DNA of 64,000 nucleotides, from the IMG/VR virus record IMGVR_UViG_3300037067_012889, positions 288,001 through 352,000 of that record; one strand, 5' to 3'. Below are positions 1 to 64,000 of this stretch, piece by piece; the stretch's first letter is position 1, and each line of letters starts with the position of its first letter. The DNA is from a virus. Lineage: Duplodnaviria > Caudoviricetes. The translations under genes and the position numbers were made by a program. Under the pieces are notes generated by a model that made no database searches, was not told the origin of the DNA, and saw nothing but the letters and a program-made list of their open reading frames with translations.

Positions 1-196
1 CGTTGGCAATACTGCCAAATTTATCGCTGAGTTGGTTCTGGCTGCCACCAGGTACCGGCAATGTTATTTGCGATACTGACTGCAACTCAGTATATAACAA
101 TATACCTAATCGCTGTAAGTCTCTAACATAATCCCATTTGCTCTTAGCACGCGCCGGAACTGTTCTGAAATAAGCGGTAAATGGTACTAATGACAT
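1..196 (-). CDS. Hypothetical protein, partial (runs off the left edge; MSLVPFTAYFRTVPARAKSKW...)
   Basis: ATG at 196 preceded by a GGAG SD; the frame is open to the window edge (read manually). Confidence 0.6.
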   Translation of the reverse strand, partial: MSLVPFTAYFRTVPARAKSKWDYVRDLQRLGILLYTELQSVSQITLPVPGGSQNQLSDKFGSIAN

Positions 197-289
197 ACCT
201 GTCTCCAATCTGTTGGGTCACAATTATTTTTGGCGAGCAAATTATCTTTTAGGTGTGTATTTCAAATGAAGACCACTAGAGGTACAGTA

Positions 290-577
290 ATGACACATGA
301 CGAAATTAGGGTAGATTCGTTTAATAGAATTGTTGAAGCTATTAATGAGGTCTTCCCAGGTATCCGAAACAAATCGGACATCAACACCCTAACTTTCGAT
401 GACGAGTCAATCAAAGTCGAAATGAAGGGCAGCGACGCCAATGACGGATATTTCGATATTTCAAACTTCGATAATAACAGTTTTGGGACACTATGGTGTG
501 TTAAGCCAGTCGTCGGCGTATTAGTCAGAGAAATAGCAAGAGTCAGGCGACAGAAGATTATGGATAAGCTAAGATGA
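290..577 (+). CDS. Hypothetical protein (likely start ATG 290, MTHDEIRV...)
   Basis: ORF 230..577; AGAGG SD just upstream of ATG 290. Confidence 0.6.
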   Translation: MTHDEIRVDSFNRIVEAINEVFPGIRNKSDINTLTFDDESIKVEMKGSDANDGYFDISNFDNNSFGTLWCVKPVVGVLVREIARVRRQKIMDKLR

Positions 578-886
578 TGCCTTGCTAACAAGATGTCTGA
601 TCATCCATAATGCCAGATTATCTCCACGGCCAGCTTTTTTCTTCATAGCTTCCTTAAATTTAGCATTATCTTTGTTCTCTATGCATATTTCCATAGCATA
701 CTTATTCCATTCATCTTCATTATCATCCGTCTTTAAGTTGCGTATTTCGTCGCTAATAATATCTTGTTTATCCCTATCATTCTCTTCACCCCATAATCTA
801 TACAATCTTTGTATCTCGTTTTTTAACTCGGGACCCGACAGATTTTTATCTAATGCTTCAAACAGCATCTTATCAAAATATTTCAT
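569..886 (-). CDS. Hypothetical charged helical protein
   Basis: 105-aa ORF with protein-like composition; abuts the neighbouring gene. Confidence 0.6.
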   Translation of the reverse strand: MKYFDKMLFEALDKNLSGPELKNEIQRLYRLWGEENDRDKQDIISDEIRNLKTDDNEDEWNKYAMEICIENKDNAKFKEAMKKKAGRGDNLALWMIRHLVSKASS

Positions 887-918
887 ATCATATGATCCCT
901 TCGGAATATATTTGGATA

Positions 919-957
919 CAACAACAGCGGCTTTTTAGGGCCGCTGTTGTTGCTTTT
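919..957. terminator. 13-bp hairpin, probable intrinsic terminator
   Basis: CAACAACAGCGGC-tttttagg-GCCGCTGTTGTTG, followed by CTTTT on +; lies just downstream of the - strand gene ending at 985. Confidence 0.6.
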
Positions 958-984
958 ATCGCACTCACACCGCTAGTGAGAGCA

Positions 985-1395
985 TTAGGCGTCGACTGGA
1001 ACGACATATACGTCGTTCCGGAGGTCGGCCTGCAGGTCTCGGCTAAGCGAAGAGTGGACGTTGGCCAAGAACTTGTCGCTGCCGATTTGGAAAGCGAAGT
1101 CGATTCCAGGCAGACCCTCTTGGGCCGCACCGAACGTCTTGACTTGGTACAGACCGACAACGATCGGGAAACCACGACCAGCGCCAAAACGAGCTTCGCC
1201 GCAATATGGGCTGAAATCCTGCAGTGTGGTATCTCTGGTTAACACACCAACCAAGATTTCCTCACCAGGAACGCTCATGATCAACGGACGGAGCCGCTTG
1301 GTCAAAGCCGCAACTGCCTCGTGACGCAGAGCCTTGCGATAGGCTCGTACATTACGATAGACACTGATGGAAGTATTTGCTGGTTGAGCACTCAT
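985..1395 (-). CDS. Hypothetical protein (start MSAQPANT...), possibly highly expressed or structural
   Basis: GGAG SD before ATG 1395; GC-richer codon usage than its neighbours; hairpin downstream. Confidence 0.7.
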   Translation of the reverse strand: MSAQPANTSISVYRNVRAYRKALRHEAVAALTKRLRPLIMSVPGEEILVGVLTRDTTLQDFSPYCGEARFGAGRGFPIVVGLYQVKTFGAAQEGLPGIDFAFQIGSDKFLANVHSSLSRDLQADLRNDVYVVPVDA

Positions 1396-1497
1396 GTTAA
1401 ATCTCCATTGAAACGTGTGAATGTATTTGATTATTAACTTCTCTGCCCACATATTAGTTTTGCACGAATAAACAATTTCTATTTCTTAGGCTAAATC

Positions 1498-1845
1498 GTG
1501 ATATACTGCATAATCTGCACGCAGCATTATATGACACCGGCGGAATTGAAAAAAGAATGTACTGTCGAAAAGTGGCTACCAATACTCATAATACGAACGG
1601 CTGGTGATGACACCCCTATAATACCATTATTCGATAGAATGGATTTGGCATCGAGATTCGTGGAAAGAAATCTGCCGCCAAAATGGATATGCGGTGTTTT
1701 AAATCTACAGCCAAGTGATGCCGAATTAATAGACTCCAAAGGATGGAAAGCTATTAAATATGATTATCCACGAAAAATAAAAGATGTTGTTAAATTTGAC
1801 GTAGAAATTATTGACCTAAATCATGACGTAACGATAAAAGTTTAA
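1498..1845 (+). CDS. Hypothetical protein
   Basis: 115-aa ORF filling the gap; convergent overlap with the next gene. Confidence 0.6.
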   Translation: MIYCIICTQHYMTPAELKKECTVEKWLPILIIRTAGDDTPIIPLFDRMDLASRFVERNLPPKWICGVLNLQPSDAELIDSKGWKAIKYDYPRKIKDVVKFDVEIIDLNHDVTIKV

Positions 1846-2135
1846 TTGTCAACGACAAGGTCTGGATATTGCATACGAAAATTCTCTAATGTCGCATTGA
1901 GTATGCTTGCACTATCGAAATTAATCGGCACACAGATAATATGCAGTGATTCATTATTATTAATTAAGTATACTTTCCTAGAAACACGTGCATAAAAATA
2001 ATCTTTTGATTCGACTAAATCGAATCCTATTTCATCGCCAGTATTCAGCCAAGCTAGATCATCTGGCTGATTATGTATGTTGAATCTTTGTATCTTCTGC
2101 CCATTAATATCAAACTGAAGAACTATATTTGCCAT
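1842..2135 (-). CDS. Hypothetical protein
   Basis: 97-aa ORF coupled to the upstream glycosyltransferase genes. Confidence 0.6.
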   Translation of the reverse strand: MANIVLQFDINGQKIQRFNIHNQPDDLAWLNTGDEIGFDLVESKDYFYARVSRKVYLINNNESLHIICVPINFDSASILNATLENFRMQYPDLVVDN

Positions 2136-3084
2136 TTTTTGCTCTTTGTAAAATCATTCTAAACTGTGCTAATTGTGACCAATGACTTAAATAATCTTTT
2201 GTCGCTTGGTCCGCTATTTTTTGCCATAATGGCAAATCAATTCTAGAATCAATATCGCCCCAGTCATCAACCAAAATTGCGTTGTGTTTATCAATTAACG
2301 GTGGATAATATGGCGATCTTTGTCGTTTCGCTATTATTGTGCGCCCAAAGATTACAGCCTCAATAAATCGCAGGCTTTTATCTCCGGCACCGCGTAAATC
2401 AACACATGCTTTGTAAGAAAGCAAATATTTCAAATACGCATCTGCAGATGCATTTGCTCTAAATGTAAGATTTACCCAGCTTGGCATTCCGCCTGTTTTA
2501 TTGCGCTCACCATAACCGCCACGGCCCATGAAACCAGCCAAACCGACAAGGTCATATTTGAAGGAGTCTCTGATTGCCTGTACGTTGTCGTCGAGAAAAG
2601 CGTAATCTAGATGCTTTCTAGCAAGTAGATCAAACATCTGTGTTGACGTACGATGCGCAACTGGTACGACTTTGTGTCCATAATCTCTCAATAGCTCTGG
2701 TGTACAGTTTACTGGCATGAACAAATCGCAACGATTTTGGACAGAACCGCCTTGGCGTCCCTTCCATTTCATCGTCTTCTCTCTGAAAACTCTATCAGAT
2801 GAGCATAAACAAACTTTAAATGCCGGAAGCCTTTTTATATTGTCCCAATTATCGTCGAAAAAGAATGTGTCCGATTTTGCGATATAGAGATCGACGCCAT
2901 CATAATTGTCAGATATCAAATGCTTAACGCGACACAATATCCATTCTTTTTCTATCTGACCTTTGCGAACAACAACTTTCACCGGCAAACGCATTCTATC
3001 GGCAATCTCGGCCAAATTAGCAAGTTGATATGCGCAACGCGGGAGCCTGTTGTCGCTAAGCATTGAAAAATCGATTACGATCAT
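2110..3084 (-). CDS. Glycosyltransferase-like protein (GT-B, CgeB/Glyco_trans_1_2-like C-terminus)
   Basis: C-terminal YLKYLLSYKACVDLRGAG-DKSLRFIEAVIFG..IIA pattern typical of GT-B nucleotide-sugar-binding domains. Confidence 0.6.
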   Translation of the reverse strand: MIVIDFSMLSDNRLPRCAYQLANLAEIADRMRLPVKVVVRKGQIEKEWILCRVKHLISDNYDGVDLYIAKSDTFFFDDNWDNIKRLPAFKVCLCSSDRVFREKTMKWKGRQGGSVQNRCDLFMPVNCTPELLRDYGHKVVPVAHRTSTQMFDLLARKHLDYAFLDDNVQAIRDSFKYDLVGLAGFMGRGGYGERNKTGGMPSWVNLTFRANASADAYLKYLLSYKACVDLRGAGDKSLRFIEAVIFGRTIIAKRQRSPYYPPLIDKHNAILVDDWGDIDSRIDLPLWQKIADQATKDYLSHWSQLAQFRMILQRAKNGKYSSSV

Positions 3085-4040
3085 TTTATTTTCTTAGAAG
3101 ATAGCAGAGCATCTGCGACATCACTGAATCCAAGCGCTGTCATTAATGTCGCCATTCTATGATGATACGTATGTGCCGCCAGGACATCTTGGCGTTGTTG
3201 CTCTGCTATTTTCGGTAGCCAACTATGATCTGATAATAAGCTTTTAATTTCGTAATGAAACACTTTAGGATTGGTAGCGGTTATTGCGTGTGGCAGATAT
3301 CTATCAAGACCAAGAGCTGGGTCGTGAACAATCACAGCACCACTCAAAGCCGCTTTGAAAACTCGTTCCGGCAAGTCGATTCCAGATGTAATTGTATGTG
3401 GTTCGCTAATGCACGGCGCTATTCTACAACTCGCCAACAATATCGCAACTTCATCATTTTCTATTGGGCCATCGCAGAGTTTATCTGGCCAATCTCCCCA
3501 TCCATATACTTTATGCGATATCGTTTTATCTCGCAAAACCGGCAACAGATATGCATCTATATTTCGTGCTTTGTATGGCCATCGACCACCAACATATGCG
3601 ATATCATATTTGGCATGATTGCCGTTACTGGCATTATATATTGTAGCATCACCCGCAGTCGCTAATGGTACCCATAGCATACCAGCTTGATCCCAGAAAG
3701 ACCAAAGATTACGGTCGGTCTCGTGCCCATAACCAAAAACGACATCTGGCTTTATCGATTTCACCCAATTTATCGTAAATTGCGTTTCATTGATCTTGGG
3801 CTCTATTTTAACAGAACCATATGGATTCACGTGTAGTGCAATTTTGCATTTGCGATCTTTCGGTATTGGTTGTTGATGGCCACTACATCCTATATAGATG
3901 TCCGGGGAAAATGTGTCCCATGATTCTCGCCTACCGTCCCAACGATCCACAACACAACCAGCATCACGCAAAGCATTGATCATGCCATCTGTGATATATG
4001 CCCATGCGCCGCCCGGCCTATGACAAAATAAAACTCTCAT
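3081..4040 (-). CDS. CgeB-family glycosyltransferase (GT-B)
   Basis: YDIAYVGG, VYGWGDW, ERVFKAALSG, IAEQQRQDVLAAHTYHHR motifs. Confidence 0.8.
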   Translation of the reverse strand: MRVLFCHRPGGAWAYITDGMINALRDAGCVVDRWDGRRESWDTFSPDIYIGCSGHQQPIPKDRKCKIALHVNPYGSVKIEPKINETQFTINWVKSIKPDVVFGYGHETDRNLWSFWDQAGMLWVPLATAGDATIYNASNGNHAKYDIAYVGGRWPYKARNIDAYLLPVLRDKTISHKVYGWGDWPDKLCDGPIENDEVAILLASCRIAPCISEPHTITSGIDLPERVFKAALSGAVIVHDPALGLDRYLPHAITATNPKVFHYEIKSLLSDHSWLPKIAEQQRQDVLAAHTYHHRMATLMTALGFSDVADALLSSKKIK

Positions 4041-4042
4041 AA

Positions 4043-5881
4043 TTACTCGCTTAAATGTTGACCATACCCGCTCTGAGATAGCAATTGACGCTGTCTAGTT
4101 ATTCTATCACTAACAGACAACAATGACAATTTCGATCCCAGCACTTTATTCTTTTGATGGTACATCGTCCAATTGTCTACTCGATCATGATGTAAGTGTA
4201 ATAAATCAAATTGTCTATTTTCTCTCCAATTTGTCGCTTTAGACAATCTGAAATAAAAATCACAATCTTCGACACCATAACCAACAAATTCTTCAACAAA
4301 CCCGCCGATTTTCCAATACGTTTTTCGTCTACATGCAATAGATCCACCCTCAAAATAATCGACCATATGATTGTACATTGGACGATCTACAATACCATTC
4401 GCATTTATTGCACGCGTCTCTGCTAAACCCATATAGAAAATCTGTTTACAGAGATGGCACGATTCTACTTCCGATAATTCTTTAGCTATTGATTTAAAAT
4501 AGTTACTTGGTGCAAGTGTATCTGCATCATGAAGAACAAGCATATCAGATGTACAAGCCGCAACGCCAACGTTCCAAGCTTTACTCTTATTAAAAGCAGC
4601 ACCTGGCAATCCGGGTGTAAAGATATGCTTAGCTGGAGCACATTCATCATCATTTATCTTCTGAGAAGTATCTTCTTCAGTCATTACTATTTCTATGTCA
4701 GGGAAACGTTGTGCCCTGATGCTTCTCAGCACAGTCAATATCGAATCCTTCCTATCGATTTCTCGATAAGGAATGACACATGATATTCGTGGTACATCAG
4801 CACTTTCACTTGCATTGACATAAGTCGGTCTTGTCGTAATAGTGCTAAGTATTGTCTTCGCACGCTTAAATTTTTCAACTCTATTTTCTACAGATGATTG
4901 CTCTGGATAAACAACGAAGAACGATTCAGAACCATCGACATCATAAAATCCGTGTGGTTGCAGTTTACTATTGGCTAACCTTGTAGACCAATCGACATGT
5001 TCTACACCATACTGTCCAAATTGCTCATCAAAATAACCAACTTTATCAAAGGCAATATGATCAAATGCCATTATTGCGCCGTGCGGTTTATTATCGACGA
5101 CACTAAGTGACACACCATTCACGTTAACGCTATTGCCTTTAACAGCACCATAGACACCTGGCTGACGATAACAAAAATGATGAAATCCGGCCTTATGCAT
5201 AGCCAAAAAATAAAAATTTTCCCAACCTTCGCGTAAAACCTCGACATCATCGTTTAATAAGATCTTCTTTGGGAATCTCGACAGACAATGCATTAAACGA
5301 TTGCTATTGCCTGCAACTCCTAGTTGCCGCTCATTCCTGAGAAGTACTATGTCGCCACGTGCCTCTAGCTCTGACAAATATGTTAACTGATCTTGATTGG
5401 TGCTATTGTCGTCGCTTATGAATATAGTAGTTCTACACGTGTTTGTGTATTTGGTAATAGAATCGACCAATCTACGCAACGAATTTGCCCGATTATATGT
5501 CAAGATTCCTATACCAATATCATTGCTGATAGCGAAAGCACTATTTGTAAAAGCTTTTGCAACGGAAGGATCAACATTCCTTCTCATATGCCCAACGATT
5601 GGTTTCTTTGCTTCTTTGTGAACGTGTTTTGTTACTTGTATTGGTCTTGCTATTTGACGAGATGTTTTAATTTCTCTTTTATGTTTCTGAGGTGCTGGTG
5701 GCATATCATCTATATTTATTAGATATCCTTTAGAATTGCCATTACCATTAACATAACGATTAAAGAATTCTGGAAGTCTTACACGACGTCCTTTACGTAT
5801 GTGGACAGTATCACCATTAGGCCCAACCAGATACAAGTCGTGTGGGTGTGGATTTAGATACTCTGGCACAATGTCTTCCAA
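4043..5881 (-). CDS. Two-domain GT-A glycosyltransferase (GT2 + GT2/GT7-like C-terminal domain)
   Basis: ILTYNR...ISDDNS...LLNDD...VGYFDEQFGQYGVEHVD; second domain VIPYR...FNKSKAWNVG...LHDAD...IGGFVEEFVGYGVEDCDF. Confidence 0.85.
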   Translation of the reverse strand: MEDIVPEYLNPHPHDLYLVGPNGDTVHIRKGRRVRLPEFFNRYVNGNGNSKGYLINIDDMPPAPQKHKREIKTSRQIARPIQVTKHVHKEAKKPIVGHMRRNVDPSVAKAFTNSAFAISNDIGIGILTYNRANSLRRLVDSITKYTNTCRTTIFISDDNSTNQDQLTYLSELEARGDIVLLRNERQLGVAGNSNRLMHCLSRFPKKILLNDDVEVLREGWENFYFLAMHKAGFHHFCYRQPGVYGAVKGNSVNVNGVSLSVVDNKPHGAIMAFDHIAFDKVGYFDEQFGQYGVEHVDWSTRLANSKLQPHGFYDVDGSESFFVVYPEQSSVENRVEKFKRAKTILSTITTRPTYVNASESADVPRISCVIPYREIDRKDSILTVLRSIRAQRFPDIEIVMTEEDTSQKINDDECAPAKHIFTPGLPGAAFNKSKAWNVGVAACTSDMLVLHDADTLAPSNYFKSIAKELSEVESCHLCKQIFYMGLAETRAINANGIVDRPMYNHMVDYFEGGSIACRRKTYWKIGGFVEEFVGYGVEDCDFYFRLSKATNWRENRQFDLLHLHHDRVDNWTMYHQKNKVLGSKLSLLSVSDRITRQRQLLSQSGYGQHLSE

Positions 5882-6414
5882 ATGTCATATAGTTCAGTTT
5901 CAAGTTGCTCAAAAGTGCCGTTGTTCCGTGCTATTAAAAATAAGTCGCAAGACTTCTTATATTGTGGCAGTGAACTTTTAAATCTATCAACATAGTCACA
6001 AAGCAACGCCTCTGATAATTTTGCGTCTCTGGATAAACATAGTTGCATGTTAGATTGCACAAACAACAATACTACTCTATGTAATGCTACTTTTGCATCT
6101 TCGATCAATGTCAAAACTGTGTTATATTTTGAATTACAAGCATCTAGGACTATGATTTCTTTTGGCGACACTTGTGATATTTCTTCCCTGCATTTGTCGA
6201 GTGCGGTAGACCAGCACCCGATATTGTACGCGCGTTGGACTTCTATGTCCAATTCAGACAAATTATCAGGAATCCAATCTGATGGCCTGATTATATGCCA
6301 GTTGTAGCTGGCATGCTTAGACGACATAACGTCTATAGCCTTACTCTTACCCGACTTTGGGAACCCGCATGTAAGAATTAGGATAATGTCGCCTCCTTCG
6401 GAGATAGACCACAA
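5854..6414 (-). CDS. P-loop kinase (AAA_33 / polynucleotide kinase-like)
   Basis: LILTCGFPKSGKS Walker A; IIVLDACN; lid-like CLSRD. Confidence 0.7.
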   Translation of the reverse strand: MWSISEGGDIILILTCGFPKSGKSKAIDVMSSKHASYNWHIIRPSDWIPDNLSELDIEVQRAYNIGCWSTALDKCREEISQVSPKEIIVLDACNSKYNTVLTLIEDAKVALHRVVLLFVQSNMQLCLSRDAKLSEALLCDYVDRFKSSLPQYKKSCDLFLIARNNGTFEQLETELYDIWKTLCQSI

Positions 6415-6415
6415 A

Positions 6416-7006
6416 CTAAGATGAGCATGGAATTCCTATATAAAGTGGCACTGGTGTATTGTCTACATTTGTAAATCTAAATACGCTTGGTTTAATTATG
6501 ACACCGCTTGCGTAATTGCCAACACCAGTATTAATTTGTTCGAGTAGCTGTTCAGATACTACATCAACTTTCAATACGTTTTGTGTGTCAAACGTTTTCC
6601 CAAATACATCTCTAATCATACCTGGACCTAGAAATTTATTAAGGCTTACCCTTATATCAACTAAAACAGGTATACCTGTATCCAGGGCAAAATAATAAAT
6701 AGCTTGTTTCACACCAGCTGCATGAGATATAGCTATTAATCTTTTCGCCTGATTTTGAAGAAAGTCTATAGCCACTAGTGTTAGCGAATCTTTTGTATTG
6801 GCGAGGTCGATAGTTTTACCAGCCCAATCGCCCATAGATACAACAACATTACCATTGTTGTGCACTATCAAACAGCTAAGTCCAATGTTCTGATAGTACT
6901 TAATAATATATGACAATCTTCCAGTTATCATCGATATATCAGATAACGGCTCCGGATGCGGCAGCATTATTGGAAGAATTTTAGACGTACCAGATTGTGT
7001 TGCCAT
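6416..7006 (-). CDS. Hypothetical protein, weak resemblance to a nucleotidyltransferase/RNA-ligase fold
   Basis: 196-aa ORF; VLVDIRV..KFL and SGVIIKP resemble ligase motifs IIIa/IV, but there is no clear KxDG. Confidence 0.5.
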   Translation of the reverse strand: MATQSGTSKILPIMLPHPEPLSDISMITGRLSYIIKYYQNIGLSCLIVHNNGNVVVSMGDWAGKTIDLANTKDSLTLVAIDFLQNQAKRLIAISHAAGVKQAIYYFALDTGIPVLVDIRVSLNKFLGPGMIRDVFGKTFDTQNVLKVDVVSEQLLEQINTGVGNYASGVIIKPSVFRFTNVDNTPVPLYIGIPCSS

Positions 7007-7289
7007 CTATTTTTTGCTGTATATGCCAGCTTCCTCGTCGATTATTACGAATAAAATCGGTGTCGAAAACATATGTATTTTTCTTCATCTCATCTTCTGT
7101 CAGTGTAAGCAGTAATCGCGGTGTCCCTTCAAAAATTATCGACACCTTGTTACTCTTAGCGTCGAAATTATTCACAAACCCAAACCATATACGAAACCAA
7201 CCGACCCAAGTTACATAATCAGAGTATCGTGGCATCCATGTTGTCAATGCTCTAAATGTAGCAAGTGGCGGAAGTTCTATTTCTCTCAT
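6981..7289 (-). CDS. Hypothetical protein
   Basis: 102-aa ORF in a tightly packed operon. Confidence 0.65.
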   Translation of the reverse strand: MREIELPPLATFRALTTWMPRYSDYVTWVGWFRIWFGFVNNFDAKSNKVSIIFEGTPRLLLTLTEDEMKKNTYVFDTDFIRNNRRGSWHIQQKIDGNTIWYV

Positions 7290-7291
7290 TT

Positions 7292-7828
7292 TTATCCTTG
7301 CCTCTTATGACTTTCAGTCTTAAAACGAGTCAATCGATGGATATAAACATCATATCGATATGTAAAGCCATCAGACAAATCCCATTGAATAAAATGACCA
7401 CTACGATATCCGCCAAGCATCCTGCTTATAACAGGATCGATTGTAGCAAAGCCACTCTCAGATATGACTGGTGGCGACTTCATTGCTTTGCCGTTAACAT
7501 CGACGGATGCCATGTTGTTTGCTATTTTAGCGGCTGCTTCTTCTCGCTGTTTTACGACATCGAGACCCTCAATAAGCATATCACGTGCCGAGCTAGTTTT
7601 CGATTTTGCTGACACATTGAATATCTGCTTATGGTTGTAAGTATCAGTACCAGCCATCTTAGCGGCAAGAGTAACATCGTCTGTTTTAATATTGAGATGA
7701 GAGTTGGGTTCTAGCTGCATTAAGACGCGTTGTATGTCTGATACGGTCTTTATAGTCGGAATCTCAAACCTTTTGCGGTTCGATTCCGCTTGTGTTCTCC
7801 TGGCTAACTCCCTCTCCAAATTCTCCAT
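7292..7828 (-). CDS. Hypothetical protein
   Basis: 178-aa ORF with GGAG SD, in operon. Confidence 0.7.
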   Translation of the reverse strand: MENLERELARRTQAESNRKRFEIPTIKTVSDIQRVLMQLEPNSHLNIKTDDVTLAAKMAGTDTYNHKQIFNVSAKSKTSSARDMLIEGLDVVKQREEAAAKIANNMASVDVNGKAMKSPPVISESGFATIDPVISRMLGGYRSGHFIQWDLSDGFTYRYDVYIHRLTRFKTESHKRQG

Positions 7829-8258
7829 TAGTATCTCCGTTACTTTCAGAATCTATTATTTTTAAATTAATATCAACTGCTGCAACACGGCCGTTGTGTA
7901 CTAATCTAAATACAGCATGATAAAGATTTGCAAATCCCCAAAGAGCAATCACTTTTACAATTATATTATTACCAGCATCTGACGATATGTATTCTCCGGG
8001 TAGAAAAAACGAGAAAAACAGAGATGTCCATAAACTAGTGCACCACCCACATGATACAAGATCGGAAGCCCATCTCCCAATTAATTTAATTACACTATAA
8101 GCTTTATAGTTATAAACATCACTATCCATTAACGCAGTTCTTGCAAGAAACTGCCTCATCGGCGAAAAGAATACCGATGTGGTTATTGCTTCGGCCGCAC
8201 GTTCTGACGCAATAGTACATATCAACCAAGAGCCAATAATCGATATAATTTCTATCAT
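7764..8258 (-). CDS. DUF1360-like membrane protein
   Basis: Hydrophobic segments and the LVSCGWCTSLWTS (CxWCxSxW) signature. Confidence 0.65.
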   Translation of the reverse strand: MIEIISIIGSWLICTIASERAAEAITTSVFFSPMRQFLARTALMDSDVYNYKAYSVIKLIGRWASDLVSCGWCTSLWTSLFFSFFLPGEYISSDAGNNIIVKVIALWGFANLYHAVFRLVHNGRVAAVDINLKIIDSESNGDTNGEFGEGVSQENTSGIEPQKV

Positions 8259-8542
8259 ACAAACGTCCGATTACAACGTGTACATCGTTTACGATTTCTA
8301 GCACCACTACCAGACAAGATTGGTGACAACGCAGCACCACAAAGAGGACAAGATTTCAAACCATGCAGTTGCTCTTTCACCTTGATTGTGCTAGTGGTTG
8401 TCTTAATTACTATTTTAGATGTCGCCGTAGGGCGTAGCCTGGGAGTTTGAGTAGACTTCGGAATTGGTTTTGGTTTAGATTCACTGACAGCTCGACGTTG
8501 CATTGCCTTAGCCGCAGCACCACCGCATGCACCACATGCCAT
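8255..8542 (-). CDS. Small basic protein with N-terminal MACGACG and a C-terminal Zn ribbon
   Basis: CPLC...CTRC; Lys/Arg/Thr-rich linker. Confidence 0.7.
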   Translation of the reverse strand: MACGACGGAAAKAMQRRAVSESKPKPIPKSTQTPRLRPTATSKIVIKTTTSTIKVKEQLHGLKSCPLCGAALSPILSGSGARNRKRCTRCNRTFV

Positions 8543-8706
8543 TATGACCTAGCCTTTCTAACCCCGATTCTTTGTATGTGTATCTGCTGACGCACTTGTG
8601 CGCTTGGCCGTGATGCTGGCGTTGGCGATTGTCTAATTATAATCGATTTACCTGTGGATCTTGCGACCCTGGTTGGCTTCCTATTTCCGCATCCACCGCA
8701 TGCCAT
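8542..8706 (-). CDS. 54-aa basic microprotein, MACGGCGNRKPTRVARSTGK...KARS (not in the ORF track)
   Basis: Read manually; its TAA overlaps the next ATG (TAATG at 8544-8540); same MACGxCG start as the downstream gene. Confidence 0.65.
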   Translation of the reverse strand: MACGGCGNRKPTRVARSTGKSIIIRQSPTPASRPSAQVRQQIHIQRIGVRKARS

Positions 8707-9362
8707 AATTCACCAAAGAAAAAAGAATCTGGATTAACATTGGCGGCAAAATCATTCCAGCTACAAATAAAACATGGCGTTAATTGTAGCGGTATGATTA
8801 CCCTGTTCTTCCTATTTTTGGTGTGACTTATATTAAATGAAATAGGTCCACAATGTGCATAATGATCAAAGTAAAGATGTGGGAACCATAATCGCTGTTG
8901 TGGTTCATTAGAATCCTTAGGCCGCAAAAATTCGAGGGCAGTAAAATCAAAAGCTATCCAATCCATATTCGGATTTGGTTTAAAAAATACTAATGGTTTA
9001 ATTGGCAACCCTAAAGCTCTTGATACTAGTTGTGCATCATATGAACTCTGGTGATACCACCCACTAAAAATACTGGTAGTATATCCACTTAGAATAGAAG
9101 TTAAGCTAAATCCTTTACCTTTTTTAGCTTCTAGATTGAAACGACACCTATTTTTGGCGTCGGCTGGGACTACATCGCCCGTCAAATCACGCAAGACCGT
9201 GTCAGATTCTCTTCCTTCAACTCGCCGCCGCCGAAATTCCCTGCCAGACCACTCAGTTAATAATCTGGCCACTCTACGTTCATGACATTTCGCGGTCGAG
9301 ACGTTAGACTTTCCCACCTGACTCGCCGTTCTTGTCATCATTGACCTCTGCCGTGGCTGCAA
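8637..9362 (-). CDS. Holliday junction resolvase, Hjc-like PD-(D/E)XK nuclease
   Basis: AKCHERRVARLL...TGDVV...NLEAKKG motif pattern; located in the recombination cluster. Confidence 0.7.
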   Translation of the reverse strand: MQPRQRSMMTRTASQVGKSNVSTAKCHERRVARLLTEWSGREFRRRRVEGRESDTVLRDLTGDVVPADAKNRCRFNLEAKKGKGFSLTSILSGYTTSIFSGWYHQSSYDAQLVSRALGLPIKPLVFFKPNPNMDWIAFDFTALEFLRPKDSNEPQQRLWFPHLYFDHYAHCGPISFNISHTKNRKNRVIIPLQLTPCFICSWNDFAANVNPDSFFFGELWHAVDAEIGSQPGSQDPQVNRL

Positions 9363-10203
9363 ATTGTCTAAATTTTGCAGCTAATCTACTATATTCAGTC
9401 ACAAATCCACTAACCTTATATTTACGAGCGAGATCGAATAATTTATTCTTATCGAAGATAGGCTGTGTGTCTAATATCTTCTGGACATATAATTGATTCT
9501 TCAACAATTCAGGGCATAGCGATAAATCTATCAAGAGCATATTTCTAATAAATGGGCTCATACCAACACGTGCTAAGAAAATTGCTCTATCCTTACTAGA
9601 CTTAGCCATGGCAGTACTTTTAACAGGACCTATACCATCATATCCATTTATACGATCCGATGTATCGCCACATAATGCTTTCTGTATAACTGGATCGTAA
9701 TTTGTCTCCTCCATAAATGTTTCTTTCATAGGATCAAAACATTTAACGTGCGACATTCGAAATGCTAGCTGTTTATAATCACTATCGGATGAACATACAA
9801 CTATTGGTGAAGGTGCCAGTACTTTGCAAGTAGCATAAATTAAATCGTCAGCTTCCATGTGATCTTTATTGAATTGTCTGCAACCCATGTAACTGAACAT
9901 GGCCTTAGCAGCAAGCTGAGTACTAATCAGCTCATCCTTAATATCTAAAGTATACTTATCCGGCTTGTCTTTGTATCCGTCAAAAATCTTCATACGCCAT
10001 AACGTAGATCTTTTAGCATCCCAAAATATATTCACACTTTCTGGTTTGAAACGATCGATCCATCCACACATAAACCTAAGCATAATCGTGAATGAATGCT
10101 GGTGTTTATATTGAGACTGCGGCTTTCTATTGGCGAAAATAGCACGATACATCAGGTTCCTAGCATCAACCAACATTATACATTTCTGATCTGTATTGTC
10201 CAT
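9304..10203 (-). CDS. 5'-3' exonuclease / flap endonuclease (PolA N-terminal or T4 RNase H-like)
   Basis: LVDARNLMYRA, EADDLI, SSDSDYKQL, GDTSDRINGYDGIGPVK (H3TH). Confidence 0.9.
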   Translation of the reverse strand: MDNTDQKCIMLVDARNLMYRAIFANRKPQSQYKHQHSFTIMLRFMCGWIDRFKPESVNIFWDAKRSTLWRMKIFDGYKDKPDKYTLDIKDELISTQLAAKAMFSYMGCRQFNKDHMEADDLIYATCKVLAPSPIVVCSSDSDYKQLAFRMSHVKCFDPMKETFMEETNYDPVIQKALCGDTSDRINGYDGIGPVKSTAMAKSSKDRAIFLARVGMSPFIRNMLLIDLSLCPELLKNQLYVQKILDTQPIFDKNKLFDLARKYKVSGFVTEYSRLAAKFRQFAATAEVNDDKNGESGGKV

Positions 10204-10226
10204 GTCGCCCGCCTTATAATAAACGA

Positions 10227-10253
10227 GGCGAAGAGGAATTATTCCTCTTCGCC
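10227..10253 (-). terminator. Hairpin/terminator downstream of the SSB gene
   Basis: Perfect inverted repeat GGCGAAGAGGAAT-t-ATTCCTCTTCGCC, followed on - by TCGTTTATT. Confidence 0.6.
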
Positions 10254-10279
10254 CCTACTGGCCCTGATACGTACTGTTG

Positions 10280-11557
10280 CTAGCTGTTGAGTTCGTCTAA
10301 AAGACGATCAACCTCGCCATCAGCGTCGTCAACAACCTCTTCAGACGACTCATCCGATTCTTCGGCTGGCACTTCGCCATCTAATATATCGGCCTCGACT
10401 TCAACTTCAGCCTCGACTTCGGCCTCGACTTCGGCCTCGACTTCGGCCTCAGCAACCGGATCATCCTCTAACTCAGGATCCGGTTCGACTTTTTTGGGCT
10501 TTGCCGCCGCTGGCTTAGCTGCTGGCTTGGTTGCTGCCGCCGCTGGCTTGGCCGCTGGCTTAGCTGCTGGCTTGGCTGCTGGCTTAGTTGCTGGCTTGGC
10601 TGCTGGCTTAGCTGCCGCCGCCGCTGGCTTAGCTGCCGCCGCCGCTGGCTTGGCTGCTGGCTTGGCTGCTGGCTTGGCTGCCGGTTCTTCAACATCCTCG
10701 GAAACCGCAGCGTCTTCATCTTGGTCGAATCCACCAGATGCTGCGGCCTTAGTCGCTGCTCGCCCGCTCAGCACTGCAGTGACCTTAGCAACCTCTTCAA
10801 GATCGACGGTCGGCATCTTTTCCCAGAGATTTTGTCGCTTTGCAAGTATCTCCTCGATCCGTTTTGGGTCGGCTTGCTTGGAAACCTTGTCGAGAGCGAG
10901 TGGTCTCTTTGAACCGGGACCGGTCAAGAACTTCGATCTTTTGTAGCTATTCATCTGTCCATCTTTGTAGACTTCAAGCTGAAACATCGAAGCATTATTT
11001 TCATCGAAGAACACACCAAATGGTAGCGGCTCTGCAGGATCGCCGCCATCATCATCACGATAAAGGCATTCAAGCCAAATATCGACAACGGTCTTTGGTG
11101 CGTTCCACCATAAGACCTTGCTACGAAGTTCTTCAGGATTCAGTTCGAGCGGTGGGAAATAGAGATTGACCAAATGATACTGGCCGGGAAGAAGCGCTTT
11201 GCCGATCTCGCCACGTTTTTTCTTACCTTCGACAGTCGTGCCATCGATTTCAGATAAGAGATCGAAGCCATATTGGCAGATCTCACATTCCTCATCATTG
11301 ATAATACGCGGACAACCGATCCGCTTATTATCAATATAATGGGCACCATTCGGAATTGCGAACAATTCCATGGTTCGTTCACACGTCGCTTTGCCCTCGT
11401 TGCAGAGATCGCCTTCTTGCAATGGTGGCAAAACAAAGAACCGAAACTTCGCTACTTTATCGCCATCCATTTTGGGGGCTCGGAATTCTGTTGGATCCCT
11501 GCCCTTCTTCAATTTAGCTCTAACTTGAGCCCTAATAGCTTCAATGTCATATGCCAC
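10280..11557 (-). CDS. Single-stranded DNA-binding protein (T4 gp32-like) with a PAAK-repeat linker and acidic tail
   Basis: RFFVLPP, HY..CP......CEIC zinc site, MNSYKRSKF; acidic C-terminus; located beside UvsY-like, flap nuclease and helicase genes. Confidence 0.75.
   Translation of the reverse strand: MAYDIEAIRAQVRAKLKKGRDPTEFRAPKMDGDKVAKFRFFVLPPLQEGDLCNEGKATCERTMELFAIPNGAHYIDNKRIGCPRIINDEECEICQYGFDLLSEIDGTTVEGKKKRGEIGKALLPGQYHLVNLYFPPLELNPEELRSKVLWWNAPKTVVDIWLECLYRDDDGGDPAEPLPFGVFFDENNASMFQLEVYKDGQMNSYKRSKFLTGPGSKRPLALDKVSKQADPKRIEEILAKRQNLWEKMPTVDLEEVAKVTAVLSGRAATKAAASGGFDQDEDAAVSEDVEEPAAKPAAKPAAKPAAAAAKPAAAAAKPAAKPATKPAAKPAAKPAAKPAAAATKPAAKPAAAKPKKVEPDPELEDDPVAEAEVEAEVEAEVEAEVEVEADILDGEVPAEESDESSEEVVDDADGEVDRLLDELNS
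10500..10685 (-). repeat. 12-bp-based coding repeat (KPAA)n
   Basis: Repeated ggcttggctgct/ggcttagctgct units encoding PAAK. Confidence 0.9.
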
Positions 11558-11568
11558 GCTAGATCTCC

Positions 11569-12090
11569 TTAAGTTTGTCTACTGGATTGTTCTTTGTCTT
11601 GACGCTTAAAACCAGCAAGCGATCTGCTGTGTTCAGATCTCAGCTTTATCGCTTCTACCATGTGATATACTTTCCCACAATTTCTCTGTAATATGGTGAG
11701 TTCTGCCTCTATTTTAACAAGATCTGGATCACCATCGACTATCGCATTAGTTTGCTTATCTGTCGGCGGTTTTGTATTTCGTATGCGGAATTCTTCAATA
11801 GTCTTACGCAATATAGAATGTTTCTTCGACCTAATCTTCAATTCTAATATTGCAACAGCACTCCTGAGTTCGCTATAAATAGCTGCCCAATACATATATT
11901 GGGCTGGGATGCGTTCATGTTGCTCTTCTAATAATTCATAATTTATATCGATATCTTCTGCTAAGTTGATTTCACAGATTGTACCGTTTTGTAATTTGAC
12001 CTTAAATTGAAATAGAGAACTATTGGCAAGATCGAGTGGTACATGTTCTCGAAACCATTGCGGCATCTGTTCTTTTTTATCGTATACCAT
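11569..12090 (-). CDS. UvsY-like recombination mediator
   Basis: Helical protein with IVDGDPDLVK...VEAIKLRS...LAGF pattern; directly upstream of ssb. Confidence 0.6.
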   Translation of the reverse strand: MVYDKKEQMPQWFREHVPLDLANSSLFQFKVKLQNGTICEINLAEDIDINYELLEEQHERIPAQYMYWAAIYSELRSAVAILELKIRSKKHSILRKTIEEFRIRNTKPPTDKQTNAIVDGDPDLVKIEAELTILQRNCGKVYHMVEAIKLRSEHSRSLAGFKRQDKEQSSRQT

Positions 12091-12105
12091 ATGTTCTCAA
12101 ATACG

Positions 12106-13299
12106 TCATTTTGTTCGAAATTTATTTACATCTAAATATATTCCACACGGTTTCCATTGACACCAGCTTTTACCGATATTAATACGTACCGGAAATACTG
12201 GATCAGAATCTAATATTCCAGAAAACGGCCTACACATAATGTTGGCAACTTCCCGTATTGTCGATTTTAATACATTTTTACTACAAGCAAGTGTTATAGA
12301 GTCGTGTGTTTCAGCCAGCAATCTATAATCTGATTCCCAGACCTTTCTAATAACTATTTGCATCGCGTGTGCTATAGATCCCTGCATTGTCGCATTGAAA
12401 GCAGACCGTGGCTTTTCAGCATTAAAAAATTCCCTACCTAGAATGCTAAAAATTGGCTCTCCATTATCCATCTTCTCTTTCTGAATAATTATCCATTCAC
12501 GCAGCTCTGGGAACATTTGAAGTATCGGATGATCAATGTCAATTGCATTAATAGCACGCAGCAGCATGACCTTACAATCTTTTCTGGGCACTTCAAGTTT
12601 TTCAGATATCTTCATATATGGATCGTGATTTATTGATATATCATTCAATTCTTTATCACCACTCAATATTGCAGCGATACGTATATCTGCCGCTCTCCAA
12701 TCGAAATTAACAAACAAATCAGATTGATCGCCGTGCGGATCTGATATAAAATCACTTGCCGATGTGCCTTGAAGATTAAAACCGGTATTCTTGCTTCTTC
12801 CACTGACTGTTCGATGTGTCCACTTAGGAAATTTGTGCAGACCTCCAACTAATATGCCCTGTCGTTCAAGACTCTCATAAACAACAGAAGCATTAGCAGC
12901 TATATTATGCCATATTTTAATTTTCTGACTTTGCAACTCAGCAAGCATGCTATTGATTACAAGCGACGCCTCCTCTAATGTAGTGGACGTCGTTTTAGGA
13001 AATGGTAAGAAGACGTCGCATATATTTAATCGCTCCTTAGGAAGCGAAAAGTTGAAGCCAGTCAATACAGATTTAAAGTCGTTTGTAACGATCGTTTTAT
13101 CGCACAACAACGACCGTTCAATCCATTGGCATATCTTACCAGATGATCGGTGGATATCATATATTGACTTGCCGGTACCAGAGATATAAAGTGGTATTAT
13201 TACGTCTTTACCCGATGTCCTAATACCGGCTACTAATGGTCTTAGTTTCTTATCAAATAATGCACAAAAATAGCTGATAGAATCATTAACTAAGACCAT
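12106..13299 (-). CDS. Small, divergent family A DNA polymerase (polymerase domain only)
   Basis: TVSGRSKNTGFNLQ (TxTGRLSS..PNLQ), motif A DWRAADIRIAAILSGD, AFNATMQGSIA, motif C ETHDSI. Confidence 0.8.
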   Translation of the reverse strand: MVLVNDSISYFCALFDKKLRPLVAGIRTSGKDVIIPLYISGTGKSIYDIHRSSGKICQWIERSLLCDKTIVTNDFKSVLTGFNFSLPKERLNICDVFLPFPKTTSTTLEEASLVINSMLAELQSQKIKIWHNIAANASVVYESLERQGILVGGLHKFPKWTHRTVSGRSKNTGFNLQGTSASDFISDPHGDQSDLFVNFDWRAADIRIAAILSGDKELNDISINHDPYMKISEKLEVPRKDCKVMLLRAINAIDIDHPILQMFPELREWIIIQKEKMDNGEPIFSILGREFFNAEKPRSAFNATMQGSIAHAMQIVIRKVWESDYRLLAETHDSITLACSKNVLKSTIREVANIMCRPFSGILDSDPVFPVRINIGKSWCQWKPCGIYLDVNKFRTK

Positions 13300-13301
13300 T
13301 A

Positions 13302-13709
13302 TTATGTTAAGAAATGCTTCTGCTTTGATGGTTTCTTACTACCTGCACGAAGCTTGTCAACCAACTCTGCTTTTTCTCCGGCTGGTCGCATATATCCGTA
13401 TGGATCATTATTCTGCAACTGGTGCAATGCCATATCACGTTGTAGTGCGCCGGCATTCTTCTTCTTAAATTCGCGCCAGTCACCACCACGAATAAATGTA
13501 CTCTGCGTCGTTTCTAACAGAGTAATCTTCGTGTTGTACCCTTCACACAGAGGACATTGTGTTGCTTGCTTCAATTCTTCTTCAGTTGGAAACATACTGT
13601 GTGAAGTTTCAAACAGCAACACGGTTTGCTCTTCGTCGGTCAAAGACCTACCAAGCTTCACTTCACCAGCAGATATACAGTCCGTGCAGATATAGTTATA
13701 TCGCGGCAT
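13302..13709 (-). CDS. FmdB-like zinc-ribbon protein
   Basis: MPRYNYICTDC...CPLCEG...FIRG. Confidence 0.65.
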   Translation of the reverse strand: MPRYNYICTDCISAGEVKLGRSLTDEEQTVLLFETSHSMFPTEEELKQATQCPLCEGYNTKITLLETTQSTFIRGGDWREFKKKNAGALQRDMALHQLQNNDPYGYMRPAGEKAELVDKLRAGSKKPSKQKHFLT

Positions 13710-13717
13710 TATCGCAC

Positions 13718-14128
13718 TTATTCCTTGGCTTTATCAACACCTACGATATAAACAACATCACCAGCATCACCAGGTACTCCAGCCTGTATGTTGCTATATC
13801 GAACCAAAACAATACGTACGCTGCCGTATGTCGGATACAAATTATCCAAGTTACACATCGCTGGTTTCGTCGCAAATTTGACGATAGAACCAATTGGGAA
13901 TGCATTGCTCATCTCTTCATCGACGAGTGGCCCAATACCAACGATGATGCCAATAGTTGGTTCTTCTTCTATAGTGATGATTGCTGACGTTTTCTGCGAC
14001 AAAATCGGAGCGATTGCCACATAATCGTTTGCAACACGGATCGGCGTCACCTGATAGACACCATTTTTAGGTTTGATGAATTCGACTGTATTCTCAAACG
14101 ATCTTCCCAATAAAGCATTTTCAGACAT
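13718..14128 (-). CDS. groES: GroES-like co-chaperonin (cpn10 / gp31-like)
   Basis: PIRVANDYVAI...SAIITI...PTIGIIVGIGP...IGSIVKF...IVLVRYSNIQA matches the GroES layout. Confidence 0.65.
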   Translation of the reverse strand: MSENALLGRSFENTVEFIKPKNGVYQVTPIRVANDYVAIAPILSQKTSAIITIEEEPTIGIIVGIGPLVDEEMSNAFPIGSIVKFATKPAMCNLDNLYPTYGSVRIVLVRYSNIQAGVPGDAGDVVYIVGVDKAKE

Positions 14129-14147
14129 GATGTTCTCTAATTAAAGG

Positions 14148-15560
14148 TTATTCTATCTCAGCCATGCCCATTCTACCATAAAATACATTGGCTGTGACGG
14201 AGACAAATTTTGGTCCATTACGATTCTTAGCTATCCAAAATCTAATTATAGACGGGATGTCTTTCTCAGCATCACCTATTTTATACTCATCCTCAGTTTG
14301 ATTTAAACTTACCACATAATCAACTGGCATAGCCTTGCCGAAACTCTCTGCCGCTTTATCTAAGTCGATATGCGCCTGCACGGCCTGTGCACCAGGCGCA
14401 GCATTACCGGCATTGCCATTTTTCACACCACCACGATTCGTCTGTGTCGCAGAATAAACAAGCACATTTTCATTCTTCGCCAAACCACGCATTTCAGTAG
14501 CTACACTTTTTTGTCTTGTGTAATCACCATCATTATTATAACTATGGCGGCTTTGCATCAATTCCAAATAATCAAGAACAACTACCTTAGGTATCCAGCC
14601 TTTAATTTTTCGGTTTGTCTCGATAATGCCATAAATGTTATTAACACTACATTCATCTGGCGGTAACTCATAAATAACGAAATCACCGACTTTACCTTTG
14701 TCGGCCTTGATAATACCTCGTACAGCAGACTGTGTACTACGAATCGATTCTTGATCAGCTTCTGATAACTTATCAATATTGGCTCGTGCGAATTTTCGAA
14801 TAGCTTTTTTAGACATACAACTCGCTAAGCGTATCGCCGTCTTATATGCAGAAAGCTCAAACGTCACAAACAAGACATTATGACCTTGCAACATAGCAGC
14901 ATGTGCCATGTTAATTAATGTCAACGTCTTACCAACACCTGTCGGGGCTAAGACTATAAGAACTTCTCCGGGTGATGGGCCACCTTCATTTAATGGAGCA
15001 TCAAGACCTGGAAATCCGGTGCTAATATGCTCTATCGCAGTATCGGCGAAGATCTCATCTATCTGATCGAAAAACCAAAACCCTTGATTACCAATCGTAT
15101 TGATGCTAGAAGCAGAATCAACAATCTTACGTAAAAACTCATGATCACCTCGTTGATGTGCTGCGATAGCATCGTCAGAATACAATTGTGCATATGATTG
15201 ATGCTCTACCCAATCGCGTAACGTTTGCCGTAATATCGGCGCTTCTCTAGGATTCGATTGTCTATCGACAACACTCAATATTTCTTCATATGGATCGTCA
15301 ACAGTCAGTTGTTTCGCAAGACGATCATGCAGCAATGGGCGAGATGGTATCACACCGAATTTGTCAAAATCTTGTTTTAATGCCGCTACGACATACTTTA
15401 CTTCTGGCCTTGTAAATAAATCTGCAGTAATAAATTTCGATGTAGGAATATATAATTCTGGAAAATCTAGAATTAACGATATGATACCAGCTTCCATATT
15501 TGGGCCAAATGGCGAATCGACAGAACTAGATTCTTGTTCTGTCTGCAGAGCCTCGATCAT
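14148..15560 (-). CDS. dnaB: Replicative DnaB-like helicase (T4 gp41-like)
   Basis: STGFPGLD, LAPTGVGKT, FVTFELS, VVVLDYLELM, SATQTNR, AESFGK, IAKNRNG. Confidence 0.9.
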   Translation of the reverse strand: MIEALQTEQESSSVDSPFGPNMEAGIISLILDFPELYIPTSKFITADLFTRPEVKYVVAALKQDFDKFGVIPSRPLLHDRLAKQLTVDDPYEEILSVVDRQSNPREAPILRQTLRDWVEHQSYAQLYSDDAIAAHQRGDHEFLRKIVDSASSINTIGNQGFWFFDQIDEIFADTAIEHISTGFPGLDAPLNEGGPSPGEVLIVLAPTGVGKTLTLINMAHAAMLQGHNVLFVTFELSAYKTAIRLASCMSKKAIRKFARANIDKLSEADQESIRSTQSAVRGIIKADKGKVGDFVIYELPPDECSVNNIYGIIETNRKIKGWIPKVVVLDYLELMQSRHSYNNDGDYTRQKSVATEMRGLAKNENVLVYSATQTNRGGVKNGNAGNAAPGAQAVQAHIDLDKAAESFGKAMPVDYVVSLNQTEDEYKIGDAEKDIPSIIRFWIAKNRNGPKFVSVTANVFYGRMGMAEIE

Positions 15561-15877
15561 TAGGTCAATCCTTGGTATAAACGCTGTAGAGCGGCTAGCT
15601 GGTTTTGTAAGCTTGCAATACAGATCGCTATTGCTGTTCTGTAATCGATCAAATCGTCCTCATAGAATTTAATCGGTAGAACTCGTTGACCTGTTATCCT
15701 ATCACCTATAGTCTGGACAGTCGATGGTTGCTTAAGATGCATAGCCAACGTATATTCTAGCTTTCCCGTTGGCTGATAGCTCATACTTTTAATATTATAA
15801 GCTTCCAGAAACCCAAGAGCCGCAGATTCTCTTAAATATACTGCCTGACCAATATCATAAAGCGGTGCTTTAGCCAT
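15560..15877 (-). CDS. Hypothetical protein
   Basis: 105-aa ORF translationally coupled between recA and the helicase. Confidence 0.7.
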   Translation of the reverse strand: MAKAPLYDIGQAVYLRESAALGFLEAYNIKSMSYQPTGKLEYTLAMHLKQPSTVQTIGDRITGQRVLPIKFYEDDLIDYRTAIAICIASLQNQLAALQRLYQGLT

Positions 15878-17007
15878 TACTCTACCTCATCGAATGTTTC
15901 TTCTTCTTCCGTATCTTTGGTAGAGCTATCAGCGGGCGCAAGATCGGAAATTTGACCAACTTCCATCAATTTATAGGTCTCATCGGAGATAAGACCAAAT
16001 AACTCTGGATCGGCCCCTAATGTCGTAATCAATTTTTCTTTTCCTATCGCAATCTTACGATCACCGAAATAATAATTAGAGCCCTTTTGCGTTATCACCT
16101 TCATATCAATGGCACAATCGATCAATGACGACATCTTGTTAAATCCATATATGCCAGTAGTACCAAAATGGATTTCAAGTGCTACAGAGCGAAATGGCGG
16201 TGCTACTTTATTCTTAGCAATCTTTATTTTAGTCTTTACGCCATAAGGCCGATCTTTCTCGCGTAATGTCTCGGCTCTACGAATTTCCAATCTGACAGAG
16301 GAATAGAACTTCAGTGCTCTGCCACCGGGAGTGGTCTCAGGATGCACATAACTTGGTCCTAGTTGGCCAATCTTATCTCGCAGCTGATTGATAAATAGTA
16401 CAGTAGTGCCAGTCCTGAGACATTTGCCCGCTATCTTGCGCAGGCCCTTTGACATCAACCTGGCCTGTGCACCTATTTGTTTATCACCTATATCTCCGTC
16501 CAACTCTTCCTGTGGTACTAGTGCTGCAACACTATCGACTACAACAAGACCGATTATCCCGGAATTTACAAGTGCTTGAACAATGTCAAAGGCTTGTTCA
16601 CCACTGTCTGGCTGCGACAATAACCATTTCTTGACATCGACACCAATACGCGTGGCCCAATCATAATCCAATGAATGCTCAGCATCTACATAAGCAACCA
16701 ATTTGCCGTTCTGCTGAAAGCTCGCTACTATTTGTAGGGCGAGTGTAGTCTTTCCACTAGATTCCGCACCATATGCTTCTATAATTCTACCCTCTGGCAA
16801 GCCACGGCAACCGAGGGCGAAATCTAGACTTACCAAGCCAGTAGACGTCGATTTTGTTGGTTTGATAGTTTCTTCGCCGCCCCAGTGAATAGAATCACCG
16901 AATTTTTTCTCCAAATCTGACATCATGTCATCGAAACTAATCATTTGGCCAGATTCATCTGCTGCGACTTGGGCGTCCGACTTCACAGTTGGTCTCTTCT
17001 TCGCCAT
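15877..17007 (-). CDS. recA: RecA recombinase (bacterial type)
   Basis: GLPEGRIIEAYGAESSGKTT, DAEHSLD, SQPDSGEQA, VVDSVAAL, QARLMS, FINQLR, TPGGRALKFYSSVR, KNKVAPPF. Confidence 0.97.
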   Translation of the reverse strand: MAKKRPTVKSDAQVAADESGQMISFDDMMSDLEKKFGDSIHWGGEETIKPTKSTSTGLVSLDFALGCRGLPEGRIIEAYGAESSGKTTLALQIVASFQQNGKLVAYVDAEHSLDYDWATRIGVDVKKWLLSQPDSGEQAFDIVQALVNSGIIGLVVVDSVAALVPQEELDGDIGDKQIGAQARLMSKGLRKIAGKCLRTGTTVLFINQLRDKIGQLGPSYVHPETTPGGRALKFYSSVRLEIRRAETLREKDRPYGVKTKIKIAKNKVAPPFRSVALEIHFGTTGIYGFNKMSSLIDCAIDMKVITQKGSNYYFGDRKIAIGKEKLITTLGADPELFGLISDETYKLMEVGQISDLAPADSSTKDTEEEETFDEVE

Positions 17008-17300
17008 TATTTCTTTTTGCCTTTATAACAGATGTTCGTCAAGCAATCTATTACTTGTTGACGGTCGTTTGTGCAAACCTTTCGAATATCACCCAATGGA
17101 ATACGGATAAGAGTTTCGTCTTTGGCCAGTAGAGCATCACCATCGATCATACCCACTACACTCCATCTACCGTGAGGACTTGGCGCAAAACCAGGCTTGG
17201 TAGATAAATATTTCACTCTTTTGACAGTCAATAATTCTACTTGATCAAGCTGTCGAATTATTGGCCTTGGTTCTTCTGGTATGTAATTGGGACTATACAT
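17007..17300 (-). CDS. Hypothetical protein
   Basis: 97-aa ORF coupled to the recA start. Confidence 0.6.
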   Translation of the reverse strand: MYSPNYIPEEPRPIIRQLDQVELLTVKRVKYLSTKPGFAPSPHGRWSVVGMIDGDALLAKDETLIRIPLGDIRKVCTNDRQQVIDCLTNICYKGKKK

Positions 17301-17336
17301 TTGTCATCCGAGCAAAGATTTATATAGGAGAATGTC

Positions 17337-17780
17337 ATGAACAACAATGAAATGCTGTTGACTGAAGCCGTCCAAACATATTTACAGCACAAAGTCAAAC
17401 TAGGGCTGCAAGATCCACCGAAGGAATTGGCAGATGCCGATGCCAAATCCTTGCAATTCATGCACGAGCAGATAAATGATCTGTTCGAAGTCAAAGCAGT
17501 TGATCTGGTATGTTTTGAAGGTGCATGTAGGGCATTTCGAAAAGTTCATAACTACAAATATATTACCGATCCATTGTTCGAAAAAGCCTTGACACAAGAA
17601 ATGATCAGTCAGGGTGTGTTAGGTGCAGAACAAGAAAAGGTAATAGGCATCATTGATACTATAAAAGAAGAAGTTAGTGTTGGTGACGGATGGTGTGAAC
17701 AAGATGCCGGATATCATCCAGATCTAAAGGGAATTATTGCTGTTAGCAAGCCAGGGCAATCTCCGGGCAGTATAGAATGA
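17337..17780 (+). CDS. Hypothetical protein
   Basis: AGGAG SD; 147 aa. Confidence 0.7.
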   Translation: MNNNEMLLTEAVQTYLQHKVKLGLQDPPKELADADAKSLQFMHEQINDLFEVKAVDLVCFEGACRAFRKVHNYKYITDPLFEKALTQEMISQGVLGAEQEKVIGIIDTIKEEVSVGDGWCEQDAGYHPDLKGIIAVSKPGQSPGSIE

Positions 17781-18031
17781 AATTATTGACATTAAGTGAA
17801 GGCGATCTTCTTAAAGCCCTGACACACGCCACCGGTGCCCAATATAGTCGTAAATCATTGCTAAGCATGAGCGCGGACGATATTAAAACAAGAGCAGATA
17901 ATGGCCAAGACGCTGGCTCAAGGGTTTCTGGTTTCACATCTCAAGCGACAGGTGTACCAATAAAGCCAAGGCATCGTAAGTTCTTGGGTGTCTCGACACG
18001 ACAATTTAGCTTATCGCCGCCCGGTCTATAA
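17777..18031 (+). CDS. Hypothetical protein
   Basis: ATGA overlap with the previous gene. Confidence 0.6.
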   Translation: MKLLTLSEGDLLKALTHATGAQYSRKSLLSMSADDIKTRADNGQDAGSRVSGFTSQATGVPIKPRHRKFLGVSTRQFSLSPPGL

Positions 18032-18157
18032 CTACCATTTTATGAATGTTATAGTTCCGATTCTAAATAAACGCCTAGGTGGATTTGCGGTAGCATACTG
18101 AAAATATGCGTCGTTTGTAATATTCCATCCAAATAACGAATAATAGAATGTTTTCAT
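18032..18157 (-). CDS. 41-aa hypothetical microprotein, MKTFYYSLFGWNIT...FIKW (not in the ORF track)
   Basis: Read manually; starts 1 nt after the stop of 18159..18968 and exactly fills the gap. Confidence 0.4.
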   Translation of the reverse strand: MKTFYYSLFGWNITNDAYFQYATANPPRRLFRIGTITFIKW

Positions 18158-18158
18158 A

Positions 18159-18968
18159 TTAAGCTAGGCCAGAGCCTCCACATTTAGGACATGCGATTGT
18201 TTCCGTCTGGCTCTTCTTAATTTGCCCTTCACCATTACACATAACACAACGATGTAAGTCGTATCCATCTACAAAAGAATGATCCTCAGATGCTTGCCGC
18301 TTAAACCTACGCTGCAAGTCGGCATCAGTCATAGTTTTTGCAATTCTGACTCTAGTAGTACCGAGACCATCCTGTCTAATCGATGGAATTGCTAATGGAG
18401 TACCATGTCTACCCTCAGCAAGCTCCATCTTAACTAGGCCATCTCGTGCACCATCGGGTAATTTGTCGCTGAGATCATTTGGATTGTAAGCATCATGCCC
18501 CTCGACACCGCGTCCGTCAACTGATCCAGATAAACCAGAAACACGCCTCTGCATGACATTATCAACTTCGGATGCGGGTAATATACCCTCGGCTCTACCA
18601 CCACGCAATTCTGCGATTTGCGATTCAACGATTGGCTTGGTAGTCGTCGCAGTTGGTTGTTGTTGTGCTTTCGCAACCATGATACTACCCTGTGGCGCAA
18701 CTACCATACCAAGTTCAGCTGCTTGCTTTAGAAATTCCGCCATCCTAGCATCATAATCAGTCTTCCACTTTAAATAAGCTACTTTAGCCGCCTTAGGAGT
18801 TATGTCATCTGCGTGTTCAGAACAAACCTTCACAGTAATTTTTTGATCATCTATCGTTATTGTAAGTTCTGTTTCCAAATCCTTATCAGATCCACATATA
18901 ATACAATTGTTGTTTTGCATTGTCTTGTCTCTGTCATCTTCCCACGAATGCGGTCTGTGCATAGTCAT
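18159..18968 (-). CDS. Hypothetical protein with an N-terminal Zn finger and C-terminal DnaJ-like CxxCxGxG repeats
   Basis: CIICG...CSEH; CVMCNGEG...CPKCGGSG; alternative start at 18920. Confidence 0.7.
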   Translation of the reverse strand: MTMHRPHSWEDDRDKTMQNNNCIICGSDKDLETELTITIDDQKITVKVCSEHADDITPKAAKVAYLKWKTDYDARMAEFLKQAAELGMVVAPQGSIMVAKAQQQPTATTTKPIVESQIAELRGGRAEGILPASEVDNVMQRRVSGLSGSVDGRGVEGHDAYNPNDLSDKLPDGARDGLVKMELAEGRHGTPLAIPSIRQDGLGTTRVRIAKTMTDADLQRRFKRQASEDHSFVDGYDLHRCVMCNGEGQIKKSQTETIACPKCGGSGLA

Positions 18969-19019
18969 ACTCGTATTTAAATCCTATAATTAAATACACA
19001 ACAGAATGGAAAAATTATT

Positions 19020-19439
19020 ATGGCAAAAATTAACGTCATATCTGTAGATCTCGGAGACCCAGTAGAGCAAATTATTTCTGAGGACGTTCGGCAGCTCAGC
19101 GAAGAAACCATAGAAAACATCAAAGTCGCTGCACAGGAAAAAGCCAGAGGTCCGATAAGAAGCGATCCCGAATCACTAGCGACACAAGCAGCCTATGATC
19201 TGCTCTTCGCAGCAATACCAACTGGTGAACCTGTCGAGATTAATAAGTTATTAGAAGCATCTAGCCCAGCTGTCACAAATCCATCGTCATTGATGATGAG
19301 GATGAAAGGTTTACTGCGGCAAAAAGGTAATGAATATGTACTAAGAAAAAGCATGCGCGATAAGAAACCAGTTTATCGCTTAATACCATATAATCTAGAG
19401 AATATCAAGGACGATCAATTGCAGCAAGACGCTTCATAA
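19020..19439 (+). CDS. Hypothetical protein (possible winged-helix C-terminus)
   Basis: 139-aa ORF divergent from the previous gene. Confidence 0.6.
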   Translation: MAKINVISVDLGDPVEQIISEDVRQLSEETIENIKVAAQEKARGPIRSDPESLATQAAYDLLFAAIPTGEPVEINKLLEASSPAVTNPSSLMMRMKGLLRQKGNEYVLRKSMRDKKPVYRLIPYNLENIKDDQLQQDAS

Positions 19440-20124
19440 GTTTGGCCAATATCTCTATCTGACGTTCATATGCAGATCTTCTAATTTGTTGTGTTAGATT
19501 TAATGGTGACGGATGCAATATAGCAAATACTTTAACGCCATATATATCGCTAGTAGTGATATTGCCCAAAGCCTGATCATAAGAATGTCCTGGGCATAGA
19601 CATCCAAAAGCTACAGCCCCCAATGTTACAATCAATTGTGGATTCATCAAGCCGATTTCCATCATCAAAAATGGCCGACATTTATCAATCGATAGCTGCG
19701 TAGGTTTTGTGTTATCTGTGGTATAACATCGCACAGCATTAGTAATATAGAAATCTTTTCTAGAAAGCCCATGCTTTTCTATCTCTTTGTCGAAATTCTT
19801 ACCGGAAGCACCGATAAATGGAGTTCCTTTAGTTATTTCGTCCCATCCAGGATTTTGTCCGACCACAAAAATCCTTGACGGAGTCATGGATGACAATACG
19901 TGTGGATCACGCGCGACATTATTTCTTTCAGCTTCCTTCCTACCGAGCTCGCATATGGTACAAGCTAAACATGTGTGATTGAGCTGGTTAAGCATCCGCA
20001 TTTTACGTTCAATTTGTGTTTCTTTTCCACCCATCATAGTACCAACATCCCAAGACGATATAATTTCTCGTTTTATAAATTTATTGTTCGATCCGCATCG
20101 CCAATCAAATGTGTTGCAATCCAT
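19405..20124 (-). CDS. udg: Uracil-DNA glycosylase family 4 (Fe-S)
   Basis: CxxCxL, VGQNPG, PFIGASG, YITNAVRC, CRPFL, IVTLGAVA, HPS. Confidence 0.9.
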   Translation of the reverse strand: MDCNTFDWRCGSNNKFIKREIISSWDVGTMMGGKETQIERKMRMLNQLNHTCLACTICELGRKEAERNNVARDPHVLSSMTPSRIFVVGQNPGWDEITKGTPFIGASGKNFDKEIEKHGLSRKDFYITNAVRCYTTDNTKPTQLSIDKCRPFLMMEIGLMNPQLIVTLGAVAFGCLCPGHSYDQALGNITTSDIYGVKVFAILHPSPLNLTQQIRRSAYERQIEILAKLMKRLAAIDRP

Positions 20125-20151
20125 AGGTAAATAGAATACAAAGGATGTATT

Positions 20152-20628
20152 ATGCTGACTAAAGACAAACGAGGAATTCGGTGCGATCGATGCGGCTTAG
20201 ATATTGTAGAGAAGTTTTCATATTTTTCATTCGATATCCAAGAAGCCAATGTCATAAATAATACAATAACACTTAAACCATCGACAACATCTTTTGATAT
20301 TTGTCCTCGTTGTCTTGAAGAATTAAAAGCCGTCATAATTAAATCTTACAAGCCATATAGAATAATTAATAACAAATCGTGTCCGGGTGGAATATTTTGC
20401 GATCTAAGTGGTACGCATATGATCGGTACTTTCATATGCTATTACATATGTGTGTCGTCCGTAAATGTCGATATCAAAGCAAAACCGTCTACGCAGATTA
20501 CAGATGATAAATATGTAGAATTATGGGTTTGCACTAGTATGTTCATACAGTTAAAAAATCGAGCCGAAGAAATCCAAAATAGTAAGGAAAGCCAAGAATG
20601 GTCATCGCAAGCAATTCAAACAAAATAA
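20152..20628 (+). CDS. Cys-rich hypothetical protein with an internal duplication
   Basis: GIRCDRCG...FDICPRC and GIFCDLSG...LWVCTSM. Confidence 0.65.
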   Translation: MLTKDKRGIRCDRCGLDIVEKFSYFSFDIQEANVINNTITLKPSTTSFDICPRCLEELKAVIIKSYKPYRIINNKSCPGGIFCDLSGTHMIGTFICYYICVSSVNVDIKAKPSTQITDDKYVELWVCTSMFIQLKNRAEEIQNSKESQEWSSQAIQTK

Positions 20629-21047
20629 TCCTATTACCAACTGAACATTCAACACAATTTCAACTGATTGACTTATTCGTCGCATTACCGACTCAAAAGC
20701 CGAACCCTATTTCTCACATGCAAGCGAGGCCGTTTGAATTCACATTAGATATGCCATCAAAATTCTCTGCTATGTGTCCTTTTTGCTGCGCTGGTTTTTA
20801 TGTTTCTGCGTGTGATATTATAGATAAATATGGGTATAAATTTGTCTGGTGCCCAGAATGTGGAGCAGGAAAAGAAGAGATGCCGGCACCACTCCCAATG
20901 TTTGTCGATCCCTTTGTCAATCCTTTCGATAGCAAACAACTAACTCGTTGCGAATTAGATGAAACCGTAACATCGATAGATAATGTAATCAACGATAATT
21001 CATTAACCGTCGCCCAAAAAATGTCGAGAAAAGAATGCGCGGAGTAA
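20598..21047 (+). CDS. Zn-ribbon hypothetical protein
   Basis: CPFC...CPECG. Confidence 0.65.
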   Translation: MVIASNSNKIILLPTEHSTQFQLIDLFVALPTQKPNPISHMQARPFEFTLDMPSKFSAMCPFCCAGFYVSACDIIDKYGYKFVWCPECGAGKEEMPAPLPMFVDPFVNPFDSKQLTRCELDETVTSIDNVINDNSLTVAQKMSRKECAE

Positions 21048-21952
21048 TTCTCGGTAGCGGAATTATTGGACTTCTTGCAAGAGAAATCCTAGGCGATGAA
21101 TGGTTAGTCATTCCATTTTCGCGATCTAGATTTTATAGTTTCCGCCCAGCTCTGGCCGATAATTTTATTATACGAGATGATCGTATAGATGATCTTATTG
21201 GACATTTTGGCGGCAAGATATCATTCATCTATAAAACGCTCTATTCAGTCGGAGGCAGTTTACTTCCACCAGATGATTGCCTTATTAATGCCTGGCTAAA
21301 TAAGACATTTGGACAAAACGTACCATCACAAGCATTGCCATGCATTAAATCGAGAGGCGATCATTTCATTTATGATATCAGAGTTAATCGCCTATATCAA
21401 GAATTACAAAATAAATATAACCAACGCTTAGTAGACAACAGCAAAAGAGGTTCAGTGTCAGAAATAGGCAACCATTATTTGATATGGGGAGGCCAAAGAA
21501 TTGATTTCGACCATATGGTTAGCACTATCCAACTATCTAAATTATTCGAGCTAACTAAATTACCACATGACAGGCTACCAACATCGCAGGTATGGTATTA
21601 CCACATCGAAACAAATAATTTGAACTTCGAAGGAGCAAATCAGGCGTTGGTTGTAGACGATTCAATTGATTTTTTTAAAGTAAGCAATATAGCAAAAAAT
21701 CGATATCTATTTTATTTCTTACGCGACATGCCAGTTCCAGGTCCATATTTTATGCAGTTTATGCAGCAGTTCGATTTAATCGATGGGACAACTATAGCAG
21801 AAGCAATACCAACTGGCAATAAACCAGATTTAACACAATTAGACAAGCTAGGCATTGAATGTATAGGTTCTATGGCTGAGCACGATTATTTCATGGATTT
21901 GGGTAGCTGTCTTGTTAAATTGCTGCGTAGAAAAACCATATTAACGTCCTAA
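21035..21952 (+). CDS. FAD/NAD-binding oxidoreductase-like protein (Glf/protoporphyrinogen-oxidase-like fold)
   Basis: N-terminal VILGSGIIGL, FDHMVSTIQL, C-terminal CIGSMAEHDYFMD. Confidence 0.6.
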   Translation: MRGVILGSGIIGLLAREILGDEWLVIPFSRSRFYSFRPALADNFIIRDDRIDDLIGHFGGKISFIYKTLYSVGGSLLPPDDCLINAWLNKTFGQNVPSQALPCIKSRGDHFIYDIRVNRLYQELQNKYNQRLVDNSKRGSVSEIGNHYLIWGGQRIDFDHMVSTIQLSKLFELTKLPHDRLPTSQVWYYHIETNNLNFEGANQALVVDDSIDFFKVSNIAKNRYLFYFLRDMPVPGPYFMQFMQQFDLIDGTTIAEAIPTGNKPDLTQLDKLGIECIGSMAEHDYFMDLGSCLVKLLRRKTILTS

Positions 21953-22413
21953 CATTTTCTTACTACTGTCGGCGATTGGCATGGACCATAAATGACTCGC
22001 TGTGGCTTGATTACGAGACCATCTAATGCACGTTTCAGATCACATGGATCGATATTTATTTCGAGTTGTGCTATAGCTTCAGTAACAGCTTTAATAAGTG
22101 TCGATTGACATGATGGTGGAACAAACCCATATAATGGATCGCTCACAGATGGCGGCGTGCCGGTATCGTATATTGAAATCCATAGCCCATCATTGGCATT
22201 TATAATGTCCAGAGATGTCGGCAACTCCGCTTTATAATTTCCAGTTCCAACCGTACCAACTAAGACTTCTGGCATATCTACGAACACCGGAACAGCAGTG
22301 CTAACATCTTCAAGATTAGTACCATTCCACACTTGTGATAAATCATAATTATATGGAAGAAACTTGACATTCGTAAGACCAGAAATGCCAAGATTTATGA
22401 TGATTGTGGCCAT
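21949..22413 (-). CDS. Hypothetical virion-associated protein
   Basis: Last gene of the fibre operon; beta-rich N-terminus. Confidence 0.55.
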   Translation of the reverse strand: MATIIINLGISGLTNVKFLPYNYDLSQVWNGTNLEDVSTAVPVFVDMPEVLVGTVGTGNYKAELPTSLDIINANDGLWISIYDTGTPPSVSDPLYGFVPPSCQSTLIKAVTEAIAQLEINIDPCDLKRALDGLVIKPQRVIYGPCQSPTVVRKC

Positions 22414-24048
22414 TTATAATTCTGCCTCTGCGGTCCAATGACAATTGCACCAACAACTAGCCAACAACGGCCCAACTGACGGAAGTTGGAAGCTCCTAAA
22501 AGCAGGAGATGCAGCTCCCGTTGCGTAATCGCCCTTGGCTACCCCTGAGTAATTCCATAAAGAAAACATCCAAATCGTACCAAGAGATTGAGAATATGTC
22601 GTGACGGTAGGTATCTTAAATTTCACCGCAGTGAAATCTTTCACGTTCGGAACAATAACATTCGTTGTTAGTGAACTTACTGAAAAAACTCCCGAAGAAG
22701 GACCCGCTGTCCCAGGCATCACATCGAGATCATAACTCTTCTCATAATATCTCTGACATAACGCCAACTCTTCCCCTATTGGTCTAGGATTCCAAGCACG
22801 TGCAGGACCGACATGGCAATCGACCTGTGTCAAACCAAACGAGTAACCTGTTATTGGAGATTCTGTCCAAAAGAAAACGATTAGATTGTTGCAGGCACTA
22901 CTTATTGTCGCTGATAAGCTAATTGGAGTAAGACTGCTTGTTACTACCGAAGAACCAACAGCGGCCACAACCAAATTGCTTGCTAAAAAGAAATTGTTTG
23001 GTGTGTAAGATGTACTAGTCCAATCTTTCACTACATCGCTTGTCACTGTATCTGCCACACCTGTCCATTCTAATATAGCATAACGTAAAACAAACGCTGG
23101 TGGAGCAGTAGTTGTCGCTTCGGCCTGCAAAATCACAGTTTGCCCACGTAATGGGAATGAATTAGCACCTTCAACAATTTGCAACAAACCCATTCTTTGT
23201 GCTGTGGCATTGTTCTGTACTGCTAATCCTTCAAACGGCCCAGGTTGTGCTGGTGTACCAGTTGCTAAATTCCAACGCGTAGTTTCGATAGTTGTGGTTT
23301 GTGTTAAAGCTACCCAACGATCGAAACAATATGTATCGTCGACCGATGTGTAGTAATATCCGTATTCATTACGATTTCGTTGAAAGAAATCAAATCCGCC
23401 ATTGATGATTACATTATCAATACCACTCGGACCAGTAGCACCAGAAAGACCAGTTAGGCCGGTCGAACCAATAGAACCCTGAGTACCAACAGGGCCTGTA
23501 GCACCAGTTAATCCAGCCCCTGTAGCACCAATTAATCCAGTAGATCCACGCGGGCCTGTAGCACCAGTTAAACCAGTGCCCGTGGCTCCATTTGGTCCTG
23601 CAACTCCGGTGCTCCCCGTGGCTCCCGTTGGGCCTCCTAAAGGTCCCGTTGCACCTACCGGCCCAGTAGAGCCCGTCGCACCTGTCGGCCCACCGGCTGG
23701 CCCCGTCGCACCAGAAGCACCATCTACACCAGTTGCACCAACACTACCAGTCGCACCAGTCAAGCCAGTAGCACCAAGACCGGTAGCACCAAGACCGGTA
23801 GCACCAGTAGCACCGGTAGGACCACCCAATGGACCTGTGGCACCAGTATAGCCTGTCGCACCAGTAGCGCCTATTGAACCAGATCCACCAGAAACAGTCT
23901 TTTCAGAGCCATCAGAAAATCTCATATTAATAACTACTGTAGTATCACTACCTGTAGTTAGCCATTGATAGACAATATTTTCTGGCGGATTATCACCAAA
24001 AACAGGCGCTGATGTTAATTGTACTACTCTGAATTCTTTAAATTTCAT
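22414..24048 (-). CDS. Collagen-like tail fibre / receptor-binding protein
   Basis: Gly-X-Y (GAT) repeats followed by [13 protein letters not shown]...FDRW and [14 protein letters not shown], typical phage fibre domain motifs. Confidence 0.8.
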
Positions 24049-24050
24049 AG

Positions 24051-26627
<2,577 letters not shown>

Positions 26628-26684
26628 AATATACCTATACAGCTCGATGTATCGCTATCCTTATTATGTTTGGTTGTATAAAAT

Positions 26685-32600
<5,916 letters not shown>

Positions 32601-32738
32601 CTACAAATTATACATCGATAAGAATTTCGATGTTGCCGATCTAGAAGCCAACAACTAAAATTTGTTTTCTAACCAATAGCTGTTAGTATTATTTGATGGT
32701 ATATAGCAATATATCTATTAGAGCAATCTGGGCAGAGA

Positions 32739-35549
32739 TCATTCGGCCTCGGATTGTACCTTGGACCAAGCAGCTTTGGTCCATAGAGGTTCGATAACAG
32801 TTCCTCTCTTTAGAACAAAACTATTGCGATCTGGATCGTACGTAACCCTTACTCTGATACCCCTATCTGGCTGTAATAACTTTTTAGTCTGATTTCTAAT
32901 GTCTTGCTCCCAAACAAGTATCAAACAGGTCTTGCGGCCATCTGAAACTGTCATACGAAGCATGTCAGAACCTTTTTTAGTCTTGGCGTACATGACCTCC
33001 ACTATTACGCCTTCCAAACAATCATTAATTTTCGATTTATCAACAGTATGATCACCACTAACTTTATATAGATCAATAGGAGAGTGCCAATGATATCCTA
33101 AAAATTGCTTCTCGAACTGCAACACTCTAGAAAATTCATAATCATCCTGATACAGAGACATAATATCTTCACGAGTAGCCTTTATAGTAGGACGCCAATT
33201 TTCCATTTTCTTCGGAATCTTGCGCTTTGGAAACTGCCGCTTGAATTCGACTATTTGACGCTCTCGCTCAACCAAGATTGTCGCCTCAGTCCAATTAGCA
33301 TTGGCTATAAGGCGACGCATATTGCAATCTTTTAATATCTTGACCGGATAGCTGAATGTTTTTAATTTTGGCTTAGTTTCTAATTGTTTAGCTTTCGATG
33401 CTGCCAGCTCGGCTTGTGCCTGTTCATCAATATTGTCAAATTCAAAATCTTCAACTGCACCGGAACCATAAGCGTGCAAATACCACATCCACGTAGCTCT
33501 CTTATTGGGATGTAGTCGCGAAAATGCACCAAGTTTGATAAGACGCTCGAAAAGAATCTTGCTTTTACCTTTTTTGGTGATAAAATCATCTATATCGGTA
33601 TATTCGTTGCCGCCAACCTCGTCAATAAAACTATCAGCAGCTTTATCTCCTATTTTCTTCAAGCTTGTCAAACCAAGTGCGATATGCTTATTAACATTTG
33701 GACCAGAATGTGCAGTAGGCTTAGATGTTAATTTCTTTATATCAATTTCACCAAATTCGATACCTTCACCACGAGCCGCAGACATGTATCGTTCTAGAGC
33801 CTTTTGATCACATAGGCCCATTACACTGGCCCACCACTCCTCAGGATAATGAGCTTTAAGCCATAAACAACGATAAGCCCATAGGCAATAGCAGATAGCA
33901 TGGCTTAAATTGAAGGCATATCGACCAAACGTTTCCATCTTATCCCAATATTCATGTGCCTTCGATTCACCTATCTTTTTACTAGCGCCTACTATCCAAT
34001 GTTCTCTAACAGGTTTCAACTTATCCTTCCATTTCTTGGCCACCGCTTTTCTAGCATCCTGTGATTCCGGCCCTGTAAATCCGGCAACCCTCTGCCAAAT
34101 GGAAGTTAACTGCTCTTGGAACACAATTACACCACTAGTCGGCTTTAATATTTCGATAATGGCCTCGTGTTCACCCCTAGACCAACTATTTGCTACATCA
34201 TCTCGATTTTTAACATAATCCGGAATGCTTTGCATTGGTCCTGGGTGACCCATCGCATTGAAAATCAATAAGTCGTGAAAGCTCTTAACGCCGTTCGACA
34301 ATGTTCTCTTAGCTAGTTCTGTGTCGAACTGAAAAATGCTGTCTGTTAATGACTCGTTGGCGAGTTTCAATGCTGCTCGATCGTTGAGCGATATAGATAT
34401 TTTCTTACCGTCTTCCCAATAGTAACCAGCAATATCGTCATTCGGATCAGATTCATCCCATCCTTCCAATTGATCGCCGAAAGATATGCCATGATTCTCT
34501 CTAATCATTTCACAGCACGTCTTAATATATGCTAAATTCTTTAGACCAAGCATGTCCCACTTCAAATAGCCAAATTTCGATAACTGTGTGCTATGGCCCT
34601 CTGTCCAAATGCTAACCCACTGATCTGTTTTGCTATCGTATTGCATCGGTACGTTGCCAAATAGATCGCGGTCGGCGATAATGATACCGCCAGCATGTTT
34701 ACCAGCATGCTTCAAACGACCAACCAATCGAATAGCTGTATCGATGACCTGCCTGTGTTTTTCTTTGCTTTCTGATATGAATTTTTCTATTTCTGGATAA
34801 TCACGCAAAATCATTGCGATGGTCGGCGTATCTGTATCGCCACTGCCACATTTAGGGCATTTTAATTCTTTGTGCTTAAAACCGCATTCTTTTTCTGGAC
34901 CGTCTCCATCACGAACACGGCCCTTGCATGCACCTAAACCTCCCTCACGCATAGTATTGACATCGTCTGGAAGGTCTTTTGTTAATACAACAGCTCTATT
35001 CTTAATTCCAACACCATGTTGGCTGCCGCCCTCTAACTTATCTAGCCCGAGAGCTGTATATGCGTCTGCGATAGCCTGCTTAAAAAGATAGGTCTGCCAA
35101 GTACCGACACTAGCCACATTGTTCTCACCATATCGCTCGGCAGCATAGCTTTTTATTTTATTTCTGGCTTCTGGTAGACAGTCGATATCGATATCTGGTT
35201 TATCGTCGTCTTGACGAATATCGGCTGGTAGCTTTCCAGTCTTTTTTATAATTGCTTGCACATCGTCATACTTTGCACTAAGCATCAGAGGTCCATCTCT
35301 ATGTGCAATTGGATCTTTATCAGCGTCACCAACAAATCGCTTGAGCAGCCATGGTAACAAGAGTTGATTTGGATTTTTATCGTACTTCCTACCAGACTCC
35401 ATCAAATCTTCGTAATACCTTTGGGCTCCTTGCATACGAACTTGGTCTAGCTCAAAATTTAGCCGTTTGGTGTAGATTTCAGGTAACCCTAACTTTTTGA
35501 TACGTCCGTGCGCCGCTGCAGCAAGAGTCTCAAAACTATACTTTCCCAT
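32739..35549 (-). CDS. dnaE: DNA polymerase III alpha (DnaE), C-terminal part: catalytic Asp triad, fingers, HhH, OB
   Basis: KPDIDID, GKHAGGIII, LKWDMLGL, IFQF, VIVFQEQL, YAFNLSHA..Y, LKAHYP, GLTSLKKIG, EKQFLG. Confidence 0.9.
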   Translation of the reverse strand: MGKYSFETLAAAAHGRIKKLGLPEIYTKRLNFELDQVRMQGAQRYYEDLMESGRKYDKNPNQLLLPWLLKRFVGDADKDPIAHRDGPLMLSAKYDDVQAIIKKTGKLPADIRQDDDKPDIDIDCLPEARNKIKSYAAERYGENNVASVGTWQTYLFKQAIADAYTALGLDKLEGGSQHGVGIKNRAVVLTKDLPDDVNTMREGGLGACKGRVRDGDGPEKECGFKHKELKCPKCGSGDTDTPTIAMILRDYPEIEKFISESKEKHRQVIDTAIRLVGRLKHAGKHAGGIIIADRDLFGNVPMQYDSKTDQWVSIWTEGHSTQLSKFGYLKWDMLGLKNLAYIKTCCEMIRENHGISFGDQLEGWDESDPNDDIAGYYWEDGKKISISLNDRAALKLANESLTDSIFQFDTELAKRTLSNGVKSFHDLLIFNAMGHPGPMQSIPDYVKNRDDVANSWSRGEHEAIIEILKPTSGVIVFQEQLTSIWQRVAGFTGPESQDARKAVAKKWKDKLKPVREHWIVGASKKIGESKAHEYWDKMETFGRYAFNLSHAICYCLWAYRCLWLKAHYPEEWWASVMGLCDQKALERYMSAARGEGIEFGEIDIKKLTSKPTAHSGPNVNKHIALGLTSLKKIGDKAADSFIDEVGGNEYTDIDDFITKKGKSKILFERLIKLGAFSRLHPNKRATWMWYLHAYGSGAVEDFEFDNIDEQAQAELAASKAKQLETKPKLKTFSYPVKILKDCNMRRLIANANWTEATILVERERQIVEFKRQFPKRKIPKKMENWRPTIKATREDIMSLYQDDYEFSRVLQFEKQFLGYHWHSPIDLYKVSGDHTVDKSKINDCLEGVIVEVMYAKTKKGSDMLRMTVSDGRKTCLILVWEQDIRNQTKKLLQPDRGIRVRVTYDPDRNSFVLKRGTVIEPLWTKAAWSKVQSEAE

Positions 35550-35567
35550 AATATTTCTGTTTTCAAA

Positions 35568-36059
35568 TCACTTGATAATTGTTCCACTATCACTACCAAC
35601 TGTAGTTTCGGCAGCTGTCTTTGCCACGTCTAAAATCTGCTGCATTTGTTCTTTTTCACCAATCTGAACAGTTAAATCAGTGAAAAGATCAGCTTTCTCA
35701 CGTAAACGACGTATCAATTCGGCGTTCTTCTTTGGTTCTATTTTGTACTTATCACCATCACGCTCCATTAGTTGCGCCACATATGGTGTTACAAACAAAA
35801 CAACCGGACTTTTGCGCAATTGTAATACTGGATGTGCCTTTATACTCATCAAACCAAGTATCGCCGCTTTAATATCACACTGCGGCTTAGTACTGTCACC
35901 TACCGGTTCACTAATTACTCTGATAGCTTCTCGTCCATGGCTATCGATATGCTGTAGCCTAGCGGTAGCAGCACCACGCTGCTCTGGCTTGCCATTATCG
36001 ACACTAAAACCACATGCAAATATTTCAATCTTCATTTCATTTTCCAAGTTTCTTGCCAT
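35568..36059 (-). CDS. RNase H-like protein with degenerate catalytic residues
   Basis: IEIFACGFS, STKPQCDIKAAILGL, VTPYVAQ, KKNAELIRRL align with RNase HI FTDG / TNNRMELMAAI / TDSQYV / KNVDLWQRL. Confidence 0.6.
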   Translation of the reverse strand: MARNLENEMKIEIFACGFSVDNGKPEQRGAATARLQHIDSHGREAIRVISEPVGDSTKPQCDIKAAILGLMSIKAHPVLQLRKSPVVLFVTPYVAQLMERDGDKYKIEPKKNAELIRRLREKADLFTDLTVQIGEKEQMQQILDVAKTAAETTVGSDSGTIIK

Positions 36060-36456
36060 TACCGTCAGTGAGTTGCGGATATTCTTTATGTGTAATATCT
36101 GCTAAACCGGTAATGGCTATACCAAGCACTTTAAAAAACACTTCACAACGACTACCTATATCAAGCGATTCCGTCACTTTCAGACAGTCAGTTATGCTTT
36201 GTAAACAAGCATCTGATGATGGACGCAATCCATCTAATCTATCCTTTATTCCAAGTATTGAGGCTTCAAGGATAGCAGACGTAAAATTGTCCAGACTTCT
36301 AGCTTGTAATTCTTCTCCGGGCGGTAGGGTGCCAATAAATTCAACAAAGCTCAAACATAACTGACAAGTTAATGGTCGAGGTTCACCAATTAACAGCAGA
36401 TAATCTGATACCGCCGCATGCAATGATCGAAGAGATTCAGTATACACGTTCTTCAT
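36037..36456 (-). CDS. Hypothetical protein
   Basis: 139-aa ORF coupled to the dnaE N-part stop. Confidence 0.6.
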   Translation of the reverse strand: MKNVYTESLRSLHAAVSDYLLLIGEPRPLTCQLCLSFVEFIGTLPPGEELQARSLDNFTSAILEASILGIKDRLDGLRPSSDACLQSITDCLKVTESLDIGSRCEVFFKVLGIAITGLADITHKEYPQLTDGNGKKLGK

Positions 36457-36457
36457 A

Positions 36458-37900
36458 TTAGTCTATTTTGGTTTTTAGCATGTATCCGCCACGAGAGCTT
36501 GCTAGAAATCGATCAAACGACATGCCCCATGCTAGTGAATTTAAAGTATGGATACCAAGAAGATGGCATACAAATGATCCTGCGGCCGAACCACGTGGTC
36601 CAAACGGCCAACCTTGCTTTCTTCCCCATTGAATTAAATCTCTCGTTATCAAGAAATAACTAGAAAATCCTTTGTCGATAAATCTATTAAGCTCAATTTC
36701 GACCTGCTCCGCATATGTCACTTCACGTCCATCCGAAGACCATTTTCTTGTGTCTTTATCCCATCCACGCTTTCTAAGCTCTGCATATACAATTTCAGCT
36801 AATTTCTTATTAGCATCGACTCCCTTCTCAATATCGGACCATTTTGGAATCTTTGGGGAAGTATCCGGAGCAGGTTTTTCACATCGTTCCGCTATCAACA
36901 ATGTATTATCACACAATTCCTCGAATTTAGCATTATCTATCTTATGCGAATAGCCGCGATTTTTAAAAGTCGCCCACAAATCACCCCGTGACTTCAAATA
37001 TTGTTCTTCACTTTGAGATTGAAACATATTTGGGTCGTAAATGCTAGTCTTTTGATCGACTGCCATCATAACTCTTTGTAAGTAAGAGTCTTCACGTATA
37101 AGATAATGAGCATCGTTAGCGATAACCGGCTTAATACCGTACATATCAGCCAACTCAATTAACTTGCGAAATACTCTAACATCATGCACCGCAACATTAT
37201 TTTCTAACAATCCAGTATCCGGCAGACACGGCATTTGCACTTCCATAAAGAAGTCTTCGCCAAAAACCTCTTTGAATTTTTTAATATATTGCACGGCTGT
37301 CAGATCACGATCAGCAACACGTGGATGCGGTTTTTTCTCCCTTATTAAATTGTCAATATCTAACCTAATCTCATATGCAACTGGCCCATTTACGCATCCA
37401 GATAATACGATTAAACCTTCTTTATACTCACACAGCTTCTCTAACCAGATGCGCGGTTTACGATAAAAACCGAATTTGTTCGCTAATGTCGTTAACTTAA
37501 TTAAATTGGCGACACCAGTAGCATTCTTACAAAGAATGGTCATGTGTCGATTGCGCCCAATGCGCTGTTTAAGATCGACATCCATACCCTTCTGTTTAAC
37601 ACCCTGTGTATCTAGATCTCTACGCAGTTGCTCGTAGTCATTGAAATATATTTCACAACCCGGAATATATTTCAATCCTCGCTTCTTAAAAGCGAAGTAC
37701 ATATCTGGAAAGGACGCCATATGCCCATGCTCTGTAGCCGCCATTGCCGGGAATCCGGACTGAATACATGCATCGGCATATTGTTCTGCTGACGGAACAC
37801 CATCTAGAGACGACGATAAGCTGTGCACATGAAGATGTACGAACTCTTTTGGTCCAGTATATTGCGTTGATTCAACTTCTTCTTGCATAATTGTGTTCAA
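36458..37900 (-). CDS. dnaE: DNA polymerase III alpha (DnaE), N-terminal part: PHP domain plus the GRGS region
   Basis: FVHLHVHSLSSSLDG, ATEHG, PGCEIY, LSGCVNG, ANDAHY, GFSSYFLI, GPRGSAAGS, FDRFL. Confidence 0.9.
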   Translation of the reverse strand: MNTIMQEEVESTQYTGPKEFVHLHVHSLSSSLDGVPSAEQYADACIQSGFPAMAATEHGHMASFPDMYFAFKKRGLKYIPGCEIYFNDYEQLRRDLDTQGVKQKGMDVDLKQRIGRNRHMTILCKNATGVANLIKLTTLANKFGFYRKPRIWLEKLCEYKEGLIVLSGCVNGPVAYEIRLDIDNLIREKKPHPRVADRDLTAVQYIKKFKEVFGEDFFMEVQMPCLPDTGLLENNVAVHDVRVFRKLIELADMYGIKPVIANDAHYLIREDSYLQRVMMAVDQKTSIYDPNMFQSQSEEQYLKSRGDLWATFKNRGYSHKIDNAKFEELCDNTLLIAERCEKPAPDTSPKIPKWSDIEKGVDANKKLAEIVYAELRKRGWDKDTRKWSSDGREVTYAEQVEIELNRFIDKGFSSYFLITRDLIQWGRKQGWPFGPRGSAAGSFVCHLLGIHTLNSLAWGMSFDRFLASSRGGYMLKTKID

Positions 37901-39045
37901 GATGTCTCAGCCGCTATGAGGCAACCCTCACTAACAGCAAACAGCGGATCTTTACATCGCTTCACTTTATTAATGGCAAATGGTGGTTTTTCTTCTTGGA
38001 ATAGCTGGGCTACCATTCCTTCGAAGCCAACCGGACACGATGTGCCACCGGCCATAAATACGTCGATGGGCTTATCCATTCGAGCGCTCGTTTCATTATC
38101 AACAAAACCTTGAACGATACCACGAATAACATTCTGAATAAGAATCCTGTAATGTAAAACAATATCTAGTTCAAGTCGAGTCGTATAATTTTGTGTAAGA
38201 TCGAGTTTCTCCTTCACACGACAAACCGTCGTTGGAGTTTCTGCGGATTTCTTATATAGCATGTTCGGATCATAGCCGTGCCGCTTAGCAACCTCAGAAT
38301 CAATCCAGTCGCCAGCACCGACCCAGCTAAATGAATAAATCTCATTGCCCCATAGAACATAACTAACTGTAACAGTACCAGCACCCCAAGAAATACCAAT
38401 ACCAGTCGCATCTGGCGTTTCTTTTAACACCAATGCGTGAGATTCCTTTATCGAGCTGGTTATAATTTTCGATTCAGTCTGATAGCCAGAAATAATTAAA
38501 TTAATAACTTGCTGATGGTAATCAATATTCATCGCATGATTAAGCGCCTTCGCCGTAGTGCAATAGCATAATTTAACTTCTGGATCAAATGTGCCAGCAT
38601 CATGCTCCGACATTGATAGTAAACCTTGGACAATACTAGATAGCACCATTAAAGCAGCTTCGTCAGCGGCAACACCACCTTCGGCCATTGGCCGTAACAA
38701 TGTACTGTTATGTGCATATGCTAATTCTTCTGCATCCTTGCCAAGCACATAAATTCCATCCTTGCCATCAAGATGGATCCACTTCGCTTGGCGTTTAGTA
38801 CCATCTGATCTCGTCTTATTTGGATCGTCGAGCATATTCTCTATGAATTTACTCGGTCGTGGGATAAGATAATAGCCGTTGATTTCTTTTAGAAAAACCA
38901 GTTTATTGTTGTGTCGAAATGATACAACTATATTCTTGGTCCCAATATCGATACCAATTGCATTCACTGCTGCTCTCCTAATTGTACAGTCATCACCCAA
39001 TCCAAATACAAAAGATGATTGCTCTAACTCATCATCATTGACCAC
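37897..39045 (-). CDS. Actin-like ATPase (MreB/ParM/FtsA superfamily); probable GTG start at 39045
   Basis: Phosphate-1 IGIDIGT, LLRPMAEG, IKESHA, phosphate-2 GISWGAGTV, GAGDWID, adenosine MAGGTS, DPLFAVSEG. Confidence 0.85.
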   Translation of the reverse strand: MVNDDELEQSSFVFGLGDDCTIRRAAVNAIGIDIGTKNIVVSFRHNNKLVFLKEINGYYLIPRPSKFIENMLDDPNKTRSDGTKRQAKWIHLDGKDGIYVLGKDAEELAYAHNSTLLRPMAEGGVAADEAALMVLSSIVQGLLSMSEHDAGTFDPEVKLCYCTTAKALNHAMNIDYHQQVINLIISGYQTESKIITSSIKESHALVLKETPDATGIGISWGAGTVTVSYVLWGNEIYSFSWVGAGDWIDSEVAKRHGYDPNMLYKKSAETPTTVCRVKEKLDLTQNYTTRLELDIVLHYRILIQNVIRGIVQGFVDNETSARMDKPIDVFMAGGTSCPVGFEGMVAQLFQEEKPPFAINKVKRCKDPLFAVSEGCLIAAETS

Positions 39046-39364
39046 GTTTAGTGACGACTTTTGTTCCGAATCCGCCTTTGGGGATGGGTGGTCGACCAAT
39101 TGATGGCGCAAGAGCTTCTGGGGGAAGATCTGGCGCATTGAGAAATGGAGTGGAAATAGGCTGCTCGGTGGCATTAACAGCTCGCGCTGCAATTCTTTGC
39201 TCTCCGGTATATGCTCCGGTGGCAGCTTTCGTAATCGGTCTTTCCATGTTGCGACTATCAAATGTTGTCCTAACAAATTCCTTGTAGATCAACAAGACCA
39301 ATCCAAGAGACACCAACGCAACGACCAGTGCTATTAACGCTACAAATAGCGCCGCGACATCCAT
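39035..39364 (-). CDS. Small membrane-anchored protein (N-terminal TM helix, Pro-rich tail)
   Basis: About 25 hydrophobic N-terminal residues; stop overlaps the actin-like gene start. Confidence 0.7.
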   Translation of the reverse strand: MDVAALFVALIALVVALVSLGLVLLIYKEFVRTTFDSRNMERPITKAATGAYTGEQRIAARAVNATEQPISTPFLNAPDLPPEALAPSIGRPPIPKGGFGTKVVTKRGQ

Positions 39365-39366
39365 AT

Positions 39367-40863
39367 CTACTGAGGTCCTGTTGTTTTTTGCATATATTCA
39401 TACCGCAATAAAGAAATATTCCATTTCTTAAGTGGATCAAACAGCATATTATATCCTCTGTTGATGCGAGCAATATAATTTTCTGTATCTTTGTTATTGG
39501 GCCAATATTTTCCATGATTATATTGTGGAACTAAAGTGGTATGACTACGCCCATCGGGAGCCAATTTAGCATCACAACCAAATAGAGTAATCGTCTTCGC
39601 ACCCATGAATGCAGCTATATGTATAGCAGTATGGACGGTTGAAGCATGATGGAAAAATGGCTGATCCTTATTATTTAAGCAAGAATCACAGTCTTGCTGA
39701 CCAAGTTCGTAAGTTATACAATCAGCAAATTTTGATGACGGTGCAACGGACGTTATACCAGCACCTGTCTTCAATTTTTTCGGAATAAGCAATTGTCTCG
39801 GGTTATATCGTTTAGCATCTATAACCGCCTCGGCTGGTTTTAGATCATGAAACACAACATAATCACATCCAAATACTAGCGCGTTATAATTCACACCTAT
39901 CACGACATCGAAGTCGTCTAATATCCCAGCAGTAACATGATCTAACGACGGGCCAGCACCCAATATAGCGATACGAGCATTGGCATGTTTGTTTTTTAAT
40001 AGCTCTATGCCCTGCAAATCTGGCAAAAAATTATCAAGAAACCACTGAAATGGTCTTTTCTGAATTCTATTGCGTATGGCTACACGCTCCGTTATATCGC
40101 CAAACTTAATATCTCCTGGTTTTTTTCTAATAGATTGATAAAATAATTTCTTATAATCATCGAACCATACTTCCGCTATACGTGCCTTATTCTGCTCTAA
40201 TGTGGGCGTATCAAATTCATAATTGAATTTGGTTTTAAACCAATGTGCAGCTACAGAATCGCGAACTACTTCAACAGATCCACCAGCAAGCCATGTTCGA
40301 AGAGAAAATTCGATATTTTCACAACCCCACTTATACATACCGGTGTCAAATCCACCAGTTTCTTCCCACCATCGCTTTGTGAATGCAAAACAATGACCAG
40401 CGAACGCTGGCATCATATCGGTGCCATCATCAGATATCCAATTAAAATCGAGATTCCATCTCCAACCAGTCTTAGCATAAGCAGCTGTAGTCTCCACCCA
40501 ATTCGGTGCATCAAGCCCTCTAGTTAACGGTACAGCAACACAATTGTACCGTTGTGTTAGTCGTTCAATAATTGGTGGTAACCAACCCGGCGCTACCTTT
40601 ATATGCGGATCCATCGACACCACAATCGGAGACTGCGCAAGCGCAGTACCGGTGTTCCGTGATCGTATAAGACCTTCACGCATCTCATTACGCACAACGA
40701 CCACATTTGGTCTATCGATTGCAACCGGAACCTTACTGCAATCATCAATAATTATGATTTTGTCAATAAGTCCGGCTGGTGTGTTTTCAGTAATCGTATC
40801 TATCGTCTTTTCAGTATAATCTTCATTCAACACCGACATAACAATTGTTGCTGTAGACATCAT
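39367..40863 (-). CDS. Polypeptide GalNAc-transferase-like (GT27-like) domain fused to a DUF115/Maf-like domain
   Basis: REGLIRSR, DPH (DxH), GWLPP, AGHCFA, WGCENIEFSLRTWLAGG, AHWF, NKARIAEVWFDDYK, FGDITER; C-terminal AILGAGPSL...IGVN...STVHTAIHIAAFMGAKTITLFGCD. Confidence 0.8.
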   Translation of the reverse strand: MMSTATIVMSVLNEDYTEKTIDTITENTPAGLIDKIIIIDDCSKVPVAIDRPNVVVVRNEMREGLIRSRNTGTALAQSPIVVSMDPHIKVAPGWLPPIIERLTQRYNCVAVPLTRGLDAPNWVETTAAYAKTGWRWNLDFNWISDDGTDMMPAFAGHCFAFTKRWWEETGGFDTGMYKWGCENIEFSLRTWLAGGSVEVVRDSVAAHWFKTKFNYEFDTPTLEQNKARIAEVWFDDYKKLFYQSIRKKPGDIKFGDITERVAIRNRIQKRPFQWFLDNFLPDLQGIELLKNKHANARIAILGAGPSLDHVTAGILDDFDVVIGVNYNALVFGCDYVVFHDLKPAEAVIDAKRYNPRQLLIPKKLKTGAGITSVAPSSKFADCITYELGQQDCDSCLNNKDQPFFHHASTVHTAIHIAAFMGAKTITLFGCDAKLAPDGRSHTTLVPQYNHGKYWPNNKDTENYIARINRGYNMLFDPLKKWNISLLRYEYMQKTTGPQ

Positions 40864-40868
40864 AACCC

Positions 40869-41528
40869 CTAAACAACATGAAGCGTTGTATTGCCGACAA
40901 TCTCGATTTTGACCCCACGTTTCCTTACTTCATTAATTACCGTGCTCATTGTTATGCGCTGACTTTCTGATATACTTCCCGGCCTTCTAGTATGATAAAA
41001 ATAATGATTGCCAATATTAGTAAATCCACAGCCATACAGAACAATTTTAGAAGCACCCATCACATATGCCAATTGTACGGCACAGCAAGATATCGTCCCG
41101 CCAAACATCAAATAATTCATATCTTTTTTAAGCCTATCTAACTTATACCACTTATACATAAAAGTCCGATGTGGACTAACAGGACAAGGTAACTGTATAG
41201 TATTTTGTTTGGCAGTAACAACAGCTATTCTCGTTATACCCGGATATGACTCGTCTGGATAAAGAATTTTATCAGACGAAGCAATCATTTTCGCTATCAC
41301 TCTAGTATCAGAACAATCAATATTGAACCAATCATATGTTGGTGATTTAACATCACCACACATAAAGTAATTAAAACGCTTTCCTAATTTAGCAGCACCA
41401 TTGACACCGATCGATATATCTGTTTTATTCTCAACAAAGTCAATAGCTGTCGGCCCAGATCCGACAATAGCAATTGTCATACCTGCGTGAATGTTACGAA
41501 GCGTTTTAATCATTCCTCTTCGAACCAT
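40869..41528 (-). CDS. DUF115/Maf-like (sialyltransferase-like) Rossmann-fold transferase
   Basis: IAIVGSGPT, IGVNG, GGTISCCAVQLAYVMGASKIVLYGCGF...HYF. Confidence 0.7.
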   Translation of the reverse strand: MVRRGMIKTLRNIHAGMTIAIVGSGPTAIDFVENKTDISIGVNGAAKLGKRFNYFMCGDVKSPTYDWFNIDCSDTRVIAKMIASSDKILYPDESYPGITRIAVVTAKQNTIQLPCPVSPHRTFMYKWYKLDRLKKDMNYLMFGGTISCCAVQLAYVMGASKIVLYGCGFTNIGNHYFYHTRRPGSISESQRITMSTVINEVRKRGVKIEIVGNTTLHVV

Positions 41529-43399
41529 TCACCTAGATTACAAACAGATTCAGGCCACAATACCTTTCCATCTCGCTCTCTTGGTCCTTCATCTAAGAAG
41601 CATCCACATACAGCACATCGATTAAGCGTACGTTGTGTACACAAAGCGCATATATCTAGCCGCGATTCTATTGTTTCGATTCGCGCTGTTTTTATGCCAG
41701 CGGCAGCATGTTTTAAAAGCGCCTTCGTATAATTCCATACCATCTTGGTCAATGGCGGAAGTTTTTTCTTATCTGTTATATCGCGACTTAGAATTGTATA
41801 ACCGTAGTCGTCCTCATCATGTTCGACTACTGACCATTCTGGGTGCTCTCGCATATATTTCCGCATCGCCGGGAATAAACCGGGGCCAGATGGCTCACCA
41901 ATTTCACCATATGCACCAGTTGAACGCAATAGAATGTAGTGGCGTACACGATGTCCAAACCTGGACAATTCAGCATAAAGTCTGTCAGCTTGATGGATGG
42001 AATGTATGACCAAGAGATCGGTCTCTTCTATGTCGTCGAGCGTCATCCAATCAATATGTTGGCTTTTATAATCTACAAGGTCGCCACATAATTTAGCTAA
42101 ATGCTTATGAATCGCTGCCGGTTCAAGTGTGTAAACTCGCAAAACCTTTGGATGTCCAGCCAATAACGTAACATCAAACTCTTTTTGTTTAACCATTGCT
42201 GTAATATGCTCGCACTTAGAAGCAAGCTCGCGAAAACGCGGCATATGGCGACCCATGTTGTGTGGGTGCTGCTCTGTCCAAGAAAATACTTCATCAATAG
42301 TAGAACCAAAATTTCCACAAGTCTGACATGGTGGGTCTATGTGTCCTACTGGATCTTCTATAAGATAGTTCCAAGATTTTTCATCTATAACCTCCTCGAA
42401 CGACACACGTCCTTCGCGCATTCTCTTCTTAAGACCAACAAAATGATCTCGAATGTCCTCTATCCCCATACCAAGCTCTTGACGCCCTATAACATAATTA
42501 CGGATTCTGTCCCAATAATTAAGTGGATATGCAACACCGTTTGGACGTAAAAATCGGTGCGACCATCCGAGAAATGGGAGATTCAAACACTTATGACCAG
42601 CTTTTCGATATTTAGCGTGTATGTAACCTTCTTCGCCGCCAAACCCACGAAATTCAGAATTAAATCCGAGCCACGCATCTCTACGGCAAGAAAAAAGCCC
42701 CATACCATGAGCCGGTATTTCGAATGCTGGATCATTATAGTTGCACCCAAGAGGTTTACATCCAATGTTGTAAAATGCTGGCTCATGACCAGTATATGGA
42801 ATTTTCGGATAGATAAGACCACAAGGGCATTGTGTACGTGATATATCGCTATACATCAAGTCATGTATGATGATTTCTCCATTCCATATCGGGATTGAGA
42901 AATACCGACCACATTTACACATCCAAGCTCTACTCCAAATACCTAGCATATTATCACGCCACACTAAATCGAAATGTGTAGAAATATCCCGAAGATTATC
43001 ATATATTAACGGACCTGTTAATAAATCTTTGTTATCTCGATTAAATTCATACCAATCAATAAGCCGTTTTACAGCACCTGGAACAAGTAAAACATGACAA
43101 TCCATACAAAGAACAAACTCGGTCTGTGCTTCTCGAAATATACGATCTTTCGCATTAGCTGGACCAATTTTTTCTTCATAAGGAACATATCGTGCAGACG
43201 ATATACTGTCTACGAACTTTGAAACAGCTTTGCCAGCAACAGTCGCTGGCGAATTATCAATTACGACGATCTCGACATCATTTATGTCGTGATACATTCG
43301 CAGAGCTTGAATAGAAAAGTAAACTCCGTCATAGTCATTGAAATGAGCTAGTCCAACAGTTAGCTTCTTCGGCATGGTTCTTCCATTATATATTTTCAA
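41510..43399 (-). CDS. GT-A glycosyltransferase + methyltransferase-like domain + C-terminal Cys cluster
   Basis: VVIDNS, LCMDCH, GLFSC..AWLGFN..FRGFGGEEG; ETDLLVIHSIH; RLDICALC...RCAVCGCFL...CNLGEW. Confidence 0.75.
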   Translation of the reverse strand: MKIYNGRTMPKKLTVGLAHFNDYDGVYFSIQALRMYHDINDVEIVVIDNSPATVAGKAVSKFVDSISSARYVPYEEKIGPANAKDRIFREAQTEFVLCMDCHVLLVPGAVKRLIDWYEFNRDNKDLLTGPLIYDNLRDISTHFDLVWRDNMLGIWSRAWMCKCGRYFSIPIWNGEIIIHDLMYSDISRTQCPCGLIYPKIPYTGHEPAFYNIGCKPLGCNYNDPAFEIPAHGMGLFSCRRDAWLGFNSEFRGFGGEEGYIHAKYRKAGHKCLNLPFLGWSHRFLRPNGVAYPLNYWDRIRNYVIGRQELGMGIEDIRDHFVGLKKRMREGRVSFEEVIDEKSWNYLIEDPVGHIDPPCQTCGNFGSTIDEVFSWTEQHPHNMGRHMPRFRELASKCEHITAMVKQKEFDVTLLAGHPKVLRVYTLEPAAIHKHLAKLCGDLVDYKSQHIDWMTLDDIEETDLLVIHSIHQADRLYAELSRFGHRVRHYILLRSTGAYGEIGEPSGPGLFPAMRKYMREHPEWSVVEHDEDDYGYTILSRDITDKKKLPPLTKMVWNYTKALLKHAAAGIKTARIETIESRLDICALCTQRTLNRCAVCGCFLDEGPRERDGKVLWPESVCNLGEWFEEE

Positions 43400-46076
43400 G
43401 ATAAAGATCGGCCATTGGTCGCCAATCTGGCGATTCGCTCGTACTATCGTAACTCCCTATTGGCTCTGTAGATATTATCCTTTGCACCCAAACATATGAT
43501 CCCGGATCATGTGTAAGCGATGTCGTCGGTCCACCAGTGCCACCAGAAATTTTCCAACCAAGACCTTCTCCTAAATACGACAGTATGTATCCCTCTCCTT
43601 GTCCATTGCCTGGTGGCTGTGCTCTCAAATCTTCTGTTCCTTGTTGCATGAAGTCGCCACCTGCGACACCTGTGTATATTCCTACAGCTGGGTGCACTGT
43701 TTCCGGACCATGGATATATGAAACAGAATATGTGATTATCGGGCCAGATGTAGTTGTGGGACCAGATGTAGTTGTGGGACCAGATGTAGTTGTCGGTCCA
43801 GACGTAGTCGTGGGACCAGACGTGGTTGTCGGTCCAGACGTAGTTGATGTGGTTGTGGGACCAGATGTGGTTGTGGGACCAGATGTGGTTGTGGGAGCAA
43901 TACCTGGCTTGCACCTAGTGTACGTAAGCTCGTAATCTGCTTTAGGTTCTTCACCCGGACTTGGCGGATCGCAATAGCAACCAAACTGAGTGCAATCCTT
44001 TAAATGGACCCAATCACCACCGCCAGGAGATTTGTACCATGAGCATCGGTCTGTGCACACAATTTCCGGACTTGACGTTGTCGGCGTTGGTGGTATTGTC
44101 GGCGTTGGTGGTATTGTCGGTATCGGTGGTATTGTCGTCGGCGCTAAAGTTGTTGTTGGATATGGAGATTCTGTTGTAGTTGTAGTAGTTGTCGGGCCAA
44201 TGGTAGGTGCTATAGTAGTCGTCGGTGCTACGGTAGTCGTTGGCCGAGTTGACGAGCCAATTGCACAAGCTAGTAGTGAATAACCTAAACAACTAACAAC
44301 ACCTTCAAGATTGATATCAATCCCAAATTTTAGATAAACACCACTGTTCCCTGTATATGTGAATACTAATGGTGACCCGATTGTTGAATATTTCTTGCCA
44401 CCGTGGACGCTGCTATTGTTAGTACATATAGCCGACCAAGCAACCGAACATGACGCAGCATCGGGATAGTCCGGACACGATGCACTACTTATTGATTTCG
44501 CTTCAGCACAAATATCATTAAATTTTGTACTGAACGTGATCGTTATTGTAACAGTGCTTGTATCAACGTAAGGTATGTTTACGGTGATGTCATAGTGTTG
44601 TAATGTACCATCCACAACACAATCAAATCCCTCGCACGTTGGATCGTCTGATGGATCTGGATTATATGGCATCCTAAGCTCTAAACTAGTATCTAGATAG
44701 CTAGGGCAATCGCATGGACAACATATTTCATCTATTGGTGGTGTTATTGGTTCTACGACCAACACAGGACAACTGCCAGAGACATCGTTAACATTAGAAC
44801 AGAAAAAGAAATCTTCTTGACAGCAGCGTTGTCCCGGATATTGTGGTTCAATTATTGACCATGGATATCGTGAATCTTGATTTGTGCTAGAATTGGCCTG
44901 CCTCCAAGCAACTATAGACGCTGGAGTAAAATCCTTCCAATTGAATTTGGCCTGATGTTTGGTCCAACATGCTTCTACTGGTGTCCATTCAACAAACTGT
45001 AATGTGGGTGCTATGAGATCTATAACTTGCTTCTCTTCAAACTGAAATCGTGTTATGTTTTTACAAGTATCAGTCACAGATCGAACTGCAGCAAACGACA
45101 AATCGCTAATCGCACTAAGCGTATCTATGTTAGTTGTATTGCATGCATGTGATATCGCAAGCTTCGATACGCAGTTCTTTAAAAATAAAGTATCAGAAAA
45201 ATAGAAAATACTCGATTTTAATCCACTATATCGTAATGTAATAACTGCTTTCGTAGCTGCAATTGTATCATCGACTAAACTATTTTCTGCGACCTCAAAG
45301 AAACCCAAGCCGTCAGCGCCTTGTGGACCTTTACGACCAATTTCATTGGCTTTATAATACCAACTATGATCGGACCAATCATTAGATATTAATTGACCCG
45401 AAATAGTAGAAGTAACGCGATCATAGTTTAAAAAAGAATCTGAACTCAGCTTGATTTCTGAATATGATATCGTATATGGATCATCATTAACCGGTTGTAA
45501 AATGGTCAATACGCTTTTGTTGGAGCCGCTTTTAAATAGTCGCAACGAAATAGGCGTATCGATAGTCGATGTAACAGTCGCATTAATAAATAGCACAGTA
45601 CCAACCACAGAAGCAATATGCTTTAATTCAGATGCACCGGCTATACCATCTACCCCAGTGGCACCAGTTGCTCCTATTTCCCCCTGTTCGCCTGGACACT
45701 TCATCTGTGAAAGCAGTGACAACAATCTCGGTCTACTTACTTCAATTCTAAGATCATTCTCAGATTCAGGTTCGAATGTTATTGTGTGATTTGAAGATCT
45801 GAATAGATAATAATATCCAGCAGTATATGGATATATTTTTAAGAAATCGAAAGTCAAGCCGCTCTGAACGGCACTCGATATAGCATTGATACGCGTTACG
45901 ATAGTCGGTGAAATCAAACCATTGTTAGCCTCGGTAACAACAGGAACAGATTCTAAAGCACCGATACATGACCAAATATTCAACCTACTATTATATTGCC
46001 ATCTATCGCCATTACCGTCTAACACGATAGTGCCGTCTGCAACATTTTCACCATTACTTAATGCGTGACAACTCAA
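43386..46076 (-). CDS. Large Cys-rich putative virion protein with mucin-like Thr/Pro tracts
   Basis: Short collagen segments, CC motifs, (PTTTSG)n and (PTIP)n repeats; paralog of 46093..48357. Confidence 0.75.
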   Translation of the reverse strand: MSCHALSNGENVADGTIVLDGNGDRWQYNSRLNIWSCIGALESVPVVTEANNGLISPTIVTRINAISSAVQSGLTFDFLKIYPYTAGYYYLFRSSNHTITFEPESENDLRIEVSRPRLLSLLSQMKCPGEQGEIGATGATGVDGIAGASELKHIASVVGTVLFINATVTSTIDTPISLRLFKSGSNKSVLTILQPVNDDPYTISYSEIKLSSDSFLNYDRVTSTISGQLISNDWSDHSWYYKANEIGRKGPQGADGLGFFEVAENSLVDDTIAATKAVITLRYSGLKSSIFYFSDTLFLKNCVSKLAISHACNTTNIDTLSAISDLSFAAVRSVTDTCKNITRFQFEEKQVIDLIAPTLQFVEWTPVEACWTKHQAKFNWKDFTPASIVAWRQANSSTNQDSRYPWSIIEPQYPGQRCCQEDFFFCSNVNDVSGSCPVLVVEPITPPIDEICCPCDCPSYLDTSLELRMPYNPDPSDDPTCEGFDCVVDGTLQHYDITVNIPYVDTSTVTITITFSTKFNDICAEAKSISSASCPDYPDAASCSVAWSAICTNNSSVHGGKKYSTIGSPLVFTYTGNSGVYLKFGIDINLEGVVSCLGYSLLACAIGSSTRPTTTVAPTTTIAPTIGPTTTTTTTESPYPTTTLAPTTIPPIPTIPPTPTIPPTPTTSSPEIVCTDRCSWYKSPGGGDWVHLKDCTQFGCYCDPPSPGEEPKADYELTYTRCKPGIAPTTTSGPTTTSGPTTTSTTSGPTTTSGPTTTSGPTTTSGPTTTSGPTTTSGPIITYSVSYIHGPETVHPAVGIYTGVAGGDFMQQGTEDLRAQPPGNGQGEGYILSYLGEGLGWKISGGTGGPTTSLTHDPGSYVWVQRIISTEPIGSYDSTSESPDWRPMADLYLENI
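43741..43897 (-). repeat. 18-bp coding tandem repeat (PTTTSG)n
   Basis: ggaccagatgtagttgtg-type units repeated. Confidence 0.9.
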
Positions 46077-46092
46077 CTAAGTACTCCTTAAC

Positions 46093-48357
46093 TTATGGTG
46101 ACGGCGATGGTGACGGTGATGGCGATGTTGACGGTGAAAACGACGGCAATGATAGAGATGGAGACAATGAGTACGATGGCGATGCTGATGGTATAGATGG
46201 CGATGGAGATAATGATTTACTTGCTGATGGCGATAACGATAATGACGGGGATAATGATTGTGAGTGTGAAGGCGAAAGAGATGGTGACAAACTCACTGAT
46301 GGAGATATTGATGGCGAATACGACATGCTTAACGATCGCGACGGTGAAGGAGACAATATCGATGGTGACGAAGATGGAGATGGCGAGACCCCAGACGCAC
46401 CCGTAGCCCCAGGCACTCCAGACGCACCAGAAGCCCCGGTGGCCCCAGAAGCCCCGGTGGCCCCAGAACCACATGTTACTCCTGTTGCACCAGTTGCAGC
46501 AGTTATGTTTTTAGTCGCAATCGAAACAGTAAGCTTGTAACCAAGACAACAATCCAATTTAAGAGTATTAATCTCAGCGTGTGCGGAAATTGTTCCTATT
46601 GATCCGATATATCGCTGCCACATTGTACCGACTGCAGTACAAGATTGACTACTGCTGCTCGATTGCAACGACAGGGTTGATGTTTTGGTGGATTTGTCCG
46701 AAATTGTCCAGCTTATCGGACAATTCGATTCAGAGACTGCCTCACGTGGATCAAATATGAATCCAGGTATCGTGTTAGATTGTGATGAATACAAATCTCT
46801 TGATTCATCACAAATAGAATCATATTCTAGCTTCCATGAAACTATTACAACAATCGCCGATGATGTTGATAAATTAATCGTTATATTATATTCGTGCGTT
46901 TCTCCATTTATGCTACATATAGCTATTTGAGATGATGTCTCGACAATATCAGTAACATTAACATCTTCAAATTCGTAACCATCTTGCAATAAGAATGATA
47001 TTGGGCAATCACAATCACAACCATAAGCCGTTTCAATCGGTGCGAGCAGATCGCCAACAATGTTAACTGGGCATGCTCCGGTCACATCGTTCACATTAGA
47101 ACAGAAGAAAAAATCTTCTTGGCAGCACATTTGCCCCGGATCAGACTCTTCAACTATCGCCCACGGATAACTGGGATCACCAGCTATGGCACTATTAGCT
47201 TTTTGCCATGGGACCATAGCTGAGCCGACCTTCGTAAAATCCATCCATGACAATCGAGTCTCCGCCATATGTCGTTGCCGCAGGCATGTAGCAGTTGGAG
47301 TCCATTCGCTAAAAACTAAATTCGGTATTTCGGCAACTACTGGTTCTAAAACATATCTCGTAATATTCTTACAAGTATCAACTGTCATGTGTAATGCTGC
47401 ATATGAATCAGTAAGTGATATTGTGGTGGTCGAGCATATATTGTTAATTGCTAATTTCGATACACAATTTGTTTTAAATAATTCTGCTTTAAGATAATTG
47501 ATCGTGTCGGTACTATCACCCTCGCGCATCATTATGACGGCGTTATTGGCTATAAGACTTGCATCGTCGATAGAATCGGTTATAACTTCTAGAAAGCTGC
47601 TACCTTCTGGCCCGGTCGCACCTTTTCTGCCCATCTGAAGCGCTTTATAATACCAATTCGTCTTTCCCCATTGCGAGCTAGCTATCTTTCCAACTAATTG
47701 GCCATCTGAATAGTCAAAAAATGTAGCAGTTGAATCTATGATTATCTTGGATTGTAAAATCTCATATTCAGAACCAACTACCTTTATAACAACAGTCGGA
47801 GTTGTAGAATAACCAGCAAAAATTCTCAATGATATCGGCGTACCTAACGAGTCATCAACGGCTACGTCTATTGTTAGAATTGAACCAGACACAATTGCAG
47901 CATATTTTACTTCGTCCTCTCCGGCTGTTCCTGATATACCAGCAGCACCAGTTGCTCCTACTTCACCCTGGCTTCCGGGGCATTTGATTTGTGAAAGCAG
48001 CGACAATAATCTCGGTCTACTTGCTTCAATCCTAAGAGCGTTCTCGGATTCTGGCTCAAATGTTATTGTATGATTTGAAGATCTAAATAAATAGTAATAT
48101 CCAGAAGTATATGGATATATTTTTAAGAAATCAAAAGTTAAACCATCCTGGACGGCACTTGATATCGCGTTAATACGCGTTACGATAGTCGGTGAAATCA
48201 AACCATCTTTGGTTTCTGTTACGACCGGCGAATCGCCAATCATACCAATATTGGTCCAAGAATTAGTCTGCGTGTCATATTGCCAAATCGATCCATAGGT
48301 ATCGCAAACCTGCGTACCATCGGTGGCTGTTTTCGGCAGGTTTGCGATATTGGACAT
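46093..48357 (-). CDS. Large Cys-rich putative virion protein with a C-terminal Ser/Pro-rich tail
   Basis: Shares GLISPTIVTRINAISSAVQ...CCQEDFFFCSNVNDV with the adjacent paralog; (SP)n C-terminus. Confidence 0.75.
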   Translation of the reverse strand: MSNIANLPKTATDGTQVCDTYGSIWQYDTQTNSWTNIGMIGDSPVVTETKDGLISPTIVTRINAISSAVQDGLTFDFLKIYPYTSGYYYLFRSSNHTITFEPESENALRIEASRPRLLSLLSQIKCPGSQGEVGATGAAGISGTAGEDEVKYAAIVSGSILTIDVAVDDSLGTPISLRIFAGYSTTPTVVIKVVGSEYEILQSKIIIDSTATFFDYSDGQLVGKIASSQWGKTNWYYKALQMGRKGATGPEGSSFLEVITDSIDDASLIANNAVIMMREGDSTDTINYLKAELFKTNCVSKLAINNICSTTTISLTDSYAALHMTVDTCKNITRYVLEPVVAEIPNLVFSEWTPTATCLRQRHMAETRLSWMDFTKVGSAMVPWQKANSAIAGDPSYPWAIVEESDPGQMCCQEDFFFCSNVNDVTGACPVNIVGDLLAPIETAYGCDCDCPISFLLQDGYEFEDVNVTDIVETSSQIAICSINGETHEYNITINLSTSSAIVVIVSWKLEYDSICDESRDLYSSQSNTIPGFIFDPREAVSESNCPISWTISDKSTKTSTLSLQSSSSSQSCTAVGTMWQRYIGSIGTISAHAEINTLKLDCCLGYKLTVSIATKNITAATGATGVTCGSGATGASGATGASGASGVPGATGASGVSPSPSSSPSILSPSPSRSLSMSYSPSISPSVSLSPSLSPSHSQSLSPSLSLSPSASKSLSPSPSIPSASPSYSLSPSLSLPSFSPSTSPSPSPSPSP

Positions 48358-48362
48358 ATTAA

Positions 48363-48578
48363 TTAATCATCCGATGATATTGCATCAAGCAATTCGCTTG
48401 GATCATAATCAACCAGTGGTACGATCCGATCTATACCTTCTTCTTCAACTTCCGCAGCACAGCGTACACAAAAAACTGTGTCTGGGACAGCCTTTAGACG
48501 TTCCTTTGGTATTTTTCGTCCGCACTGTTCACAAACCACAGCAGTTTCAGGTTTATGATTCTCTTGTTTATTTGGCAT
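48363..48578 (-). CDS. TraR/DksA C4-type zinc-finger protein
   Basis: CEQCGRKIPKERLKAVPDTVFCVRCA; GAGGAGG SD. Confidence 0.85.
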   Translation of the reverse strand: MPNKQENHKPETAVVCEQCGRKIPKERLKAVPDTVFCVRCAAEVEEEGIDRIVPLVDYDPSELLDAISSDD

Positions 48579-48622
48579 ACTACCTCCTCAGTGTTAATCT
48601 ATCACTTAAGAAAATATAATAC

Positions 48623-49264
48623 ATGGATACCATCAGGTTTGAATGTAAATTATCGAGAGTTTTGTCATTAAATGAATCGATGACGCCCGGTAATATTATT
48701 CAAGCAATAAACAACCAGCGCCAATCGCAACATCTAGATCCATTATCCCCAAATAGTAGTATTAGTATAGCTGCTGAAATTCAGGCTATACAAATGGCTT
48801 CAACTGGCCAATTTGGGCATGTACTAAAGAATGTTAAATATCCAAAACCAGCAGACAGAATGAGAGCATCTGGGTATGATTTTTTGAATGCCGGTGAAGT
48901 ATTGTATGCGGGCACAGACGATCAAGATATGGCTGTACGAGATTGGCTCAATTCAAAACCGCATCGTGAAGCAATACTCCATCCGGATGTTAAAGAAATC
49001 GGGGCAGCTATCAAGCACGATAAAAATGGTCGTGCTTATGCCTGTGCTGTAGTGTGCGTTCCAAACAACAAAAGAAAACAACGGACGAAACAGAAAACAA
49101 AAAATGTTGCTTCTGAAATTGGTAATAGAATTATAGATGCTGTCGAAGAATATGGAAAAACAGCTGGTAAGAAACTACTGATTAAAATTGCACAATCTGA
49201 CCAATATAAGAATATTCTTCAATCACCTATTATCAAAAAGATAATAAAAGCACTACAAGACTAA
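48623..49264 (+). CDS. CAP (SCP) domain protein
   Basis: INNQR, FGH, GEVLYAG, WLNSKPHREAIL, EIGAA. Confidence 0.8.
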   Translation: MDTIRFECKLSRVLSLNESMTPGNIIQAINNQRQSQHLDPLSPNSSISIAAEIQAIQMASTGQFGHVLKNVKYPKPADRMRASGYDFLNAGEVLYAGTDDQDMAVRDWLNSKPHREAILHPDVKEIGAAIKHDKNGRAYACAVVCVPNNKRKQRTKQKTKNVASEIGNRIIDAVEEYGKTAGKKLLIKIAQSDQYKNILQSPIIKKIIKALQD

Positions 49265-50106
49265 TTCTTTTTAAATGGTAGTTTGTCGCAAACAAATCCT
49301 GCGGCACCCTTATGACCGCCACCACCATATTGTTTCGCTATCAATGACACATCAACCGTTTCAGAATATAAACTAACAGTATATTCTTTACCATCATGTA
49401 TATATGCTATACATATTGGATATTTGTCTACTCTTTCTCCAAATCCCTGAGATCCAAAACGATATATGTTCGCTGCGTAAGCTTTTTGACCACCTATCGT
49501 CGTTTCATAGCCGAAAGCATTGCAGATATCATCACAATAATTGGTGCGATATTTAACAGCTATTTTACCTTCTTCAACAATCTTCTGCCAGAGGGTCTCC
49601 TCATCAAATAATAAATCCCAAATTCCCTTCTTAGGCGATTGATCCCAAAGCTTTAAGCCTTCATAGAATGGTAGACATTCATTTTCATGTTGCATCCTCC
49701 AAGAATCATAATCACCAAGAAGATTTAACCAGTATGGTTTGGCATCGCGTGGAAAGAAGAATTTATATGTCAATTCAGCACCGCACAGCCCTTTCTCATT
49801 GAAATCGCGTTCACCAGGAACGTTATATCTATAAGCCTTTGCTGTGTTGTGATGATCGCACCAAATCACTCCCATCTCTGTCTTGGCTTGTATCGCCGCC
49901 ATGTCATCTGGTTTAAATGAAAAATCGACAATAACCACAGTGTCATTTGGTTTGATTTTTTCAATCGGCACTCTGTTCTTATAATCCATCTCGACCATAT
50001 GGATACCAGCACGCTCTTGGGAAGGACGTGGCATAGTAAAGAACCAACGCTTCACAATAGCCGCAGCACATCTGCCATCGGCATCGCAATGATGGAAAAC
50101 AATCAT
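49261..50106 (-). CDS. DHH/DHHA1 phosphoesterase (NrnB-like oligoribonuclease)
   Basis: HHCDADG, IVDFS, WCDHH, GDYDSW, SLYS, YGGGGHKGAAGF. Confidence 0.9.
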   Translation of the reverse strand: MIVFHHCDADGRCAAAIVKRWFFTMPRPSQERAGIHMVEMDYKNRVPIEKIKPNDTVVIVDFSFKPDDMAAIQAKTEMGVIWCDHHNTAKAYRYNVPGERDFNEKGLCGAELTYKFFFPRDAKPYWLNLLGDYDSWRMQHENECLPFYEGLKLWDQSPKKGIWDLLFDEETLWQKIVEEGKIAVKYRTNYCDDICNAFGYETTIGGQKAYAANIYRFGSQGFGERVDKYPICIAYIHDGKEYTVSLYSETVDVSLIAKQYGGGGHKGAAGFVCDKLPFKKN

Positions 50107-50126
50107 TATTTATCCTTCGTACTACA

Positions 50127-50501
50127 TCAATATGACGACGCACATTCTCCGACTTCAATGAATTTAGCCATCTCTTCCGGTATTGCGTGCTTATTGCAAA
50201 ATCTTCGATGGTTAAAAACACCAGGCTCATTTTTGGTTGAACCGACCATTGTTGCCTGCTCATTACAGCCGTCAGCTTCACATTTGTCCTTCGGCCATTC
50301 TTGTATTATGTCATCAAACACGATGCCCTGAATCAAATAAGATCGCCAATGTTCCTCGGCCTCTTCACGTGTCAGATGGCCTGGGCAATCGTCGGCACAG
50401 AGCCCAACGGGCCATATACGATTATCATTGCGACAAGTATAATGAAATAGGCCAGAAGGCTTGCCATCTCTTATAATCTCTCTTGCGCCGTAATAATTCA
50501 T
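50127..50501 (-). CDS. Cys/His-rich hypothetical protein
   Basis: 124-aa ORF; CADDCPGH, CEADGC, FCNKH. Confidence 0.65.
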   Translation of the reverse strand: MNYYGAREIIRDGKPSGLFHYTCRNDNRIWPVGLCADDCPGHLTREEAEEHWRSYLIQGIVFDDIIQEWPKDKCEADGCNEQATMVGSTKNEPGVFNHRRFCNKHAIPEEMAKFIEVGECASSY

Positions 50502-50510
50502 TTTTGGTAC

Positions 50511-52256
50511 CTAGAATGGAATGTCATCATCTATAGGTTTGGATCGGATTTCTTGGATTTCCGATTTGAACTTCTCGCCATATTCGACAGCGTCTTTGAA
50601 CCATGACGGAATCATCGAAGCTGCTTCTCTCATAAACCGTTCAAAAACTTCATCAAGAACATAAGTATGAGCCCAGTCTGTCTCACTACGGATGCTTCTA
50701 CCACTTGATTGAATGAGCTTAAGAGCAGTCAACCATGTATAGTATCGGCGATCCAGTTCTAACCTTCGTGCCAATTGTTTATTATCAATAAAGTTTGGCC
50801 ATGGCACCTTACAAATTAACTGAATCCTGCTTAAATCACCATATAGATCCAGGCCCTCGTGTAAAGCTGGTGCGACAATAATTGTATTATCGCTATCTGC
50901 ATGCTTCCTCAGCATGTCTTCTTTTGTAGCGAAATGTTTCTGATACAAAAATCGTTCCCTGTGATGAGATTTTGCCATCAATAGATCAGCAATAGCGAAA
51001 TTATGTGTATGGATAATTCCACGATCGGCTTCATATCTATCGAGTATGCTATCAACTTTTGCGACTAACTTTGGTGCCCATTCGTGCATCTTTGTTGGAC
51101 CACCAACTATTTTAGCGGCAATATCTTTAATTATCGGGCGATGTTCAACTGGAAAACGATTCTTCATACGATATGCCGAAACCTGATTCCTCGGAATGCC
51201 CAAAGAGGAACAGAATATATCAACTTCTAAAACTGTAGCACTCATCAAAAGCACATTTTTACCATTATTGAACAATAGCTGATGTGATTTTGAATGAACA
51301 TATACCGGTTTAAGAGTGACAACACGATAGCCTTCGTTAGCTTTATATTCAGCAACCCATTCTTCTTCTGCCTCAATGGCACTATAAAATGCGTTTAGCT
51401 TGCGTGCTATGCCTTCATATTCATCAGCTATCTCTACATCACCATTCTCTTCAGCGCTCTCCGCTATGGCTTGCACTTTAGCTAAAATATCGTTTTCCTT
51501 AAATGATACATAATACTCTTGCGGTAATTCATATGGTTCTAATTTATAACCAACTTTCTGCAATCGTTTGTCGTCGATTGTGACCGAAATAAAATCCAAT
51601 AACTGCGGTTCCGCTTGATGGCATTCATCGACAATCATAAGATCACGTGGCCAGAATCTATCCCCGGTAGTTTTCTGATACAGAAAACTACTATAATTCA
51701 TGATGACCATTCTAGCAGCCATCGCTTGTCCTACTTGGTGATAGTAAGGACACGTACTATGCAAATAATTTTCTATTAACCGACTTACACGATCTTCTTT
51801 ATCAGATTGGTATGGAAAGCACATCGTGCATTTACGAGCTTTATCTTTCCTGCGGCAATAGCCATTATCACATGTCGGAGGAGCGATCAAAAATTTGTTT
51901 AAGTCTTTTTGAAACATTCCTTTTCTTGCAACCGCAGAAGCTCCAAACTTTTCATAAAAAGCACATTTATATGCAGATCGACCCTTAAGATCGACAGTCT
52001 CACCACTTGCAAAATCTTTCATCAACTGCGATTGTAAGACTTTCTGAACAGTAAGATAATAACTGTTTTGAAAGAATTTAGCGACTGCCATACCTATGAC
52101 AGATTTACCAGTCCCGGTTGGACCTTCAAGAACGAAATATTTCTTACCTTTATTGATGAAGGCGTCAAGGATTGCCCTAATACAAGCAATCTGCCCATCG
52201 CGTGGCGTATCGAATGGGAAGTTCGCCAGTATTTCTTCGTCTGTCCAAGACAACAT
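50511..52256 (-). CDS. DinG/Rad3-family SF2 helicase
   Basis: PRDGQ, EGPTGTGKS, LKGRSAYKC, CPYY, VDECH, MSAT, EGLDL, KVPWP, QSSGRSIRSETD. Confidence 0.9.
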   Translation of the reverse strand: MLSWTDEEILANFPFDTPRDGQIACIRAILDAFINKGKKYFVLEGPTGTGKSVIGMAVAKFFQNSYYLTVQKVLQSQLMKDFASGETVDLKGRSAYKCAFYEKFGASAVARKGMFQKDLNKFLIAPPTCDNGYCRRKDKARKCTMCFPYQSDKEDRVSRLIENYLHSTCPYYHQVGQAMAARMVIMNYSSFLYQKTTGDRFWPRDLMIVDECHQAEPQLLDFISVTIDDKRLQKVGYKLEPYELPQEYYVSFKENDILAKVQAIAESAEENGDVEIADEYEGIARKLNAFYSAIEAEEEWVAEYKANEGYRVVTLKPVYVHSKSHQLLFNNGKNVLLMSATVLEVDIFCSSLGIPRNQVSAYRMKNRFPVEHRPIIKDIAAKIVGGPTKMHEWAPKLVAKVDSILDRYEADRGIIHTHNFAIADLLMAKSHHRERFLYQKHFATKEDMLRKHADSDNTIIVAPALHEGLDLYGDLSRIQLICKVPWPNFIDNKQLARRLELDRRYYTWLTALKLIQSSGRSIRSETDWAHTYVLDEVFERFMREAASMIPSWFKDAVEYGEKFKSEIQEIRSKPIDDDIPF

Positions 52257-52308
52257 ATAAAAGCTCCATTATGACGTGTTGGTATATGAGAATAAAATAC
52301 TATCAGAA

Positions 52309-52560
52309 TTATATATTCGTAGTGTCTACTTCTACAGCTTTATTCCACTTTATCCACAAGTCTTTAATTGATTCTAAGTATTTCAACGGCAGTTCAATGG
52401 TAGCCTTTTGCTCAAATTCAGAAAAATTACGAAATTTAATCAACTTATTGACATCTACATCATGGAACGAATGAATCCATTCACAAAATTTCAACCAAGC
52501 GGGTCTATCGGTATTTTGGTCAGTATTATTGAGAATACGATCTAGTTTTTCGCTGAGCAT
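52309..52560 (-). CDS. Hypothetical protein
   Basis: GAGG SD; 83 aa. Confidence 0.55.
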   Translation of the reverse strand: MLSEKLDRILNNTDQNTDRPAWLKFCEWIHSFHDVDVNKLIKFRNFSEFEQKATIELPLKYLESIKDLWIKWNKAVEVDTTNI

Positions 52561-52596
52561 GATTACCTCGTTTCATAGTTACTAAAGAAATTTGAC

Positions 52597-53697
52597 ATGA
52601 CAAAAATAGCAATCATTGCAGATGTCCATCTCGGATATGCTGGTCGTACTAACGACATCTTATGGGCTTTAAGGGCCGTTAGAAATTATTGCCAAGAGCA
52701 TGATGTTGATACAGTCATCACTCTTGGCGATCTGTTTCACGACAGACAACATCTGTCAATAGAAATACTTTGCGGAGCTTATGATTTTTTCAGAGATGCG
52801 AAATATGAATATAACCAGCAGTGGATTGCATTTCCTGGAAATCATGATATGTTCTTAAAGCATAGTTGGAATATAAACAGCATAAGACCACTCGGGGAGC
52901 TAATGACGATCGTCGATACTGTCAAGGTGCTAGAAATCGATGATAGGCGATATTGGGTGCTACCATTTGTCTACTCAGAATCAGCTTATATGCGAATTCT
53001 TGAACGAATAGAAAAACAAGCAAGCAAAGAAGATATATTACTAACTCATGTCGGCGTCAATAATGCTATCCAAAATATATGCTTCCTTCTGCAAAACTGG
53101 TCGATAGTAACATTCATTCAAAGCAAATTCGATCGCATATATGCTGGGCATTTTCATTTATGTCAGCAAGTATCAACAAATTTATGGTATCCTGGTGATC
53201 TTATCCCGCTTAAATATGACGAGGGCGATTGTGACCACGGATTCTTCGTTTTCGACCAAGATAAGAATGAACACATATTTGTCAATGTGCTCGCAGAAGG
53301 ATGTAAACTAGAGCCAGATGCGCGTCCGCCACAGTTTCATACGTTTTCAGAAGACGATCTCGATAAGAAAACAGAGGCTGATGTATGTGGTGATATGGTC
53401 AGAATCACAACAACCAGAGATTACACCCCAAACGAATGCCAGGACATACGTGAACGGTTTGCGGCGATGGGGGCCAAAAAAGTCACTTTTATCAATTTAA
53501 CCGATGAAAAAATACCAAATGCTAAACTCGTCGAATTTGAACCAATAAAAATAGAAGACTTATTTACAAAATGGTTCGATCAAGATATTCGAAATGCGAA
53601 AGATCTCAGACGCAATCTAGCTATTCGGCTGAATAAGGAAATCGTAGAAGAAGGAAACGAGATATATATTAAAAAAGCAGATCCAGAAGCAATATGA
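52597..53697 (+). CDS. Mre11/SbcD-like metallophosphoesterase (T4 gp47-like recombination nuclease)
   Basis: ADVHLG, LGDLFHDR, PGNHD, LLTH, AGHFH, YPG. Confidence 0.9.
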   Translation: MTKIAIIADVHLGYAGRTNDILWALRAVRNYCQEHDVDTVITLGDLFHDRQHLSIEILCGAYDFFRDAKYEYNQQWIAFPGNHDMFLKHSWNINSIRPLGELMTIVDTVKVLEIDDRRYWVLPFVYSESAYMRILERIEKQASKEDILLTHVGVNNAIQNICFLLQNWSIVTFIQSKFDRIYAGHFHLCQQVSTNLWYPGDLIPLKYDEGDCDHGFFVFDQDKNEHIFVNVLAEGCKLEPDARPPQFHTFSEDDLDKKTEADVCGDMVRITTTRDYTPNECQDIRERFAAMGAKKVTFINLTDEKIPNAKLVEFEPIKIEDLFTKWFDQDIRNAKDLRRNLAIRLNKEIVEEGNEIYIKKADPEAI

Positions 53698-54087
53698 TTA
53701 TTGTTTTATTGCTTTACTGCTCATCTCGTCTATGATTTCAGCAATCTCTTCACTAGAATAGCAAAACTCATGCAAGCAAGCAGCTTTAGTCTTTGCCATA
53801 TGTTGTTCATTAAGGCGTTCAACTTGACCTAATGAAACATTGACATTGTGCCCATGACAACATCTTAAAGTATGCGTGTGACCAAAGAGCTTACATAGAT
53901 ATGGCCTGAATTGATAAATAGCACAGCCCTTATCTTTTGTCAGGAATGGGCAATCGGCACCTTGCCTCACCGGCATTATGTTATTCTTTTCTATGTGCTT
54001 TTCGATTGCGTAAAACTCTTCACTAGAGCACACTACAATGCCACAGCATTCTCCACACTGTTCACACTTCATCTTCGGGAATTTCAT
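53698..54087 (-). CDS. YkgJ-family CxxCxxCC Fe-S/Zn protein
   Basis: CEQCGECC...CPFL...CAIYQFRPYLCKLFG. Confidence 0.85.
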   Translation of the reverse strand: MKFPKMKCEQCGECCGIVVCSSEEFYAIEKHIEKNNIMPVRQGADCPFLTKDKGCAIYQFRPYLCKLFGHTHTLRCCHGHNVNVSLGQVERLNEQHMAKTKAACLHEFCYSSEEIAEIIDEMSSKAIKQ

Positions 54088-54103
54088 CAGTTAGCAAATC
54101 CTG

Positions 54104-55816
54104 TCAACTATTTTGCGGCCAAACAAGATCCATTTTGGAAAAAACTAGCACATTTTGAGAGAACCATCCCATAAATTTTCCACTATGAAGATAATTCAAA
54201 CACTTATTCATTAACGCTTCATCAAATATTAGACCAGCTCCTTCGAATTTTGTTCTCCAATATGATTTCGGACGGCAATTTACGTGTCCTGTGCCTCCCT
54301 GGCCCGGCAATGCAGCAGTCCAAATCAAAATACCACCAGGATTAATCGCCTTACAGACGCTCCTGACAATCATATCAGAATATTGCGGATCGATATGCTC
54401 TGCAACCTCTAAACATAACACTAAATCGGACGTCCATGTAGGCTCACGATCGTCTTGGGCATATTCTAGTATGTCAGCCTTAAACAAATAAGGATCGTGC
54501 AATATACGATCATCAATGTCGATTCCGTTAGCATTAATGCCGACATCGCGTAGCGAGTGCACATAGATTCCGGGGCCACATCCAATATCGATGATTGTAG
54601 ATGGGTTAATCTCATCTTTGATCCATGTAGCTAATCTGTCCGCAAAGGGCTTTTCTTCTTCGGCGATTGCATCATAATCGATTTTCTCTTCAACAATTGG
54701 ATAATATTTCTTGTTGAAAAGTAAATCTGTTCTACTAGGTTTTGGTTCATACCAACCTTGTTTGCCATGGACATCGAGTATAGAATCAAAAAACTCCTCA
54801 TACATCCCGGCAACTCGCTCCATCGAAAAGTTGTTGAGTGCCCAGAAACGGCAATTTTCTGGCTTTATTCTGCCAATATTCTTAGCTGCCCAGACAAACT
54901 GCTCGAATGTTCGACAGCGATAACCAGTAATACCGTGCAAATTGTTTTCTGTAAACGCTCCCCAATCTGTGGTGATCGTCGGAGTTCCAGAAAATAAACA
55001 TTCAACTTGGACACCACCAAACGGTTCATTGTAAGTACTAGCAATGAAAGCGCCCTTGGCACGGGACATCAATCTCTTGCGTGTTTCAATGTCAGCATAT
55101 CCAACAAACTCAATATGCTTTTCTGCTGATAGATCATAGTCGTCATTCTGCCCGGCAACAATAAGCTTGGCTCCGATGGCTTTGGTAACTTGCGTGGCAA
55201 TATGAATTCCTTTTCCGACATAAACACGACCAAGAAAAAGAAAATAATTATCCTTCTCAGCTGAATATGTGAACTCATCTGGATCAAAATAATTCGGTAT
55301 CACACAATCATACCAACTCTGCACGCATTGTCCAACAGAATTCAAACCATAGAATGCATTATATATTGCATATGATTCGAAAATTTTGTATTTCGCCCAA
55401 TGACCGCCAGCATAACCTATACCGGGCTCAACACATATCATGTCTGGATGTGCATCGCAGATAGCACGGTGGCCTGCACCCCAGAACGGTAAAATAAAAT
55501 CGTTCTTCTGCTTTCTCTTACCAATCTCTTCTATTGCATTCCTGTTAAATGTAGTATAGGCATGATCACCTGTATCGAATTTAAAGAAATGTTTGCGCCA
55601 ATCGTGATCACCATATGCCTTCTTCCAGTCTTCATTAGTCAAGACGGGCACATGCTCCGAACATTGTAAATCTGAATCCTCGTGGCCATAATGAATGACC
55701 GTATGACCACGATCAGTCATCATCTTCGCAAATTTGACGACTTTTTGCGTATACGCACAAGCCACATATTCTTTTGATGAGACAGTATGTTGGAGACCAA
55801 GAATATGAAAACGCAT
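54104..55816 (-). CDS. GT4 glycosyltransferase fused to a class I SAM methyltransferase
   Basis: [18 protein letters not shown]; [26 protein letters not shown]. Confidence 0.88.
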
Positions 55817-55846
55817 TACACTACTCCCTATGATATTATTTAAATA

Positions 55847-57448
55847 CTAACACTGTTTTAGTGTGTTCAAGAAATGTTTAATATCACCATTCGGCATTTC
55901 GTATCTATGAAACAAATCAGGATACATAATGCTCAATATGGTATAGATCGCTTCTTCGGTTCCCATACATTCATGTTGTATCGCCCAATCAACTTCTGAA
56001 TAGAACAAACTGGTCATCTGTTGTATTTGTTGCTTTGTTCCACCAAAAAGCGTAGCACGACATACATAATATGGATTTCGAGTACATCTTTCGATCATCA
56101 TATCCATATCATAACCATGAATTTCAGAATTCGTGTGATATGGATATGATGTGACGAAGAATTTATCGTTCGGAATTCTCGTAAAATAAAATTGGTTAAG
56201 ATCACCAGTAATATGATAACTATTATAAATACCCGAATCTAACCAATAAAAGTAACTACTGTTACTATTTCTGGTCGCCGCATCAAGCATACGTTGCTTC
56301 AACAATGTCATCGCAATATAATAACGTGAACCGATGACGCTGTCCTTCATCCAATCAGATTGATGAAGCCATCGATATTTTGTGATGATATCCTGGATGC
56401 CACCGAAGAATTCACATTTCTCGATGTCTGCTGTAGTAAATGGAATCAGAGTTAATTCACTAGCACCTCTGGTTTGCCTCATTAACTCAAAGTATTTCGG
56501 ATCGCAATATAACACCAGTCTGTGCCTAGTGTCTAAAAGCTTTTTGACGCCTTCGAGATAATGTTGCTCGAACGTCCTATCGTCCCTATTTAAATCGATC
56601 ATCATCGACACGATAGTAATGTCATATGGATGACGATAATCTTTATCGAGCCAGCGATAGTTAAGTTGTGGGAATATTCTGTCGTGTTTCAATTCTTGCG
56701 GGATGTAATCGTAAGGCGTTTTAGAGTCATCTGGCCTACGGCCAGCTATTGCACTACAATCATCACCCAAATGCTCAACATATTTGTCATTTAAAAAGAT
56801 GCCCTTAAATCCAAGCGCAAAGAACTTTCTATCGATATTCCATTCATTGTGCCATTTTTCGACACGACCTAACATTATTAAATCGTCTCGCCGCTTTAAA
56901 TTTGGGCTGCCGCACCATATACACCAATATAAGTGATAATCTGTTATCGTCCATGGTTTTTTATAATAGAAAGTAATATCGCCCACACCATCTTCCCGCT
57001 GTAACCGTTGTATACTTTTATCATAACTCTTAATTCCCTGCCAGTCGAACGTCCTCCAAGAAATATCAACTATACCGATATCACGATGTGTCTGCAGAAT
57101 CCTTTTCGAGTCATTCAAATATCCTGGCTTCAAAAATTCCCAATCATCTTCGAGATAGAAGATATATTCAGAATCACAATAGGACACCATGAAGTCGAGT
57201 GCCCACCATTGTGTGCGATTTCTCGGGAAACAAACGACATCACATTGGTCGCCGTACTTTTCGACAAGTTTGTCGAAAACACCTTCTACTGCACTGTCAT
57301 CAACTATCACCATCTTGGTCTGATAGTCTCTAGTGGCAAAGAACGATGTTAATGTCTTATCTAAGACATCGAGTCTATTGCAACTCAAAACAAACGTTGT
57401 CGTATCTGAATCTGGCTGCTCTACGGTATGGAATCTGACTTTGTTCAT
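55847..57448 (-). CDS. GT2-like domain fused to an HtrL/WlaTC-like glycosyltransferase
   Basis: SCNRLD, VDDS, FYLEDDW; TIVSMMIDLNR...YFYWLDSG...LFGG...MGTEE. Confidence 0.75.
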   Translation of the reverse strand: MNKVRFHTVEQPDSDTTTFVLSCNRLDVLDKTLTSFFATRDYQTKMVIVDDSAVEGVFDKLVEKYGDQCDVVCFPRNRTQWWALDFMVSYCDSEYIFYLEDDWEFLKPGYLNDSKRILQTHRDIGIVDISWRTFDWQGIKSYDKSIQRLQREDGVGDITFYYKKPWTITDYHLYWCIWCGSPNLKRRDDLIMLGRVEKWHNEWNIDRKFFALGFKGIFLNDKYVEHLGDDCSAIAGRRPDDSKTPYDYIPQELKHDRIFPQLNYRWLDKDYRHPYDITIVSMMIDLNRDDRTFEQHYLEGVKKLLDTRHRLVLYCDPKYFELMRQTRGASELTLIPFTTADIEKCEFFGGIQDIITKYRWLHQSDWMKDSVIGSRYYIAMTLLKQRMLDAATRNSNSSYFYWLDSGIYNSYHITGDLNQFYFTRIPNDKFFVTSYPYHTNSEIHGYDMDMMIERCTRNPYYVCRATLFGGTKQQIQQMTSLFYSEVDWAIQHECMGTEEAIYTILSIMYPDLFHRYEMPNGDIKHFLNTLKQC

Positions 57449-57780
57449 GTTTTTGCTTCTATCTCTTCATTTGAGACGATATCAAAACCTTTTAGACAGG
57501 TATATTGCCCTTTTGGTGCTTCTTCAAACACGGCCGTTATAGCACCCCAGCCTCTTTTAGGTCCGTCATCATAACTCCCGCACAAGCCGTTAAGCAGCCC
57601 AAGAAGGCCAACGTGACAACCGCCATGCTGGGCCGAGACCTGGCACGTAGGATGGTCGGCGAGAGCTTGGTTACACGGTATATGATTTGCAATCAGCGCC
57701 CCGATGCAAGGTTTGTCTAATGTGGTCAATTCATTTAAGTAATCGACAACACGCTTAGCCAAATCAAGATCGACAGCCAT
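57445..57780 (-). CDS. Hypothetical phage protein
   Basis: CNQALADHPT...VGLLGLLNGL pattern; GAGGGG SD. Confidence 0.7.
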   Translation of the reverse strand: MAVDLDLAKRVVDYLNELTTLDKPCIGALIANHIPCNQALADHPTCQVSAQHGGCHVGLLGLLNGLCGSYDDGPKRGWGAITAVFEEAPKGQYTCLKGFDIVSNEEIEAKT

Positions 57781-57851
57781 GATATTTCCCCTCAGAAGCG
57801 ACCAATTATGTTATCTACACAATGATCATATCGAGAGGTTGAACGAAAAGA

Positions 57852-58079
57852 TTAAGGCTCGCCGATAACAGCTTTATAGTGATCCTTGGCCATATCGAAA
57901 TAATGCATTGGTATTCCAATACCTTCTTCCAACTTGTCGGCCATCTGCCTGAGATAGGTAATGGTAGTTTGTAGTGCCTGATGTTTAGTCATCTGGCCAA
58001 AGCCAGCGACAGTGACAAGCGGCTCATCGTTTACGTCTTCGGAAATCGTTCTAGAAATCTGATCAATATTATTTGTCAT
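57852..58079 (-). CDS. Hypothetical protein
   Basis: 75-aa ORF with AAGGA SD. Confidence 0.55.
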   Translation of the reverse strand: MTNNIDQISRTISEDVNDEPLVTVAGFGQMTKHQALQTTITYLRQMADKLEEGIGIPMHYFDMAKDHYKAVIGEP

Positions 58080-58122
58080 AATTCACAGTCCTTCGATATA
58101 TTTTTGTCAGTATTATATTAAA

Positions 58123-58479
58123 ATGACTAAAGTTGAACGCTATTTCCGTCTTGCTAAAAGTGTCGCTTTAAAAGGTGATTCTAATAATATCTATCGCAAT
58201 CATCGCCTTGGTGCTGTCGGCGTTAGAGCAGATGGAGTAATAGTGACCGCTAATAATATCCCATGCATTCAACAAAATGCACATTCTCATGCCGAAGCCA
58301 GATTGGTGCGAAAATTGAACTGCGGATCAGAAATTTACGTCGTAAGAATATTGCGGTCAAATGGACTCAGCAATGCTCATCCATGCACCAAATGCCAAAA
58401 TGCTATGAGACTCAGAGGAATACGGCGTGTCTATTATTCTATTTCAGACAACGAATATGGTGTGATTGTTCTAAGATGA
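58123..58479 (+). CDS. Zn-dependent cytidine/dCMP deaminase-like protein
   Basis: HRLGAV, HAE, PCTKC, GIRRVYYS. Confidence 0.85.
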   Translation: MTKVERYFRLAKSVALKGDSNNIYRNHRLGAVGVRADGVIVTANNIPCIQQNAHSHAEARLVRKLNCGSEIYVVRILRSNGLSNAHPCTKCQNAMRLRGIRRVYYSISDNEYGVIVLR

Positions 58480-58752
58480 TTCACTCTCATCATTCGTTAA
58501 AACATGCCGCGTTTTGAATTGTTTTTCACAATGTCGGCATATAACAACATTCGGATAAGTCTGCCAAGTATAGTCGTTAGGATCTATACCCAATTCCTTA
58601 TCTTCTTCTGTTGCAGCCAATAATATAGATCTCTGAAAATTTTCGCGGCCACAACTTGGACAGTCCCACATATACGCTGGTGATAATTCGATTATTTCTT
58701 CACCAGTATACATTCCACACGTTGGACATATATTCGGTTTTTCGTCCGCCAT
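58471..58752 (-). CDS. Zn-ribbon hypothetical protein (start MADEKP)
   Basis: GGAGG SD before ATG 58752; three CxxC pairs. Confidence 0.7.
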   Translation of the reverse strand: MADEKPNICPTCGMYTGEEIIELSPAYMWDCPSCGRENFQRSILLAATEEDKELGIDPNDYTWQTYPNVVICRHCEKQFKTRHVLTNDESESS

Positions 58753-58776
58753 TTTATTCCTCCATGGTATGTACCT

Positions 58777-58815
58777 AAAAAAGTGCCCCGATGGAAATTT
58801 CCGATCCACCGGGGC
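58777..58815 (-). terminator. Rho-independent terminator closing the ncRNA locus
   Basis: On -: GCCCCGGTGGA-tcggaaatt-TCCATCGGGGC-ACTTTTTT. Confidence 0.8.
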
Positions 58816-58900
58816 TTTGAAATTGTAAATTCAATTACAATTAGGGCGTCGAATTCACAGGCCAACTATCTCCATTTAATTCACAATCTAAAGCTAATAC

Positions 58901-58985
58901 CCACGTGTACTACGAACTGTACTACGACCCATTATAATAATCTGCCCGCAAGATGGGTCGGCCTGAATTGAACAGGCGTCCGTGG
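58901..58985 (-). ncRNA. Circularly permuted tRNA-like domain 2 (Y RNA/YrlA-like)
   Basis: On -: CCACG gac GCCTG-TTCAATT-CAGGC CGACCCAT-loop-ATGGGTCG ta GTAC-agttcgta-GTAC a CGTGG = closing stem, T-arm, loop-closed acceptor stem, D-arm. Confidence 0.8.
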
Positions 58986-59054
58986 TTTGTTTGATTGTGA
59001 ACCTCGATTTGGCCTTCGACGTAATTCTAAGTCTGTAGTGATAATCTAAATCTG

Positions 59055-59136
59055 TGGCTTGCCTCTGCTTTGGGCTACCCCCGCGTGTACTGTTTGGAAG
59101 TGCGGGGGCTAGGTCTCGCACCTAGACTTGGAGCCA
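59055..59136 (-). ncRNA. Circularly permuted tRNA-like domain 1 (Y RNA/YrlA-like)
   Basis: On -: TGGCT ccaagt CTAGG-TGCGAGA-CCTAG CCCCCGC-loop-GCGGGGG ta GCC-caaagcaga-GGC a AGCCA. Confidence 0.8.
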
Positions 59137-59205
59137 ATCTCTAAGTATCAGTCTGAATCTAAGGCTGCACATACTGCTGTACCCATTCTCGGGCCTCGAC
59201 AGTTT

Positions 59206-59940
59206 CTATCCGAAGATGTAGCCAAGGAAACTCTTGGCAACCGAAATTTCCTTCACGTCAACACAATTCGCTTCGCATCGTGCCGACTTAACGGCGTCCT
59301 GCAACTTCCGGATCCTGGCGACCATTAGCCGACGATCAGCTTCCGGAATCGCACCAGAGAACTTGGTAGTCGTCCAACGGCCGACAACCTTATCTTCCAT
59401 CCAGGTTTCAACCTGTGCAGGGTGCTTGTCGGTCGCATCGTACTTGACGTTATTGCGAGGAGTTTTCTTGGTGCGAACTGATTCAGCTTGATCGGTCGCA
59501 TAGCAACCTTCCTGGTCGTCGAAGTGCCAGCTTTCAGACGGGTCGAGAGTAGGAAGCTTACTGACGAAGGTGTTCAAGTCCTCAAGCTTGTGTTCGAGGA
59601 ACAACAAATTCGTCGCTGGCACGTGTTCGAGGATGACGACGCCGTCAACAACAACATCGGCGAAAGCTTCGGTATTTGCGGTGTCCTGAGTCGCCACGAG
59701 ATCGAGCATCGGGCCAATAGCTTCTTTTGCCTGCTCGATAACTTCCTGAACACGAAGCTGAACACGCTTGCTCTCAGGTGGAAGCCGGTCGGTGTCCTCA
59801 TCGTCGATTGGTCGGTAATTCCTAGCAATACCGGCGAGCAGATCGCTTTTTTGCAAAATGTGATATAGCTTGGTCAAGCCGGATTCGGCTTGAGCTTTCT
59901 TCGCCTTGACCAAAGCAACGATCTGATGCAACTTCGCCAT
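59206..59940 (-). CDS. Conserved 244-aa protein (DUF7873-like family), candidate RNA-binding partner of the downstream ncRNA
   Basis: MAKLHQIVA..., LPPESKRVQ, LLFLEHKL..L..LPTLD, RTKK.PRN.VK..AT.KHPAQV, KFSGA, recalled as a family widespread in actinobacteria and phages; AGAGGAG SD. Confidence 0.75.
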   Translation of the reverse strand: MAKLHQIVALVKAKKAQAESGLTKLYHILQKSDLLAGIARNYRPIDDEDTDRLPPESKRVQLRVQEVIEQAKEAIGPMLDLVATQDTANTEAFADVVVDGVVILEHVPATNLLFLEHKLEDLNTFVSKLPTLDPSESWHFDDQEGCYATDQAESVRTKKTPRNNVKYDATDKHPAQVETWMEDKVVGRWTTTKFSGAIPEADRRLMVARIRKLQDAVKSARCEANCVDVKEISVAKSFLGYIFG

Positions 59941-59947
59941 GTCGTAA

Positions 59948-59967
59948 CTCCTCTAAATCTAAGTCTG
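59948..59967 (-). promoter_or_regulatory. AGACTT-AGATTT-AGA repeat overlapping the Shine-Dalgarno sequence (putative translational operator)
   Basis: On -: cAGACTTAGATTTAGAGGAGttacgacATG; the same hexamers occur in the downstream ncRNA. Confidence 0.55.
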
Positions 59968-60016
59968 GGAAATTAAAAAGCGATTATAGCACGATTGTGA
60001 CTTTTATTTAATTCGA

Positions 60017-60475
60017 TTATCTGAATTGTTGGCACCAAAAGGCCGTACCATTTGGAGAGGCATATCCAGATAACCCAATTCTGGTATGGCTGGGGTTTAA
60101 AATATTCGCACGATGACCTGGACTATTCATCCAAGCACTCATTACCGATTCAACCGTTGGTTGGCCCATGGCTATGTTTTCTATATGTCCAGACGAATGA
60201 ATCATATTATGGTGGTTGGCCATCCACCCGCAGTGTTGTCTAGCAGTACGATGTAACATAGTATCGAGAACCAAAACACCCAAGCCATACCTCTGTCGGG
60301 TGTCATTAACCGCTTCGAGTAATTGGTTTTCCACCTGATAGATGGGTGCGTCATCAACTGGTGCATTCGCCGAAGCAGATGTACTATCATGGCCCCTACG
60401 GCGTAAACCACGACCAAATGTCGTGTTTGCTGAAAAGAAAACTGACAAACATAATACACAAACGAACCATTTCAT
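60017..60475 (-). CDS. Secreted CAP (SCP) domain protein
   Basis: N-terminal signal peptide; VNDTRQRYGL, ARQHC..M, ENIAMGQ, WMNSPGHRANILN, FWCQQF. Confidence 0.88.
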   Translation of the reverse strand: MKWFVCVLCLSVFFSANTTFGRGLRRRGHDSTSASANAPVDDAPIYQVENQLLEAVNDTRQRYGLGVLVLDTMLHRTARQHCGWMANHHNMIHSSGHIENIAMGQPTVESVMSAWMNSPGHRANILNPSHTRIGLSGYASPNGTAFWCQQFR

Positions 60476-60530
60476 ATCGGCTCCTTTTGTTATGAGAAAT
60501 TGCGCTACGCTGATTATTTATCAGTGGATT

Positions 60531-60965
60531 TTATAGTTGCTTATCAGAGGAGCCAAAGCCCTTAATTCCACGTACAGTTTCGTCTAAAGAGTTTACTTCT
60601 TCGATAAATAATTCTGGCACTGGCAATACTAAACCCTGAATTATTTTATCGCCAGTTTTGACAGTATAAGTGTCTGAACTGAGATTTACTAAACTAACTA
60701 ACCATTCACCCCTATACGTACTATCAATCACACCAGCCAAATGGTGAATACCCTTTTTACCACCAATTCCAGATCGATCGAATAACACAACACAATAACC
60801 AGTCTCTATGCTTGAAGCCAAACCAGTATGAAAGAGATGTCTTTCATTTGGTAGAAGACTATAATCCTCTACAGCAGCAATATCAAATCCTGCTTCATGT
60901 TCGCCCGCTTTTGTAGGGATTTTGGCATCATTGTGTAATTTCTGGAATTTTATTCTCATAAGCAT
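60531..60965 (-). CDS. dut: Trimeric dUTPase
   Basis: AGFDI, DRSG, GVIDSTYRGE, GDKIIQ, RGIKGFGSS. Confidence 0.95.
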   Translation of the reverse strand: MLMRIKFQKLHNDAKIPTKAGEHEAGFDIAAVEDYSLLPNERHLFHTGLASSIETGYCVVLFDRSGIGGKKGIHHLAGVIDSTYRGEWLVSLVNLSSDTYTVKTGDKIIQGLVLPVPELFIEEVNSLDETVRGIKGFGSSDKQL

Positions 60966-61104
60966 TTAAATACATCACAAGAAGCAGATCGTAAGAAAAC
61001 GATTAAAAAGTAGATAGACGTATTTGACTTCACAACTCACAATGGTCGCAGGTGCACAAGGTCAGTCTTCCACTACGGCTAGTGCATTTAGACCGCTCGA
61101 ATCA

Positions 61105-61168
61105 CAGTCAAACAGTCAAACAGTCAAACAGTCAAACAGTCAAACAGTCAAACAGTCAAACAGTCAAA
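61105..61168 (+). repeat. Perfect tandem repeat (CAGTCAAA)x8
   Basis: Counted directly; flanked by the 13-bp direct repeat GTCTTCCACTACG at 61065-61077 and 61204-61216. Confidence 0.95.
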
Positions 61169-61255
61169 ACAATTCTCCAATCTGGTGTCGCAGCCGTACA
61201 GACGTCTTCCACTACGATCGTGCGGTTAGATCACATATCTTCATAATTGTCGAAG

Positions 61256-61290
61256 TCACACCCGGCGTACTTTCTGCACGCCGGGTGTGA
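61256..61290. other. Perfect 13-bp inverted repeat (hairpin)
   Basis: TCACACCCGGCGT-actttctgc-ACGCCGGGTGTGA. Confidence 0.85.
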
Positions 61291-61913
61291 TAGACATCTT
61301 AAAATATAGCTTCCTAGATGAAGCAAATGGAGAAGAATGACGTGCTCACTCCATGCAGAGCGGTCTAATAACCGGAAAAAGAGTAGTCTAACTCCTGCAG
61401 GATTCGTCAACACCAGAGACGGTTGTAGTGCTAGGATGGCAGCGAAGCAGCCCTTGCAGGGAACGGGTGTCCAAAGGATATGTTATTGGTCCTAGAGAGG
61501 ACTCGTCTGGGGAGTTCAGCATTGATCCGGTTTATCTGGGATATGCTGAGGCAGCGGGACGTTAAACTCGTGGAATTCAATCAGCATTGGGCTGGTTGAT
61601 GGGTACCCTCGGCTTTAGCCACCGGGGGCGGGGGGGCTTTGCGCTGGCAGATCATACATCAATAATATTCTCTTCTAATCTTGTTTACATTAACGTTTCT
61701 AAATTGTAAATCTTGATAGATCTAATGAAGCAAGCGCAGCGAGCGAATTAGATCTAGCAGCGTCCACGCTGCTATGAATGTTTCTACAATCTAATGTTTA
61801 CAGTACTCTTGTTAAACTCGGTAGGAAGTATACATATCAAATCTTGTATGTATCTTATCCTTGGGTGCTACTGTGTTAGTACATAGGGCAAATCGCGAGA
61901 AGCACTCGTAACT

Positions 61914-62903
61914 ATGAAAATAGCAAAAATCGTAGATCAATTTGGATGGGCTTACTATTTCTTAGATAAAGAACAGCAACGGTATTCAAGACACGAAATA
62001 GTTATTCAGAAACATAATAAGACGGATTTAGAAAATGTCAGTGCAGTTTATATTCATGGACCTGATATTTCCCCAGAAGCACTTAATTTGTGTTTAGAAG
62101 CTAAAAGACGTAATATAAAGGTCATTGGCGGACATGCTGGACCTGTTACCAATCTTCAACCATATCCATATCTTGATCTTGCTGTAGGTATCTCACCACA
62201 GACATTTGAATTTTGTAAAACACATTATTCATGTCCATCTGTTTTTCTACCCGAAGGTATAGACACTGATTTTTTCAAACCACTGAAACGAAATCAACAG
62301 ATCTCGACATGGGGCAAGAAAAAATGGCACTGTGCTAATGAAAAATTACCAATACCATCATTGATGAAAAGAAATAATAGGTACATCAGTGGTTTAATAG
62401 TTGGTTGGGCTGGTAGAAGAGATAATGTTAAGCGAATGCATTTGTTAGATATGCTTGACTACAAAGTCGATATTCAATCGCAACATGGTAAACAGTTCTT
62501 TATTGAGAGAACTCTTGATCATATGCTGCGATTCTATAATGCTATTGACGTACTTGTTTTGACAAGTCTAAGCGAGTGTATGCCTCGTGTTGTGTTGGAA
62601 GCTTGTGCATGTGGCATACCTGTTATTTGCACTGATGTCGGATCCATACGAATGATTTTAGATCGCAATTGGATTGTCCCAGTTAATCCGGAGAAAACAG
62701 TTGTTGATGAGATGAATAGAAAATTACATCTTCTAGAAGACAAAAATCTTAGACAGCAAGTTGGCACTGAAAATAGACGTAGGGTTGAGAAAACGTTGAG
62801 CTGGAAGATTTTAGAACCATATTGGGATATGGCTTTTGAGGCAGCAGTTGAAGGAAACATCCAAAGCATACACTCAATTAACACTCATTTCGGAATAAAA
62901 TGA
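61914..62903 (+). CDS. GT4-family glycosyltransferase
   Basis: GIDTDFF, VGWAGR, YNAIDVLVLTSLSECMPRVVLEACACGIPVICTDVG. Confidence 0.9.
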   Translation: MKIAKIVDQFGWAYYFLDKEQQRYSRHEIVIQKHNKTDLENVSAVYIHGPDISPEALNLCLEAKRRNIKVIGGHAGPVTNLQPYPYLDLAVGISPQTFEFCKTHYSCPSVFLPEGIDTDFFKPLKRNQQISTWGKKKWHCANEKLPIPSLMKRNNRYISGLIVGWAGRRDNVKRMHLLDMLDYKVDIQSQHGKQFFIERTLDHMLRFYNAIDVLVLTSLSECMPRVVLEACACGIPVICTDVGSIRMILDRNWIVPVNPEKTVVDEMNRKLHLLEDKNLRQQVGTENRRRVEKTLSWKILEPYWDMAFEAAVEGNIQSIHSINTHFGIK

Positions 62904-63790
62904 CCAAACCATATAGCATGCTGATATTGGGATATGATCCTGGGAGTTTGTCTTGCTCATATATGAGTGCGTCTATGCTCACGTTCTGTATAAGATCGTC
63001 TCTTGAAAAACATAAGCATATTAACGTGCAATCACTTCCAATAGCACCCTTTCGAACAGAATTTCCAAAGGCTGATTTTGTATTACTAATTTGTTATGCT
63101 GGCATCACGACAGAGCAAATTAGTACAATTAGAGAAAAGGCCGGAGCTAAGAAAATAATCTCATTATGCGAGATAAATTTCGTCGGTGTTGGCGTTGATT
63201 ATTCATTCATTTTTAACTCAGATTGCAAATATGATGGCCGTACTTCTTATATCTGTCTACCTTGCCAAAAAGATCTATTAAGACTAACACCCAAAGAACC
63301 AAAGACAGTTTTAGTAGATCACTGCTGGGAGAGTTTCGTTGGGACTGGTAAAGATATAACATATGAAATTGAAGTCTGGTTAGACGATATTAAACACGAG
63401 TATAAGATATATCGAATGATTAGGCCGCAAGATAAGTTTAATCATCGCATAATGGATTTTGAAATCCCATTGATAACTTCCGACTATTTAACATATCTTA
63501 ATAGCACATCTACTATTGAAAACTTCATAGTAACACACCATGAAGGTTACTCATATGGTGTGATTGATATGGCTGCCAGAGGAACAAGAGTTCTTATACC
63601 AAAAGATTTTCTGGCTCGATGTGTAACCGAGTCTCTTAAAATTCCTGAATTCAGGAATAAGCAAGAGATGCTAGATATCATTACAACACCAGTGGAGCCG
63701 ACTTGGTCGCATAAGATCAATATTTGTACTGATTATGACGCAATTGCAGATGAGATAGACTCTAAAATTCAGGAGTGGATCGATGGATAA
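62900..63790 (+). CDS. Glycosyltransferase-like (GT-B) hypothetical protein
   Basis: FIVTHHEGYSYGVIDMAARG resembles the GT4 ExxGxxxxE motif; coupled to the GT4 gene. Confidence 0.55.
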   Translation: MTKPYSMLILGYDPGSLSCSYMSASMLTFCIRSSLEKHKHINVQSLPIAPFRTEFPKADFVLLICYAGITTEQISTIREKAGAKKIISLCEINFVGVGVDYSFIFNSDCKYDGRTSYICLPCQKDLLRLTPKEPKTVLVDHCWESFVGTGKDITYEIEVWLDDIKHEYKIYRMIRPQDKFNHRIMDFEIPLITSDYLTYLNSTSTIENFIVTHHEGYSYGVIDMAARGTRVLIPKDFLARCVTESLKIPEFRNKQEMLDIITTPVEPTWSHKINICTDYDAIADEIDSKIQEWIDG

Positions 63791-64000
63791 CAGATTAGAC
63801 CTATCAAACACCGTAACTGCTTTTGTTATTAGTTCTGGCACAAATCCAAATTATGAATCGTGTTTAGAGGCTCTAAAAGGTCAAACAGCTATAGTCAACA
63901 TCGATATTATCAAAGACTATAGTCCTATGTCTGCTGCCTTTCAACAGATGCTAACTAGGTGTAAAACACCATATTATGTCGAAGTTGATGAAGATATGGT
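63783..64000 (+). CDS. GT-A glycosyltransferase, partial (runs off the right edge)
   Basis: MDNRLDLSNTVTAFVI...CLEALKGQ...AFQQMLTRCKTPYYVEVDEDM (DxD), read manually. Confidence 0.65.
   Translation, partial: MDNRLDLSNTVTAFVISSGTNPNYESCLEALKGQTAIVNIDIIKDYSPMSAAFQQMLTRCKTPYYVEVDEDM

Follow-up and report, generated by a model that had tools for sequence, protein, structure and literature searches.

A phage DnaE-type replicative DNA polymerase encoded as two separate proteins, with the break through the catalytic centre

In an uncultured phage of 364 kb, the replicative DNA polymerase, which is of bacterial type, was found to be encoded as two proteins, and the break between them passes through the catalytic centre. 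The two halves, designated the N-part (alphaN) and the C-part (alphaC), are two ORFs, each with its own start and stop and with two further genes between them, and thus do not constitute a single polypeptide. We consider it probable that the polymerase is an obligate heterodimer of the two chains, with an active site composed of parts from both. The analysis used a window of 64,000 nucleotides (positions 288,001 to 352,000 of IMG/VR virus record IMGVR_UViG_3300037067_012889), in which the four genes N-part, P0004, P0003 and C-part are tightly packed. Their features, in window coordinates, are as follows.

36458..37900, minus strand: dnaE N-part (alphaN), PHP domain and nucleotide-binding half of the palm (Pfam, AF2 model)
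36491..36715, minus strand: intact palm-start, N-part residues 396-470, with the Y..E-L helix, GFSSYF, GPRGSAAGS and FDRFL..R
36587-36595, minus strand: RGS codons (R436 G437 S438) within the N-part palm-start
36461..36490, minus strand: N-part tail GGYMLKTKID (SRGGYMLKTKID); family consensus SRGGyMLNVKM
36037..36456, minus strand: P0004, helical protein of 139 aa lying between the dnaE halves
35568..36059, minus strand: P0003, 163-aa RNase HI homologue, predicted to be catalytically dead (structure match and family profile)
32739..35549, minus strand: dnaE C-part (alphaC), pseudo palm-start module, metal-binding palm, thumb, fingers, HhH and OB (Pfam, AF2 model)
35262..35510, minus strand: degenerate second palm-start copy, C-part residues 14-96 (hhalign, HMM search)
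35181..35198, minus strand: catalytic strand PDIDID, C-part residues 118-123 (invariant in 38 sequences)
34848..34928, minus strand: Cys4 zinc-ribbon-like insertion in the thumb (C208, C222, C231, C234)
34554..34562, minus strand: KWD within KWDMLGL, C-part residues 330-336 (from the sequence)

Complementary halves with degenerate counterparts at the break

The motifs that an earlier sequence-only reading of this DNA had named in both parts were all recovered at their places. The N-part ORF comprises 480 codons from a TTG at 37900 and ends with a TAA stop at 36458-36460, and its true start is likely the ATG at 37886-37888. Pfam assigned a PHP domain (PF02811) to residues 22-222 with an E value of 1e-34. 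All nine PHP metal ligands are invariant among 34 relatives, and from these residues the PHP domain of alphaN is probably a proofreading exonuclease. The palm domain PF07733 is divided between the two ORFs: model positions 9-98 match N-part residues 373-470, and positions 99-260 lie on the C-part, where the match picks up at residue ~114. The N-part carries Y396..E403L404..GFSSYF, GPRGSAAGS and FDRFL..R470, and the ORF ends 10 residues past R470; the palm-start residues that are invariant in the family alignment (A4) are E403, L404, K410, Y415, F416, R436, G437, S438, G441, R464, F465 and R470. The break is located between FDRF..R470 of the N-part and PDIDID of the C-part.

The C-part (936 aa) starts with ~117 extra residues, which are followed by PDIDID, KWD, thumb, fingers, HhH and an OB fold. 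D119 and D121 correspond to D401 and D403 of E. coli alpha, and K330 and D332 to K553 and D555, the latter being the third catalytic Asp. The region of thumb, fingers and HhH was matched by PF17657 (E 1e-28) and PF14579 (E 3e-9), and residues 833-928 matched OB folds with a Z score of ~10. Taken across both halves, the set of DnaE elements is full: PHP, palm with GS loop and three Asp, thumb, fingers, HhH and OB.

The structural models agree with this division. Alignment of the N-part AF2 model (pLDDT 87.7) gave a Z score of 33.4 with E. coli alpha 1-400 and 34.2 with Taq alpha 5-456, and the C-part model (pLDDT 85.4) gave 19-22 against the alpha subunits of Taq, E. coli and M. tuberculosis. 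In the VIA alignment, the C-part model from residue 116 onward fell on E. coli alpha from 398/399 onward (Z ~21). The two halves are thus exactly complementary in the structure alignment, the N-part covering approximately E. coli alpha 1-400 and the C-part, from residue 116, approximately 398 onward. In two phage DnaE loci that are unsplit here (L074 and L085), the equivalent of N-part residue 470 is joined directly to that of C-part residue ~118. The Cys4 insertion described earlier in the C-part is also there (C208, C222, C231 and C234); all four Cys are kept in 22 of the 38 family members, which make up the long-linker subfamily, and the model shows short strands with pLDDT 72-87 in this region.

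Each half carries additional sequence at the break. Within the head of the C-part, residues 14-96 resemble the palm-start of the N-part: Y26, R29, E33, Q40 and G41 are present and DPI is kept, FERF is absent, NPN stands in place of RGS, and LLPWLL in place of the GS helix. R29, E33, Q40, G41 and P80 are invariant among the C-part modules, and neither GS nor FERF occurs in any of them (0/38 family members). A single-sequence BLASTP test of the palm-start overlap was not significant (E 0.63), and Pfam gave no match to the isolated 120 aa of the C-part head. When a profile of 38 module sequences was compared by hhalign with one of 34 N-part palm-starts, they aligned over 83 columns in the predicted register with a P value of 2e-5. 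A module HMM searched against 1.84 billion proteins matched solely at the N-termini of PHP-less DnaE proteins; the matches formed 75 clusters at the 50% identity level and were always N-terminal, except for a chance match to the unrelated repeat protein P0067. In several of these PHP-less DnaE proteins, those with a short linker, PF07733 runs unbroken from model positions 2-16 to 260, through the module. By these profile comparisons, the C-part head is a paralogous copy of the palm start, with real homology rather than chance resemblance, and the duplicated degenerate segment claimed in the sequence-only reading is borne out. The module is well folded in the C-part AF2 monomer (pLDDT 76-92), and its position in the C-part was not settled by the AF2 monomer or the VIA alignments.

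At the other side of the break, the N-part tail is found in every family member, with G471, G472 and L475 invariant. With trimming off, VIA placed N-part model residues 477-479 on E. coli alpha 399-401. If the strands are equivalent, as we propose, the tail would represent an inactive version of the canonical ..SMPDxDxDF strand, which holds catalytic Asp residues. The tail has a pLDDT below 50 in the monomer model, and the PDIDID strand is also poorly modelled (C-part residues 123-126, pLDDT <50, monomer). The least confident parts of both monomer models are the junction elements, N-part 467-480 and C-part 111-130, which is a weak structural hint, from the modelling, of a two-chain active site.

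Concerning the rest of the genome, neither a second PF07733 copy nor a PolB was found in the 364 kb. The phage also encodes a small, weak PolA-like protein, and DnaE is therefore not necessarily the sole polymerase. A DnaB-like helicase is encoded near the dnaE locus, and no clamp (DnaN) was detected.

Family-wide conservation and the genes between the halves

The same architecture was found in 43 distinct IMG/VR metagenomic loci from many samples, with 33-80% identity. The split is an old, widespread family trait, occurring in at least 40 related phage contigs, and is not an oddity of one genome. The reciprocal loss of motifs that had been proposed from this DNA is fixed throughout the family: every one of the 34 N-parts (41-75% identity) has RGS, R464 and R470, and every one of the 38 C-parts has D119, D121, D123, K330 and D332. 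Among close relatives, dN was 0.09-0.34 with saturated dS for every segment, including the module (mean dN 0.15), P0003 and P0004. Both halves were found wherever the contig was long enough. In four of the five contigs without a nearby N-part, it lies 10-55 kb from the C-part, once on the other strand; since the halves are far apart in some genomes, they act as separate proteins.

An assembly artefact, which had been raised as a way in which the proposal could fail, was checked with Logan contigs. Contigs from two different studies, which are independent assemblies, bridge every junction with 0 differences, one from groundwater (X1, 35436-37900) and one from wastewater (X2, 35234-36683). Because these contigs bridge the junctions and the gene order repeats in 43 loci, misassembly is excluded.

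The two genes between the halves are part of this conservation. The start codon of P0004 lies one base after the N-part stop. P0004 gave no Pfam, PHROG or Atlas lead, and its fold was not recognised; its homologues lie between the halves in 36 of the 43 distinct loci, with a mean dN of 0.34 and saturated dS. P0003 is likewise present in 36/43 loci. Its Atlas structure matched RNase H families with TM 0.72-0.76, and its family profile matched E. coli RNase HI with an E value of 1e-8. Of the RNase HI catalytic residues (D10, E48, D70 and D134), D10 has no acidic counterpart in any family member, and D70 has one in only 2 of 29. P0003 is accordingly an RNase HI homologue by fold and homology, and its residues mark it as not a competent enzyme. 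P0004 gave no nuclease family match, and neither gene is a free-standing homing endonuclease. They are conserved partners of the split DnaE, and probably serve as further subunits or assembly factors. The family-wide character of the split, the conservation of P0003 and P0004, the dead Asp-strand-like tail and the split inteins at other sites in the gene of close relatives had all escaped the sequence-only reading.

A proposed composite active site and the competing explanations

Each half appears to carry, in inactive form, the element that the other half holds intact, and the active site is therefore probably assembled from two chains without protein splicing. We propose that the catalytic subunit of this phage would be made as two polypeptides that are never joined. 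AlphaN would give the nucleotide-binding half of the Pol-beta-like palm, i.e., the GS loop and the two Arg of FDRF..R, and alphaC would give the three catalytic Asp with the Lys, together with thumb, fingers, HhH and OB fold, so that the active site would form only on association of alphaN and alphaC. The pseudo-elements, namely the GS-less module of alphaC and the Asp-less tail of alphaN, would most likely form the docking interface, possibly by reciprocal exchange. The arrangement may have originated by partial duplication followed by reciprocal loss, if the events occurred in that order.

A tentative extension, which we put forward as a possibility, is that the split is held by a reciprocal clasp of pseudo-domains and that P0003 and P0004 are new dedicated subunits of a phage replicase. 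In this picture, the alphaC palm would receive the live GS segment from alphaN, and alphaC's own dead palm-start module would be matched with the dead strand of alphaN that lacks Asp. Such a built-in device for heterodimerisation, free of inteins, would have arisen through partial duplication with reciprocal degeneration. P0003 and the helical P0004 would occupy positions analogous to epsilon and theta. If this is true, it represents a natural and general route to gene fission through the active site of an enzyme, and a previously undescribed four-protein phage Pol III core.

The composite active site has to be weighed against an alternative in which alphaC alone is the polymerase. Its own module would fill the fold, the GS and Arg contacts would be dispensable or replaced, and alphaN would be a separate PHP proofreading subunit. 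In short-linker members, the C-part aligns colinearly with PF07733 over the full domain, so that its own module may fill the slot needed by the GS segment of the N-part, and the module is well folded in the monomer model, as noted above. The invariant PHP ligands of alphaN also suit this alternative, as does the simple split between PHP and polymerase in other phage DnaEs (L072 and L074), but these retain GS in the polymerase chain. The GS loop is a defining element of Pol-beta-like nucleotidyltransferases, and it has been lost from every C-part module. The strict invariance of GS and the two Arg in alphaN, at 41-75% identity, is furthermore unexpected of a mere docking piece. From these points, we regard a polymerase formed by alphaC alone as unlikely. 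The palm-start segment of alphaN would, under that alternative, survive merely as a docking domain.

A second alternative is that a cryptic split intein, an intron or translational bypass unites the halves, post-transcriptionally or post-translationally, in a single conventional DnaE chain; we regard it as very improbable. In its favour, split inteins accompanied by free-standing endonucleases occur in this gene among relatives, cyanobacteria assemble their DnaE by trans-splicing (PMC2677866), and the short tail and 117-aa head superficially resemble atypical split inteins in size. However, no intein blocks were found: the 10-aa tail has no block A led by Cys or Ser, and no His-Asn plus nucleophile stands ahead of PDIDID. 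Pfam Intein/Hint matches are absent on both halves, as expected from the earlier claim of a DnaE split without an intein, although they were detected in the true inteins of relatives, and the C-part head is homologous to the DnaE palm rather than to Hint. An Rfam search of 32000-38500 and three relatives gave only one sub-threshold chance match, although divergent introns can escape such a search. The gap is occupied by two conserved protein genes, and in some genomes the halves are unlinked.

A decaying or misassembled dnaE, broken after a mobile-element insertion and giving no working polymerase, is strongly disfavoured and scarcely credible: the gene family of the relatives is indeed heavily invaded by mobile elements, but many samples yielded the identical arrangement, in 43 distinct loci, the junctions are bridged by independent assemblies of two studies, dN is low against saturated dS throughout, every catalytic residue is invariant, and the genes in the gap, which are conserved, do not encode endonucleases.

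Relation to known split replication enzymes

Genes in pieces are known from T4-like phages, where insertion of an endonuclease gene has divided, for instance, Aeh1 nrdA and the DNA polymerase gp43, and the products reassemble non-covalently without splicing. As in the present case, replication enzymes of a phage are made as two unspliced chains. To our knowledge, these T4-like cases have no conserved duplicated, degenerate overlap, and their gap contains a mobile endonuclease gene, unlike the gap found here.

By its description, the closest precedent for the two-chain DnaE is the minimal split Pol III alpha of group 2.2 jumbo phages (Iyer, Anantharaman, Krishnan, Burroughs, Aravind 2021, Viruses 13:63; PMC7824862), for which the palm was predicted to be divided between one protein that binds NTP and another that binds Mg, the two reconstituting one enzyme without inteins. 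The two cases are alike in that a phage C-family module is made as two proteins, one with the N-terminal, NTP-binding subdomain and the other with the C-terminal, Mg2+/DNA-binding subdomain. As described there (PMC7824862), the minimal version consists of the nucleotidyltransferase and a template-binding module without PHP or other Pol III domains, whereas here the DnaE architecture is full. It is also found together with a family B polymerase, and the two genes encoding it lie far apart, whereas no PolB was found here. The overlapping pseudo-copies, the intervening dead RNase H and the helical partner are features of the present locus that the description of the minimal version (PMC7824862) does not mention. 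No description of a two-gene DnaE with this arrangement was found in the literature searched.

In cyanobacteria, the split DnaE carries Int-N and Int-C, which trans-splice the products into one chain (Wu, Hu, Liu 1998; Caspi et al. 2003, as cited in PMC2677866). There too, two dnaE genes yield products that combine into the replicative polymerase. The cyanobacterial split is at another site; here, intein motifs are absent and additional sequence derived from DnaE is present on both halves.

Dassa et al. (2009, NAR 37:2560; PMC2677866) described 'fractured genes', in which split inteins occur with a free-standing homing endonuclease situated between their halves, and three DnaE loci are included among them. 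In contrast to these (PMC2677866), the junction here is intein-free and its gap genes are family-conserved non-endonucleases. The dnaE genes of relatives do show the fractured-gene pattern, with Int-N ending one ORF and Int-C opening the next; no such intein-type break was found in the window's own genome. Their split-intein sites include GPRG/S in the N-part and residues ~414, 440 and 548 in the C-part, among others, and the intein gaps hold a restriction-endonuclease-like (TnsA-like or MTES_1575), DUF723 or treble-clef ORF.

Layout and domain content of the split dnaE locus

The source record is 363,885 bp long and rated complete by CheckV, so the virus is a jumbo phage. Nearly all genes around the dnaE cassette lie on the minus strand, and its neighbours include collagen-like fibres, glycosyltransferases and an actin-fold (Volactin-like) gene. 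The cassette consists of four tightly packed minus-strand genes, in which the two parts of dnaE, designated alphaN and alphaC, flank two genes designated P0004 and P0003. The features are as follows.

12106-13299, minus strand: weak PolA-like ORF, 397 aa (PF00476 positions 290-380; 23.8 bits alone, 34.4 bits with neighbours)
14148-15560, minus strand: DnaB-like helicase (PF03796, E = 1.7e-15), about 20 kb from the dnaE cassette
32739-35549, minus strand: alphaC, the C-terminal part of DnaE, beginning 18 bases past the P0003 stop
34848-34928, minus strand: Cys4 zinc-ribbon-like insert (C208/C222/C231/C234) in the thumb of alphaC
35568-36059, minus strand: P0003, overlapped by P0004
36037-36456, minus strand: P0004, its ATG one base past the alphaN stop
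36458-37900, minus strand: alphaN, the N-terminal part of DnaE, ending ...FDRFLASSRGGYMLKTKID-TAA
37897-39276, minus strand: actin-fold ATPase (Pfam Volactin, E = 3e-43), with a 4-base overlap with the listed TTG start of alphaN

The alphaN ORF is listed from this TTG codon. Within 37886-37900 (minus strand), however, the ATG at 37886-37888 is probably the true start, since the relatives begin with an ATG that corresponds to residue 5 (M-x-E-V-E-P-S-Q-Y-T-G-P). The actin-fold neighbour also lies upstream of alphaN in close relatives, as ORFs of about 462-465 aa ending ...LFAVAEGCLIAA. In scans of the locus, promoter-like sites were as numerous as expected from shuffled sequence; terminator-like sites were somewhat above it (9 versus 4.5 ± 2.0), and none was located at any boundary among the four genes. 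Neither a second PF07733 copy nor a PolB was found in the genome. DnaN (PF00712) was not detected in the genome, a result that does not prove its absence.

The two parts divide one DnaE between them. Pfam assigned PHP and PF07733 model positions 9-98 to alphaN, and PF07733 positions 99-260 (from residue ~114), the finger domain and HHH_6 to alphaC. Against PHROG 405, the full-length DnaE family, alphaN matched profile positions 34-439, and positions 441-1053 were matched by alphaC residues 116-894. In the phage dnaE genes L074 and L085, which are unsplit at this point, the equivalents of alphaN residue 470 and alphaC residue 118 are adjacent in one frame. The predicted model of alphaN (pLDDT 87.7) superposed on residues 1-400 of E. 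coli alpha (Z 33.4, 389 residues) and on residues 5-456 of Taq alpha (Z 34.2). From its residue 116, the alphaC model (pLDDT 85.4) superposed on the part of E. coli alpha that begins at 398/399 (Z ~21). In this superposition D119/D121 correspond to D401/D403 and K330/D332 to K553/D555, and an OB fold is seen at residues 833-928. For the 936-aa alphaC model, VIA alignments begin at about residues 112-118, with a few at 78-92 that are out of sequence register. From these domain and structure matches, the segments that are extra to a normal DnaE are residues 471-480 of alphaN (the tail) and 1-117 of alphaC (the head). The junction elements were the least confident regions of both monomer models (pLDDT below 50 for alphaN 467-480 and 55-60 for alphaC 111-130), which might fit an ordering only within a complex. 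Of 38 family members, 22 have the Cys4 insert, all of them in the long-linker subfamily to which the window's alphaC belongs; the short-linker subfamily does not have it.

Reciprocal motif loss and a second palm start

Complementary active-site motifs in the two parts, proposed in the sequence-only reading, proved to be fixed family-wide, with RGS and Arg in the N-parts and Asp and Lys in the C-parts. Among 34 N-parts (41-75% identical to that of the window), the nine PHP ligands are invariant, as are E403, L404, K410, Y415, F416, R436, G437, S438 and G441, together with R464, F465, R470, G471, G472 and L475. Among 38 C-parts (30-80% identical), P118, D119, D121, D123, H285, K330 and D332 are invariant. 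The invariant residues of the head are R29, E33, Q40, G41 and P80, with a nearly invariant N59 at the GS-loop position, and neither GS nor FERF is present in the head of any of the 38. The alphaN tail has the family consensus SRGGyMLNVKM where canonical enzymes have ER.SMPDxDxDF. Hydrophobic and polar residues alternate in the tail as they do in the catalytic strand, with Asn/Lys replacing Asp, and we infer that the tail is the equivalent of that strand.

The same reading had taken the head as a second, degenerate copy of the palm start. Single-sequence tests did not support this, and the support came from family-level profiles. BLASTP of alphaN against alphaC gave E = 0.63, yet the top match was the predicted pairing (396-428 with 26-55). 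Pfam gave no match for the isolated first 120 aa of alphaC, hhalign using only seven close orthologues gave E = 0.15, and a head profile from these seven had no match among PDB sequences at E up to 10. BLASTP of alphaC against the full-length DnaE OQ572403 ran through the head, aligning EIYTKRLNFELDQVRMQGAQRYY with QVYVDRLNFELDIIIQMGFPGYF. A search of 1.84 billion representatives with a head-profile HMM returned 75 clusters (E up to 1e-3), in which the match lay at the extreme N-terminus in every case but P0067, a Listeria-Bacteroides repeat protein discarded as a chance match; no fused or unsplit form with an internal head was among the 75. All 11 long matches scanned against Pfam were PHP-less DnaE proteins, and in the further long matches listed the head likewise precedes the PDIDxD strand. 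In four of the 11 scanned proteins (P0029, P0035, P0044 and P0062), PF07733 starts at residues 5-20 and is continuous between model positions 2-16 and 260, which identifies the head as the start of the palm domain. With hhalign, the 38-sequence head profile and the 34-sequence N-part palm-start profile aligned over 83 columns (P = 2e-5), in the register that had been predicted. The alignment paired Y26/Y396, E33-L34/E403-L404, G41/G411 and Y45/Y415, with NPNQLLLPWLL facing RGSAAGSFVCHLL and DPI facing the DP(L) position. The full-length DnaE alignment, the HMM search and hhalign settle the overlap of head and alphaN as real paralogy.

For C-family polymerases and Pol-beta-like nucleotidyltransferases it is established that the GS loop and nearby Arg residues bind the triphosphate and that three Asp bind the metals. 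With these residues on separate chains, a composite active site is the simplest reading; it would be built from alphaN and alphaC, with the dead duplicates on both chains acting as the interface. The main rival is that alphaC functions alone and alphaN is a detached proofreader. Against this, RGS and the Arg residues are strictly invariant in alphaN, and where PHP and polymerase are simply split elsewhere (L072 and L074), GS is retained in the polymerase chain. The composite-site reading has a weak point of its own. Short-linker C-parts resemble complete palm domains by Pfam, so that a steric conflict over one slot may arise between the head and the live alphaN segment. A reciprocal exchange would resolve the conflict, with the live alphaN segment inserted into the alphaC palm and the dead head placed onto the alphaN tail. 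The arrangement looks like a gene fission by duplication and reciprocal loss, in an order of events that we infer. An atypical split intein (short Int-N, long Int-C) was rejected, since the head is homologous to the palm and there is neither a terminal His-Asn nor a +1 nucleophile.

Conservation of the cassette, its intervening genes and intein insertions

An IMG/VR scan with an alignment as the query yielded 76 loci; the single distant proteins P0035 and P0034 as queries returned nothing. In 43 distinct loci (C-part identity 33-80%, contigs up to 408 kb), the N-part has the same end point, which lies 440-3200 bp upstream of a head-first C-part. Five contigs had no nearby N-part. Four of them carry one 10-55 kb away, once on the opposite strand, and the fifth was rated 23% complete. 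The halves are thus independent genes travelling together. Among close relatives, mean dN was 0.15 for the head core, 0.09 for the head linker, 0.14 for palm-thumb, 0.12 for the N-part palm start, 0.25 for P0003 and 0.34 for P0004. These values (0.09-0.34) against a saturated dS indicate purifying selection on all cassette segments. Every gene junction is spanned, without a single difference, by Logan contigs from two studies, one of groundwater and one of wastewater, which excludes the misassembly considered earlier. Megablast of the locus against INPHARED phages gave no match, and no cultured relative was found, all tblastn matches being below 32% identity.

P0003-like and P0004-like genes were each present in 36 of the 43 loci by iterated HMM searches among the intervening ORFs, and we regard these genes as partners, not debris. 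An RNase H fold was recognised in P0003 (Atlas TM 0.72-0.76), whose family profile matched E. coli RNase HI at E = 1e-8. No family member has an acidic residue in the catalytic D10 column, and just 2 of 29 have one in the D70 column; judged from these columns, P0003 is a pseudo-RNase H. P0004 is helical, and no family, Atlas feature match or confident fold was found for it. A dead RNase HI homologue and a helical protein in this position point to putative accessory replicase subunits.

As the sequence-only reading had stated, no intein was detected at the split: neither part has Hint or Intein signatures in Pfam. Rfam scans of the locus and of three relatives gave no intron, and a mir-202 match was discarded as chance (24.8 bits, against a gathering score of 51 bits). 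Inteins do occur elsewhere in the relatives. In L008 (2-2223), L014, L017, L019, L032 and L062, the N-part is additionally broken inside the GS motif, at GPRG|S, by a split intein. The upstream ORF is fused to a Hint N-terminal (Int-N) piece, a 380-aa TnsA-like/DUF790 endonuclease-like ORF follows in another frame, and the Int-C of the next ORF ends ...NGVFSSN|SAAGS. C-parts are broken near residues 414, 440, 479 and 548 in L007 (2648-7497), L009, L010 (1529-6372) and many others, in the order Int-N, gap ORF and Int-C, the gap ORFs carrying MTES_1575 REase, DUF723, DUF4379 treble-clef or TnsA-like domains. The finger domain of this phage dnaE family has at least four further split-intein/endonuclease sites. 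Breaks arranged in this way are the 'fractured genes' of Dassa et al. 2009 (PMC2677866), who already listed three DnaE loci. Contiguous LAGLIDADG inteins are present in the members P0018, P0021, P0044 and P0079. An intein or Int-N lies between the head DPI and PDIDID in L039, L042, L050, L051, L057 and L061, and at the same site in P0031, P0033, P0037 and P0076; this insertion yields stand-alone proteins of about 130 aa composed of the head and an Int-N piece. Since the true inteins of the relatives are easily recognised by the same tools, their absence at the alphaN/alphaC junction is meaningful.

Relation to known C-family polymerases

Replicative C-family polymerases are textbook single-chain catalytic subunits, and the natural exceptions known to us are either joined by an intein or a minimal phage form that is only predicted. 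The surveys of bacterial and viral C-family polymerases that were searched mentioned only intein-split or frameshifted genes, and no description of this two-gene family was found in the open-access full-text literature. The closest published case found is that of the group 2.2 jumbo phages (Iyer et al. 2021, PMC7824862), whose minimal Pol III alpha is split into an NTP-binding and a Mg/DNA-binding protein encoded at distant loci. The break is of the same kind. The present family differs from that minimal form in keeping the whole DnaE architecture, in its overlapping pseudo-copies, in its conserved four-gene cassette and in having no PolB partner.

A complete DnaE is here cut through its nucleotidyltransferase core into apparently two working chains; if true, this is a natural experiment on the assembly of a polymerase active site from separate polypeptides. 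The dead duplicates flanking the cut would be a record of the apparent gene fission, an intermediate seldom preserved, and may be a natural intein-free interface that joins the two chains. The conserved gap genes hint at a phage replicase with new accessory subunits. This dnaE family is also a hotspot for split inteins that are accompanied by endonucleases, which allows a side-by-side view of spliced and unspliced breaks in one enzyme. Such dnaE halves are easily mistaken for pseudogenes in annotation, and PHROGs labels the N-part-like family phrog_7513 as 'unknown function'. In more distant phage DnaE (L072:1186-3834 and L074:6581-9319), a separate ORF encodes PHP, and the ORF for the polymerase begins at the palm start with GS intact and no overlap.

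Follow-up and report, generated by a model that had tools for sequence, protein, structure and literature searches.

Does a bacteriophage encode its own enzymes for placing mucin-type sugars on its fibers? The question is raised by a block of five genes in the 364-kb genome of an uncultured jumbo phage, within the stretch of 64,000 nucleotides analyzed here (the window; positions 288,001 to 352,000 of IMG/VR record IMGVR_UViG_3300037067_012889). All five lie on the minus strand, with gaps or overlaps of 5 to 19 nt between neighbors, and encode two fiber-like proteins, a GT2-like enzyme, a small DUF115 protein and a fusion enzyme. They are surrounded by replication genes (split DnaE, helicase and DHH), with no recognizable structural module, a setting that counts against the reading favored below. 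An earlier note on this DNA had seen here a eukaryote-like mucin-type O-glycosylation kit that coats the virion appendages; its observation is confirmed by our analysis and its interpretation is partly supported. The phage probably does sugar-coat its own appendages; what we infer is which proteins are the acceptors, where they sit on the virion, which sugars are donated and how the glycan is built.

The fusion ORF (498 aa, 39367-40863) joins a GT27-type catalytic domain (residues 1-286, 40006..40863) to a DUF115/Maf/sialyltransferase-type domain (residues 289-498, 39367..39999). The hallmark motifs of GalNAc-transferases that had been read in it are each present, in the order REGLIRSR, DPH, GWLPP, AGHCFAF, WGCENIEFSLRTWLAGG, AHWF, NKARIAEVWFDDYK, GDITERVAIR and FQWFLDNFLP. 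A phmmer search against PDB sequences gave 16 matches, GalNAc-transferases only (best E 2e-45, query 8-283), relatives of the domain amounted to 503 representative clusters at E<=1e-30, and both Pfam families found, Glycos_transf_2 (PF00535) and Glyco_transf_7C (PF02709, 31 bits; cut-off 23), scored over their cut-offs. Judged by sequence, the resemblance to GalNAc-transferases is homology and not chance. The AF2 model of the fusion (pLDDT 92.6) is nearest in fold to human GalNAc-T2, on which it superposes (T2 in what follows; Foldseek E 1e-27, rmsd 2.2 A across 309 columns), and GalNAc-T chains make up all the top Foldseek matches listed.

The residues that matter for catalysis and for holding a peptide are also preserved. 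D85, H87 and H207 align with the metal site of T2 (D224, H226 and H359) and are invariant in 48/48 phage copies, as are W179, G180, E182 and N183 of the WGCEN motif (W179-N183), where position 181 is Cys in the fusion enzyme and Gly in 29 of the 48 copies. In the peptide groove, F140 (T2 F280) is found in 47 copies and W142 (T2 W282) and F209 (T2 F361) in all 48. In T2 these three residues recognize Pro-x-Pro acceptor motifs, and mutation of W282 or F361 nearly abolishes activity (PMC4432651). Taken together, sequence and predicted fold indicate a genuine GT27-type homologue with its catalytic centre and peptide-binding groove intact.

The sugar pocket appears to be a different matter. The metal site and the groove of GT27 are conserved, but the residues that form the N-acetyl pocket for UDP-GalNAc in T2 (I253, L310 and the adjoining G309) are not those of the phage enzymes. 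The positions of I253, L310 and G309 are occupied by Thr in 47/48, Cys in 48/48 and His in 48/48 phage copies, where 78 eukaryotic representatives have I/V/L, L/I and G; I253 and L310, the gatekeeper positions of T2, were mutated together in PDB 6E7I, according to its title. By this alignment the phage pocket is unlike that of all characterised GT27 enzymes, a point against the reading favored below. Since these three residues differ, UDP-GalNAc is not necessarily the donor, and the phage enzymes may use another one.

No ricin-type lectin was matched by Pfam in the fusion ORF, and the claim that a DUF115/Maf-like domain takes its place is borne out by the fold. The C-terminal domain (AF2 pLDDT 93.7) gave weak but consistent matches in Foldseek, and in a wide VIA-align search it matched Maf (5mu5, Z 11.5, 167 aligned, rmsd 3.5), the MptE kinase (8sd5, Z 11.4), Cst-I (2p56, Z 9.5) and GT29 sialyltransferases (Z 8-9). 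Its GAGPSLD...DFDV aligns with GNGPSL...DFDV of Cst-II, which contains the N-terminal GxGPSL nucleotide motif. The neighboring 219-aa protein (40869..41528), described earlier as a stand-alone Maf-like transferase, is indeed a paralogue of this domain (hhalign probability 95%), with homologues of 45-75% identity in the same gene position in relatives L002-L009 and L012; it resembles Pfam MptE-like (E 1.3e-5, under the cut-off) and a PHROG alpha-2,3-sialyltransferase family (E 5e-5). The MptE-like profile (PF01973) covers only partial stretches of both, at 30.2 bits for the fusion and 25.4 bits for the 219-aa protein with a cut-off of 34.6. Because the fold also occurs in kinases (MptE, thiamin pyrophosphokinase), the C-terminal domain, like its paralogue, is best called a putative transferase.

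Next to them, the 629-aa protein (41510..43399) is, as had been proposed, a second GT-A enzyme with D-C-H and FGGEE motifs (Pfam Glycos_transf_2, E 1.9e-9); D100, H102 and G252-G255 are kept by each of 7 relatives. Its GT-A domain is fused to a middle domain and to a C-terminal tail rich in Cys; PDB sequences gave no informative match, and its relation to the GT27 domain is only distant (hhalign 70% over 108 columns). The further suggestion that the glycan is capped by nonulosonic acid is weakly supported. A Pfam profile search of the 364-kb genome found neither NeuB (PF03102) nor a CMP-sugar synthetase (CTP_transf_3, PF02348), while a CTP_transf_3 cytidylyltransferase gene lies 5-8 kb from the cluster in L011 and L012. 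The sugar donor for the Maf/sialyltransferase-type domain could be supplied by the host.

The candidate acceptors are the two fiber-like proteins of 754 aa (46093..48357) and 896 aa (43386..46076), paralogues with 47% identity over 530 aa, whose PTTTSG, PT-rich and SP-rich tracts had led to their being called mucin-like. The first has a conserved body of ~610 aa, after which come a brief collagen-like stretch (nt 46390-46500) and a tail rich in Ser and Pro (nt 46096-46389). In the second, a similar body is followed by two linkers, a Thr/Pro one (linker 1, nt 44073-44252) and (PTTTSG)n (linker 2, nt 43731-43898), with a small Cys-rich domain between them and a distal domain beyond the second; its gene contains an 18-nt tandem repeat of 9 copies (78% match). 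A docking-like N-terminal stretch (residues 51-150) is 82-90% identical between the paralogues, versus ~35% elsewhere. Apart from collagen-like repeats (a weak match, the only Pfam one in the 754-aa protein), neither has a structural match in Pfam or PHROG, and the 896-aa protein belongs to a small, unnamed family. Past a conserved CCLGY the tails are hypervariable, with Thr/Pro, Ser/Pro, poly-Pro or (GAT)n linkers and then swapped distal domains, which is the layout of a modular fiber. The Thr/Pro and Ser/Pro tracts may be plain spacers, given that in L003 collagen-like (GAT)n fills the slots of the PT-rich linkers of the 896-aa homologue and that the linkers of the fiber-like homologues are short in L011 and L018.

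In a rival reading, the enzymes would act on other phage proteins, above all on the collagen-like fibers with Gly-x-Thr repeats, as in spore fibers of the BclA type, and the adjoining tracts would stay unmodified. A 1969-aa fiber (26685-32594) has 374 Gly-x-y triplets with Thr at y in 238/374, and two further collagen-like fiber proteins come after it; the (GAT)n of L003 points the same way, and Thr in collagen-like repeats is what SgtA modifies (PMC7157674). In T2, however, the conserved groove residues recognize motifs that contain Pro, which Gly-Ala-Thr repeats lack, and the collagen-like fibers are encoded 7-17 kb away from the cluster rather than within it. We regard this exclusive version as unlikely. 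As targets in their own right, the Gly-x-Thr collagen-like proteins are equally plausible, as both sets of proteins could be acceptors and the two explanations are compatible.

Gene order is what ties the enzymes to the fiber-like proteins. The succession of a fiber-like body, DUF115 or another small gene, and GT27 is found in L002-L008 (80-84% identity), L011 (53%), L012 (49%) and L018 (38%), with homologues of the 896-aa protein preceding the GT27 gene in all of them. From this order we infer that the neighboring fiber-like proteins are glycosylated. Since the syntenic relatives all come from a single phage lineage, in which flanking helicase, CAP, actin-like and DnaE genes are also retained, the conserved order is weak evidence of a functional link. 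L009 (57%) has no fiber-like neighbor within the 6.5 kb of upstream sequence examined, and in a stand-alone marine clade (L010, L017, L019) the gene is part of generic glycan cassettes, together with genes for UDP-galactopyranose mutase, GT25, GT90 and methyltransferase, and has no Ser/Thr/Pro-rich neighbor.

These cassettes resemble those of polysaccharide or glycan synthesis, and could mean that what the cluster modifies during infection is a host molecule (surface polysaccharide, pilin, flagellin or S-layer), for example as a superinfection block, the fiber-like neighbors being unrelated. Modification of host molecules is common for phage GT2-type enzymes, and flagellin is the target of Maf proteins. 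Against this, membrane segments and lipid-carrier features are absent from all four enzymes counted in the cluster, the peptide groove of GT27 is kept, and a fiber-like gene lies directly upstream in relatives as far as 38% identity, so that we hold a host target to be quite improbable. Glycosylation of phage DNA (hypermodified bases) can be practically dismissed, even with split DnaE, helicase and DHH genes at the flanks and with DNA-hypermodifying phage glycosyltransferases known (cited in PMC12619734): no thymidylate-synthase-like hydroxymethylase was found in the genome, peptides are the substrate of every characterised close homologue, and the peptide-binding residues are retained.

We therefore favor, with some but not great confidence, a protein O-glycosylation cluster of a jumbo phage that modifies the adjoining fiber-like proteins. 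With Mn2+ and a donor of UDP-HexNAc type, the GT27-type domain of the soluble 498-aa enzyme would attach the first sugar to Thr/Ser within extended, Pro-flanked tracts, most likely those of the two fiber-like proteins encoded directly upstream and perhaps also those of the Gly-x-Thr collagen-like fibers. The fused sialyltransferase-type domain, its free-standing DUF115 paralogue and the GT2-like enzyme would then extend it, giving a short, possibly acidic, mucin-like glycan on the stalks of virion appendages. The cytoplasm would be the meeting place of enzyme and candidate acceptors, since neither the fusion enzyme nor the fiber-like proteins have an N-terminal membrane anchor or signal peptide in their translations. 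The cluster suggests that large environmental phages bear mucin-like glycans on their appendages, which could influence how these phages adsorb, withstand proteases, stick to glycans of the host or the environment and are recognized by defence or immune systems.

In what sense is the enzyme eukaryote-like? GT27 enzymes are seen as eukaryotic and Golgi-resident, and as starting mucin-type O-glycosylation (PMC8724618, PMC4202792). The word should not be taken to mean a capture from animals: the tree (support 100/97) places the phage enzymes in a clade of their own, apart from one group of animals and choanoflagellates and another of alveolates, and being so separate and well supported they do not look like a recent acquisition from eukaryotes. 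Such a clade, well supported and equipped with all of the catalytic and peptide-binding apparatus, is relevant to the origin of the GT27 family. Its enzyme is soluble, is fused to a putative second transferase and is encoded alongside Thr/Pro- and Ser/Pro-rich fiber proteins; our literature search found no paper on phage GT27-like enzymes beside mucin-like proteins. A bolder scenario, which we consider doubtful, is that of an old, separate tailed-phage branch of GT27 in which the lectin was swapped for a sialyltransferase-type domain, so that one soluble polypeptide starts and caps a sialyl-Tn-like O-glycan on fiber stalks, its Thr/His/Cys pocket selecting an unusual HexNAc donor. If true, mucin-type O-glycosylation was not invented by eukaryotes and phage "mucin brushes" would be a widespread, so far undescribed virion feature. 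There would be a practical use as well: O-glycopeptides could be made in bacteria with a soluble, bacterial-type GalNAc-T homologue whose donor pocket is different.

Among known systems, the closest are the eukaryotic GT27 enzymes (GalNAc-T2, 2FFU/4D0T; Drosophila PGANT9, 6E4R; Toxoplasma GalNAc-T3, 6S22), with which the whole catalytic domain aligns at 33-37% identity to animal-type representatives and 30% to T2 in the structural alignment. Both share the GT-A fold, the DxH and His metal site, the Gal/GalNAc-T motif (WGGEN), the F/W/F groove and PF00535 with PF02709. The phage fusion begins at the first GT-A beta-strand (strand 4-10 of the AF2 model), and no phage copy has a hydrophobic N-terminal segment; without the signal anchor and stem, and hence the type II topology (Golgi), of GT27 it would be cytoplasmic instead of Golgi-luminal, and it carries a sialyltransferase-type domain where eukaryotic enzymes have the ricin lectin. 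The absence of a lectin recalls, by description only, the GT27-related protist pp-alpha-GlcNAc-transferases of GT60, which have no ricin domain (PMC8724618) and start mucin-type glycans on Ser/Thr-rich domains using HexNAc, but all solved-structure matches of the phage enzyme are GT27. The C-terminal domain and the 219-aa protein share the fold of Maf, Cst-I/II (GT42), GT29 and MptE (PF01973 fold group; Z 8-11.5); their sequence similarity is marginal and does not reach the cut-off of Pfam, flanking Maf domains are absent, and the genome has no CMP-sugar pathway. In C. difficile, SgtA is a soluble GT-A enzyme whose gene lies directly upstream of bclA3 and which O-GlcNAcylates Thr in collagen-like repeats (PMC7157674). 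It is not of GT27 type, has TPR repeats and makes beta-O-GlcNAc, but it offers the same arrangement of a soluble GT-A enzyme encoded beside a Thr-rich, collagen-like or extended fiber protein, which by analogy would be the acceptor here. Finally, capsid and tail-tube proteins of mycobacteriophages are glycosylated (Freeman et al. 2023, cited in PMC12619734). As that work is cited there, the enzymes are not GT27-type and the targets are the C-termini of these proteins, whereas the principle, a phage-encoded enzyme for the phage's own virion proteins, would be the one that we propose for this jumbo phage.

The 498-aa product of the ORF at 39367-40863 (minus strand) is a genuine, divergent homologue of the GT27-type protein O-glycosyltransferases, with a new architecture in which the catalytic domain is followed by a domain of the DUF115/Maf/sialyltransferase type. 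The GT27-like enzyme described in the earlier note is real. All the motifs listed there are present in the translation, and Pfam detected Glycos_transf_2 (E 1e-15) together with Glyco_transf_7C (31 bits, cut-off 23), the combination found in GalNAc-transferases. A search of all PDB sequences matched polypeptide GalNAc-transferases only, 16 in number, the best at E 2e-45 over residues 8-283. The AlphaFold model (25 homologues as input) reached a pLDDT of 92.6, and its top Foldseek matches listed were GalNAc-T chains without exception; human GalNAc-T2 (hereafter T2) matched at E 1e-27, with an rmsd of 2.2 A and 30% identity over 309 columns.

To compare individual residues we have mapped the phage sequences on T2 by a HMMER alignment, which recovers the known T2 numbering of D224, H226 and H359, and have tallied the residues across 48 copies from phages and 42 canonical eukaryotic and 36 protist representatives. 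Invariant among the phage copies are the metal ligands (D85/H87/H207), D40/D41 and, within the Gal/GalNAc-T motif, W179, E182 and N183. At the position of R62 (T2 R201), 43 of the 48 have Arg. The aromatic residues F140 (47/48), W142 and F209 (both 48/48) correspond to T2 F280, W282 and F361, which recognise Pro-x-Pro acceptor motifs; the T2 mutants W282A or F361A nearly lose activity (PMC4432651). Of the arguments from sequence for a peptide acceptor, their retention is the strongest. At three positions that line the sugar pocket the phage clade has fixed other residues: Thr (T114) in place of T2 I253 (47/48; I/V/L in eukaryotes), His (H157) in place of G309 (48/48; G in eukaryotes) and Cys (C158) in place of L310 (48/48; L/I in eukaryotes). 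The I253/L310 pair is in contact with the donor's N-acyl group, and because it is changed the donor of the phage enzyme may differ from UDP-GalNAc. The same pair is the one mutated in PDB 6E7I, according to the entry title.

The same fusion was found in metagenomes as about 50 clusters at 90% identity, on contigs of up to 370 kb, together with stand-alone catalytic forms of 280 aa; the JGI pipeline labels some of these relatives 'polypeptide N-acetylgalactosaminyltransferase'. A full HMMER search with the catalytic domain against 1.84 billion representatives gave 6079 matches (503 at E<=1e-30), the best named ones after the phage relatives being the alveolates Chromera, Effrenium, Alphamonas, Vitrella and Dinophysis, followed by canonical enzymes of fish, moth, Monosiga and an amoebozoan. 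Nothing was retrieved by tblastn of the fusion enzyme against 50,697 GenBank phage records, and scanning 185,579 prokaryote species genomes with sequence patterns, which reach close relatives only, gave no relative. Among the BFVD viral structures the best match was a generic GT-A (E 2e-16, 18% identity), a much poorer match than human T2, so that the phage clade is absent from the catalogued viral proteins, and our literature search found no paper reporting phage GT27 enzymes. Two unrooted trees were inferred, one of 101 rows by a quick search and one of 56 rows by a careful PMSF search. In each, the phage (100/97), canonical eukaryotic (100/98) and protist (100/98) sequences each form one side of a branch, and the stand-alone forms nest within the fusion clade. 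Being unrooted, the trees give no grounds for asserting either a phage origin or an ancient capture.

The source, a record of 363,885 bp rated complete by CheckV, of which the window covers bases 288001-352000, is a jumbo tailed phage judging by its PHROG tail-fibre and tail-spike matches, split DnaE and other phage genes. The enzyme belongs to a cluster of five ORFs, all on the minus strand, with 5 to 19 nt of gap or overlap between neighbours: two fibre-like proteins of 754 aa (46093-48357) and 896 aa (43386-46076), a GT2-like enzyme of 629 aa (41510-43399), a DUF115 protein of 219 aa (40869-41528) and the fusion enzyme itself. Promoter and terminator scans performed no better than on shuffled sequence. 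A divergent gene for a CAP/PR-1 family protein (48623-49264, plus strand, E 8e-14) adjoins the cluster, and relatives have a CAP gene there too. Immediately downstream of GT27 lies a Volactin-type actin-fold gene (37897-39276, minus, 459 aa, Pfam Volactin E 3e-43), followed by DNA polymerase III alpha, split into a PHP/N-terminal gene (36458-37900, minus) and a large C-terminal gene (32739-35549, minus) with small ORFs in between, a split also seen in relatives. The Volactin-type gene directly follows GT27 in the majority of the related loci examined (55-84% identity); among them, L018 and the contig of relative P0026 lack it. The arrangement fibre-like body, small gene, GT27, actin-like and DnaE recurs in the related contigs L002-L008, L011 and L012, and also in L018 but without the Volactin-type gene, reaching down to 38% GT27 identity. 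Since the flanks are conserved too, this is lineage synteny and not independent association. The GT27 region of L018 (11166-13312, 38% identity) carries a different C-terminal extension on the GT27 gene, followed by a radical-SAM enzyme, a second small GT2/7C enzyme and a methyltransferase. L009 had no fibre-like neighbour within the flank examined.

The C-terminal domain had been called Maf-like, a description that holds at the level of the fold. Pfam gave a sub-threshold MptE-like match, and residues 289-498 folded alone with a pLDDT of 93.7. Foldseek with this domain gave no match at E<=0.001; the weak matches were mutually consistent (sialyltransferases, Maf, MptE, SteA), and an all-against-representatives wide search with VIA-align was needed to place it. 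The Maf glycosyltransferase 5mu5 (Z 11.5) and the MptE kinase 8sd5 (Z 11.4) came first, then Cst-I (9.5), SteA (9.2), mammalian GT29 sialyltransferases (8-9) and thiamin pyrophosphokinases. The stretch GAGPSLD...DFDV aligns with GNGPSL...DFDV of Cst-II, and the 219-aa DUF115 protein is a paralogue of the domain (hhalign probability 95%). A transferase activity and a CMP-sugar donor are putative for this domain. The genome-wide gene search did not find NeuB or CTP_transf_3 in the phage; a CTP_transf_3 gene lies 5-8 kb from the cluster in L011 and L012. The same search found, about 100 kb from the cluster and outside the window, adjacent genes for a GDP-mannose 4,6-dehydratase (Gmd; 532 bits, above cut-off) and a GDP-L-fucose-synthase-like (Fcl-like) enzyme (228439-230380 of the whole record, minus). 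Two genes of this kind adjoin the GT27 gene in P0026. The 629-aa protein begins with a GT2-type GT-A domain, no more than a remote relative of the GT27 domain, in which D-C-H and FGGEE are kept in seven relatives; a middle domain and a Cys-rich tail follow. It had no informative PDB match by sequence or profile, and its C-terminal 300 residues had no Pfam match.

The two fibre-like proteins are paralogues (47% identity over 530 residues). Because residues 51-150 are 82-90% identical, against about 35% elsewhere, this region suggests a docking module common to both, and it ends in a short collagen-like run. In ten related contigs the homologues diverge completely beyond a conserved CCLGY motif: the same slots hold Thr/Pro-rich, Ser/Pro-rich, poly-Pro or (GAT)n collagen-like linkers, after which come a small Cys-rich domain and distal domains that have been swapped. 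In L003 (6548-9331) long (GAT)n runs replace both Thr/Pro linkers of the 896-aa protein, and L007 and L008 have poly-Pro/SPS runs there; the linker type is thus interchangeable. This is how a modular fibre or receptor-binding protein is built, and both products are candidate virion components. Beyond collagen-repeat matches, their bodies had no Pfam, NCBIfam or PHROGs match, and none confirms a virion role. Outside the window lie two more large paralogues, of 963 aa (138362-141253 of the record, minus) and 1004 aa (266125-269139, minus), which have long Ser-Pro-Ser linkers and share a C-terminal domain; the latter adjoins a protein that carries a dockerin and F5/8 type C (discoidin) domains.

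The most likely function, which we hold with moderate confidence, is that the GT27-type enzyme would O-glycosylate the extended Thr/Ser tracts of the phage's own fibre-like proteins, and that the DUF115 and GT2-like enzymes would then extend the O-linked sugar. The closest rival keeps the chemistry and moves it to other phage proteins, namely three collagen-like fibre or spike proteins (26685-32594, 24051-26627 and 22414-24048, all minus). Host molecules are a further alternative; the stand-alone enzymes of the marine clade are encoded in glycan cassettes (GLF, GT25, GT90, methyltransferase, dehydratase), where no neighbour is Ser/Thr/Pro-rich. In the marine metagenome contigs L017 and L019 the stand-alone enzymes, 50% identical to the one in the window, lie beside UDP-galactopyranose mutase, GT25, GT90, DUF3431 and methyltransferase genes. 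DNA as the target is the weakest proposal, given the probable peptide acceptor, and no thymidylate-synthase-like genes were found in the phage genome. In the 1969-aa fibre (26685-32594), interrupted by globular domains, Thr occupies y in 238 of 374 Gly-x-y triplets; this Gly-x-Thr sequence resembles the Thr-rich collagen-like sequence of BclA3 that SgtA O-glycosylates in C. difficile (PMC7157674).
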